A DNA stretch of 32,716 bases, from NCBI GenBank assembly GCA_049521895.1, contig JBEKOJ010000001.1:1-32716 (forward strand), in the 5' to 3' direction. Of the stretch, positions 1-32,716 are shown one piece after another (positions within the stretch are counted from its first letter, which is position 1; every line of letters starts with the position of its first letter). The DNA is from Candidatus Saccharimonadales bacterium. Its GTDB lineage: Bacteria; Patescibacteriota; Saccharimonadia; Saccharimonadales; UBA10212. A program made the position numbers and the translations under genes. The notes below the pieces were generated by a model. The model worked only from the letters and a program-made list of their open reading frames with translations, searched no databases and was not told the DNA's origin.

Positions 1-1
1 T

Positions 2-2656
2 AGTTCTGCTGGCTCTTCTACCTTCTTCCAGATACAAAACAGCTCCAGTGTCTCCCTGCTGACTGCTAACACCACTACCGGCCAGATACTGTTCCCCAAT
101 GCCACTTTAAGCTCTACGGCCCTATTGATAGGCGGGGACGCTAATCTGTACCGCAGCGCAGGCTCTACGCTAAAGACTGACGGGAACTTCATTACTGCCG
201 GCAACCAGACAGTATCTGGCAGCACTACCCTAAACAGCACAGTGCTGGCCCAAAACACTACCAATAGCTCTACCTCCTTCCAAATCCAAAACTCTGGCGG
301 CACATCTTTACTGACAGCCGATACCACAAATCTGCAACTAAACACTGGTAACCTTAACTCCACCGGCACCATAACTCTGCAGAATGGGCAGGGAGCCAGT
401 ATCCAGCTTAGAACTGTATCAGCCAGTTCTACCGGTCTAACAATGTCCTTCAATGAAATAACCGATGCTACCAGGGCCACCAACACCCAAGGCGACGGTC
501 GCCAGCCGCCAGACAGCAGCACCGGTATATGGGAAGGTACCACCAACTTAATCAGTAATGGTGGGTTTGAGACTAATTTGACTCTTGCGGTAGGCAACTG
601 GGTACCGGCTAACGGTACGACAACGGTTACCAGGTCTACATCTTATGCCAAGTTCGGCACAGCATCGGCCAAGGTTGTGACAGATGGCGCAACCGCCTAT
701 ACAGGTCTGGATGGTTGTATCGGGGGTATTACTGCAGGCAATACCTACACGGTATCGGCCTGGGTTTTTTCGCCGACCAATAACACCTCGATGCAGCTGC
801 AAGTTTACAGAAAAACCAGCGCCTGTGGAGGCGGAGTGGTAGGGAATACCAATACCCCTTTTACTCTAAGTGCCGGCTGGCAACGTATTACTCATACTTT
901 TACGGCTGAAGCAAGCACAGCCGCTGCAGAAATAGATATCGTGACAGTCGGCACTCAGTCGGCCACGACCTTCTATGTGGACGGAGTACAGATGGAGCAA
1001 AAAGCTTATGCTACACCTTATGTCGAAACCAACGGCGGCACGGCTACCCGCAACGGTGGGCGCATCCAGGCACCTTCCACCGGCATGAATGCCACCACCG
1101 GCTGGTTTACTGCCCGTATCCGCCCCAGCTGGTCGTCTTCAGGTTCCATGCCAAACGGCGCCCCAGGTATCTTTGAATGGAACAATAACGATAGCAACCG
1201 CATATTTATCTACTTTGCGTCAGCCAGCAATATTTCAATCTACAGGATTGGCGGCGGATCGGGCGGTGCTGGTCCCGGCGTCAACGTTACATACAACGCC
1301 GGTGATACATTAACCATAACTGGCTACTGGACCTCTACTACCCTTGGTATATCTGTAAACGGTGGTGCCTTTACGACTGCCGGACAAACGACCATACCGT
1401 CGTCACCACCCGCCACTTTTGACATCGGCAGCCTGTGGACCCATAATGCCGGCGCCGGCAACAACTTGGATGGTGATATACTCTGGTCGGCCGCCGGCGC
1501 CGGCACACTGACTAATGGTGACGCCACAGCTTTGAATGCCTACGGCAACAGCGACCCAACGCTGGCTAACCTCAATTCTCTAGATTCGGCAGATGCCGCC
1601 ACCATGGCCTGGGACGGCGAAAGCACTAGCTACACGGGCACAAATTCTGCCCCAATTTCCCAATCAGCCATAACCATAGACGACACAACTATATATAGGA
1701 ATAACTGGAGCAGTGCTAATGGCGGGTTAATAATTCAGGGATCTGTTCTTCCTGGCGCGGCCCCTGCTTCTTTGGCCGCTGGCGAAAACAGCCAATTTGG
1801 CGTAAGCAACCCTGCTGGCGGGCTGCTGGCTATGGGAGTGGATTCTACAGGGACTGTTAACGCAGCCACCTATACATACTTGCAGAGTCGCAATGTAGGC
1901 GGGGCGGGTGTATCATACGCACTCATCTTGCAGCCTCAAGGCGGCAACATCGGTATCGGCACAACGAATCCGAGCGGAAAGCTAGATATTAATCAGGGAG
2001 CAAGTACTGCAAGCTTCCCAGCCACTACGGATGGTCAGTCTAATACACTGCTTAATTTAGGCAACGTATCCCATGCTGGATCACTTGGTGCCGAAGGCCG
2101 GCTAGATTTTGGAGTAATAGGCAGGATCGCAACCTATTACCAAGGAGGGAGCTATCCTAACGGTTTCGGCTTTAAACTCTATACCTATAACGGTGGTTTA
2201 AACGCTACACCAGGCATTACCATTGATGCTGCCAACGACGTAGGTATTAATAATTCATCCCCAAATCCCAACTATATATTGGATGTTGCTGGCGCAACTA
2301 ATATTAGCGGTAGATTACAAGCAAGCGCTTTAGGTAGCTTGGTGATTAATCACGTTACTTCTTCAGCGTCATACACCGATACTTTCTCTATCGGTAACTC
2401 CGTAGATGGTATGGCCATGGTCAAGATGACTTGTGGCGGTAATACCAAAGATTCGTATAGGGAATATATTATTGGTACCTCAGCCGTCACGAGCCACTAC
2501 ACTTTGGCAGCAACCACCCAAGATACCGCCAGCTGTGATGCCACAATAACCTCTATTAGCAACAACGGTGACTATAGCCATACTATAACAGTGAGCTCTG
2601 TTCAATCGATAGGGGGTACATGCAGCACGATGGTTTCATGGATACCGACCGACTAG
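2..2656 (+). CDS. Large secreted/cell-surface fibre-like protein, 5' end outside the window. Contains Ser/Thr/Asn-rich repeats, a CBM4_9-like carbohydrate-binding module, a LamG/concanavalin-like module and tail-fibre-like GIGTTNP..KLDI motifs
   Basis: The frame of ORF 125..2656 stays open back to nt 2, giving SSAGSSTFFQIQNSS... that repeats the later SSTSFQIQNSGG. NLISNGGFETN...W...YVDGVQME matches the CBM_4_9 pattern. GWFTARIRPSW...GIFEW...RIFIYF is LamG-like. GGNIGIGTTNPSGKLDINQG is typical of tail-fibre-like proteins. Confidence 0.8.
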   Translation, partial: SSAGSSTFFQIQNSSSVSLLTANTTTGQILFPNATLSSTALLIGGDANLYRSAGSTLKTDGNFITAGNQTVSGSTTLNSTVLAQNTTNSSTSFQIQNSGGTSLLTADTTNLQLNTGNLNSTGTITLQNGQGASIQLRTVSASSTGLTMSFNEITDATRATNTQGDGRQPPDSSTGIWEGTTNLISNGGFETNLTLAVGNWVPANGTTTVTRSTSYAKFGTASAKVVTDGATAYTGLDGCIGGITAGNTYTVSAWVFSPTNNTSMQLQVYRKTSACGGGVVGNTNTPFTLSAGWQRITHTFTAEASTAAAEIDIVTVGTQSATTFYVDGVQMEQKAYATPYVETNGGTATRNGGRIQAPSTGMNATTGWFTARIRPSWSSSGSMPNGAPGIFEWNNNDSNRIFIYFASASNISIYRIGGGSGGAGPGVNVTYNAGDTLTITGYWTSTTLGISVNGGAFTTAGQTTIPSSPPATFDIGSLWTHNAGAGNNLDGDILWSAAGAGTLTNGDATALNAYGNSDPTLANLNSLDSADAATMAWDGESTSYTGTNSAPISQSAITIDDTTIYRNNWSSANGGLIIQGSVLPGAAPASLAAGENSQFGVSNPAGGLLAMGVDSTGTVNAATYTYLQSRNVGGAGVSYALILQPQGGNIGIGTTNPSGKLDINQGASTASFPATTDGQSNTLLNLGNVSHAGSLGAEGRLDFGVIGRIATYYQGGSYPNGFGFKLYTYNGGLNATPGITIDAANDVGINNSSPNPNYILDVAGATNISGRLQASALGSLVINHVTSSASYTDTFSIGNSVDGMAMVKMTCGGNTKDSYREYIIGTSAVTSHYTLAATTQDTASCDATITSISNNGDYSHTITVSSVQSIGGTCSTMVSWIPTD

Positions 2657-2681
2657 ATCGGCAACCCCGACACCAGCGGCG

Positions 2682-2885
2682 TTGTTGATGTGCCTGCCGG
2701 GTCCAACTCGGGTGACTACACATTTACTCGAGTCTATGGCAGTACCCCCTAACGTAGTAGTAACGCCGGAAAGTGACCTTGCCAGCCTACGCTACTGGGT
2801 AACCAAAACCACCAGTCAATTTATGATTCATCTGTCCGGCAGCACCCCAGCGGACGTAAAATTTGACTACTTTGTGCAGCAATAG
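2682..2885 (+). CDS. Small ORF, probably a detached or decayed C-terminal beta-sandwich (H-type-lectin-like) module of the upstream surface protein
   Basis: MAVPPNVVVTPESD...YWVTKTTSQFMIHL...VKFDYFVQQ. No SD is present. The sequence continues the in-frame post-TAG peptide ...GDYTFTRVYGSTP across a C5 run (2745-2749). Confidence 0.35.
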   Translation: MLMCLPGPTRVTTHLLESMAVPPNVVVTPESDLASLRYWVTKTTSQFMIHLSGSTPADVKFDYFVQQ

Positions 2886-3124
2886 TGTTAAATCCACTAA
2901 CGATAGAAGAAGTTTAGTTTACTGTTGAAGCCAATAACCATAGTCTGCCGGCGGGTATAAGAGGAATAAAAACCGCCCAATAGCATTGCCGAGGATTTTT
3001 GTTATCTGATTTGGTGTGACTAGGGACGCATTTTAACCGCCTCTAAACAAAAAATGGCCAATGCCAATACCCTTGATTTTAATAAGAAAACAACTTACGC
3101 CATCTGGACGTGCAGACAGGTGGA

Positions 3125-3160
3125 AAAATTGTAGGCTTACGGGGTGCTTACAGGGTGCCA
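3125..3160. promoter_or_regulatory. Three copies of a 12-mer, GCTTAC(G/A)GGGTG: two direct plus one inverted. The last two form a 25-nt perfect palindrome ~105 bp upstream of parA
   Basis: The copies are 3125-3136 GCTTACGGGGTG, 3136-3147 GCTTACAGGGTG and 3149-3160 CACCCTGTAAGC. Read directly from the sequence. Confidence 0.5.
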
Positions 3161-3265
3161 CCCTGTAAGCAAACCGTTGAATCGTAAAATGCAGCGCTGG
3201 CTTTATTTACCGGATGGCCACATCATGTTATGCTTAAGCTGAAACCGAGGGTATGCTAAACAAAC

Positions 3266-4030
3266 ATGGTTAAGAAAATAATTGCGGTGCTGAACCAAAA
3301 GGGTGGGGTAGGTAAAACCACCACGGCCATCAACCTGGCGGCTTACCTTGCCAAGGCCGGCCGTAAAGTTTTGCTGGTAGATATTGACCCCCAGGCCAAC
3401 AGCACCAGCGGCCTGGGCCTGGACAAACAGGATTTAAGCTCAACATTGTACGACGTGCTGTTTTCGCGCGCGGAAGCCCATAAGACCATCAAAAAAGTCA
3501 CCAGCCACGGGCTGTATCTGCTACCATCCAATCCCAACCTGGCTGGCGCCGAGGTGGAACTGGTGGAAATACCGTACCGCGAGCTAAAACTCAAAAATGT
3601 CCTGGACAACCTAGAATACGATTATATTTTGATTGATTGCCCGCCTAGCCTGGGACTGCTGACAGTCAACGCCCTAACCGCTGCCGACGAAGTGTTGATT
3701 CCGGTGCAGGCTGAATATTACGCCATGGAGGGTTTGAGCCAGCTGCTGGCAACAGTGCAGCAGGTGCGCCAGACGCTTAACCCCAACTTAAATATCCTCG
3801 GTGTGGTGGTCACGCTGTACGACAGCCGCAATTCGTTGGCCGAACAGGTAAGAGAGGAGCTAGTGCGCCACTTTGGTGATAAAATATTTGATACGGTCAT
3901 TCCGCGCAACGTGCGTCTGGCCGAGGCGCCAAGTTTTGGCAAGACGATAGCTGAACACGATAAGTGGAGCAAGGGCGCGCGGGCATATAAAGCTCTGGCC
4001 CGCGAGCTAGAAAAGAGGGCAAATGGCTAA
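3266..4030 (+). CDS. parA: ParA/Soj chromosome-partitioning ATPase
   Basis: Deviant Walker A motif NQKGGVGKTTT. Full-length ParA-like sequence (VDIDPQANST, IDCPPSLG). Overlaps parB by 8 nt. Confidence 0.95.
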   Translation: MVKKIIAVLNQKGGVGKTTTAINLAAYLAKAGRKVLLVDIDPQANSTSGLGLDKQDLSSTLYDVLFSRAEAHKTIKKVTSHGLYLLPSNPNLAGAEVELVEIPYRELKLKNVLDNLEYDYILIDCPPSLGLLTVNALTAADEVLIPVQAEYYAMEGLSQLLATVQQVRQTLNPNLNILGVVVTLYDSRNSLAEQVREELVRHFGDKIFDTVIPRNVRLAEAPSFGKTIAEHDKWSKGARAYKALARELEKRANG

Positions 4031-4880
4031 AAATACTGGACTGGGCAGGGGGTTTGACGCGCTGTTCCCAAAAGATCTGGATACCACTATCCTTGAGGAA
4101 GACAAACACCGGGTGCAGAAAATTCTTATTCAAGATATTTTTCCCAATTCTGACCAGCCCCGGCGGGAGTTTGACGAGGGGGCACTCGCCGAGCTCACAG
4201 ACTCGGTTAGAAGGCACGGGGTACTTCAGCCGATATTCGTGGTTAGGGCTGGCAAGGGCTATCAAATTGTCGCCGGCGAGCGCCGCTGGCGGGCCGCTAA
4301 AGCCGCCAAGTTAACGCATATGCCGGCGATTGTGCGCAGCCTGAAGGAGCTTGAGCAGATAGAATTCTCATTGATTGAAAATATCCAGAGGGTAGATTTA
4401 TCACCGCTGGAGCAGGCTTTGTCCGTATTTAAATTACAACAGCAATTCAACCTGGGCTTAGAGGAAATTGCCCAAAAAATTGGTAAAGCTCCCAGTACCG
4501 TAAGCAATCTGACTAGATTATTACAGCTACCGGGGCCAGCCCGGGAGGCTCTACGTGGCGGCAAAATCAGTGAAGGCCACGCCAGATCTATCCTGGCACT
4601 TAAGGGCCAGCCCGCTAAACAAGATGAGCTACTTCAATATATTTTAAACAACGGCTGGACCGTACGACAGGCAGAACAATTCGTGGTGGCGGCTAAAAAA
4701 GGCGCTAGTGTCACGCAGGCCAAGAGTCATACAGCTGCCCGGACTGCCCTCACCAAGAATCTAAGTAAACAATTGGGGACAGATGTCAAAATTAAGCACA
4801 CAGCCCATGGTGGACAACTAATTATTGCATTTGACTCAGAAGACCACTTGCAACAAATTGTTAAGAAACTCAAAGCCTAG
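4023..4880 (+). CDS. parB: ParB/Spo0J partition protein
   Basis: Contains the ParB box GERRWRAAK and an HTH region (IAQKIGKAPSTVSNLTRLL). Translationally coupled to parA. Confidence 0.93.
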   Translation: MAKNTGLGRGFDALFPKDLDTTILEEDKHRVQKILIQDIFPNSDQPRREFDEGALAELTDSVRRHGVLQPIFVVRAGKGYQIVAGERRWRAAKAAKLTHMPAIVRSLKELEQIEFSLIENIQRVDLSPLEQALSVFKLQQQFNLGLEEIAQKIGKAPSTVSNLTRLLQLPGPAREALRGGKISEGHARSILALKGQPAKQDELLQYILNNGWTVRQAEQFVVAAKKGASVTQAKSHTAARTALTKNLSKQLGTDVKIKHTAHGGQLIIAFDSEDHLQQIVKKLKA

Positions 4881-4917
4881 CTGCGAACACAAAAATTATT
4901 TCGTTTAGTTTGCTGGC

Positions 4918-5655
4918 TTAGAACTTTTCGATTTCGTTGGCTGGCAATATGCGCAGTATTAGCTTACCGACAATTTGCTTGGCGTCGATCGGCCCGAAGA
5001 ATCGGGAGTCTTCGGAATCGGGGCGATTATCGCCGCAAACAAAAATTTGCCTCGGGCCAAGGGTAATACCTATGTTGTCGGGCGTATTAGTGGCCGTTAA
5101 GTGATAGCCGACAGTTTTATCGGGGTTAAAGCCGCTTGGGTGGGCCTGGTTATATATGGTAATGTGACCGTTTTGGATAACTACCCGGTCGCCGGGCAGG
5201 CCGATAACCCTTTTAATGAGTTGTTTTTGGCCGCTAGAGCCAAGGCCCAGTAGCCCGGACTGGTTAAAGATGACAATATCGCCCCGGGCTGGAATGTAGT
5301 CGTGGCCGGTAATGCGCGCCCAGGTGCGAGGGATTTTGTCTACTATTAACCGGTTATTGTTTTGCAGAGTAGTTTCCATACTCTGGCCGTCTACTTGGTA
5401 TGACTGGACGACAAAAGCCGCGATACACAATGCGATGATTACCGCCAGAAGGAACAGCACGACAGTGGATAAGATCGAGTGCCAATTTGCGCGATTTTTA
5501 TGCCGATGCGCCTGCGAAGCGTGGCTTGGGCTTGGGATAGATGGTGCTGGTTGCGGTTTTGCGGGAGTGGGTTTTGAGGTATGCCGCTGGTCATCCGCCG
5601 GGTAAATATCCGAGGGTATCAACTGGGGTGGTTTTTCATCGTTGTGTGGTTTCAT
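4918..5655 (-). CDS. lepB: Signal peptidase I
   Basis: Has an N-terminal TM segment, SMETTL (Ser box), KRVIGLPGD (Lys box) and GDNRPDSEDSRFFGPI. Confidence 0.92.
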   Translation of the reverse strand: MKPHNDEKPPQLIPSDIYPADDQRHTSKPTPAKPQPAPSIPSPSHASQAHRHKNRANWHSILSTVVLFLLAVIIALCIAAFVVQSYQVDGQSMETTLQNNNRLIVDKIPRTWARITGHDYIPARGDIVIFNQSGLLGLGSSGQKQLIKRVIGLPGDRVVIQNGHITIYNQAHPSGFNPDKTVGYHLTATNTPDNIGITLGPRQIFVCGDNRPDSEDSRFFGPIDAKQIVGKLILRILPANEIEKF

Positions 5656-5749
5656 CGACTCGGACTATTATAGCTTGCTCAGCTTATTTTCACCTAAAAA
5701 ATTTATACTCCAGGGTATGCTGGCGAATGCTATACTGGACGTTAGCATA

Positions 5750-7459
5750 ATGACCAAACCAAAGAAGTTTAGAAGACCGAAGCACAGCCCGGCCAGCATA
5801 GATGGTGTGATAGTGGGTAGCCGCGGCTTAGGCACACAAACCGTCGGTTCTTATCAGCCTAAACGAGGACAACAGATGCCCTCTATAGGTGATACTATGC
5901 GTCGTAGTGATGGCTTCCATGCTAGTCGCCAATCGCCCGACAGCTTGGGCCACGGGGGAGTCGAGGCGGCTGAAGCCCAGGCATTACTAGATGAGCCAAT
6001 AATGTTAGACGATGATTCGGGCAAGCAGAAAAAACACTATTTCGGGCACAAGCACCCAAGAGTACGCAGGTATTTCAAGCGCGGCAGTTTGTTGATTCTG
6101 GCATTGATAATTGTAGTCGGTGGCTTTTTGGGCTGGAAACTGGAAAAAGACATAAGTAAAGTTTTTCACGGCAACATTTTCAGCTTTCTTCATCCGGCGG
6201 CCAAGCTAAGGGGTGAAGATCAGGGAAGGGTAACAATCCTGCTAGCCGGTAATTCAGCCGATGACCCGGGCCACGAGGGCGAGAATTTAACAGATTCCAT
6301 TATGCTTGTTAGCTTGGATACAGCCAATAACACTGGGTATTTGCTCAGTATTCCGCGGGACTTCTGGGTAAATTATGGTACCAATAACTGCTCATACGGC
6401 AACCAGGGCAGGATTAACGCTATTTATGAGTGTGGCCAGGCCATTAACTTCCATCAAAATGGCTACCCCAGCGGCGGCATGGGGTTGCTGGTAAAAGATG
6501 TTGACCAATACCTTGGCGTTAACATTGGCTACTACGCGCTAATTGATTATTCCGGCTTGCGTGATGCCGTTAATGCCGTTGGCGGCATTGAATTTACAGT
6601 AAATAACCCTAACACATGTTATATTCTGGGCCGGCCCTTTAATGGCCTTTACGATGGCGGCAGGGATTATGTTACTGGAGGGGTACTTGTTAATTTAACC
6701 AACGGCACCCATCTTTTAAACGGCGAACAAGCGCTGGATCTGGCCCGCGCCCGCGGCGACTTTCCATACCTATACCCCAGCTGCGGCTACGAAAATAACG
6801 ATTTTACCCGGACGCAAAACCAGCGGCAAGAACTTCTTTCTTTGAAAAGTAAAATCTTAAGCCTGGGCGTACTGAGCAACCCCGCTAAACTCAGTAGCTT
6901 GCTGGACACTTTCGGTAACAGCGTCCAGACTAACTTCCGAGCCAACGAAATCTTGCGGCTGTACAATCTAAGTAAAAAAATCCCCAACTCGCAGATTCAG
7001 TCCGTTGCCTTGACCGTCACCGGCAACGGGACCAACTACTTAAAGAGCATGAACATTAATGGGGCCGATGTGTTTATACCGGCGGCCGGAGAAGGGAACT
7101 ATTCTGACATCCAATCTTTTATCCAACGGCTTAACAGTAACAATCCTGTCGTTAAAGAAGACGCCAGCGTAGTGATTCTAAATGCCAGCAATATAAACGG
7201 GCTAGCCGCCAAGACCGCGACCACTTTGACCAATGCCGGCATGAACGTGGTGGCTACCGGTGACGATACCGTCCGGTCCACATCAGCAGTAGTAGTCCTA
7301 AATTCACAAAAATCTGCCACTAAGTCCTATCTGCAGAAGACCTTCAAGGTTACCCCTACAACTAACACCGCGGCATTTCCTGAGACTCAAAACTACAACG
7401 CCGATTTTGTTATAATCCTTGGTGAAGATGCCGCGACTTCCAATACCCCGTCACAGTGA
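5750..7459 (+). CDS. LytR-CpsA-Psr (LCP) family cell-envelope phosphotransferase with a LytR_C domain
   Basis: ILLAGNSADD...TDSIMLVSL...SIPRD is the LCP core. A single TM follows a basic N-terminal tail. The start is set at ATG 5750 (MTKPKKF) because the track start at 5642 overlaps the divergent lepB start. Confidence 0.85.
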   Translation: MTKPKKFRRPKHSPASIDGVIVGSRGLGTQTVGSYQPKRGQQMPSIGDTMRRSDGFHASRQSPDSLGHGGVEAAEAQALLDEPIMLDDDSGKQKKHYFGHKHPRVRRYFKRGSLLILALIIVVGGFLGWKLEKDISKVFHGNIFSFLHPAAKLRGEDQGRVTILLAGNSADDPGHEGENLTDSIMLVSLDTANNTGYLLSIPRDFWVNYGTNNCSYGNQGRINAIYECGQAINFHQNGYPSGGMGLLVKDVDQYLGVNIGYYALIDYSGLRDAVNAVGGIEFTVNNPNTCYILGRPFNGLYDGGRDYVTGGVLVNLTNGTHLLNGEQALDLARARGDFPYLYPSCGYENNDFTRTQNQRQELLSLKSKILSLGVLSNPAKLSSLLDTFGNSVQTNFRANEILRLYNLSKKIPNSQIQSVALTVTGNGTNYLKSMNINGADVFIPAAGEGNYSDIQSFIQRLNSNNPVVKEDASVVILNASNINGLAAKTATTLTNAGMNVVATGDDTVRSTSAVVVLNSQKSATKSYLQKTFKVTPTTNTAAFPETQNYNADFVIILGEDAATSNTPSQ

Positions 7460-8222
7460 CCCCGCCAAGATTGGTCCGGGCAAACTAGCCAGACTTAAGC
7501 CGGTGCGTGGTTTTGCGCACTCGGTGCACATCGGCCTCAATGTGCTGCTGCCTATAGCAGCTTATATATTGGTACGCATTGATTTCGTGGGCTTGGCGAT
7601 ACTGCTGATCCTGCTCAGTAAATGGCAGATGTTTGCCGTACGCCCGCGCTATTGGTTTGCCAACCTGGTGGCGAACGGCATTGATATCTTGGTGGCAGTC
7701 TCACTGGTGCTGTTCATGGCTAATACCATGTCTACCTGGTGGCAGCTGCTGTGGATGGTGCTATATATCGGTTGGTTGGTGTGGCTCAAGCCAAGGAGTG
7801 ACGTACTGAGCGTTTCGGGGCAGGCGATGGCAGGCCAATTGCTGGCTTTGGCTGTGCTGTATCTTAAATTCGGCGATTCCTCGCTGCCGGTTCTGGTAGT
7901 AGCTACCTGGGGGGTAGCTTACCTGTCGGCACGCCATTTCTTGACTAGTTTCGAAGAATCGCACACCGCGCTGCTGGCTCACGTCTGGGCCTATTTTGCG
8001 GCCGCGTTAGCTTTTGTGTTAGGACACTGGCTGCTATTTTACGGTTCGGTGGCGCAAATCATCGTTATCTTAACTACTATCGGTTATGGCATGGCGGCGC
8101 TATATTATCTTGACGCCACGGAGCGTTTAAGCCGGCTGATGGAACGCCAGTTGTTACTAATCATGATTGCAATTCTGCTGGTAGTATTCTTTTTATCCGA
8201 TTGGAGCGGCGTCACCGTTTAG
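7419..8222 (+). CDS. Polytopic membrane protein of unknown function
   Basis: Has about 7-8 hydrophobic helices. The start is ambiguous: TTG 7419, GTG 7422 or ATG 7428. A TATAAT box lies at 7411-7416, inside the 3' end of the LCP gene. Confidence 0.7.
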   Translation: MVKMPRLPIPRHSDPAKIGPGKLARLKPVRGFAHSVHIGLNVLLPIAAYILVRIDFVGLAILLILLSKWQMFAVRPRYWFANLVANGIDILVAVSLVLFMANTMSTWWQLLWMVLYIGWLVWLKPRSDVLSVSGQAMAGQLLALAVLYLKFGDSSLPVLVVATWGVAYLSARHFLTSFEESHTALLAHVWAYFAAALAFVLGHWLLFYGSVAQIIVILTTIGYGMAALYYLDATERLSRLMERQLLLIMIAILLVVFFLSDWSGVTV

Positions 8223-8389
8223 GCCGCCACGCCACGCCAGCCTGCCGTCCCCGCCTTGGCAGGGCCGCACCGCTGGCGTTCTTGGCAAATCGCTGTGTTG
8301 CATCCTCTGTTGCTCGTTCAATGTATTCGTACATACATCTCACTCCGCTACTCAGCTGCGCCTAGCGCTTTGCTCAAGCGTGGCGGCCT
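8221..8389 (+). ncRNA. Unclassified structured element, copy A (homolog of 28328-28494)
   Basis: Closing stem 8221-8232/8378-8389. Nested stems 8235-8241/8272-8278 and 8281-8293/8365-8377. Invariant blocks TGTTGCATCCT (8296) and CTGCGCCTAGCGC (8356). The stems covary with copy B. Confidence 0.6.
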
Positions 8390-8443
8390 ATACCAATCTC
8401 GGCGTGCTTCCTAACAAATTGCGATTTTTCAGCTTACATTCAG

Positions 8444-8449
8444 TATAAT
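8444..8449 (+). promoter_or_regulatory. -10 box (AGTATAATT context) for htrA
   Basis: TATAAT lies 20 nt upstream of ATG 8470. The SD-like AGGGTGG is at 8461-8467. Confidence 0.5.
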
Positions 8450-8469
8450 TGATATATAAAAGGGTGGAA

Positions 8470-9738
8470 ATGGAAGATATCGATGATAAAATCGAGCGCA
8501 TCAACAAAGAGCCGGCAGTAGCTAGATATTCCACGCGGCCGAGTCATCTGCCTAAAACGCCCAACTTCAATTGGCTCCGACGGCCGGTTATTAGTCGCCG
8601 ACGCTTGATATTAACTATCTTGGCACTAGTGATATTTTTAGCCGTGATGGTTGGCGGAGGCTGGATCGGGGCTTACCTTTATGAAAACCATCACAGTATT
8701 GCTAGTACCACTTCAGCGAAACAGCAGTACATCTCCGATGAAAGTGAACTGATTGCCGCTATCGCCAAAAATGTCGGCCAAAGCGTAGTTTCGGTAGATG
8801 CCCAAAGTCAGGTCACTTCTCAGGACATCTTTGGCTTTAACCAAACGCAAAACCAGGAAAGCGCCGGCACCGGTTTTATAATTGACAGTAACGGTACTAT
8901 TGTTACCAACCGCCACGTCGTGCCGGCTGGTACCAGCAGCGTAAGTGTTACCCTGGCTGATGGCACAACTTATAACAACGTCCAAGTTATCGGCCGGACC
9001 GCTGATACCGACCCGTTGGATGTTGCGTTCCTGAAAATCCCAAACCTAAACGGCAAAAAACTCACGCCGGTAACACTTGGTGATTCGTCCCAAATGCAGG
9101 TTGGCGATAGGGTAGTGGCCATTGGTAACGCCCTCGGTCAATTTCAGAATACCGTCACATCTGGCATTATCTCCGGTTACGGCCGCGATGTAACAGCCGG
9201 CGACCAAACAGGCATTGCTTCCGAGAACCTGACTGATTTATTCCAGACCGACGCCGCCATTAACGAAGGTAACTCCGGTGGCCCGCTCGTCAACATCAAC
9301 GGCGAAGTCATCGGCTTAAATACTGCCGTGGCTTCCGGTGCCCAAAACATCGGTTTTGCCATCCCCATTAATGACATCAAAGGCCTGATCAACAGTGTTC
9401 TAAGCAAAGGGCAACTGCAGCAACCGTATCTGGGCGTACGCTATGTGTCGCTTACTAACGACTTGGCCAGCCAGTTTAATCTGAGCATAACCCGTGGAGC
9501 CTACATCGTCTCCGGCGATAACGAACCGGCTGTCATTGCCGGCAGCCCGGCTGACATAGCCGGCCTAAAAGATGGTGACGTTATCACCAAAGTTAACAAT
9601 ATAACTATTGACGATAAAACTAGCCTGACTGGTGCGCTAGCGCAATTTCAAGTAGGCGATAAAGTGAATCTCACGGTTGTTAGAGCTGGCAAAACCATTC
9701 AGCTTACAGCTACACTTGGCAACACCCCCACCGGCTAG
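8470..9738 (+). CDS. htrA: HtrA/DegP-family serine protease with a C-terminal PDZ domain, membrane-anchored
   Basis: Catalytic triad contexts are TNRHVV, LDVAFLK and GNSGGPLVN. A PDZ-like tail and one N-terminal TM are present. ATG 8470 is preferred over TTG 8449. Confidence 0.92.
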   Translation: MEDIDDKIERINKEPAVARYSTRPSHLPKTPNFNWLRRPVISRRRLILTILALVIFLAVMVGGGWIGAYLYENHHSIASTTSAKQQYISDESELIAAIAKNVGQSVVSVDAQSQVTSQDIFGFNQTQNQESAGTGFIIDSNGTIVTNRHVVPAGTSSVSVTLADGTTYNNVQVIGRTADTDPLDVAFLKIPNLNGKKLTPVTLGDSSQMQVGDRVVAIGNALGQFQNTVTSGIISGYGRDVTAGDQTGIASENLTDLFQTDAAINEGNSGGPLVNINGEVIGLNTAVASGAQNIGFAIPINDIKGLINSVLSKGQLQQPYLGVRYVSLTNDLASQFNLSITRGAYIVSGDNEPAVIAGSPADIAGLKDGDVITKVNNITIDDKTSLTGALAQFQVGDKVNLTVVRAGKTIQLTATLGNTPTG

Positions 9739-9747
9739 GCGCGCTCC

Positions 9748-9929
9748 CCCTTGTTTCTCCCGGACGCTGCCTCACCGCGAGTAGCTGTTGTCTAAAACAG
9801 GCTCGCTAAAGAACTCCTCGCGAATATGCTCCCAGCATATCCACTTCGTCGAACATGCTTTAGCGCCTAAGGATGCCTCTTTGTAAACAACATCTAATCA
9901 AAGCTTGGCGGATGTCCGGAGAACAAGGG
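9748..9929 (+). ncRNA. Large bracketed hairpin domain in the htrA 3' region (C1)
   Basis: CCCTTGTTTCTCCCGGAC (9748-9765) pairs with GTCCGGAGAACAAGGG (9914-9929). Internal hairpins include ATATGCT-CCC-AGCATAT (9824-9840). Whether it acts as RNA or DNA is unknown. Confidence 0.4.
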
Positions 9930-9950
9930 TTCGCTCGATAAACTGATACA

Positions 9951-10059
9951 GGGCCGCGAGCACCATACCTAAAAAGTGGGTCAGGCGTAGTGCAACCCGA
10001 GCAACGGTTTAGGTTGCCCGGCGTGAAACGCACACTTTTTAGGTATGGTGCGGGAGGCC
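9951..10059. repeat. Hairpin with a 19-bp perfect inverted repeat around a 54-nt structured loop (C2)
   Basis: GCACCATACCTAAAAAGTG (9960-9978) is the reverse complement of CACTTTTTAGGTATGGTGC (10033-10051). The inner stem is GCAACC/GGTTGC. Confidence 0.6.
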
Positions 10060-10067
10060 AATGAACG

Positions 10068-10089
10068 AATACTTAACTCGTTAAGTATT
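10068..10089. repeat. Palindrome AATACTTAAC-TC-GTTAAGTATT (family copy 1), abutting the prmC stop codon
   Basis: Perfect 10+10 inverted repeat. The same motif occurs at 14894-14917 and 27087-27110. Confidence 0.7.
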
Positions 10090-10091
10090 TA

Positions 10092-10898
10092 TTAAATTGG
10101 TTCGAAAACTTGGATGAAATCTTCGCGGCAATGTTCGTAAAAGCCAGCGCTGGCAGCAATATCTACCAGCTGGGCGTGCTGGGGTGGCATAGATTCGGTC
10201 AACACAAACTGCGGCTTAGAGTGACGTGCAGCTAGTTGCATAAATAGCCGTCGGTAAACTTCCAAGCCGTCGCCACCGCCAAAAATCGCGATCCTGGGCT
10301 CGCAGCTGGCGGCCTTGTTGATATGGTAATAGCTGGGTACATAGGGCAGGTTAGCTAGTATTACGTCGTGAGAGCTAGGGCTAGCGGATAACAGATCGCT
10401 GCAAAACCAGCGCAGTGCGAGTTTGTGACGCCTAACATTTTCCACTGCCACCGCCAAAGCCCTTTGATCGATCTCGAACAAGTCGACAATAGATCGTGGA
10501 ATTTCCAGTGCCGCCGTTATACCAAGTGCGCCGCAACCGGCACCGACATCAGCGATTCGCGGATGGATGGGCAGACTCAAACTCTTAAGCAGGCTAATCA
10601 TAATTTCGGACTCGGGGCGTGGCTGCAAAACCCGTCCGTCAATCTTAAAGCGGCGGCCATAAAACTCGCAAAAACCGCGGATATAACCCAGTGGCTCGTG
10701 TTTTTCACGACGCCGCAACCACTTTTCCAGCTTTTCCAAGGCTGGTCCTTGGAAAGTATATTCCGGGTGAGCCAGAAACCACGTCCGGTCTTTTTTTAGG
10801 CAGTCTTCTAGCATGATAAGTATGTCCAAGCGCGCCGAGCCAATACCAGCTTTTTGTAGCCGGGAAGTGCCGTAAGTTAAGAAAGTCGCGCTGTTCAT
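10092..10898 (-). CDS. prmC: Release-factor glutamine N5-methyltransferase (PrmC/HemK)
   Basis: Has a SAM-binding motif (ADVGAGCGALG) and the NLPY variant of the NPPY motif (ILANLPYVP). Sits downstream of prfA. Its ATGA overlaps the upstream gene. Confidence 0.88.
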   Translation of the reverse strand: MNSATFLTYGTSRLQKAGIGSARLDILIMLEDCLKKDRTWFLAHPEYTFQGPALEKLEKWLRRREKHEPLGYIRGFCEFYGRRFKIDGRVLQPRPESEIMISLLKSLSLPIHPRIADVGAGCGALGITAALEIPRSIVDLFEIDQRALAVAVENVRRHKLALRWFCSDLLSASPSSHDVILANLPYVPSYYHINKAASCEPRIAIFGGGDGLEVYRRLFMQLAARHSKPQFVLTESMPPQHAQLVDIAASAGFYEHCREDFIQVFEPI

Positions 10899-11407
10899 CC
10901 CATACTCTCCAAAATTTGGTCCACTACTTTGGTGATAGATTGGGTAGAATCAATTACGATGGCGCCGGCTGCTTTAAGCTCGTCGTCAAAAGCTTGGTGA
11001 CGGCTGATAACACGGGCTAACTCCAGCGGGTGTTTGCCAAAGTGGTTGTCGGTGCGGCTATGGATACGCTTGGCCAGTAATTCGTCAGGCGACGTGAGCA
11101 GGAAAATCTTGTCGAAGCTAGGGTAGTACTTTTTTTGATTGGCGGTAATGCTGCAAATAAAAAGCGGTTCATCCGAGTGCTTCTTGAAGATGTTATTGAG
11201 CACCTGCTCGTTAAAGACCCGCTCGTGCTCTTCGTACCATTTTAGCTTCGGGTGGGTAGGCCGCACGGCCCGCTCGCCGCTGTTTTTATTGACATAATAG
11301 CTAAATCCCACCTCGGTATCGTAGGCCGCGTAGCCACGCTTTTGCAGCTCTTTAGCAACTGATGATTTGCCAGTACCAGCTACCCCAGTTATTAGATATT
11401 TGCTCAT
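10895..11407 (-). CDS. P-loop nucleotide-kinase-like ATPase (AAA_18/AAA_33-like)
   Basis: Walker A motif GVAGTGKSS near the N-terminus. About 170 aa. ATG 11407 (MSKYLITG) is preferred over TTG 11422. Confidence 0.7.
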   Translation of the reverse strand: MSKYLITGVAGTGKSSVAKELQKRGYAAYDTEVGFSYYVNKNSGERAVRPTHPKLKWYEEHERVFNEQVLNNIFKKHSDEPLFICSITANQKKYYPSFDKIFLLTSPDELLAKRIHSRTDNHFGKHPLELARVISRHQAFDDELKAAGAIVIDSTQSITKVVDQILESMG

Positions 11408-11509
11408 CCCGTTAGACCTCAAAGACTTTCATTGTTGGTTGATACGACAAAGCATGCAAGCGATTCAAAACGCCATAGGTAGTGCGGAAGTTAAGTGAGG
11501 TTCTAACGG
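11408..11509 (-). promoter_or_regulatory. Long-range stem bracketing the whole prfA-kinase spacer and covering the kinase ribosome-binding region
   Basis: On the transcript, CCCGUUAGAACCUC lies just after the prfA stop and pairs with GAGGUCUAACGGG just before ATG 11407. That gives 13 bp with one bulge. Confidence 0.5.
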
Positions 11510-11512
11510 GAC

Positions 11513-12574
11513 TCATACGTTTCCTTTGATGAGTTCCAGCTCGCGCTCGTGGAGTCTCTCTATAACATCGTCGATATCGCCGGCCAGCGCGCCAGGCAGG
11601 TTGGAGCGTGAATAGTTGATGCGGTGGTCGGTAATGCGATCCTGCGGGAAGTTATAGGTGCGGATTTTTTCAGAGCGGTCGCCGCTGCCGATCAGCTTAC
11701 GCCGGGCGTCGTCGAGCTGCTTTTGTTCTTCTTCTATCTTCATCTGCAACAAGCGCGCTCTAAGTACGCTCAGAGCCTTTTCGCGATTTTTGATTTGGCT
11801 TTTTTCATCCTGCTGGGTAACAACCAAGCCGGTGGGTAAATGGGTTATACGCACCGCCGAATCGGTGGTATTAACAGATTGGCCACCCGGACCGCTGCTG
11901 CGGAAAACGTCAATTTTTAAATCTGCCGGCTCGATATCTACATCGGTCTCCTCGGCTTCCGGCAGCACCGCCACAGTAACCGTGCTGGTGTGTATACGGC
12001 CTTGGCTTTCGGTAGTAGGTACGCGCTGCACACGGTGCACGCCGGCCTCAAATTTTAGCAGGCCGTAGGCATTCTCACCGTGTACCATAAAAATAATTTC
12101 CTTAAAACCGCCAGAGCCCCCGCCCGGGCTTTCGCTCATAAGCTCTGTTTTATAACTACGGCGCTCGCACCATCGGCTATACATGCGGAATAAGTCGCCG
12201 GCAAACAGGCTGGCTTCGTCACCGCCGGCGGCAGCGCGGATCTCCACCACGGCGTCGCGCTCGTCGTTGGGATCTTTAGGAAGTAGCGCTTCGTTTAAAT
12301 CCTGCTGAGTTTGGTCCAACTTAGTAGATATCTCATTTACTTCTGTCTTGGCCAGTTCGGCTAACTCCTCATCGGATCCATCCGCCATAGTTTTAGCCTC
12401 AGCCAGCTGAGCCTTCAGGACTTTTTTGTTGTCAAATAAGTCTAAAATTTTGGCCAGCTCACCCTGGCGCTTAGCCATGGTGGGGTAATCGCTACGGCCA
12501 AATACATCAGGGTGTTCCAGCTCCTGCTGCAACCGCGTGAACTCTTCGCGTAATTTTTGCTCCTGAGAATCCAT
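11513..12574 (-). CDS. prfA: Peptide chain release factor 1
   Basis: Contains the GGQ motif ([12 protein letters not shown]) and the RF1-type PxT motif (RVQRVPTTE). ATG 12574 is preferred over TTG 12589. Confidence 0.95.
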
Positions 12575-12590
12575 AAAGATATTTACCAAC

Positions 12591-12690
12591 TAACATTTAA
12601 CATTTTACATTTATTTATCAGGTAACAGTTAACAAATTGCAGTCACGATGATAAATGACCAGATGTTAAATAAATGCTAAATAGAAAATG
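12591..12690. repeat. Opposed AT-rich word arrays (nACATTT heptads x3 versus an AAATG-containing arm) forming an imperfect hairpin between rpmE and prfA
   Basis: Heptads lie at 12592-12612. The 10-bp perfect core is CATTTATTTA (12608-12617) paired with TAAATAAATG (12667-12676). Confidence 0.55.
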
Positions 12691-12708
12691 CCCGATGAAA
12701 AACTGTAG

Positions 12709-13041
12709 TTACTTAGCGCCAAGTCTCTGTGTCTCGTCAATACGCATCTTCTTGGCCTTCTTTGGCTTGGCAGACGCTTTTGCTTCGCGGGCAGCCTTGG
12801 CCGCCTCTTGGCGGGCCTTAAATTTATCTACGCGGCCTTCTATATCTACCAGTTTTTCCTGGCCGGTAAAGAAGGGGTGCGAGAAGCTTGAGATATAAAT
12901 TTTTACCAAAGGGTATTCCACGCCGTCTAAGGTGATAGTTTCTTCGGCGGTGGCGGTAGAGCGGGTAATAAAAGTAGAGCCGTCATTGCTGTCCTGGAAC
13001 ACGACCGGCCTATAGTTTTTCGGATGTATATCCTTCTTCAT
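12709..13041 (-). CDS. rpmE: Ribosomal protein L31 (type B, no CxxC motif) with a Lys/Ala-rich C-terminal extension
   Basis: MKKDIHPKNYRPVVFQD...FFTG is the L31 core. At 110 aa it is longer than the usual ~70-85 aa. Confidence 0.9.
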   Translation of the reverse strand: MKKDIHPKNYRPVVFQDSNDGSTFITRSTATAEETITLDGVEYPLVKIYISSFSHPFFTGQEKLVDIEGRVDKFKARQEAAKAAREAKASAKPKKAKKMRIDETQRLGAK

Positions 13042-13062
13042 AACCTGGTCAGTATAACTTTT

Positions 13063-13404
13063 TTACTCTGTTGGGTCAACGCTTTGGGTGCCGCCGCGTT
13101 CATTAAAGAAATCTGCTACTTGTTGCCGGGCGGCCTCAATCCCTCTGGCATCGACAATTCGCTTCTCGATTCCCGTCGCTATTTCATCCCTGGCGACAAG
13201 TACATTTTCGACGGTTGAAATTTGGCCTGAATGCTGCATATGCTCCACTCCGGCCGTATCCATACTGTATGGGAAGCAGTGATCCCACTGCTCGACGTCA
13301 TTAATTCCTGGCTGGGGGCAAATCTGGCTCATATCTTCGACGCCAAATATAAACAAGGCCTCCGGAGAGACTAAGATTAATGATTCAGACAAACCTCTTC
13401 GCAT
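13063..13404 (-). CDS. Hypothetical protein
   Basis: An open frame directly upstream of rpmE on the same strand. No motif was recognised and the start is uncertain (an alternative Met lies at 13332). Confidence 0.4.
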   Translation of the reverse strand: MRRGLSESLILVSPEALFIFGVEDMSQICPQPGINDVEQWDHCFPYSMDTAGVEHMQHSGQISTVENVLVARDEIATGIEKRIVDARGIEAARQQVADFFNERGGTQSVDPTE

Positions 13405-13468
13405 ATAACCATACGCCCTTGCTGAAAACTATTTTAACATAAAAATAATAAACTCACAACGTATACAG

Positions 13469-13497
13469 TTGCAAAAATGAGGTGACAGAGGTACAAT
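13469..13497 (+). promoter_or_regulatory. rpsB promoter TTGCAA-N17-TACAAT
   Basis: -35 at 13469-13474 and -10 at 13492-13497. The spacer contains GGTGACAG (13481-13488). Confidence 0.6.
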
Positions 13498-13503
13498 GAG
13501 CAG

Positions 13504-13594
13504 GTTAATATTAAGCAGGGAAATACATCAATCCTCTTTTTAACCTCCGTGTAGGAGCTAAAAAGCAAGTGTTTCTCGGTGAGAAAGGATTTAC
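13504..13594 (+). promoter_or_regulatory. Structured rpsB 5' leader (two hairpins, the second overlapping the SD)
   Basis: The first hairpin is CTTTTTA(13536-42)/TAAAAAG(13559-65), enclosing CTCC/GGAG. The second is TTTCTC(13572-77)/GAGAAA(13581-86) and overlaps the SD AAAGGA. Confidence 0.45.
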
Positions 13595-14401
13595 GTGGCG
13601 TCAAGTGATGTAGACATCAAAAAATTACTGGAGGCTGGTGCGCATTTTGGCCACCAGAGCAGCCGCTGGCATCCGCGGATGGCCCCCTATATTCATAGTA
13701 AGCGCGAAGGCAGTCATATTATAGATTTGACTAAAACTGTGGAAGCACTGGATAAGGCGCTAGCATTTCTGCGCGAAACAGCCGCCAGTGGCAAACAAAT
13801 CTTACTGGTAAGCACCAAGCGCCAAGCCAAAGATAAAGTCAAAGAGGTGGCTCTTGCTACAGGCATGCCTTACGTCAGCGAACGCTGGCTGGGCGGCATG
13901 CTAACCAACACAGCCACCATTGGCGGGCGCATCAAACACCTTAAAGACCTGGAATCCCGCATGGCATCCGGCGAACTAGCTAACCGCTATAGCAAACTGG
14001 AAGTCCAGCGATTCCAAGAAGAAATCGAGGCCATGAACCACATGTATGGTGGTATCAAAGAGATGGCCGCTAAGGTGGGCGCAATCTTTGTGGTAGACGT
14101 CCTGGCCGACAATATCGCTGTTAAAGAGGCGCGCAAGCTAGGTATCCCGATTGTGGCGTTGATTGACACTAACGCCGACCCGTCCGTGGCCAATTACCCG
14201 ATCCCGTGCAACGATGACGCCACTAAAACCATTAATCTGATTATGGATTACGTGCAGGCGGCCATCGAGGCAGGTAAGGGCAAGGTTAAACCTTCGGCCA
14301 AAGCCGTAGACAAGGTGACAGGTGACAGTGGGCAGGTGACAGAAAAGAAAAAAACTGTGACCTCTAACCTACAACCTGTAACCTCAAAAAAGGAGGAATA
14401 A
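13595..14401 (+). CDS. rpsB: Ribosomal protein S2
   Basis: LLEAGAHFGHQSSRWHPRM and the remainder are canonical S2. The start codon is GTG, with SD AAAGGA upstream. Confidence 0.96.
   Translation: MASSDVDIKKLLEAGAHFGHQSSRWHPRMAPYIHSKREGSHIIDLTKTVEALDKALAFLRETAASGKQILLVSTKRQAKDKVKEVALATGMPYVSERWLGGMLTNTATIGGRIKHLKDLESRMASGELANRYSKLEVQRFQEEIEAMNHMYGGIKEMAAKVGAIFVVDVLADNIAVKEARKLGIPIVALIDTNADPSVANYPIPCNDDATKTINLIMDYVQAAIEAGKGKVKPSAKAVDKVTGDSGQVTEKKKTVTSNLQPVTSKKEE
14314..14385. repeat. Opposed heptad arrays inside the rpsB 3' coding end. One arm is GGTGACA x4 (one copy degenerate). The other arm is CTnTnAC x4. An A-rich loop separates them
   Basis: 14314-14342 reads GGTGACA GGTGACA GTGGGCA GGTGACA G. 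14355-14385 reads CTGTGAC CTCTAAC CTACAAC CTGTAAC CTC. Confidence 0.7.
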
Positions 14402-14403
14402 CC

Positions 14404-14868
14404 ATGGCAGATATAAATGTTGAAGAAATCAAGAAACTGCGCGAGATGACCGGTGCTGGTATAACCGATGCCAAGAAAGTGCTGGTTGACGCCGGTGGCG
14501 ATTTTGACAAAGCGCTGGCCGCCATGCGCAAAAAAGGTTTTGATAAGGCCGTCAAACGGGCCGAACGTCCGGCAGATGCTGGTCTAATTGGCAGCTACGT
14601 TCACGACGGCCGCATTGGCGTACTGGTTGAAGTTAACTGTGAAACTGATTTTGTGGCTAAAACTGACGAATTCAAAGAGCTAGTTAAAGATTTATGCTTG
14701 CACATCGCGGCTTCCGAGCCGGCAGATGTGAATGAGCTTTTAGGGCAGCCCTTTGTTAAAAATCCCGAGATAAGCGTGAGTGATCACGTTAAAGAACATA
14801 TCGCCAAACTTGGCGAAAACATTGTAGTGCGCCGCTTTAGCCGCCTGGCCTTAGGCGGATCAGAATAA
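14404..14868 (+). CDS. tsf: Elongation factor Ts, unusually short form (154 aa)
   Basis: N-terminal UBA-like motif LREMTGAGITDAKKVL and core CETDFVAKTDEF. Strong SD AGGAGG at 14391-14396. Confidence 0.9.
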   Translation: MADINVEEIKKLREMTGAGITDAKKVLVDAGGDFDKALAAMRKKGFDKAVKRAERPADAGLIGSYVHDGRIGVLVEVNCETDFVAKTDEFKELVKDLCLHIAASEPADVNELLGQPFVKNPEISVSDHVKEHIAKLGENIVVRRFSRLALGGSE

Positions 14869-14893
14869 TTACTTAACAAGCCTGCCCCGTAAG

Positions 14894-14921
14894 AAATACT
14901 TAACTTGTTAAGTATTTTTTT
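14894..14921 (+). terminator. Palindrome AAATACTTAAC-TT-GTTAAGTATTT followed by a T-run (family copy 2); putative tsf terminator
   Basis: The inverted repeat spans 14894-14917 and is followed by TTTT. The stem is AU-rich, so it may instead be a protein-binding site. Confidence 0.5.
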
Positions 14922-15081
14922 ATGGGGGTTAAGTATTTTCCAAGGTGTAAAAAACCCCGCACTAATAACTTGATGTTGCGAAATAGGTTTATCCAACTTC
15001 TTCTTGACTCTAGTTTTAGTACGGGGTACGACGGCGATGCAGGCTGCGAACAAAATGCTACAAGCAGTCTACGTGCCGCTA

Positions 15082-15135
15082 CGGGGTGAGTACTCTGTCG
15101 GACTTTTAATCCGATTTTCCTCACCCCGTTTTCTC
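15082..15135 (+). terminator. GC-rich hairpin CGGGGTGAG...CTCACCCCG followed by TTTTCTC; terminator-like in the plus orientation
   Basis: The stem pairs 15082-15090 with 15120-15128, with an inner stem CGGA/TCCG. It overlaps the stop codon (15121-15123) of the minus-strand 47-aa ORF. Confidence 0.5.
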
Positions 15136-15264
15136 GGAGGGATCGTTATCTTTTGTGCTTCCTTTGCGCCTCCAACGCAAGGAGTTTTTCCAGATAGGCA
15201 AGAATGCAGTCATGCCTATCAAGGCAACGATTATCCATGCTATGACTTCGTCTGCACGACTCAT
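15121..15264 (-). CDS. Small membrane protein, 47 aa, one TM plus a basic tail
   Basis: MSRADEVIAWIIVALIGMTAFLPIWKNSLRWRRKG.... SD GGGAGGGG lies 5 nt upstream of ATG 15264. This is the third ORF of a minus-strand trio. Confidence 0.55.
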   Translation of the reverse strand: MSRADEVIAWIIVALIGMTAFLPIWKNSLRWRRKGSTKDNDPSEKTG

Positions 15265-15281
15265 CTTTGCCCCTCCCAGGC

Positions 15282-15446
15282 TTATCTGAATAGTATCCAG
15301 GTATAGCCGTAACCGATCGCTGCAGCGAATGCGAACACCGTCATGATGCTCGCGATCGCCCTTACGACCCACCGCAAAAGTGGGCTGTAGCCCCAAGCTA
15401 CAATGATCATTACCGCCGCGATTGCTGCGAGTACCACGAGATTCAT
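15282..15446 (-). CDS. Small membrane protein, 54 aa, two TM (below the ORF-track length cutoff)
   Basis: Hand translation gives MNLVVLAAIAAVMIIVAWGYSPLLRWVVRAIASIMTVFAFAAAIGYGYTWILFR*. SD AAAGGAG lies 7 nt upstream of ATG 15446. Confidence 0.55.
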   Translation of the reverse strand: MNLVVLAAIAAVMIIVAWGYSPLLRWVVRAIASIMTVFAFAAAIGYGYTWILFR

Positions 15447-15480
15447 CGGACGGCTCCTTTCATATCCGGCTTTTCAACCG

Positions 15481-15813
15481 CTAGCTCTTGATGGCCCCAG
15501 TCAAGCAGATTATGACCAGGAAGATCAAGATTACGACTGCGAGCCTTGCATGCACTTGTTGGTGTTCAGAAACCCCCGGTGCTCGACACAGCTTCCAACT
15601 TTCCCAGGCCGAGCCCCCGAAGACAGCGGCAAGAGAAAACCCGACGATACTGGCTTCGTCAAGCGAGCTCGATCGGCGGAAGAGATATAGGCTGCCGCCG
15701 AGCGCGCTCAGCGCGAGAATGCGGTAAACCCGTCTCTTACTAGCGAGCTGGTTGTACTGCGAGATTACTGCGCAGCCTACTGCTACGGGCAATAGTACGA
15801 CTGCCGCGATCAT
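15481..15813 (-). CDS. Small membrane protein, 110 aa, about four TM
   Basis: SD GGAGGAGG lies just upstream of ATG 15813. Four hydrophobic segments are present. No family was recognised. Confidence 0.55.
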   Translation of the reverse strand: MIAAVVLLPVAVGCAVISQYNQLASKRRVYRILALSALGGSLYLFRRSSSLDEASIVGFSLAAVFGGSAWESWKLCRAPGVSEHQQVHARLAVVILIFLVIICLTGAIKS

Positions 15814-15925
15814 TGCCTCCTCCGAAATGTTTAGGTGCGGACCGACGGGCCCGCACGGTTAGTCCATCAGTGACTAGCAAATTATAACACCTAAACGTCT
15901 ATTTTTCAACTGCGACAAAGTATTG

Positions 15926-15931
15926 TACAAT
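15926..15931 (+). promoter_or_regulatory. -10 box TACAAT (preceded by TG) 6 nt upstream of the frr ATG; leaderless geometry
   Basis: TGTACAAT-TAACTC-ATG with no SD. Confidence 0.5.
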
Positions 15932-15937
15932 TAACTC

Positions 15938-16501
15938 ATGAATCCTGGTCAGGTATTAACGGAAACCAAAACCAAACTGACAATTGCCACGGAACACTTT
16001 AAGCAAGATATTGGTAAGATCCGCACCGGCCGGGCCCATTCGGGTATGCTGGACGGCGTTATGGTAGAAGTTTACGGCCAGCCGATGATGCTAAAAGCCG
16101 TGGCGTCCATCAGCGTGCCGGAACCACAACTGCTGCAAATTAGCCCGTTTGACCCAAATAATCTAAAGGCTATCGCCGATGCTATTCGCGACAACCAAGC
16201 TCTAGGCTTGACGCCTACCGACGACGGCCGGGTAGTGCGTATTAGCGTACCGCCGCTGACCGCCGAGACCAGACAGCAGATGGCTAAGATCCTCAGTCAA
16301 AAAGTAGAAGACTGCATGATTGGCGTACGCAATATCCGCCACGAGGCTATCCGCCGTGCCGAGCAGGCCGAAAGGGATAAACAGATCAGCAAAGACGAGC
16401 GGTTTAATTTCGAAAAACAAATAGATGAAATGTTGGCCAAGCAAAAGACTGAAATTGACGTCTTGGCCAAGACCAAAGAGAGCGAGATACTCTCGCTCTA
16501 A
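15938..16501 (+). CDS. frr: Ribosome recycling factor
   Basis: Full-length RRF (KIRTGRAHSGMLDGV, ISPFD, RNIRHEA). Confidence 0.95.
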   Translation: MNPGQVLTETKTKLTIATEHFKQDIGKIRTGRAHSGMLDGVMVEVYGQPMMLKAVASISVPEPQLLQISPFDPNNLKAIADAIRDNQALGLTPTDDGRVVRISVPPLTAETRQQMAKILSQKVEDCMIGVRNIRHEAIRRAEQAERDKQISKDERFNFEKQIDEMLAKQKTEIDVLAKTKESEILSL

Positions 16502-16632
16502 ATTCCTAATTACTCTAATTACTCTAATTGCACTAAGTAAGCCCCAATAATCTAATGGCTCAAACCATTTGGTAGGTTGGTGCTTTAGTCATTATTTAGG
16601 TCAATTAGAAATCATGTCAATTAGGTCAATTC
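16499..16632. repeat. 9-nt phased TAATT word array (x4) facing an inverted TTAGGTCAA array, around a central imperfect hairpin
   Basis: The first array is TAATTACTC (16508), TAATTACTC (16517), TAATTGCAC (16526) and TAAGTAAGC (16535). TTAGGTCAA occurs at 16597 and 16621. Confidence 0.65.
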
Positions 16633-16662
16633 ACGCCCGTTTAACCTGTTATACTTGAGTTA

Positions 16663-17853
16663 ATGCAAATTCTTTTGTTTATCTTGGCTATCGTGCTGTT
16701 TATCGGCTTGGTAATTGCGCATGAATGGGGGCACTACATTGCCGCCAGAAAAAATGGCGTTGACGTGGAGGAATTCGGCCTGGGGATTCCGCCCAGAGCA
16801 TGGGGCAAGAAGCTCAAGAATGGCGTACTTCTAAGTGTTAACTGGTTGCCGTTGGGCGGTTTTGTCAAACTTAAAGGCGAGCATGATGCCGATGTCCGTA
16901 AAGGCAGTTTTGGCGCAGCCTCGCTTGGCGCTAAATCTAAGATTTTGTTGGCCGGGGTTTCTATAAACTTGCTGGTCGGCCTGATACTGTTAACAATTTT
17001 GGCGGTCAGCGGCATGCCCAAACTGCTGGACAAGAATTATGGTGCGCCGGCTAACCAATTCACGGTCGCCAGCGATACTAGAGTATCCAAACAGGAGGTA
17101 TTAGTCGGTACGGTGCAAGCCGGTTCGCCGGCCGCCAGCTTGAAGCTGGGTAGCAGTGACGTTATAAAAACTATGAGCAGCAGCAACAGCGTCCGCCAAA
17201 TTAATTCTGTCCAAAGCTTACAAAGCGCCACCAGCGCTTTTGCCGGCAAAACGGTGGCCATAACCTATCAGCACAACAGCAAAACCTTTACCAAAAACGT
17301 AAAGTTGCGCAGCCGCGCCGAGGTAAAAGCCAGCCTTAAGACCGCCAGTCCAAAGGGTTATTTAGGTGTTAGCCCGGTCCAATTGCAAATCCGCCGCAGT
17401 ACTTGGAGCGCGCCAGTGGTCGCCGTGGGCTTTACCGGCCAGCTGTGTGTGTTGACAGCGCAGGGCTTGTGGCATGCTATGGCCGGACTGGGCTCGCTGA
17501 TAGCCGGTACAGTTACCGGTAACCATGCCGCACGCGAGAATGGTCAGACCCAGGCCAGCTCGCAGGTTGGCGGTCCAGTGGCCATCGGCGCCATTCTATG
17601 GGGCTATAGTTATTTGGGTATTAGTTTTGTGCTGATGATAATCGCTGTCATATCGTTGTTGCTGGCGCTGATGAACGTGCTGCCCATTCCAGCGCTGGAC
17701 GGCGGCCGTTTATTTATGATTTTGGTCTCGCGCGGCATTTTTAAGCGGCCGCTGCAAAAGGCGACGGAGGAAAGGGCGGTGGCTACCGGCATGGCCGTTT
17801 TACTACTGTTAATAACTCTTATAACTATTGTTGATGTCAAAAGATTCTTCTAA
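16663..17853 (+). CDS. rseP: RseP/RIP site-2 metalloprotease (M50) with a PDZ domain
   Basis: Contains HEWGH in TM1 and NVLPIPALDGG near the C-terminus. The -10 TATACT (16650-16655) lies 7 nt upstream of the ATG. Confidence 0.92.
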   Translation: MQILLFILAIVLFIGLVIAHEWGHYIAARKNGVDVEEFGLGIPPRAWGKKLKNGVLLSVNWLPLGGFVKLKGEHDADVRKGSFGAASLGAKSKILLAGVSINLLVGLILLTILAVSGMPKLLDKNYGAPANQFTVASDTRVSKQEVLVGTVQAGSPAASLKLGSSDVIKTMSSSNSVRQINSVQSLQSATSAFAGKTVAITYQHNSKTFTKNVKLRSRAEVKASLKTASPKGYLGVSPVQLQIRRSTWSAPVVAVGFTGQLCVLTAQGLWHAMAGLGSLIAGTVTGNHAARENGQTQASSQVGGPVAIGAILWGYSYLGISFVLMIIAVISLLLALMNVLPIPALDGGRLFMILVSRGIFKRPLQKATEERAVATGMAVLLLLITLITIVDVKRFF

Positions 17854-18730
17854 TCTGGATTCGCAAGAATTGCCTCAGATGAGGCGGAAAGAAGGCACAT
17901 TACTGCCCGGATCCCAGTCTGGCAGCAGAGGACGGTGGAAGGTCGTTATACACAGTAGAATCCGAGGTACTTCAAAAACCCAGCAATTTCCCAGAAATTT
18001 TGGGACGGTATGGCGGGTAATTTTAAATGTGCTGGTGATTTTTATCATCAGCCAGCTAATCGCTGTTTTTATCGTAGAGTTTTTCTTAGGATTCTTACAC
18101 TCAGGCACCAATCTCACCAATGATTTAAACAACTCCGCACCGGCACAATTCTTTTATCTCCTGATTGCTGAAGGTCTGGCCGTGGCTTTTGTGCTGAGCA
18201 TTATCAGGCGCAGAGGTCTGAAATTGATAGCCATAGGCTTGGGGCGTAAACCGGCTTGGCGTGACCTGCGACGCGGGCTAATTGGCTTTGCAGCTTTTTA
18301 TGGTTTGTTGATAATCGCCACGGTTATTATATCGGCGCTGTTTCCTGGCTTTAATACCAACCAAACCCAGAATGTCGGTTTTAATTCTCTGAACTCAAAT
18401 CTTGATCAAGTGTTAGCCTTCGCCGCGCTGGTGGTCTTGCCACCCCTAGGGGAAGAAACCCTGGTCCGCGGTTATCTATATTCAGCCCTACGGTCGCATT
18501 GGAAATTCATTCCGGCTATGCTGGTTACCAGCTTACTTTTTGGTCTGGCCCATCTACAATTGGGCGACGGCGCAGCTGCGCTGTGGGCTGCCGGGCTGGA
18601 TACTTTTGTGCTATCGCTGATCCTGGTTTACCTGCGAGAGACTACCGGCGCACTGTACGCCGGTATGCTGGTACATAGCCTCAATAACGTTATTGCTTTC
18701 GGTGTCCACTTTCATGGAGTGCTATTCTAG
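17834..18730 (+). CDS. CPBP-family intramembrane glutamic endopeptidase (CAAX protease-like)
   Basis: Contains EETLVRGYLY, FGLAH and HSLNN motifs. The start is uncertain (TTG 17828, ATG 17834 or ATG 17879). Overlaps the end of rseP. Confidence 0.8.
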   Translation: MSKDSSNLDSQELPQMRRKEGTLLPGSQSGSRGRWKVVIHSRIRGTSKTQQFPRNFGTVWRVILNVLVIFIISQLIAVFIVEFFLGFLHSGTNLTNDLNNSAPAQFFYLLIAEGLAVAFVLSIIRRRGLKLIAIGLGRKPAWRDLRRGLIGFAAFYGLLIIATVIISALFPGFNTNQTQNVGFNSLNSNLDQVLAFAALVVLPPLGEETLVRGYLYSALRSHWKFIPAMLVTSLLFGLAHLQLGDGAAALWAAGLDTFVLSLILVYLRETTGALYAGMLVHSLNNVIAFGVHFHGVLF

Positions 18731-18807
18731 TTTTTAGTTGTTAGTTTATAGTTTATAGTTAACTAAAGATCCTAAAACCTATAAACTGTAACCTATAAAC
18801 TATTTTT
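18731..18807. repeat. Opposed word arrays forming an AU-rich hairpin that abuts the proS ATG. One arm is TAGTTnn heptads x4. The other arm is the 14-mer CCTATAAACTnTnn x2
   Basis: The heptads span 18735-18762. The 14-mers lie at 18778-18791 and 18792-18805. Confidence 0.65.
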
Positions 18808-20070
18808 ATGAGACGTTCACAACTATTCATTAAGACTCGCAAGGAGGCGCCGGCTGACGAAACATCCCGCAACGCCCAGCTGCTAATGCGCGCCGGCTTT
18901 ATCCATAAAGAAATGGCCGGGGTTTATAGTTATTTGCCCCTGGGTATGCGCGTGATCGAAAATATCAAACAGATTGTGCGCGAAGAAATGGACGCCATTG
19001 GTGGCCAGGAGCTTATTTTAAGTACACTGCAACACCCGCACATCTGGAAATCCACTGACCGCTGGGATGATAGCAAGGTAGACGTTTGGTTTAAGGCGGC
19101 CCTGGGGGATGATTCCGAAGTAGGCTTTGGCTGGAGCCACGAAGAGCCAATGACCCGCTTGATGACCCAGTTCGTTAGCTCTTATAAAGATTTACCGGTT
19201 TACGCCTACCAGTTCCAGACCAAACTGCGCCGCGAGCTGCGCGCCAAGTCCGGTTTACTACGCGGCCGTGAGTTTATCATGAAAGACCTCTATAGTTTTA
19301 GCCGCGGCCGGCAGGAGCATGACAAGTTTTATCAGCAGATCACGGATTCTTATATGAAAATATACAATCGCTTGAACATCGGTGATATTACCTATAAGAC
19401 TATGGCTGGTGGTGGCCCATTTAGCAAATTCAGCCATGAATTCCAAACTATCACCGATGTTGGAGAAGATACGATTTACCTTAGTGAAGCCAAAAAACTT
19501 GCGATTAACCAGGAGGTAATGAGTGATGAAGTCTTGGCTGACCTAGACCTAAACAGGGAAGAACTAGTTGAGAGAAAAGCTGAAGAAGTTGGTAATATCT
19601 TTACTTTCGGTTCGCGCTACAGCGAGCCGCTCGGTCTATTTTATGCCGATGAGAAGGGCGTGCAACAGCCAGTATTTGCCGGCAGCTACGGCATTGGTAT
19701 CAGCCGCCTGATGGGTCTGCTGGCCGAGCTGTTTGCCGATGAGCGTGGCTTGGTCTGGCCATCAGTCATAGCGCCATTTGTCGTCTATTTAGTACGTCTG
19801 GGCAATGAGCCAACAGTGGCAGAGGCGGCTGATAAGCTTTATTCTCAGTTGACAGACAGCAACATTGGAGTAATATATGATGACCGTGACGAGCGCGCGG
19901 GCGAAAAATTTGCCGATGCCGACCTCATGGGCATACCCGTCCGCATCGTAATAAGTGATAAGACTGTCGCCGATAACACTTATGAGCTTAAGAAACGCAG
20001 CAAAAATGATACCGAAAACGTACCACAGGATCAACTCCAAAAAGTACTAGCCAGCCTCATCAACGGTTGA
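18808..20070 (+). CDS. proS: Prolyl-tRNA synthetase, short form lacking the INS editing domain
   Basis: Bacterial-type ProRS N-terminus (NAQLLMRAGFI..GVYSYLPLG), class II motifs and an anticodon-binding domain. Only 420 aa. Confidence 0.92.
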   Translation: MRRSQLFIKTRKEAPADETSRNAQLLMRAGFIHKEMAGVYSYLPLGMRVIENIKQIVREEMDAIGGQELILSTLQHPHIWKSTDRWDDSKVDVWFKAALGDDSEVGFGWSHEEPMTRLMTQFVSSYKDLPVYAYQFQTKLRRELRAKSGLLRGREFIMKDLYSFSRGRQEHDKFYQQITDSYMKIYNRLNIGDITYKTMAGGGPFSKFSHEFQTITDVGEDTIYLSEAKKLAINQEVMSDEVLADLDLNREELVERKAEEVGNIFTFGSRYSEPLGLFYADEKGVQQPVFAGSYGIGISRLMGLLAELFADERGLVWPSVIAPFVVYLVRLGNEPTVAEAADKLYSQLTDSNIGVIYDDRDERAGEKFADADLMGIPVRIVISDKTVADNTYELKKRSKNDTENVPQDQLQKVLASLING

Positions 20071-20126
20071 TATAATTTTCAAACCTCGGGTCATATTAAT
20101 AAGATAAGGTAAGTAATCTAAAAGCA

Positions 20127-20591
20127 ATGTTTAGGGTGAAAAAACTATTCCATTTAACCCAGCCGGGCATAGATGAGCTCAAGGAAGAGCATAAAAGCTT
20201 GGTAGCCCAACGCGCCGGAGTTGCTAACCGTATCCGTTCTGCGCGCGAACTGGGCGATTTATCAGAAAACGCCGAATATCAGACTGCCCGCGAAGAGCAG
20301 GACCGGCTGGAAGCCCGCATCAGCGAACTGGAGCATATACTGCAAAACGCTAAAATAATCTCTAAGCCCAAAAACAATGGCATAGTTAAGCTTGGCTCTA
20401 TCGTTGAACTCAAAGCTGCCGCCAAAAACCAAAAATTCCAGGTGGTTGGCACTATGGAAGCTGACCCGCTGAGCGGTAAGATTAGCGACGAATCACCAAT
20501 CGGCCAGGCATTGCTCGGTAAAAAAGTCGGTGACAGGGTCGAGATCAAGAACTCTAAAACCGTTGTCTACAAGATCGTAAAAATCTCCTAG
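20127..20591 (+). CDS. greA: Transcription elongation factor GreA
   Basis: DLSENAEYQTAREEQ coiled-coil and a C-terminal FKBP-like domain (SPIGQALLGKKVGD). Confidence 0.92.
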   Translation: MFRVKKLFHLTQPGIDELKEEHKSLVAQRAGVANRIRSARELGDLSENAEYQTAREEQDRLEARISELEHILQNAKIISKPKNNGIVKLGSIVELKAAAKNQKFQVVGTMEADPLSGKISDESPIGQALLGKKVGDRVEIKNSKTVVYKIVKIS

Positions 20592-20610
20592 TTCATTGAT
20601 GATTTAGATT

Positions 20611-20739
20611 TCTCATTTAACATTTAACAGTTTTCATTTAGGTTTGCACTTACCATTTTCCGCTGCAGAGCAGGATATCCGGTAAACACCACCTGATAAA
20701 TAAATGTGAAATGTGAACCGGTAAATGTAAAATGTAATT
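20611..20739. repeat. Opposed heptad arrays around a central palindromic segment. One arm is CAnTTnn x4. The other arm is AAATGTn x4
   Basis: 20614-20641 reads CATTTAA CATTTAA CAGTTTT CATTTAG. 20702-20736 reads AAATGTG AAATGTG AACCGGT AAATGTA AAATGTA. Confidence 0.65.
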
Positions 20740-22269
20740 ATGCAGTGGCTTAACGAAGTCGTTGATGAAATAGTAGGCCGATTTCCTGAAGGTGATATCT
20801 TAATTGAATCTGGTGGGTCACCATCGGGCGTGCACCACCTAGGACATTTACGCGAACTTATTACATCAGACGCATTGATGTTGGAGCTACAGCAGCGCGG
20901 GCGGCAAACGCGCCACATCTACTATGCGGATGATCTTGACGGACTTAGAAAAATCCCTGTTAACGTGCCCGCAAATTTTGAGAAATATCTCGGCCGGCCC
21001 CTGTGCGATATACCTTCGCCTGACGGCTCCTCTAGCTCCTATGCCGATCATTTCTTGCAAGGGCTAATTGATACCGCCAAAGCGCTGGGTATGGAAATTG
21101 AATTTATTCATAGTAGCAAAAAATACCGCGCCGGATTTTTTACCGAAGCGATTGAAAAAGCCCTGGATAATATTGAGCCGATCCATCAGGCGCTAGAAAA
21201 TATATCCGGCCACAAACTGGGCGACGAGTGGTCGCCCATCCAGATTAACGAAGGCGGCTATCTAAAAAAGCGCCGGTTTGTAAGCATTGATAAAGCCAGC
21301 AAAACCGTTGCCTACGAGGACTTAAGCGGACAGCAACAGTCCATAAGCTATAGCAGCGGCGACGTTAAGCTCGATTGGCGAATTGACTGGCCAGCCCGCT
21401 GGTGGCTACTGAAAGTGAATGTTGAGCCCTTTGGCCGCGACCATGCCACCAAAGGCGGCAGCTACGATACCGGCGCCGCTATTATCAAAGATGTTTATGG
21501 TGCCGATCCACCCTTGGCGGTACCATACGATTTTGTAAATTTAGCTGGCGATAGCAAAAAAATGAGCGCCAGCAAGGGAACTGGCTTGGACGCCGAGGGT
21601 GTCGTGAAGGTCCTGCCGCCGGAAATCGTGCGTTTCTTCATGTTACGCTACCCGCCTTCAAAAAGACTATACTTCGACCCCGAAAACGGCGTTTCGCAGC
21701 TGATCGATGATTTCGCTGCGCTCTTAGCCAAGAAAGATAAAACCAAAGACGAGCAGCAACTGGTTGATATATGCAATCACGGCATCAACCCAACCGTTAG
21801 CACGATACCTTTCTCCCACCTAACGGCGAGCTATCAAGCTAGCCTAAAAGACCCTGTTAAGACGATAGATTTTCTGCGCCGCACAGAACCTGATGGAATC
21901 TCCGGACCCGAGCAAGAAATTATCAAAGATCAGCTGATTTTTATTGACCAGTGGCTTGAGAAGTGGGCGCCGGATGACGTTAAGTTTGAGCTGGCCGAAA
22001 AAGTTGATGCTGATAAGTTCAACGATGCTGAAAAATCGCTTCTAAGTAGTCTAGCCGATAAAATCGCTAGCGCGCCGGCTGATGCTGACGGCGAATGGTT
22101 CCACAAAGCAATTTACGACCTCAAAGAAAGCGGCGGCTTAACCCCCGAGCAGGTATTTGAACCTCTTTATAGAGCACTGATCGGCAAGGACAGCGGCCCG
22201 CGCGCCGGCTGGTTTTTGTCCATCCTGCCCCGCGACTGGCTTGCCAAACGTCTGAAGCTCGAAGCTTGA
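20740..22269 (+). CDS. lysK: Class I lysyl-tRNA synthetase
   Basis: HIGH-like motif SGVHHLGHLRE and KMSKS-like motif KMSASKG. Length and architecture match class I LysRS. The -10 TAAAAT (20728-20733) lies 6 nt upstream of the ATG. Confidence 0.88.
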   Translation: MQWLNEVVDEIVGRFPEGDILIESGGSPSGVHHLGHLRELITSDALMLELQQRGRQTRHIYYADDLDGLRKIPVNVPANFEKYLGRPLCDIPSPDGSSSSYADHFLQGLIDTAKALGMEIEFIHSSKKYRAGFFTEAIEKALDNIEPIHQALENISGHKLGDEWSPIQINEGGYLKKRRFVSIDKASKTVAYEDLSGQQQSISYSSGDVKLDWRIDWPARWWLLKVNVEPFGRDHATKGGSYDTGAAIIKDVYGADPPLAVPYDFVNLAGDSKKMSASKGTGLDAEGVVKVLPPEIVRFFMLRYPPSKRLYFDPENGVSQLIDDFAALLAKKDKTKDEQQLVDICNHGINPTVSTIPFSHLTASYQASLKDPVKTIDFLRRTEPDGISGPEQEIIKDQLIFIDQWLEKWAPDDVKFELAEKVDADKFNDAEKSLLSSLADKIASAPADADGEWFHKAIYDLKESGGLTPEQVFEPLYRALIGKDSGPRAGWFLSILPRDWLAKRLKLEA

Positions 22270-22323
22270 TTTTAACAGCGATAAGGTGTATAAATTAACT
22301 CTAGAAACAGCTAAAACAAAAAT

Positions 22324-23445
22324 ATGACAGGGCAGGAATCATTAGATCAGCCGGATCAAACACCATTCACGTCGGTGGTTGAGCATTTGCGGGCAAGTTC
22401 AGGCGATCGGGAACAGTTTGATCTCGCAGTTAGGGCAGCTTTAGCTAAAGTAAAGGTCTATGCGGAGACGCTTGGCGTCGGCAAACAAATTACGCCCGAT
22501 CAAACCCAAATGCTTTACGAACATGGGTTTACACTTCTAAAAAGAGAATTACCCAGCGATTTTAGTCTGCTTTTTGCTCGGCAAGCTAACACTGAAGTAA
22601 TGCGTAAGGACCAAAAAACCGGCCAGAACATATATGAACAACCCCTAGTTGAAGCTTTTAACACTACGTTTGCGGAAGAAATTGGGTTTGATAAAGAAGC
22701 GGCCGAAATACTTCAAGCACAACCTACGGAAGTTTTACCGACGGTAGATAGTGCGGCTGAACCAGATGAACTCGACCGCGATCTGGCAGCTTTAAATGGA
22801 GGCAGACTACCAACAGCTCCAGAGTCAGATGAAGATGTGGCGCTTACCGACGAAGTCACATCACCGACAGGGGAAGCCGGAATGTCTGACGCGGAGGCTG
22901 TCGAAAAAAGGAACCAAGAAATTAGTAACCTTGCTAATATGACCCATGAACAATTGAGGATCAGAAAGATCAGCGAGGACAGCTTAAACCCAGGAACCCA
23001 GTTTAGCCCGGAAGAACTAGAGGAATACAGGGTTAATTTAATTCGTGAGTGTGCTTACATGGACGCTGGTGAAATCCGCCTCAGGGAAGAATTTCTGGAG
23101 AGCCTGCATACCAGCGACGAAGAAAATCTCCCAGTTGCAGATACCTCTAATACCGGAAAAAAATCCGCGCAGGAGTTCGTGGAAAAACTGAAAGCTAAAG
23201 ATAGAATTACGGCTCAGGAAGCACTTGCTGAAGCAGAACGCGCACTAGATATGACTCGTTTTATGTATGAGCGAGCCAAGAACCAGGCCGCGATACGTGC
23301 CCGTAGAGATGGAATCGTAGGAATGGCTATGTGGAAATTACTTAAGGACGATATGGATTTTCAATTGGCAAAACGTGACCTGCAAAGGGCCAACCGCCAC
23401 GTTGAGTTTATGAGAGACTTATTGGCTGACCCTCGTATCAATTAA
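22324..23445 (+). CDS. Hypothetical acidic soluble protein (373 aa)
   Basis: Long open frame with a helical Glu/Asp-rich sequence. No TM, signal peptide or recognised motif. Confidence 0.6.
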   Translation: MTGQESLDQPDQTPFTSVVEHLRASSGDREQFDLAVRAALAKVKVYAETLGVGKQITPDQTQMLYEHGFTLLKRELPSDFSLLFARQANTEVMRKDQKTGQNIYEQPLVEAFNTTFAEEIGFDKEAAEILQAQPTEVLPTVDSAAEPDELDRDLAALNGGRLPTAPESDEDVALTDEVTSPTGEAGMSDAEAVEKRNQEISNLANMTHEQLRIRKISEDSLNPGTQFSPEELEEYRVNLIRECAYMDAGEIRLREEFLESLHTSDEENLPVADTSNTGKKSAQEFVEKLKAKDRITAQEALAEAERALDMTRFMYERAKNQAAIRARRDGIVGMAMWKLLKDDMDFQLAKRDLQRANRHVEFMRDLLADPRIN

Positions 23446-23471
23446 GTGATTCTTTACTATAATCTTTACTG

Positions 23472-24041
23472 ATGCTTCGTAAGATTTTAGCGTCTGATTC
23501 ACTGGTAGCCGCCCCGGCTTTGCTGGGCTGGAACCTATGCCGGCAGACGCCTCAAGGTGTTATTAAACTTAAGATTGTCGAAACCGAGGCCTACCATCAA
23601 GATGAGCCGGCCAGCCATAGTTTTCGGGGATTAACTCAACGGACGGCGCCAATGTTTAAAGCCGGTGGCCACTTATATGTTTATTTTACCTATGGCGTGC
23701 ATTACTGCCTTAATATTGTCGTTGGTGACAAAGGGGTAGGGGAGGCGGTTTTGCTGCGGGCCGGCGAGCCCATTTCCGGTGTAGAAATTATGCGGCAGAA
23801 CCGCAAGCTAACAGATATAAAAAACTTGGCCAATGGCCCCGGTAAATTGACGCAGGCTTTAGGAATTAAAGACACATCGCTCTCTGGAAAATTACTTAAC
23901 AGGTCAAGTATTTGGCTGGAAGCCCCCGAAAAATTAATTGACATTAAAGATGTAATCGCCAGCCCGCGGGTTGGTATTAAACAAGCCACCGAATTACCTT
24001 GGCGCTTTTGCATTACAGACAATCCGTTCGTATCACGCTAA
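23472..24041 (+). CDS. mpg: DNA-3-methyladenine glycosylase (Mpg/AAG family)
   Basis: Contains ETEAY...D.ASH...G.T.R...MF..GG..YVY..YG.H.C.N.V, the family signature. Confidence 0.88.
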   Translation: MLRKILASDSLVAAPALLGWNLCRQTPQGVIKLKIVETEAYHQDEPASHSFRGLTQRTAPMFKAGGHLYVYFTYGVHYCLNIVVGDKGVGEAVLLRAGEPISGVEIMRQNRKLTDIKNLANGPGKLTQALGIKDTSLSGKLLNRSSIWLEAPEKLIDIKDVIASPRVGIKQATELPWRFCITDNPFVSR

Positions 24042-24053
24042 ATTTAGAATATA

Positions 24054-24959
24054 ATGATGCTAATGGATCCGGTGATACATACTGACGCGTTGACTAAAAA
24101 ATACGGCGACCTGGCGGCCCTTGACCACCTAGATCTAGACGTCAAAAAGGGTGAAATCCTAGGGTATCTGGGCCCGAATGGCGCCGGCAAGACCACTACC
24201 ATCCGCTTGCTACTGGGCCTTATCAAACCGACCAGCGGCCAGGCTCATATCTTCGGCCTGGACAGCCAGAAAGACAAAATCGCTATCCACAAAAGGCTGG
24301 CTTATGTGCCCGGCGAAGCTGCGCTTTGGCCTAGTTTGACCGGCCAGGAAACTTTTTACTTGCTGGGTAAGATTCACGGCCAGATGGACATGCGTTACCT
24401 TAAAGAGCTCACGAAAAAATTTAATTTTGACCCGTCTAAGAAAGTCCGCACCTATTCTAAAGGCAACCGCCAAAAAATCAACTTGATCGCGGCCTTGGCA
24501 ACCCGGGCAGAACTGTTAATCATGGACGAGCCGACGGCTGGTTTGGATCCGATCATGGAACAAGCCTTTAAAGAGTGCGCACTGGAAGCTAAAGCCAACG
24601 GTCAGACGCTTTTTCTATCATCGCATGTCTTGGAAGAAGTTGAAGCTTTGTGCGACAGGCTAGCGATTTTGCGCAGCGGCAAATTGGTTGAACTGGGCAC
24701 GCTGGAGGAGATGCGCCATCTGTCAGCGGTTACGGTGCAGGCAACCTTTGCGGGCAAGCCGCCAAAAGTCAGTCATATCAAAAATGTGAAAAATGTCCGT
24801 GCTAGCGGTCGCCAGGTAGTTTGCCAAGTCCAGGGTGATATCGCACCGCTGCTGGCCGTTTTAGCTGCCGCTGAGCCCAAAACTTTGCTCAGCCGTGAAC
24901 CTTCGCTGGAAGAACTTTTCTTATCACTTTACGGCGCCGAAGAAGGACGCAAAGGTTAA
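24054..24959 (+). CDS. ABC transporter ATP-binding protein (ABC-2/DrrA-like)
   Basis: Walker A GPNGAGKTT, signature YSKGNRQK and Walker B LLIMDEP. The likely true start is ATG 24063, which lies 7 nt after TATAAT at 24050-24055. Confidence 0.92.
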   Translation: MMLMDPVIHTDALTKKYGDLAALDHLDLDVKKGEILGYLGPNGAGKTTTIRLLLGLIKPTSGQAHIFGLDSQKDKIAIHKRLAYVPGEAALWPSLTGQETFYLLGKIHGQMDMRYLKELTKKFNFDPSKKVRTYSKGNRQKINLIAALATRAELLIMDEPTAGLDPIMEQAFKECALEAKANGQTLFLSSHVLEEVEALCDRLAILRSGKLVELGTLEEMRHLSAVTVQATFAGKPPKVSHIKNVKNVRASGRQVVCQVQGDIAPLLAVLAAAEPKTLLSREPSLEELFLSLYGAEEGRKG

Positions 24960-24965
24960 AACAGC

Positions 24966-26609
24966 ATGAGCGTTCAGACCGCCGCGTTAAAACAGTTTCG
25001 CTGGCCCCAGCTGGCTATCAGCCGGTTCGTGACCCGGCGAACCGTGCGCAGCGCTACTTTTTGGGCCCTGATATTCGGGCTTTTTGTAGCCGCTAAAGCT
25101 ACCACTTACGCTTCTTCTTATCCGACAGTGCGCGCCCGGGCAGAGCTGGCTGCATCTTTTGGTAATAATATCGGCCTGAACATATTGCTGGGCTTACCCC
25201 ATAAGCTGGATACGGTTCTGGGCTTTACGGCTTGGAATACCTTAATCGTCATGGCGGTCATCGGCGGGATCTGGGCCTATTTGCTAGCTACTAAAACTTT
25301 CCGCGGCGAGGAAGAGGCCGGGCGTTATGAGATTTTGCTGTCCGGCCAAACCACGGGCCGCCGGGCGGCCACTAATACCTTGGTTGGTTTAGGTACAAGT
25401 TTGGTGGCGATGTACGTTGTTGCTGCGGTTACTTTCGTGCTTGTTGGAAGAGTCCATAACGTCAGCTTCACTACTGGTGCCGGTCTTTTCTTTGCACTTT
25501 GCGTAGTGGCCGGGGCAGCAATATTCATGGCCGTCGGCGCGCTGGCCAGCCAGCTTATGCCAACCCGCAGCCGGGCAGCCGCCCTTTCTACCGCAATATT
25601 TGGCATAAGTTTTTTACTGCGCGCCGCGGCCGATACCACCAGCGCGCATTGGCTGTTGGACATAACTCCCTTAGGATGGATTGAAAGGTTAAGACCGCTT
25701 TATGACAGCCAGCCACAGTGGCTAGTTCCCATCGGCGCTTTGATTTTATTACTTTGCGCCATAGCTATTTTTGTAGCCGGCCGCCGTGATCTTGGGGCAA
25801 GCATTTTTGCCGATAAAGATTCTGCCCGCCCCAAAACTAAATTACTGGGCCGGCCCCTGGCTTTAGCGTTCCGGCTCAACCGGGCAACGACTATAAGCTG
25901 GCTGGCCGCCGCCGGCTTAACAGCACTATTTTATGGCTTTATGACTAAACCGGCGGCCCAGGCGTTCAGCAGCTCCAAGCGCCTAGAGAACGCTCTGAGC
26001 CGCCTGACTCATACCGCCCAGGTAGCTGGCGCAAAAATATTCTTGGGGATTGTATTTTTCCTGTTGATGACTCTTATGATGTCCTATGTTGCCAGCGCGG
26101 CAGGGAAGATGCGCGAAGACGAAGCCAAAGGCTATCTGGATAATCTGCTTGTGCGGCACGTAGGCCGTTTACAATGGCTGTTTGGCAGAATATTTCTGAT
26201 TGTGATAACCGCTATTTTAGCCGGTTTGTTATCCGGTTTAGCCGTATGGGCCGGCGAAGCCAGCCAAGGCCAGGGCGTGCTATTTGGCTCGATACTGCTC
26301 GCCGGCATTAATTGCGTGGCGCCTGCTTTATTCACGCTAGGGATCGCCATGTTCATTTTTGGTTTCCTGCCGCGCCTGACCACTGTCATGGCTTATGGTG
26401 TTATCGCCTGGTCATTTTTATTAGAAATGCTGAGCTCGGGCCTCAACCTGAGCCATTGGGTACTTGACACCTCAATCCTGCATCATATCCAGTTAGCTCC
26501 TGTCACCAACCCAGACTGGCATACCAACTGGATCATATTGGGCTTAAGCGTTATTCTGATGGCTTTGGGTATGCTTAGATTTAATAACCGGGATTTACAA
26601 AATGAGTAA
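24966..26609 (+). CDS. ABC-2-type exporter permease (about 12 TM)
   Basis: 547-aa polytopic membrane protein immediately downstream of the ATPase. Confidence 0.8.
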   Translation: MSVQTAALKQFRWPQLAISRFVTRRTVRSATFWALIFGLFVAAKATTYASSYPTVRARAELAASFGNNIGLNILLGLPHKLDTVLGFTAWNTLIVMAVIGGIWAYLLATKTFRGEEEAGRYEILLSGQTTGRRAATNTLVGLGTSLVAMYVVAAVTFVLVGRVHNVSFTTGAGLFFALCVVAGAAIFMAVGALASQLMPTRSRAAALSTAIFGISFLLRAAADTTSAHWLLDITPLGWIERLRPLYDSQPQWLVPIGALILLLCAIAIFVAGRRDLGASIFADKDSARPKTKLLGRPLALAFRLNRATTISWLAAAGLTALFYGFMTKPAAQAFSSSKRLENALSRLTHTAQVAGAKIFLGIVFFLLMTLMMSYVASAAGKMREDEAKGYLDNLLVRHVGRLQWLFGRIFLIVITAILAGLLSGLAVWAGEASQGQGVLFGSILLAGINCVAPALFTLGIAMFIFGFLPRLTTVMAYGVIAWSFLLEMLSSGLNLSHWVLDTSILHHIQLAPVTNPDWHTNWIILGLSVILMALGMLRFNNRDLQNE

Positions 26610-27042
26610 GAAAAAGACAATCGTAATTTGTTCCAGCGGAGCATTTTATAAACATGTTGTGGAACTCGCCGACCAGCTTCGTGCGCTCGGCTATAAGGTA
26701 GTTATTCCCGCAACGGCAGAGCAGATGAGAATTAGCGGCGATTATGACATTTCAAAAATTAAAACATGGTACACCAACCCCAAGGACGTGCATATCAAAG
26801 TTAAAAAAATGCGCGGGCATTTTGAAGAGGTCGCCGCAGGCGATGCCATTTTGTTAGTAAATGACGATAAACCAACCCAACCTAACTATATTGGACCGAA
26901 TGGCCTTATGGAATGGGGTTTGGCAGCCTACTTAGGCAAATCCGTGTTTATACTGCACAAAGTTCCTAAAAGATCGAATTTTTATGAGGAATCTCTCACC
27001 GCTGTGGTCCTGAATGGCGATTTGAGTAAAATAAAATTATAA
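26602..27042 (+). CDS. Nucleoside 2-deoxyribosyltransferase-like (Rossmann-like) protein
   Basis: KTIVICSSGAFY...ILLVND...GPNGLMEWGLAAYLGKSVFIL resembles the Nuc_deoxyrib_tr-like fold (recognised from memory only). Overlaps the permease stop by 8 nt. Confidence 0.5.
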   Translation: MSKKKTIVICSSGAFYKHVVELADQLRALGYKVVIPATAEQMRISGDYDISKIKTWYTNPKDVHIKVKKMRGHFEEVAAGDAILLVNDDKPTQPNYIGPNGLMEWGLAAYLGKSVFILHKVPKRSNFYEESLTAVVLNGDLSKIKL

Positions 27043-27074
27043 AAAAAGAAACGGTGATTTTCGCATCTATCACC
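27041..27074 (-). terminator. Weak intrinsic terminator for the minus-strand hydrolase gene
   Basis: On the minus strand, GGUGAU-loop-AUCACC is followed by GUUUCUUUUUUU. Confidence 0.4.
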
Positions 27075-27086
27075 ACGCCCCTGTTT

Positions 27087-27110
27087 AATTACTTAACCTG
27101 TTAAGTAATT
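27087..27110. repeat. Palindrome AATTACTTAAC-CT-GTTAAGTAATT (family copy 3) between convergent genes
   Basis: Perfect 11+11 inverted repeat ending one base before the stop codon of the minus-strand gene (27111). Confidence 0.7.
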
Positions 27111-28037
27111 TTATAAGAAAGCCTGGACGGTAGCGCTAGTAATCGATGCAAAAATCTGGTGGCCTTCGGCATCATCATAATCGCCGTCATTATCCATCTT
27201 GGTAAAAATCACCAGCACGTAAGGGTGTTTGCCGTTGTCGATGATAGCGGCGTCGTGTACCCGGTCGTCTAAAAAACCGATTTTATGGTATACCTTGACG
27301 CCTTTGGGCACCGAGGCCACGATGTAGTTATCGTAGTTGGCATCGTGCATATAGTTCATCAACAGCTGGGTGTCGGCAGAGTTTAGTAGCTCGCCTTTGT
27401 AGAGTTTAGCTAAAAGCAGCGATATGTCATCAACTGTCAAGGTGTTTTGGCTAGGATCGTAATTGATAAGCCCGATTTCTTGGGCATAATTCGACAGGGC
27501 GTCGTTGGTCAACAAGTTGTTTAGATTGATCCAAGCGGTGTCATCGCTGATTTCAATAAGTTGCTGCAGCTCATATTGTGCGCTGGAGCCATCAATGTCT
27601 TCGTTGAGGGTTTGCTGTCCAAGCTCCACTTCGTGTAAAAAGAGGCTGGCGGTCAACACCTTGGAGATACTGGCAGCTATAAAAGCCTGGCCGATGCCAT
27701 AGTGGTAGGATTTATGATTATTTAGGTCCACTATAGCTACGCCCACTTCCATATCCTGGTAACTACTGATCACATCGTTAATCTGGCTGGACATTAGCGA
27801 CGTTTGGGCAGCGGTTAGAGTTGGCTTGCTGACGGCCTCAACCTTGCTGAATTTTGCCTTACCCAAGTTAAACGGCAGGTTGGACAGCCGCGTGTAGTGG
27901 TAGCCAAGCATTATAAGCAGTACCAACAAGGGGAATCCCAGCAGCCACTTGATAGATATTTTGCCGGATTTCTTGCTTGAATCCTTGGGCGGTAGCCTGC
28001 TAGAGCGATAATAATTATTGAGGCCGTGACTTTGCAT
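27111..28037 (-). CDS. Class A beta-lactamase-like serine hydrolase, membrane-anchored
   Basis: Has an S-x-x-K motif (ASISK), an SDN-like motif (ISDD) and a KTG-like motif (HKIG). One N-terminal TM. Confidence 0.75.
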   Translation of the reverse strand: MQSHGLNNYYRSSRLPPKDSSKKSGKISIKWLLGFPLLVLLIMLGYHYTRLSNLPFNLGKAKFSKVEAVSKPTLTAAQTSLMSSQINDVISSYQDMEVGVAIVDLNNHKSYHYGIGQAFIAASISKVLTASLFLHEVELGQQTLNEDIDGSSAQYELQQLIEISDDTAWINLNNLLTNDALSNYAQEIGLINYDPSQNTLTVDDISLLLAKLYKGELLNSADTQLLMNYMHDANYDNYIVASVPKGVKVYHKIGFLDDRVHDAAIIDNGKHPYVLVIFTKMDNDGDYDDAEGHQIFASITSATVQAFL

Positions 28038-28179
28038 ATTTGTTTTACGCTATAGACTTTAGCTTAAGTCAAGCTTAAAGCAGTAACTTCTAGTCTAGCA
28101 CGTAGATTGAAAATTTTACTACGCTTACAAGCTAGCCCTAAAGAGTTAATTAACATAAGCAAAATGTAGTAAAAAATAC

Positions 28180-28208
28180 TTGACAATATGGCCGCAGAAG
28201 CATATATT
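28180..28208 (+). promoter_or_regulatory. Near-consensus sigma70-type promoter TTGACA-N17-TATATT with no ORF behind it
   Basis: -35 at 28180-28185 and -10 at 28203-28208. Confidence 0.65.
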
Positions 28209-28214
28209 AAGACT

Positions 28215-28327
28215 TAGTCATCGTGAGGTGACCACGATAATCTCAGCAATGGAATTATCGTACGGTAATAAACCCTCGGGCGAGTTATCGTCCAAAAAAG
28301 AGACCCTCGTGGCCTCTTTTTTGTTTT
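28215..28327 (+). ncRNA. Candidate ~110-nt sRNA or attenuator leader ending in an A-tract/hairpin/T-tract
   Basis: Hairpins are ATCGTG/CACGAT, CGATAAT/ATTATCG and ATTATC-GTAC-GGTAAT. TTATCGT and ACCCTCG are each duplicated, allowing alternative pairings. The terminator-like hairpin pairs 28294-28305 with 28311-28322 and runs into a T-tract. Confidence 0.5.
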
Positions 28328-28494
28328 CTGAGCTTTCCGCCGCGCTGGCCTGCCTTCTGGCAGAGCCAGAAGCTCCGCCAGCACTCTTGTCGCAGCGCGT
28401 TGTTGCATCCTGCGGTCCGCGCTCACCGTATTACATATACGGCTAGCTTGCGTTCCTCGTCTGCGCCTAGCGCTGCACAAGCGGAAAAACTCAG
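28328..28494 (+). ncRNA. Unclassified structured element, copy B (homolog of 8221-8389)
   Basis: Closing stem 28328-28340/28481-28494. Nested stems 28344-49/28377-82 and 28386-98/28470-81. TGTTGCATCCT lies at 28401 and CTGCGCCTAGCGC at 28461. Confidence 0.6.
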
Positions 28495-28541
28495 AAGTTT
28501 GCGCGAGATGACACTTTTTATTAAGTATAATTAGGTGGATC

Positions 28542-28931
28542 ATGGTAGAAATCAACGATAAAGAGTTTGAGGAAATTATTAGCCAGGGAATAGCGGCCAT
28601 CCCAAACTTGTATCAAAAACATCTGCAGAATGTGGCTTTCTTGGTAGAGGACGATCCCACACCTCAGCAGCGCGTGAAACTCAATCTCTACCCACACGAG
28701 ACGTTATTCGGCTTATACGAAGGTGTGCCATTGCCACAGAGGGGCGGCGGCACCAAACTGTTGCCAGATAAAATAACTATCTTTAAAAACCCACTGCAAA
28801 ATGCTAGCCGTAATCTAGCTGAGTTAAAAGAAAACGTCCGCCACACAATCTGGCACGAGGTTGCCCATTACTATGGTTTGGATCATAAAAGGATCCACGA
28901 ATTGGAAGGTACTGACAGATCCTCGGGATGA
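28542..28931 (+). CDS. Zincin-like metallopeptidase-family protein (HExxH); C-terminus altered by a 135-bp duplication or insertion
   Basis: WHEVAHYYGL is the HExxH motif in a small ~130-aa protein, resembling the Zincin_1/DUF1025-type family (from memory). The -10 TATAAT is at 28526-28531. Confidence 0.75.
   Translation: MVEINDKEFEEIISQGIAAIPNLYQKHLQNVAFLVEDDPTPQQRVKLNLYPHETLFGLYEGVPLPQRGGGTKLLPDKITIFKNPLQNASRNLAELKENVRHTIWHEVAHYYGLDHKRIHELEGTDRSSG
28877..28906 (+). repeat. 30-bp perfect direct repeat, copy 1 (inside the 3' end of the metallopeptidase gene)
   Basis: TTTGGATCATAAAAGGATCCACGAATTGGA is identical to 29012-29041. Confidence 0.9.
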
Positions 28932-29011
28932 GCAGCCCGAGCGTCGGATTTATTCCGCGCCCGGTGCGATGAGAAACCCCGAAGGGGTGTCTCATAAGGC
29001 GAAGCCGCTGT

Positions 29012-29041
29012 TTTGGATCATAAAAGGATCCACGAATTGGA
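29012..29041 (+). repeat. 30-bp perfect direct repeat, copy 2
   Basis: Identical to 28877-28906, with a 135-bp period. Confidence 0.9.
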
Positions 29042-29104
29042 TAGACCGCCAAAAAATCCAGGCAACTAGAATTGCTACCAGCGCAAATTCCTGTGGACAA
29101 AAGC

Positions 29105-29133
29105 TTGAAAAGTTGCTGAAGCAAGCATATGAT
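29105..29133 (+). promoter_or_regulatory. Promoter TTGAAA-N17-TATGAT for the YggT-like gene
   Basis: -35 at 29105-29110 and -10 at 29128-29133. SD AAGGAGG at 29151-29157. Confidence 0.55.
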
Positions 29134-29161
29134 AGGTTTATTAATAACTTAAGGAGGAAAC

Positions 29162-29464
29162 ATGCAATACTCTCACAAGCAAATGGTCGCCTGGATGGTG
29201 CACTTTTTCGTGGGGGTCGCAGAGCTACTTCTGGCATTGCGCGTCGTGCTACGGTTCTTTAACGGGAACCCGGACGCTACGTTTGTGCACTGGTGCTACG
29301 CCAGCACAAACACATTGCTAGAGCCGTTCCGCAACGTATTTACTTCTACCGGAGTAATCCAGCGCGGTTGGGTTGTAGACTACGTGGCGCTATTCGCCAT
29401 TGCGGTCTACGCTCTTGCCGGCTATCTCGCACTTGGCCTGGCAAATCGCTGGGTTAAAAAATAA
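29162..29464 (+). CDS. YggT-family small membrane protein
   Basis: 100 aa with two TM and a YggT-like pattern (LALRVVLRFF...LLEPFR). Strong SD. Confidence 0.7.
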   Translation: MQYSHKQMVAWMVHFFVGVAELLLALRVVLRFFNGNPDATFVHWCYASTNTLLEPFRNVFTSTGVIQRGWVVDYVALFAIAVYALAGYLALGLANRWVKK

Positions 29465-29491
29465 TAAAACTGCAAAAATAATATAAAAAAC

Positions 29492-29523
29492 GGGCGCGGC
29501 CTTACGGGGTCGCGTTCTTTTTA
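29492..29523 (+). terminator. Rho-independent terminator after the YggT-like gene
   Basis: CGCGGCC-TTACGG-GGTCGCG forms 7 bp including one G-U pair. It is followed by TTCTTTTT. Confidence 0.7.
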
Positions 29524-29550
29524 TGGCTTATATGGCTGTACAATGGGGTA

Positions 29551-30366
29551 ATGGCATGGGAAAGAAACCCGGCTTATAAGCCCGGGCAAAAAGAGCCTTT
29601 TAAGCTGTCGCGCAGCAAAATTGACCTGTTTATGCAGTGTCCACGTTGCTTTTGGCTAGAGGTACGTAAAGACATAAAGAGACCATCCAGCCCACCCTTT
29701 TTGATCAACACCGCAATCGATACTCTTCTAAAGATTGAATTCGATACTTACCGCGCTAAAGGCGAGCAGCATCCATGGCAAATTGAATTTAAAATAGATG
29801 CTAAACCTTTTGCGCATAACGATATGGATCGTTGGCGTGATGCTCTAAGGCGTGGAGTCCGTGTCGAGCATAAGCCAACCAATCTTCTAATAACTGGTGG
29901 GGTGGACGATGTTTGGGTTAATTCCAAGGGCGAACTTGTCGTCGTGGACTACAAAGCTACCGCTAAAAGGGGGGAGATTGAAAGTTTAGGGCCCAAGGGA
30001 ACTTGGCAGGATATGTACCGGCGGCAAATGGAAATCTACCAATGGCTGCTGCGCGGCGAAGGCCATAAAGTTAGCGACACTGGCTACTTCGTCTACGTCA
30101 ACGGTATCGCTGAGGCCGATGGTTTTTTCAATAAAGTCGAGTTTCGGACGAATGTTTTTCCGTATGAGGGCAGCGATAAATGGGTAGAACCAACGTTGGT
30201 GAAAATCAAGGAATGTTTAGAGAGCGAAAAGATGCCGCCTGTTGGGAAGAAGGTCATGGATCAGACCAAGCCCTGCGAATACTGTACCTACGCCCGTGCG
30301 CGCACTCAGCTAACCTTGGATTCTGTCCAGCGGACCGGTAAAAAACCTAAATTTTATGCTGCTTAA
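29551..30366 (+). CDS. PD-(D/E)XK nuclease-superfamily protein, Cas4/RecB-like with four Cys
   Basis: Contains GGVDDVWV...VVVDYK (D...D/ExK), an N-terminal CPRC and a C-terminal CEYC. TGTACAAT lies 6 nt upstream of the ATG. Confidence 0.7.
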   Translation: MAWERNPAYKPGQKEPFKLSRSKIDLFMQCPRCFWLEVRKDIKRPSSPPFLINTAIDTLLKIEFDTYRAKGEQHPWQIEFKIDAKPFAHNDMDRWRDALRRGVRVEHKPTNLLITGGVDDVWVNSKGELVVVDYKATAKRGEIESLGPKGTWQDMYRRQMEIYQWLLRGEGHKVSDTGYFVYVNGIAEADGFFNKVEFRTNVFPYEGSDKWVEPTLVKIKECLESEKMPPVGKKVMDQTKPCEYCTYARARTQLTLDSVQRTGKKPKFYAA

Positions 30367-30876
30367 AAAATCGGGTAGCGTCTTGAAAATCTTTTTTTAT
30401 AGCGTCAAAAGCAAACTTATCCGTCGGCAGGCTATCGGGTTTAAAAAACTTAAAATCCGCAACATCATCAGCCGGTTCGGGCTCGGCGTCTTCAGGGAAC
30501 TTCCCAACAAAACACGCAGCAAGAGTTTGATAAGTAACACCTTGGAATAAGTATGGTTCGGTGTGTGAACCCACGTAGTGCAAGTCTCCTATTTTTATCC
30601 CCAGCTCTTCCATAGTCTCTCGCCTGGCGTTTTCTTCCAGAGTTTCATTTTCTCTTCCACAAAGCCGCCAGGCAGGTCCCAATAACCTTTGACGGGGTCC
30701 ACAGCTCTTTCAACAAGAAGGTACTCTCCCTTATCGTTGACTAAAATGACGGCCGTACAGGGCTTGGGGTTTAAGTAGTAACTAAGACTGCAGTTGGCGC
30801 ATGCCAAATAACCTTTCTTTTTGGAAAAGGAACTACCGCAACGTGGGCAAAATTTGTAGGCTTGTGCTATCTCCAC
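30347..30876 (-). pseudogene. NUDIX hydrolase with an N-terminal zinc ribbon, split by a frameshift at an A4 run
   Basis: ORF 30595..30876 ends ...GYWDLPGGFVEE. ORF 30347..30682, in another frame, carries ENETLEENARRETMEELGI, the rest of the Nudix box. The switch point is T4/A4 at 30648-30651. Confidence 0.75.
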
Positions 30877-30920
30877 TCAAATATGATAACAATTTACGGG
30901 CTAGTAGCTATAATAAAGGC

Positions 30921-32219
30921 ATGCTAGATATTCGGTTTATCCGAGAAAATGCCGAGCTCGTCCAAGAAAAGTCTAAGCAAAAAGGCTACGACGTTGATAT
31001 CAGTAAGCTTTTGCAGTTGGACGAACAGCGCCGACAGCTAATGTCCGATATCGAAATAGTCCGTGCCGAACGCAACAAGCTAGCTGAGGCTGCCAAAGGC
31101 CAGGCGCCATCTGCCGAAGCAATAGAGCACGGCAAACACCTAAAGCAGCATTTAGCGGACTGCGAAGCCCGCCTAAAACCAATTGAAGAGCAGCTCGGGA
31201 AGCTTTTAAAGACCGTGCCTAATATGCCGCTCGATGATGTACCCATTGGCACAAGCGAAGCCGAAAATGTAGTTGGCAAAGAATGGGGCGACAAACCACA
31301 GTTCGACTTTGAACCTAAAAAACATTGGGAAATAGCAGAAAGCCGTGGCTGGTTAGATCAGGAACGGGCAGCTAGAGTAGCCGGCAGCCGTTTCGTTTAT
31401 GTGAAAGGTGATCTCGTACGCTTACAGTTTGCCCTAATGCAGTTTGGATTGGATGTTTTGACTAATGAAGAAACGCTCAAAAAAATTATTCAACAATTTG
31501 ACCTTAAAGACATATCATCCAAACCTTTTATACCAGTCTTACCACCAGCGGTTGCCAGAACTGATGTATATGAAGCTACTGGGAGGTTAAATAAACAAGA
31601 ACAAACCTATAAATTGGAAGATGAAGACTTGTGGCTCAACGCCAGCGCGGAGCATACCTTAGCGCCTATGTATTTAGATGAAATTTTGGATGAGGCTGAA
31701 TTGCCGATCCGCTATGTTGGCTATACCACCGCCTTTAGGCGTGAAGCTGGCACTTATGGTAAAGACACTGAAGGCATGATAAGACTGCACCAATTCGATA
31801 AACTAGAAATGGAGAGCTTTAACCTGCCGGAAAATTCTTTGAATGAACATCTCTTCCTTATAGCGATTGAAGAGTATTTAATGCAGCAACTAAAACTGCC
31901 TTATCACATATTAAATAAATGCACGGCCGATATTGGCCTGCCGAACGCCCGCGGTGTCGATCTAGAGGCCTGGTTTCCTGGAGAAAATAAATATCGCGAG
32001 ACTCACACCGCTGATTATATAGGTGATTATCAAGCCCGAGGTATGAATACTCGTGTACGTCGTCAAGACGGTAAACTCCAGGTTGCCCACAATAATGATG
32101 CCACGGCCTTCTCCCAGCGTCCGTTACTGGCTATCATTGAAAACTTTCAGGATAAAGACGGCAAAGTCACCATACCCGAAGTTCTACAACCCTACATGCA
32201 CGGTCAATCCACTCTGTAA
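30921..32219 (+). CDS. serS: Seryl-tRNA synthetase
   Basis: MLDIRFIREN... begins a coiled-coil arm followed by class II motifs (TAFRREAG, RLHQFDKLE). TATAAT (30909-30914) lies 6 nt upstream of ATG 30921. The track start at 30801 overlaps the divergent NUDIX gene. Confidence 0.95.
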   Translation: MLDIRFIRENAELVQEKSKQKGYDVDISKLLQLDEQRRQLMSDIEIVRAERNKLAEAAKGQAPSAEAIEHGKHLKQHLADCEARLKPIEEQLGKLLKTVPNMPLDDVPIGTSEAENVVGKEWGDKPQFDFEPKKHWEIAESRGWLDQERAARVAGSRFVYVKGDLVRLQFALMQFGLDVLTNEETLKKIIQQFDLKDISSKPFIPVLPPAVARTDVYEATGRLNKQEQTYKLEDEDLWLNASAEHTLAPMYLDEILDEAELPIRYVGYTTAFRREAGTYGKDTEGMIRLHQFDKLEMESFNLPENSLNEHLFLIAIEEYLMQQLKLPYHILNKCTADIGLPNARGVDLEAWFPGENKYRETHTADYIGDYQARGMNTRVRRQDGKLQVAHNNDATAFSQRPLLAIIENFQDKDGKVTIPEVLQPYMHGQSTL

Positions 32220-32251
32220 ATTCGGGCCGTTTTGCGTTAAAATATGCAGAT

Positions 32252-32337
32252 AGCTAGGAGCTTGGAGCCAAGAGCTTAGAGCACGCAGGCCACTTCAATC
32301 CGAGCTATGGACTAACAGCTAAGGACTCACGGCTAAT
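32252..32337. repeat. Two blocks of tandem repeats in the serS-secA spacer. The first is AGCnnnG heptads x5. The second is the 14-mer AGCTAnGGACTnAC x2.5
   Basis: 32252-32286 reads AGCTAGG AGCTTGG AGCCAAG AGCTTAG AGCACGC. 32303-32337 reads AGCTATGGACTAAC AGCTAAGGACTCAC GGCTAAT. Confidence 0.65.
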
Positions 32338-32343
32338 TTATTT

Positions 32344-32716
32344 ATGGTTAAATTCATTAATACTAAACTTATAAAACGTGCGCTCGGCGACCCCCAGGCC
32401 GCGACTATTAAACGTATGCGCAAAAGGGCTAAAGTCATCAATGAACTGGCTCCTAAATACAAAAAAATGTCCGATGCCCAGCTTAAAGACCAGACCGAGG
32501 AGCTAAAAAAGCGGCTGGCCGGCGGCGAAACACTGGATCAACTTCTGCCTGATGCTTTCGCCGTGGTGCGCGAGGCGGCCACTCGCACTCTCAAGCAAAC
32601 TCACTTTGACGTGCAATTGATCGGTGGCATAGTACTGCACGAAGGTTCAGTAGCCGAGATGAAAACCGGCGAAGGTAAAACTTTAGTTGCTACACTCGCT
32701 GTCTATCTAAATGCCT
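32344..32716 (+). CDS. secA: Preprotein translocase ATPase SecA, N-terminal fragment (continues beyond the window)
   Basis: Hand translation gives [17 protein letters not shown]...[34 protein letters not shown], which contains the canonical SecA Walker A region. Confidence 0.9.

Follow-up and report, generated by a model that had tools for sequence, protein, structure and literature searches.

Several kinds of small hairpin-forming repeat have been described in bacteria, and three of them resemble an element found twice in a 32,716-nt stretch of a Candidatus Saccharimonadales genome (the window, which an exact-protein look-up places at positions 1-32716 of a 770-kb metagenome contig from peat, JGI 3300038418, Ga0427942_000004). 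REP sequences and REPINs are hairpin repeats mobilised by RAYT (Y1) transposases (PMC3116915, PMC3337134). The two copies in the window, A and B, and their relatives in other genomes are likewise short, non-coding, mostly extragenic hairpin repeats, which occur as inverted doublets in two loci (L025 and L031) and have a strand-specific single-strand structure (PMC3116915, PMC3337134). Long persistence in a lineage is possible in both cases, and mobilisation in trans by an enzyme encoded elsewhere, which we infer for the present element, would be a further likeness. There are also multiple distinguishing features. First, the unit is about 80-100 nt long with a conserved asymmetric internal loop, whereas a REP has 20-40 nt. 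Second, no REP-type short (20-40 nt) palindrome with a 5′ GTAG was found and there is no family-wide 5′ GTAG: this motif is present only in proteobacterial termini (CAGTAGTCC) and not in A or B. Third, the core is common to several phyla, whereas REP classes are lineage-specific. Fourth, two copies lie inside genes, and A and B are single three-way junctions, not doublets. Finally, no RAYT is linked to the element in the flanks read (up to 20 kb).

Bacterial MITEs such as Correia/NEMIS, ERIC and QMITE (reviewed in PMC10969869) resemble the element in their length of about 100-200 nt, in having no coding capacity of their own, in their stable stem-loop transcripts (predicted here) and in inserting between and occasionally within genes; in a proteobacterial subfamily, moreover, the copies have terminal inverted repeats in common, and a CTAG may be duplicated. 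Unlike MITEs, the Saccharibacteria copies combine unrelated termini (the closing stem, P1) with a conserved centre, no target duplication is visible at A or B, and no parent insertion sequence is known for the element. Rickettsia palindromic elements (RPE) insert in frame into genes (PMC10969869), as do two of the proteobacterial copies (L026 and L030), a likeness drawn from the published description (PMC10969869); the host range is different, however, and most copies of the present element are intergenic. The element is thus distinguished from REPINs, MITEs and RPE by a central conserved module in the P3 hairpin, by closing stems specific to a lineage or copy and by a core shared across phyla, and because of these differences it is not placed in any named family.

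Copies A and B and their fold

The window holds only housekeeping genes (parAB, lytR, htrA, prmC, and ribosomal and tRNA-synthetase genes), with no transposase, integrase or reverse transcriptase among them. Homologues of its HtrA protein are named Candidatus Saccharimonadales or Saccharibacteria. The gene neighbours of the two copies encode a membrane protein and HtrA, a beta-lactamase-like protein and a Zincin_1 protein: copy A separates the stop codon of the membrane-protein gene (7419-8222) from the conserved htrA promoter, and copy B separates a bidirectional terminator from the promoter of the Zincin_1 gene. An earlier note on this DNA had reported both; the better-folding strand of each is the minus strand of the window. 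Their parts are as follows (MFE, minimum free energy; R1 and R2, covariance models defined below).

8217-8393, minus strand: copy A, whole element, a three-way junction (minus-strand RNA MFE -92 kcal/mol; R1/R2 models 101.6/88.9 bits)
8217-8232, minus strand: P1 arm of copy A, including the host GTT-TAG, last codon and stop (inverted repeat, 16 nt, 94% complementary; C-terminus compared with relatives)
8378-8393, minus strand: partner arm of copy A P1, pairing with 8217-8232
8234-8279, minus strand: accessory hairpin P2 of copy A, CGCCAGC.../...GCTGGCG around CTGCC..GGCAG (from the fold; residual homology to P2 of B, L040 and L019)
8283-8376, minus strand: P3 of copy A, long irregular hairpin with the conserved core (fold and alignment)
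8296-8306, minus strand: conserved block 1 of copy A, TGTTGCATCCT on the plus and AGGAUGCAACA on the minus strand (exact match)
8356-8368, minus strand: conserved block 2 of copy A, CTGCGCCTAGCGC on the plus and GCGCUAGGCGCAG on the minus strand (exact match)
28326-28496, minus strand: copy B, whole element (R1/R2 models 93.7/84.6 bits; identical in sister strains)
28327-28341, minus strand: P1 arm of copy B, pairing with 28480-28495
28480-28495, minus strand: partner arm of copy B P1, pairing with 28327-28341
28342-28384, minus strand: accessory hairpin P2 of copy B (fold)
28388-28479, minus strand: P3 of copy B, long irregular hairpin with the conserved core (fold and alignment)
28401-28411, minus strand: conserved block 1 of copy B (exact match)
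28461-28473, minus strand: conserved block 2 of copy B (exact match)
28290-28323, both strands: bidirectional intrinsic terminator beside copy B, with A-tract, GC hairpin and T-tract (inverted repeat; kept in L040 and L042)

Each copy folds on its own into the P1-P2-P3 three-way junction, and none of 200 shuffles folds as well. The fold is stronger on the minus strand, with z-scores (200 shuffles) of -7.7 for A and -6.3 for B compared with -4.6 and -5.0 on the plus strand, and MFEs of -89.9 versus -74.1 kcal/mol (A) and -88.5 versus -76.4 kcal/mol (B). The earlier note had read the two copies as one architecture, and in this it was correct: the P1 sequences are unrelated between A and B yet complementary in both, the outer stem of P2 is strand-swapped between them, and P3 has a CTTG...CAAG base with compensated inner positions. 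It had also located the elements rightly at about 170 nt, but P1 of copy A is longer than it had supposed, at 16 bp (8217-8232/8378-8393, one mismatch). The outermost P1 pairs take in host bases at A, B and L017, as if the stem had grown outward into the flanking host sequence. Overall identity between A and B is 60-78%, varying with the alignment. Block 1 (TGTTGCATCCT) is exact at 8296 and 28401 and block 2 (CTGCGCCTAGCGC) at 8356 and 28461, neither occurs elsewhere in the window, and they are 60 nt apart in both copies. The blocks had been called invariant, which is true of A and B and not of the whole family: L040 and the doublet partners carry changed versions, and the helix formed between the two blocks has changed in a compensatory way.

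No match to Rfam 15, whose families include riboswitches, 6S, SRP and RNase P RNAs, ribozymes, HEARO/omega RNAs and STAXI, was obtained at the gathering threshold for the window and eight related loci, in agreement with the view that this is no known RNA family or riboswitch; with E up to 10 there were chance-level matches only (His_leader, 13 bits; snoRNAs, 12-14 bits). Nor is it a tRNA or tmRNA, which the earlier note had not recognised in it either: ARAGORN found no genes in the window. BLAST of copy A and of a proteobacterial copy against plasmids, phages and E. coli genomes gave no match, and four pattern scans of a viral collection gave nothing, or one false match inside a gene (L024). 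In the literature the block sequences appear in no relevant paper, and nothing relevant was found on MITEs in Saccharibacteria.

Several classes of element were considered and rejected. A retron ncRNA (msr-msd) would have an adjacent reverse-transcriptase gene, and there is none at A or B. For an IS110 bridge RNA or an IS200/IS605 omega/reRNA, no DEDD recombinase and no TnpB, IscB or TnpA lies beside any copy, and there is no Rfam match. An integron attC site was set aside by inspection: at the foot of the stems in A and B there are no R″/R′ sites (RYYYAAC ... GTTRRRY), conservation is central and the neighbours are housekeeping genes. A cis-regulatory leader or riboswitch would keep one orientation in the 5′ UTR of its gene, but copies occur both ways round; A and B precede the conserved promoters of plus-strand genes, and their better-folding strand is antisense to these genes. 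A sigma-54 promoter has a GG-GC spacing of 10, and here it is 14. The element also contains ATCCTG, which may resemble an oriT nick-site.

A dispersed family with a covarying core

The large collections were searched with exact patterns, and two covariance models were used: R1, on the P3 domain, and R2, a second model from ten copies. The two-block pattern had 11 matches in metagenomes, three of which are true relatives: L019, in front of polA, with the same P1/P3/P2 junction as A and B; L017, with P1 and P3 only; and L013, a shorter variant. The first pattern applied to the genome collection required the ending ...TAGCGC and had no match. A relaxed pattern had nine in species-representative genomes, and in five of these the match is part of a long hairpin in which the two blocks stand opposite one another on the two sides of the stem: L026 (Gammaproteobacteria), L030 (Sulfuricella), L032 (Hydrogenophilales), L031 (a betaproteobacterium) and L025 (an Eremiobacterota MAG). 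The remaining matches (eight in metagenomes, four in the genome collection) are chance, with no hairpin context and low model scores. R2 reached diverged copies beyond the patterns, namely L040 (65.5 bits) and inverted partners in L031 and L025. Three contigs with copies are Saccharibacteria-like (L017, L019 and L040).

The earlier note had proposed a covariance-model search for more homologs, and it is this search that settles how A and B are related: models of the P3 domain recover copies in other organisms, so the similarity of A and B is homology and not chance. R1 scores of the loci outside Saccharibacteria are 35-40 bits, and since these loci were chosen by 20 exact bases neither the scores nor the E-values are independent; their homology follows from the hairpin context (missing in the chance matches), the extra bases GGCTAGG... 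and ...GCAACGA, and the CCGTAT..ATACGG hairpin. Copies stand in both orientations relative to host genes. Two loci have inverted adjacent doublets (L031, 236-314 on the plus and 342-445 on the minus strand; L025, 4405-4483 on the plus and 4511-4592 on the minus strand), and L025 has 3-4 copies within 8 kb. With the models, no further copy appeared beyond A and B in the 32-kb window, and none in about 100 kb from relatives. The family is one of dispersed, uncatalogued hairpin-forming repeats of about 80-190 nt, sporadic in Saccharibacteria and unrelated phyla.

On the model strand the core of P3 is a purine-rich internal-loop module, GC-UAGGC-GCA ... UGC-AACANN-GC, and P3 is usually capped by a terminal hairpin, CCGUAU..AUACGG. 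The closing stems (P1, plus the side hairpin P2 in some copies) are lineage-specific. Covariation, which the earlier note had suggested testing, is strong: in the ten-copy alignment, which leans towards the model structure because it was fitted to it, 91.6% of cells are paired compared with 24-41% when the partners are slid by 1-3 columns, both sides have changed in 17 of 29 pairs, and none of 500 shuffles reaches the observed values. A separate MAFFT and RNAalifold run on four copies returned the same helices with 12 compensated pairs. Pairing of the stems is thus kept despite sequence identity of about 55-60%. The 3-bp helix GCA/UGC is GCG/CGC in L031 and AGAAAC/GUUUCU in L040, altered on both sides, and therefore covaries too.

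The strands are not equivalent. G-U cells outnumber A-C cells 19:3 on the model strand, where there are also 11 G-A/A-G cells. The MFE is lower on the model strand in eight of ten copies and about equal in the other two (some 6-7 independent cases, because the three proteobacterial copies are not independent), and it is lower on that strand in L040 as well. With DNA parameters P1, P2 and the base of P3 persist and the irregular core has no stable prediction; that the core folds with RNA parameters would lean slightly to RNA. A K-turn reading (GCA-NNN-GA / GA-UGC) would suit most copies; for the proteobacterial ones, which it does not suit, a tandem G-A loop fits instead.

These properties raise the main alternative, that of a structured RNA gene family useful to the host, in which a discrete minus-strand RNA of about 170-230 nt binds a protein or makes a tertiary contact through the P3 loop and copies arise by duplication or horizontal transfer. 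We regard it as possible, though doubtful. The strong covariation, the one-sided G-U asymmetry and a core that folds with RNA and not with DNA parameters speak for it, and purine-rich internal loops with G-A cells are typical of RNA motifs. On the minus strand copy B is preceded by a TATACT box resembling a -10 element and followed by a canonical intrinsic terminator (28290-28323), which would, judging from its sequence, provide an end point for a copy-B transcript; the model strand of L019 lies behind a TATAAT box, as a polA leader. The -10-like boxes are, however, the neighbouring genes' own TATAAT read in reverse, no terminator follows copy A, and no promoter consistently precedes the copies. 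The distribution of the element, to which we turn now, bears on the same question from both sides.

Occupied sites, empty sites and insertions within genes

Both sites in the window show presence/absence polymorphism. At site A relatives keep the htrA promoter (tttcagctt...ttcagtataat). In L009, whose HtrA is 77% identical, the site is empty, with a 48-nt spacer, and in L007, L034 and L012 it holds unrelated sequence. These fillers are themselves long hairpins (L007 8312-8445, L034 2117-2236 and L012 9836-9955, orthologous to window 8223-8425), and all fold better on the minus strand (e.g., -41.4 versus -27.2 kcal/mol in L034). Either site A is a hotspot for oriented palindromic insertions or any hairpin on the antisense strand is selected there.

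Site B is occupied in the sister strains L036, L037 and L039, where it is essentially identical (there is one SNP among them, uninformative on copy B), and also in L040, from another species; L040 and L009, with its empty site A, are from one genome. In L042 the Zincin_1 promoter comes immediately after the terminator, which leaves site B empty there. Copies B and L040 have the same orientation and architecture and are about 57% identical, no closer than any other pair; at this identity shared ancestry and repeated insertion at site B are indistinguishable. Occupancy in two species could reflect long vertical retention under selection, that is, a host function, and a site filled in a second species with the same architecture suits the structured-RNA alternative as well. 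That alternative is harder to square with close relatives lacking the element at site A and L042 lacking it at site B.

The fillers at site A bring in another explanation: a locally selected cis-acting hairpin (insulator, terminator, stabiliser or regulator, as DNA or RNA), a role in which any long hairpin might serve and which might be tied to peptidase genes. We think this quite improbable. It would account for the unrelated long hairpins in relatives, which also fold better on the minus strand, and for the position of A and L017 directly at the stop of the gene upstream, with host bases included in P1. Peptidase genes on the other strand adjoin three of the four distinct Saccharibacteria-type sites (HtrA, 8470-9738; Zincin_1, 28542-28931; an S24/S26-like gene, L017 462-761), numbers too small to judge a bias, and none is found among the proteobacterial copies. 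A core conserved across phyla is not explained by "any hairpin", however, and there is none at site A in L009 or at site B in L042. At A, L017, L031 and L032 the strand that folds better runs antisense to the neighbouring genes, P1 of copy A is followed by no U-tract, and A and B stand upstream of the conserved htrA and Zincin_1 promoters and therefore outside the leaders of these genes.

Some further features of the window lie near the two copies. Immediately upstream of copy B is a small transcription unit (28180-28323) with a near-consensus promoter (TTGACA-17 nt-TATATT), about 100 nt with three hairpins, and the bidirectional terminator. L040 and L042 have the unit too: its middle hairpin shows compensatory changes, GUCAUCGUGAGGUGA, CAGCAAUG and CCUUCGGGCGAGUUAUC are invariant, and there is no Rfam match. 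The 3′ end of the Zincin_1 gene region contains a direct duplication of 135 bp (28874-29143, units starting at 28874 and 29009), with 97% identity over the 33-nt repeat found; the sister strain L036 has a single unit. Between 26500 and 28000 there are about 90 differences from L036, compared with about 1 per kb elsewhere. This stretch, which spans a 146-aa ORF and the beta-lactamase-like gene, has the look of a patch of recombination and stops just short of the sRNA-like unit and copy B. An AT-rich palindrome, AAATACTTAAC..GTTAAGTATTT, followed by a T-run recurs at gene ends (10067-10095, 14894-14922 and 27087-27115) and probably represents the standard intrinsic terminators of this genome. 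Finally, the 350-nt spacer after htrA contains a near-perfect palindrome of 108 nt (9952-10059; 27-nt arms, 89% complementary); in relatives the spacer is missing or has a NUDIX gene instead. The palindrome's centre, CAGGCGTAG-TGCAAC, is faintly block-like, with an R2 score of just 9.2 bits (E about 2).

The proteobacterial copies L026, L030 and L032 are inserted at unrelated loci in three orders, yet each is exactly 162 nt long and they are 91-96% identical. The copy in L030 (4585-4746) follows codon 12 of flgH, within the lipoprotein signal peptide, and leaves the upstream start, a GGAGG Shine-Dalgarno sequence and ATG, intact; that in L026 (4451-4612) follows codon 3 of a CusS-like sensor kinase and leaves intact the ATGA overlap with the stop of the response regulator. 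Both intragenic copies are in frame and add 54 codons with no stop. The third, in L032, lies in the skp-lpxD spacer in the opposite orientation. All three share termini, AGTAGTCCGTTC.../...GAACGGACTACT, with terminal inverted repeats that are not common to A, B, L019 and L017; L040 and L017 share only a weak GGGTTGAG. A perfect CTAG flanks the L032 copy on both sides; at the corresponding positions L026 and L030 have degenerate versions, and A, B, L017 and L019 show no visible target-site duplication. The inserts in L026 and L030 end in ...GGKRRRFMS(A/S)VW(W/Q)NGLL, so that positively charged residues and an internal ATG immediately precede the hydrophobic signal or transmembrane segment of the host protein, and this charged end may, from the sequence, explain why insertion at the N-terminus is tolerated.

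In-frame copies suggest yet another possibility, namely that the conserved blocks encode a short peptide (...EDAT...), which would make the element either a small gene for a protein or an insert that is translated. The frame through block 1 (GAG GAT GCA AC) is open to the 3′ end in most copies and continues into the reading frames of flgH, the kinase and possibly polA. Even so, we consider this highly improbable: the distance between the blocks is 69, 68, 63, 52, 49 or 73 nt depending on the copy, which shifts their relative frame, so they cannot both be conserved codons. Copy B lacks a start codon and is directly preceded by a stop, stem substitutions are compensatory and not synonymous, and a protein search with the 54-aa insert gave no match.

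A proposed mobile hairpin

The reading that we favour, with about even confidence, is that A, B and their relatives are a non-autonomous mobile hairpin element similar to REPINs, MITEs and RPE, whose conserved part is central and not terminal. It is based on sporadic occupancy, unrelated insertion sites, both orientations, in-frame copies within genes, doublets and clustering, and the lack of a nearby mobility gene. Copies that are sporadic, cross phyla and sometimes sit inside genes resemble small mobile "selfish" DNA more closely than a gene for a housekeeping RNA, and near-identical proteobacterial copies within coding regions and in both orientations are likewise unlike a host RNA gene. 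No transposase gene was present in any locus read (flanks of up to 20 kb), and since neither A and B nor their relatives have a neighbouring mobility gene, the element would be non-autonomous. Mobility within the Saccharibacteria genome itself we infer.

This conclusion departs from the earlier note, which had proposed a functional RNA or a structured DNA site and argued against a MITE on the grounds that the termini of a MITE would match. The element is structured and its stems do show compensatory changes, but the exclusion is not supported: insertions are dispersed and absent from orthologous sites in close relatives, and copies 91-96% identical occupy unrelated loci, twice within genes. 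The proteobacterial copies do share termini, only the Saccharibacteria copies have unrelated P1 arms, and there are both orientations and inverted doublets.

As for mechanism, a folded single strand could be copied to new sites by an enzyme encoded elsewhere, both the single-strand intermediate and the nature of the enzyme being conjectural. This trans-acting enzyme would recognise the central P3 core rather than the termini, and complementarity of the stems could be preserved through compensatory substitution or template-directed correction of quasi-palindromes. Several observations count against the mobile reading. The P1 arms of the Saccharibacteria copies are unrelated, whereas a classical MITE has conserved TIRs; no target-site duplication is visible at A or B; only two copies are seen in 32 kb and there is no candidate transposase in the loci read; and the irregular core is convincing with RNA parameters only and not with DNA parameters.

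A bolder proposal, which we hold to be unlikely, is that the central module defines a new class of mobile nucleic acid and is its functional unit: an RNA or ssDNA core, protein-binding or catalytic, that crosses phyla including the CPR, gains a closing stem of any sequence and tolerates or exploits insertion at the 5′ ends of genes. Such a system, whether for transposition or for RNA processing, would recognise its substrate by the centre and not by the ends.

Saccharibacteria and other CPR bacteria have very small, densely packed genomes, and dispersed repeat families are not a feature for which they are known. A hairpin element common to Saccharibacteria, Proteobacteria and Eremiobacterota would be a new marker of horizontal traffic into CPR lineages. 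It is an unusual palindromic element in that its centre is conserved and its ends are not, and depending on which strand and molecule are active it could lead to a new single-strand transposition system or to a new protein-binding RNA motif. Gene remodelling by palindromic elements, as in Rickettsia, gains a second example from the in-frame insertions into a signal peptide and a kinase N-terminus.

Follow-up and report, generated by a model that had tools for sequence, protein, structure and literature searches.

A previously undescribed family of G+C-rich, Y-folding intergenic elements in Candidatus Saccharimonadales is probably an interspersed repeat and not a dedicated protease regulator

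Do two similar structured elements that precede protease genes in the same genome form one control module, or are they copies of a repeat that came to rest beside these genes? The question arose from a 32,716-nt stretch of a Candidatus Saccharimonadales genome (contig JBEKOJ010000001.1, assembly GCA_049521895.1; hereafter the window), in which one element (copy A) lies upstream of htrA and another (copy B) upstream of a zincin gene. The original prediction had proposed a shared stress-type cis module, while granting that the pairing might reflect only where spacers tolerate insertion. Our analysis favours the latter. It is most likely that A and B do not jointly serve to control proteases under stress, and we put at roughly 0.6 the probability that the Y element, as we call it after its fold, is a family of interspersed and modular repeats of the REP/BIME/BOX/MITE kind, constrained in structure, rather than a dedicated protease regulator.

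The covariance model places copy B within a few bases of the interval originally given for it (28328-28494; Table 1), and the two elements are a genuine pair: they are homologous end to end with several indels, have the same fold, and are the only two in the window, since an exhaustive covariance-model scan of it returned no third. Their identity is 76% in pairwise and 66% in three-way alignment, and the exact blocks TGTTGCATCCT and CTGCGCCTAGCGC occur in both at an identical spacing of 60 nt; a gap-free repeat finder missed the pair because of the indels. Both copies are G+C-rich (~61-62%, vs. 49% for the window). Over the shared blocks, the open frames of A and B are out of register with each other, and the indel lengths are not divisible by three; the element is therefore noncoding, and a coding region or pseudogene was ruled out, as no reading frame is conserved between the copies. 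Public gene calls include an 86-aa ORF over half of copy B and the small RNA unit upstream of it (L024:9645-9905, also in L025-L027; window 28180-28446), which is almost certainly a spurious gene. A tRNA or tmRNA was ruled out (ARAGORN finds neither), and Rfam 15 gave no match at the gathering score in the window or in L005, a Chloroflexota locus considered below; matches around copy B at E <= 10 were at chance level only.

Table 1. Coordinates of the Y elements, their modules, and neighboring features in the window
Feature	Position	Strand	Details
Copy B of Y element	28325..28497	+ (= family-alignment orientation)	covariance model 173.5 bits at 28326-28498
Copy B, P1 5' arm	28325..28340	+	UUUCUGAG.UUUCCGC; partner 28481-28497 in MFE structure
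Copy B, hairpin P2	28342..28384	+	most conserved module among same-genome copies
Copy B, long hairpin P3	28387..28480	+	cores GTTGCATCCT (28402-28411) and CTGCGCCTAGCGCT (28461-28474)
Copy B, P1 3' arm	28481..28497	+	GCGGAAA..CUCAGAAG; MFE structure
Copy A of Y element	8220..8390	+	covariance model 153.9 bits at 8217-8395
Copy A, P1	8220-8232 with 8378-8390	+	perfect 13-bp stem, including the TAG stop of the upstream gene
Copy A, P2	8234-8279	+	MFE structure
Copy A, P3	8282-8377	+	MFE structure
Gene upstream of copy A	7419..8222	+	267 aa, no Pfam family; TAG stop = first three bases of P1
-10-like box of htrA, AGTATAATT	8442..8450	+	native to locus, outside element
htrA, downstream of copy A	8470..9738	+	Pfam Trypsin_2 + PDZ
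Small RNA unit upstream of copy B	28180..28322	+	promoter TTGACA-17-TATATT (28180-28208); terminator A6-stem-U6 (28296-28322)
AGTATAATT before zincin gene	28524..28532	+	native to locus, outside element; doubtful promoter
Zincin gene, downstream of copy B	28542..28931	+	Pfam Zincin_1 (PF06262)

A and B share a Y-shaped fold, in which a closing stem (P1) encloses a hairpin of ~43 nt (P2) and a long hairpin of ~95 nt (P3); P3 has several internal loops and carries the shared sequence blocks on its two strands. On the + strand, the minimum free energy is about -77.4 to -77.7 kcal/mol for A (z = -5.6 against dinucleotide shuffles) and about -80.0 to -80.4 kcal/mol for B (z = -5.3). The P1 sequences of A, B, and the element at the zincin locus of L028 are unrelated, each pairing within its own copy, and 10 of the 13 P1 pairs show double-sided changes. 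Covariation was assessed on five distinct sequences (A, B, L028, L038, and L005); double-sided changes were found in 40 of 62 pairs of this alignment, which was fitted to the covariance model and so favours the structure. Standard pairs made up 91% of the pair cells, compared with 27-44% in controls slid by 1-3 columns, and none of 500 shuffles reached any observed covariation measure. RNAalifold, applied independently to three sequences, returned covarying pairs at 32 of 62. Clearly, either constraint or active restoration maintains pairing in the Y element. Within the genome, P2 is conserved best, whereas P3 is the module common across lineages. The L028 element is 54% identical to B, no better than the neighboring non-functional spacer (60%), and still folds (z = -5.7), so double-sided changes preserve pairing, and the primary sequence has drifted at about the rate of the spacer just upstream.

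Could such covariation arise without selection on an RNA? Among the consensus-helix cells, 221 of 255 (87%) are Watson-Crick, and the G-U (11) and A-C (8) cells are nearly balanced, so that neither strand is clearly favoured; this balance fits DNA-level hairpins or transcription in either sense. A DNA-level quasi-palindrome with no selected function, or a structure-specific DNA site for a recombinase or nucleoid protein, would account for the near-absence of non-Watson-Crick pairs and of strand asymmetry, for the folding of both strands, and for the exact 31-mers common to copies, which suggest recent conversion or duplication; replication template switching between arms, or gene conversion, would then mimic compensatory evolution. 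We regard this account as unlikely. The element retains internal loops and bulges of conserved sequence (GUU/CUA, UCC), which have not been "corrected" to perfect pairs, the three-way junction with separate P2 and P3 is no simple palindrome, and the decay of an orthologous copy mainly in one arm (L042, below) indicates that such correction does not happen by itself.

In each copy tested, folding is more stable on the minus strand: -92.0 vs. -77.4 kcal/mol in A, -91.4 vs. -80.0 in B, -82.0 vs. -64.1 in L028, and -58.1 vs. -42.4 in L005, a gain of ~11-18 kcal/mol that shrinks to ~2 kcal/mol in the L038 copy. The corresponding z-scores are -7.2 (A), -6.9 (B), and -7.6 (L028, the third copy shuffled), against -5.6, -5.3, and -5.7 on the + strand. 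Together with the strong covariation, which is typical of RNA genes, and a minus-strand promoter-like TTTCCA-17-TATACT facing copy A, this could point to independently transcribed small RNA genes, possibly on the minus strand; a minus-strand RNA of B would start near TATACT (reverse complement of AGTATAATT) and end at the bidirectional A6-stem-U6 terminator. Such genes are unlikely, however, because the minus strand of copy A lacks a terminator and leads into a coding region, no minus-strand promoter was called for B or L028, and the L038 copy fills a 132-nt spacer with no room for signals of its own. The G-U and A-C counts show no strand preference, the better minus-strand folding could reflect a higher G content, and the patchy distribution and one decayed copy speak against an essential RNA. 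Promoter-like and terminator-like signals around the copies are ambiguous and inconsistent from copy to copy. A search for RNA-seq or metatranscriptome runs containing the locus returned none. The Y element was also rejected as an intrinsic terminator, as no T-run lies 3' of A, B, L028, or L038 and the terminator scan called none.

If the elements regulated the genes downstream of them, they should not be dispensable where these genes and their signals are kept. At the htrA locus, copy A is absent from two relatives (HtrA 82% and 77% identical) that retain the htrA promoter stretch TTTTTCAGCTT..TTCAG(C/T)ATAAT, including CAGCATAAT. The htrA spacer is 48 nt long in L032, which belongs to the same genome as L028 and lacks copy A, and 174 nt long and AT-rich in L035 (HtrA 82% identical), where it contains TTTTTCAGCTTGTATTCAGCATAAT, the orthologue of TTTTTCAGCTTACATTCAGTATAAT in the window, and no element. 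This makes copy A an insertion specific to its lineage, and the -10-like box downstream of it was there beforehand.

Copy B is nearly the same in strains whose zincin is 95% identical, and at the zincin locus a Y element is also present in L028-L031 (GCA_964586795.1; zincin 81% identical), where it has the same Y shape with all three stems differing in sequence and neither core block conserved. It is absent from L037 (GCA_035623495.1; zincin 78% identical), which keeps the upstream promoter, the small RNA, the terminator, and TATAAT, the T-run leading directly into TATAAT and the start codon; the hairpin and T-run predicted upstream of B are thus real and conserved in relatives. L038-L041 and L042/L043 have neither small RNA nor element at this locus. 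With the element missing at htrA in L032 and L035, at zincin in L037-L043, and without an Rfam match, a riboswitch or other conserved cis leader was ruled against. The B-locus fold has been kept in two lineages ~46% diverged in sequence. As a neutral, decaying insertion would lose its fold, this persistence hints at some function, unless it reflects independent insertions or refreshment by gene conversion. The window spacer 28038-28541, 504 nt of noncoding sequence including copy B, differs from L024:9497-10000 by one base; next to zincin proteins of 95% identity, this suggests a recombination boundary near the repeat. In the relatives lacking the small RNA, one or two minus-strand ORFs of 52-58 aa lie upstream of zincin (L038:9692-9868, L039:9484-9852, and L041/L042:9691-9868), with a match to the KGG stress-protein family in L042.

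Pfam confirms that both downstream genes encode proteases, HtrA and a zincin (Table 1). The same -10 context predicted after both copies held in so far as AGTATAATT is present at both and occurs just twice in the window, against an expectation of ~0.26 (two occurrences were reached in 3 of 100 shuffles). It did not hold as a part of the element: the boxes are native to their loci and are kept in relatives that lack the element, and are therefore older than it. The sole -35 candidate of the htrA box is TTGCGA, 19 nt upstream, and the consensus scan calls no + strand promoter there. At zincin, no -35 is called, and the box abuts the Shine-Dalgarno sequence AGGTGGA (28533-28539); the window, L028, and the element-free L037 all have TATAAT 9-10 nt ahead of the start codon. 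This proximity to the start codon and to the Shine-Dalgarno sequence makes it doubtful as an mRNA promoter. The only strong promoter that the scan found in the A and B regions is that of the small RNA upstream of B. The shared -10 context of A and B is thus coincidental and lies outside the repeat.

A, B, and L028 served to build a covariance model, which was run over ~460 kb of fetched loci. It recovered a P3-only copy at L038:2497-2628 (62 bits, z = -3.5), which fills the 132-nt spacer from the stop codon (TGA) of a Peptidase_M50 gene to an Rce1-like gene, a junction at which the genes overlap in the window, in L028/L030, and in L041. The L042/L043 orthologue of this copy has lost the fold (18.5 bits, z = -0.65), the changes in L042 lying mainly in one arm and being uncompensated. 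All three Saccharimonadales loci are thus filled in some lineages and empty in others. L005, which derives from a Chloroflexota genome (Limnocylindrales-like, 71% G+C), also yielded a P3-like hairpin (47 bits); it separates rho from an M23/LysM peptidase gene and is antisense to both. Transfer from an actinobacterial host was dropped as an explanation, L005 being Chloroflexota. Downstream of rho (L005:5800-5940), tandem copies of a sequence close to CGACGAACGCAGTCGGG adjoin the P3-like hairpin.

Peat and wetland metagenomes often contain the organism, and peat contigs of the same depth as the window carry more copies: C, with P2 and P3, on a 24.5-kb contig; D, at the end of a 19.5-kb contig; and E, on a 33.9-kb contig; a 15.6-kb contig matches over P2 only. 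The P2 31-mer at 28348-28378 forms a separate unitig at two to three times the depth and breaks assemblies, several same-depth contigs ending or matching there. From these contigs and the depth of the 31-mer, we infer that the genome (~0.78 Mb) holds at least five to six copies. Empty-site contigs were looked for in metagenomes and not found.

Scanning for the shared cores as an exact pattern (GTTGCATCC-N-GCGCCTAGCGC) gave 11 matches in metagenome contigs, of which L005 alone is real, 10 in GTDB genomes, all by chance, and none in viral contigs, where the P2 pattern likewise had no match. The covariance model scored <=10 bits at the pattern sites of the other 20 loci selected in this way. The pattern is too strict for a census, since even the L028 orthologue does not share the cores. 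A six-frame protein query with the spurious ORF, which would catch miscalled copies, gave no matches.

The known copies sit inside runs of codirectional genes (Saccharimonadales), A beginning at a TAG stop, the L038 copy at a TGA stop, and B after the terminator T-run. A second regulatory reading does without the -10 box: an mRNA cis-acting module, a folded + strand leader or intercistronic RNA bound by a protein or cleaved by an RNase, might tune the downstream peptidase gene and so coregulate envelope and proteolysis genes. The flanking genes give it some colour. All four independent loci adjoin peptidase genes (htrA, zincin, M50/Rce1-like in L038, and rho-M23/LysM in L005), although this adjacency comes cheap in a small sample anchored on zincin and htrA, where ~5 of 33 genes are peptidases. 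The copy is sense to the downstream gene at the three Saccharimonadales loci with known flanks, and the structure is maintained across lineages at the zincin locus. Yet the element is missing in close relatives that keep the genes and the promoter-like sequences, the copy at the Rce1 locus has lost its fold in L042/L043, that of L005 runs antisense to the genes on either side, and the distance from copy to start codon varies from 8 to 82 nt. We therefore think a cis module of this sort improbable. The same absences, at loci of relatives that keep genes and boxes, and the lost fold of the third copy's orthologue speak against the stress-type module originally proposed, whereas the alternative offered with it, insertion where spacers tolerate it, agrees with a family that is multicopy, modular, and patchy, and with the two other repeat families that follow htrA.

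Comparison with known systems places the Y element among interspersed repeats without assigning it to any described family. REP/BIME sequences of Enterobacteria are likewise interspersed, noncoding, hairpin-forming, mosaic or modular, and co-oriented with operons, and they lie in transcribed spacers, often right after stops, where they are thought to act as passive protectors of mRNA 3' ends. The Y element shows the same placement (starts after stops or a T-run) and mosaicism (P3-only copies and a P2-only match), and its at least five to six copies at equal depth, with presence/absence polymorphism at syntenic sites, are those of an interspersed repeat. REPs, however, are 20-40 nt long, share a conserved head of four nucleotides, and number in the hundreds, in association with RAYT transposases, whereas the Y element has hairpins of 40-100 nt inside a closing stem, ~6 copies, and no common head motif; no RAYT, integrase, or TnpA gene was found in the 32.7-kb window (the genome is ~770 kb). 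BOX elements of Streptococcus pneumoniae and ERIC/IRU of Enterobacteria resemble it in being 100-200 bp long, structured, patchy between strains, and cotranscribed with neighbors, and boxA/B/C of BOX parallel the modules P1/P2/P3. They differ in having no sequence similarity to it and in that BOX/ERIC copies are alike within a genome, while Y elements diverge strongly in sequence with pairing kept and have unrelated closing stems.

MITEs such as Correia/NEMIS of Neisseria are also small, nonautonomous, free of ORFs, and polymorphic for insertion, fold as RNA when transcribed, and can adjoin promoters. They have family-wide terminal inverted repeats and target-site duplications, whereas the terminal stems of the Y elements (TAGGCCGCCACGC, TTCTGAGCTTTCCGC, and GTTGAACTGCA) differ; common terminal inverted repeats are absent in A, B, and L028, and no clear target-site duplication was seen on comparing the window with L032/L035 or the window and L028 with L037, element boundaries being uncertain by a few bases. 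In attC sites, the end hairpins of IS200/IS605, and ORF-less PATE derivatives, structure is conserved and sequence free, as in the Y element, terminal inverted repeats and target duplications are likewise missing, and orientation is fixed relative to replication or transcription. Unlike these, the Y element has no ordered attC core sites (RYYYAAC ... GTTRRRY) and no conserved left-flank target tetranucleotide. An integron attC was rejected on inspection of the ends: RYYYAAC and GTTRRRY are lacking in A and B and occur in reverse order in L028. Finally, the CIRCE/HrcA operator and the RNA thermometers ROSE and FourU are also inverted repeats or hairpins, and within a genome they precede several genes for stress or quality control, but they are short, conserved at orthologues across species, and precisely placed relative to the promoter or Shine-Dalgarno sequence, whereas the Y element is long, missing at orthologues of close relatives, and variably spaced.

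Full-text literature searches and Rfam returned nothing relevant on repeats, MITEs, or structured RNA motifs of Saccharibacteria or Patescibacteria. As the Y element fails the tests for a MITE, REP, attC site, terminator, or known RNA family, it is a new family: previously undescribed, 130-180 bp long, G+C-rich, and located in intergenic spacers of some Candidatus Saccharimonadales genomes.

How would such a repeat spread and persist? The differing terminal stems and the lack of a clear target duplication suggest recognition of a folded single strand, and new copies would be made by duplication or by copying and insertion, with folded single-stranded nucleic acid and not fixed termini as the feature recognised; no mobilising enzyme was found in the window. 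Once inserted, the element would be read through within the neighboring transcription unit, and it is probably transcribed passively with its neighbors. At most, it would act as a passive RNA structure, for example shielding the upstream cistron from 3' exonucleases or giving the downstream one a bulky 5' leader. A bolder proposal, which we hold with little confidence, makes the Y element a functional family of structured RNA or ssDNA selected for its shape and spread in Patescibacteria by an undescribed structure-recognising mechanism, with P3 (cores shared with Chloroflexota) targeting or regulating spacers beside envelope peptidase genes (htrA, zincin, M50/Rce1, and M23).

Read as an interspersed repeat, the Y element has consequences beyond this locus. 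Saccharibacteria genomes are tiny and streamlined, and one that houses still-duplicating folded repeats and at least two other modules is less static than assumed. The Y repeats explain recurrent assembly breaks in peat metagenomes, and annotators should be warned that such repeats can be misread as regulatory RNAs or spurious ORFs. Three points stand out. The compensatory evolution is unusually clean, so that structure-dependent mobility could well be studied on this element; P3 has a Chloroflexota relative; and the small RNA conserved in front of zincin may be a genuine undescribed regulator.

That small RNA unit has a promoter matching the consensus at 11 of 12 positions and a predicted RNA of ~105 nt with four hairpins. 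It is kept upstream of zincin in L028 and L037 (76% identity, seven covarying pairs), is absent in the more distant relatives (L038-L043), and has no Rfam match over 28180-28322. Judged by its sequence, the unit might encode a small RNA not yet described, or else serve the zincin-YggT operon as an attenuator or riboswitch-like leader.

The genome is populated by several folded intergenic repeat families, and htrA is flanked by them on both sides. The htrA-prmC spacer (9739-10091, 353 nt) is strongly structured (z = -6.3) and holds two repeat modules, one at 9781-9872 (~9-10x depth) and a 108-nt hairpin at 9952-10059 (~3x). Kinship of these modules with the Y element was ruled out, as there is no sequence relation. 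Relatives have a NUDIX gene or a spacer of 26-81 nt at this position. An AT-rich palindrome, AATACTTAAC-NN-GTTAAGTATT, occurs four times in the window (10068-10093, 14895-14920, 23891-23916, and 27088-27113), three of these in spacers at gene ends, two of which separate convergent genes. A variant lies 3' of the 9952-10059 module at another genomic site. The palindrome probably serves as a terminator in both directions or as a binding site for a protein. ParA and ParB are encoded at 3266-4880, and the window therefore adjoins the origin region. Two spacers 8 kb apart (12572-12690 and 20608-20742) contain AT-rich ACATTTAACATTTTACATTTA-type repeats, both direct and inverted, which look like operator or promoter motifs.
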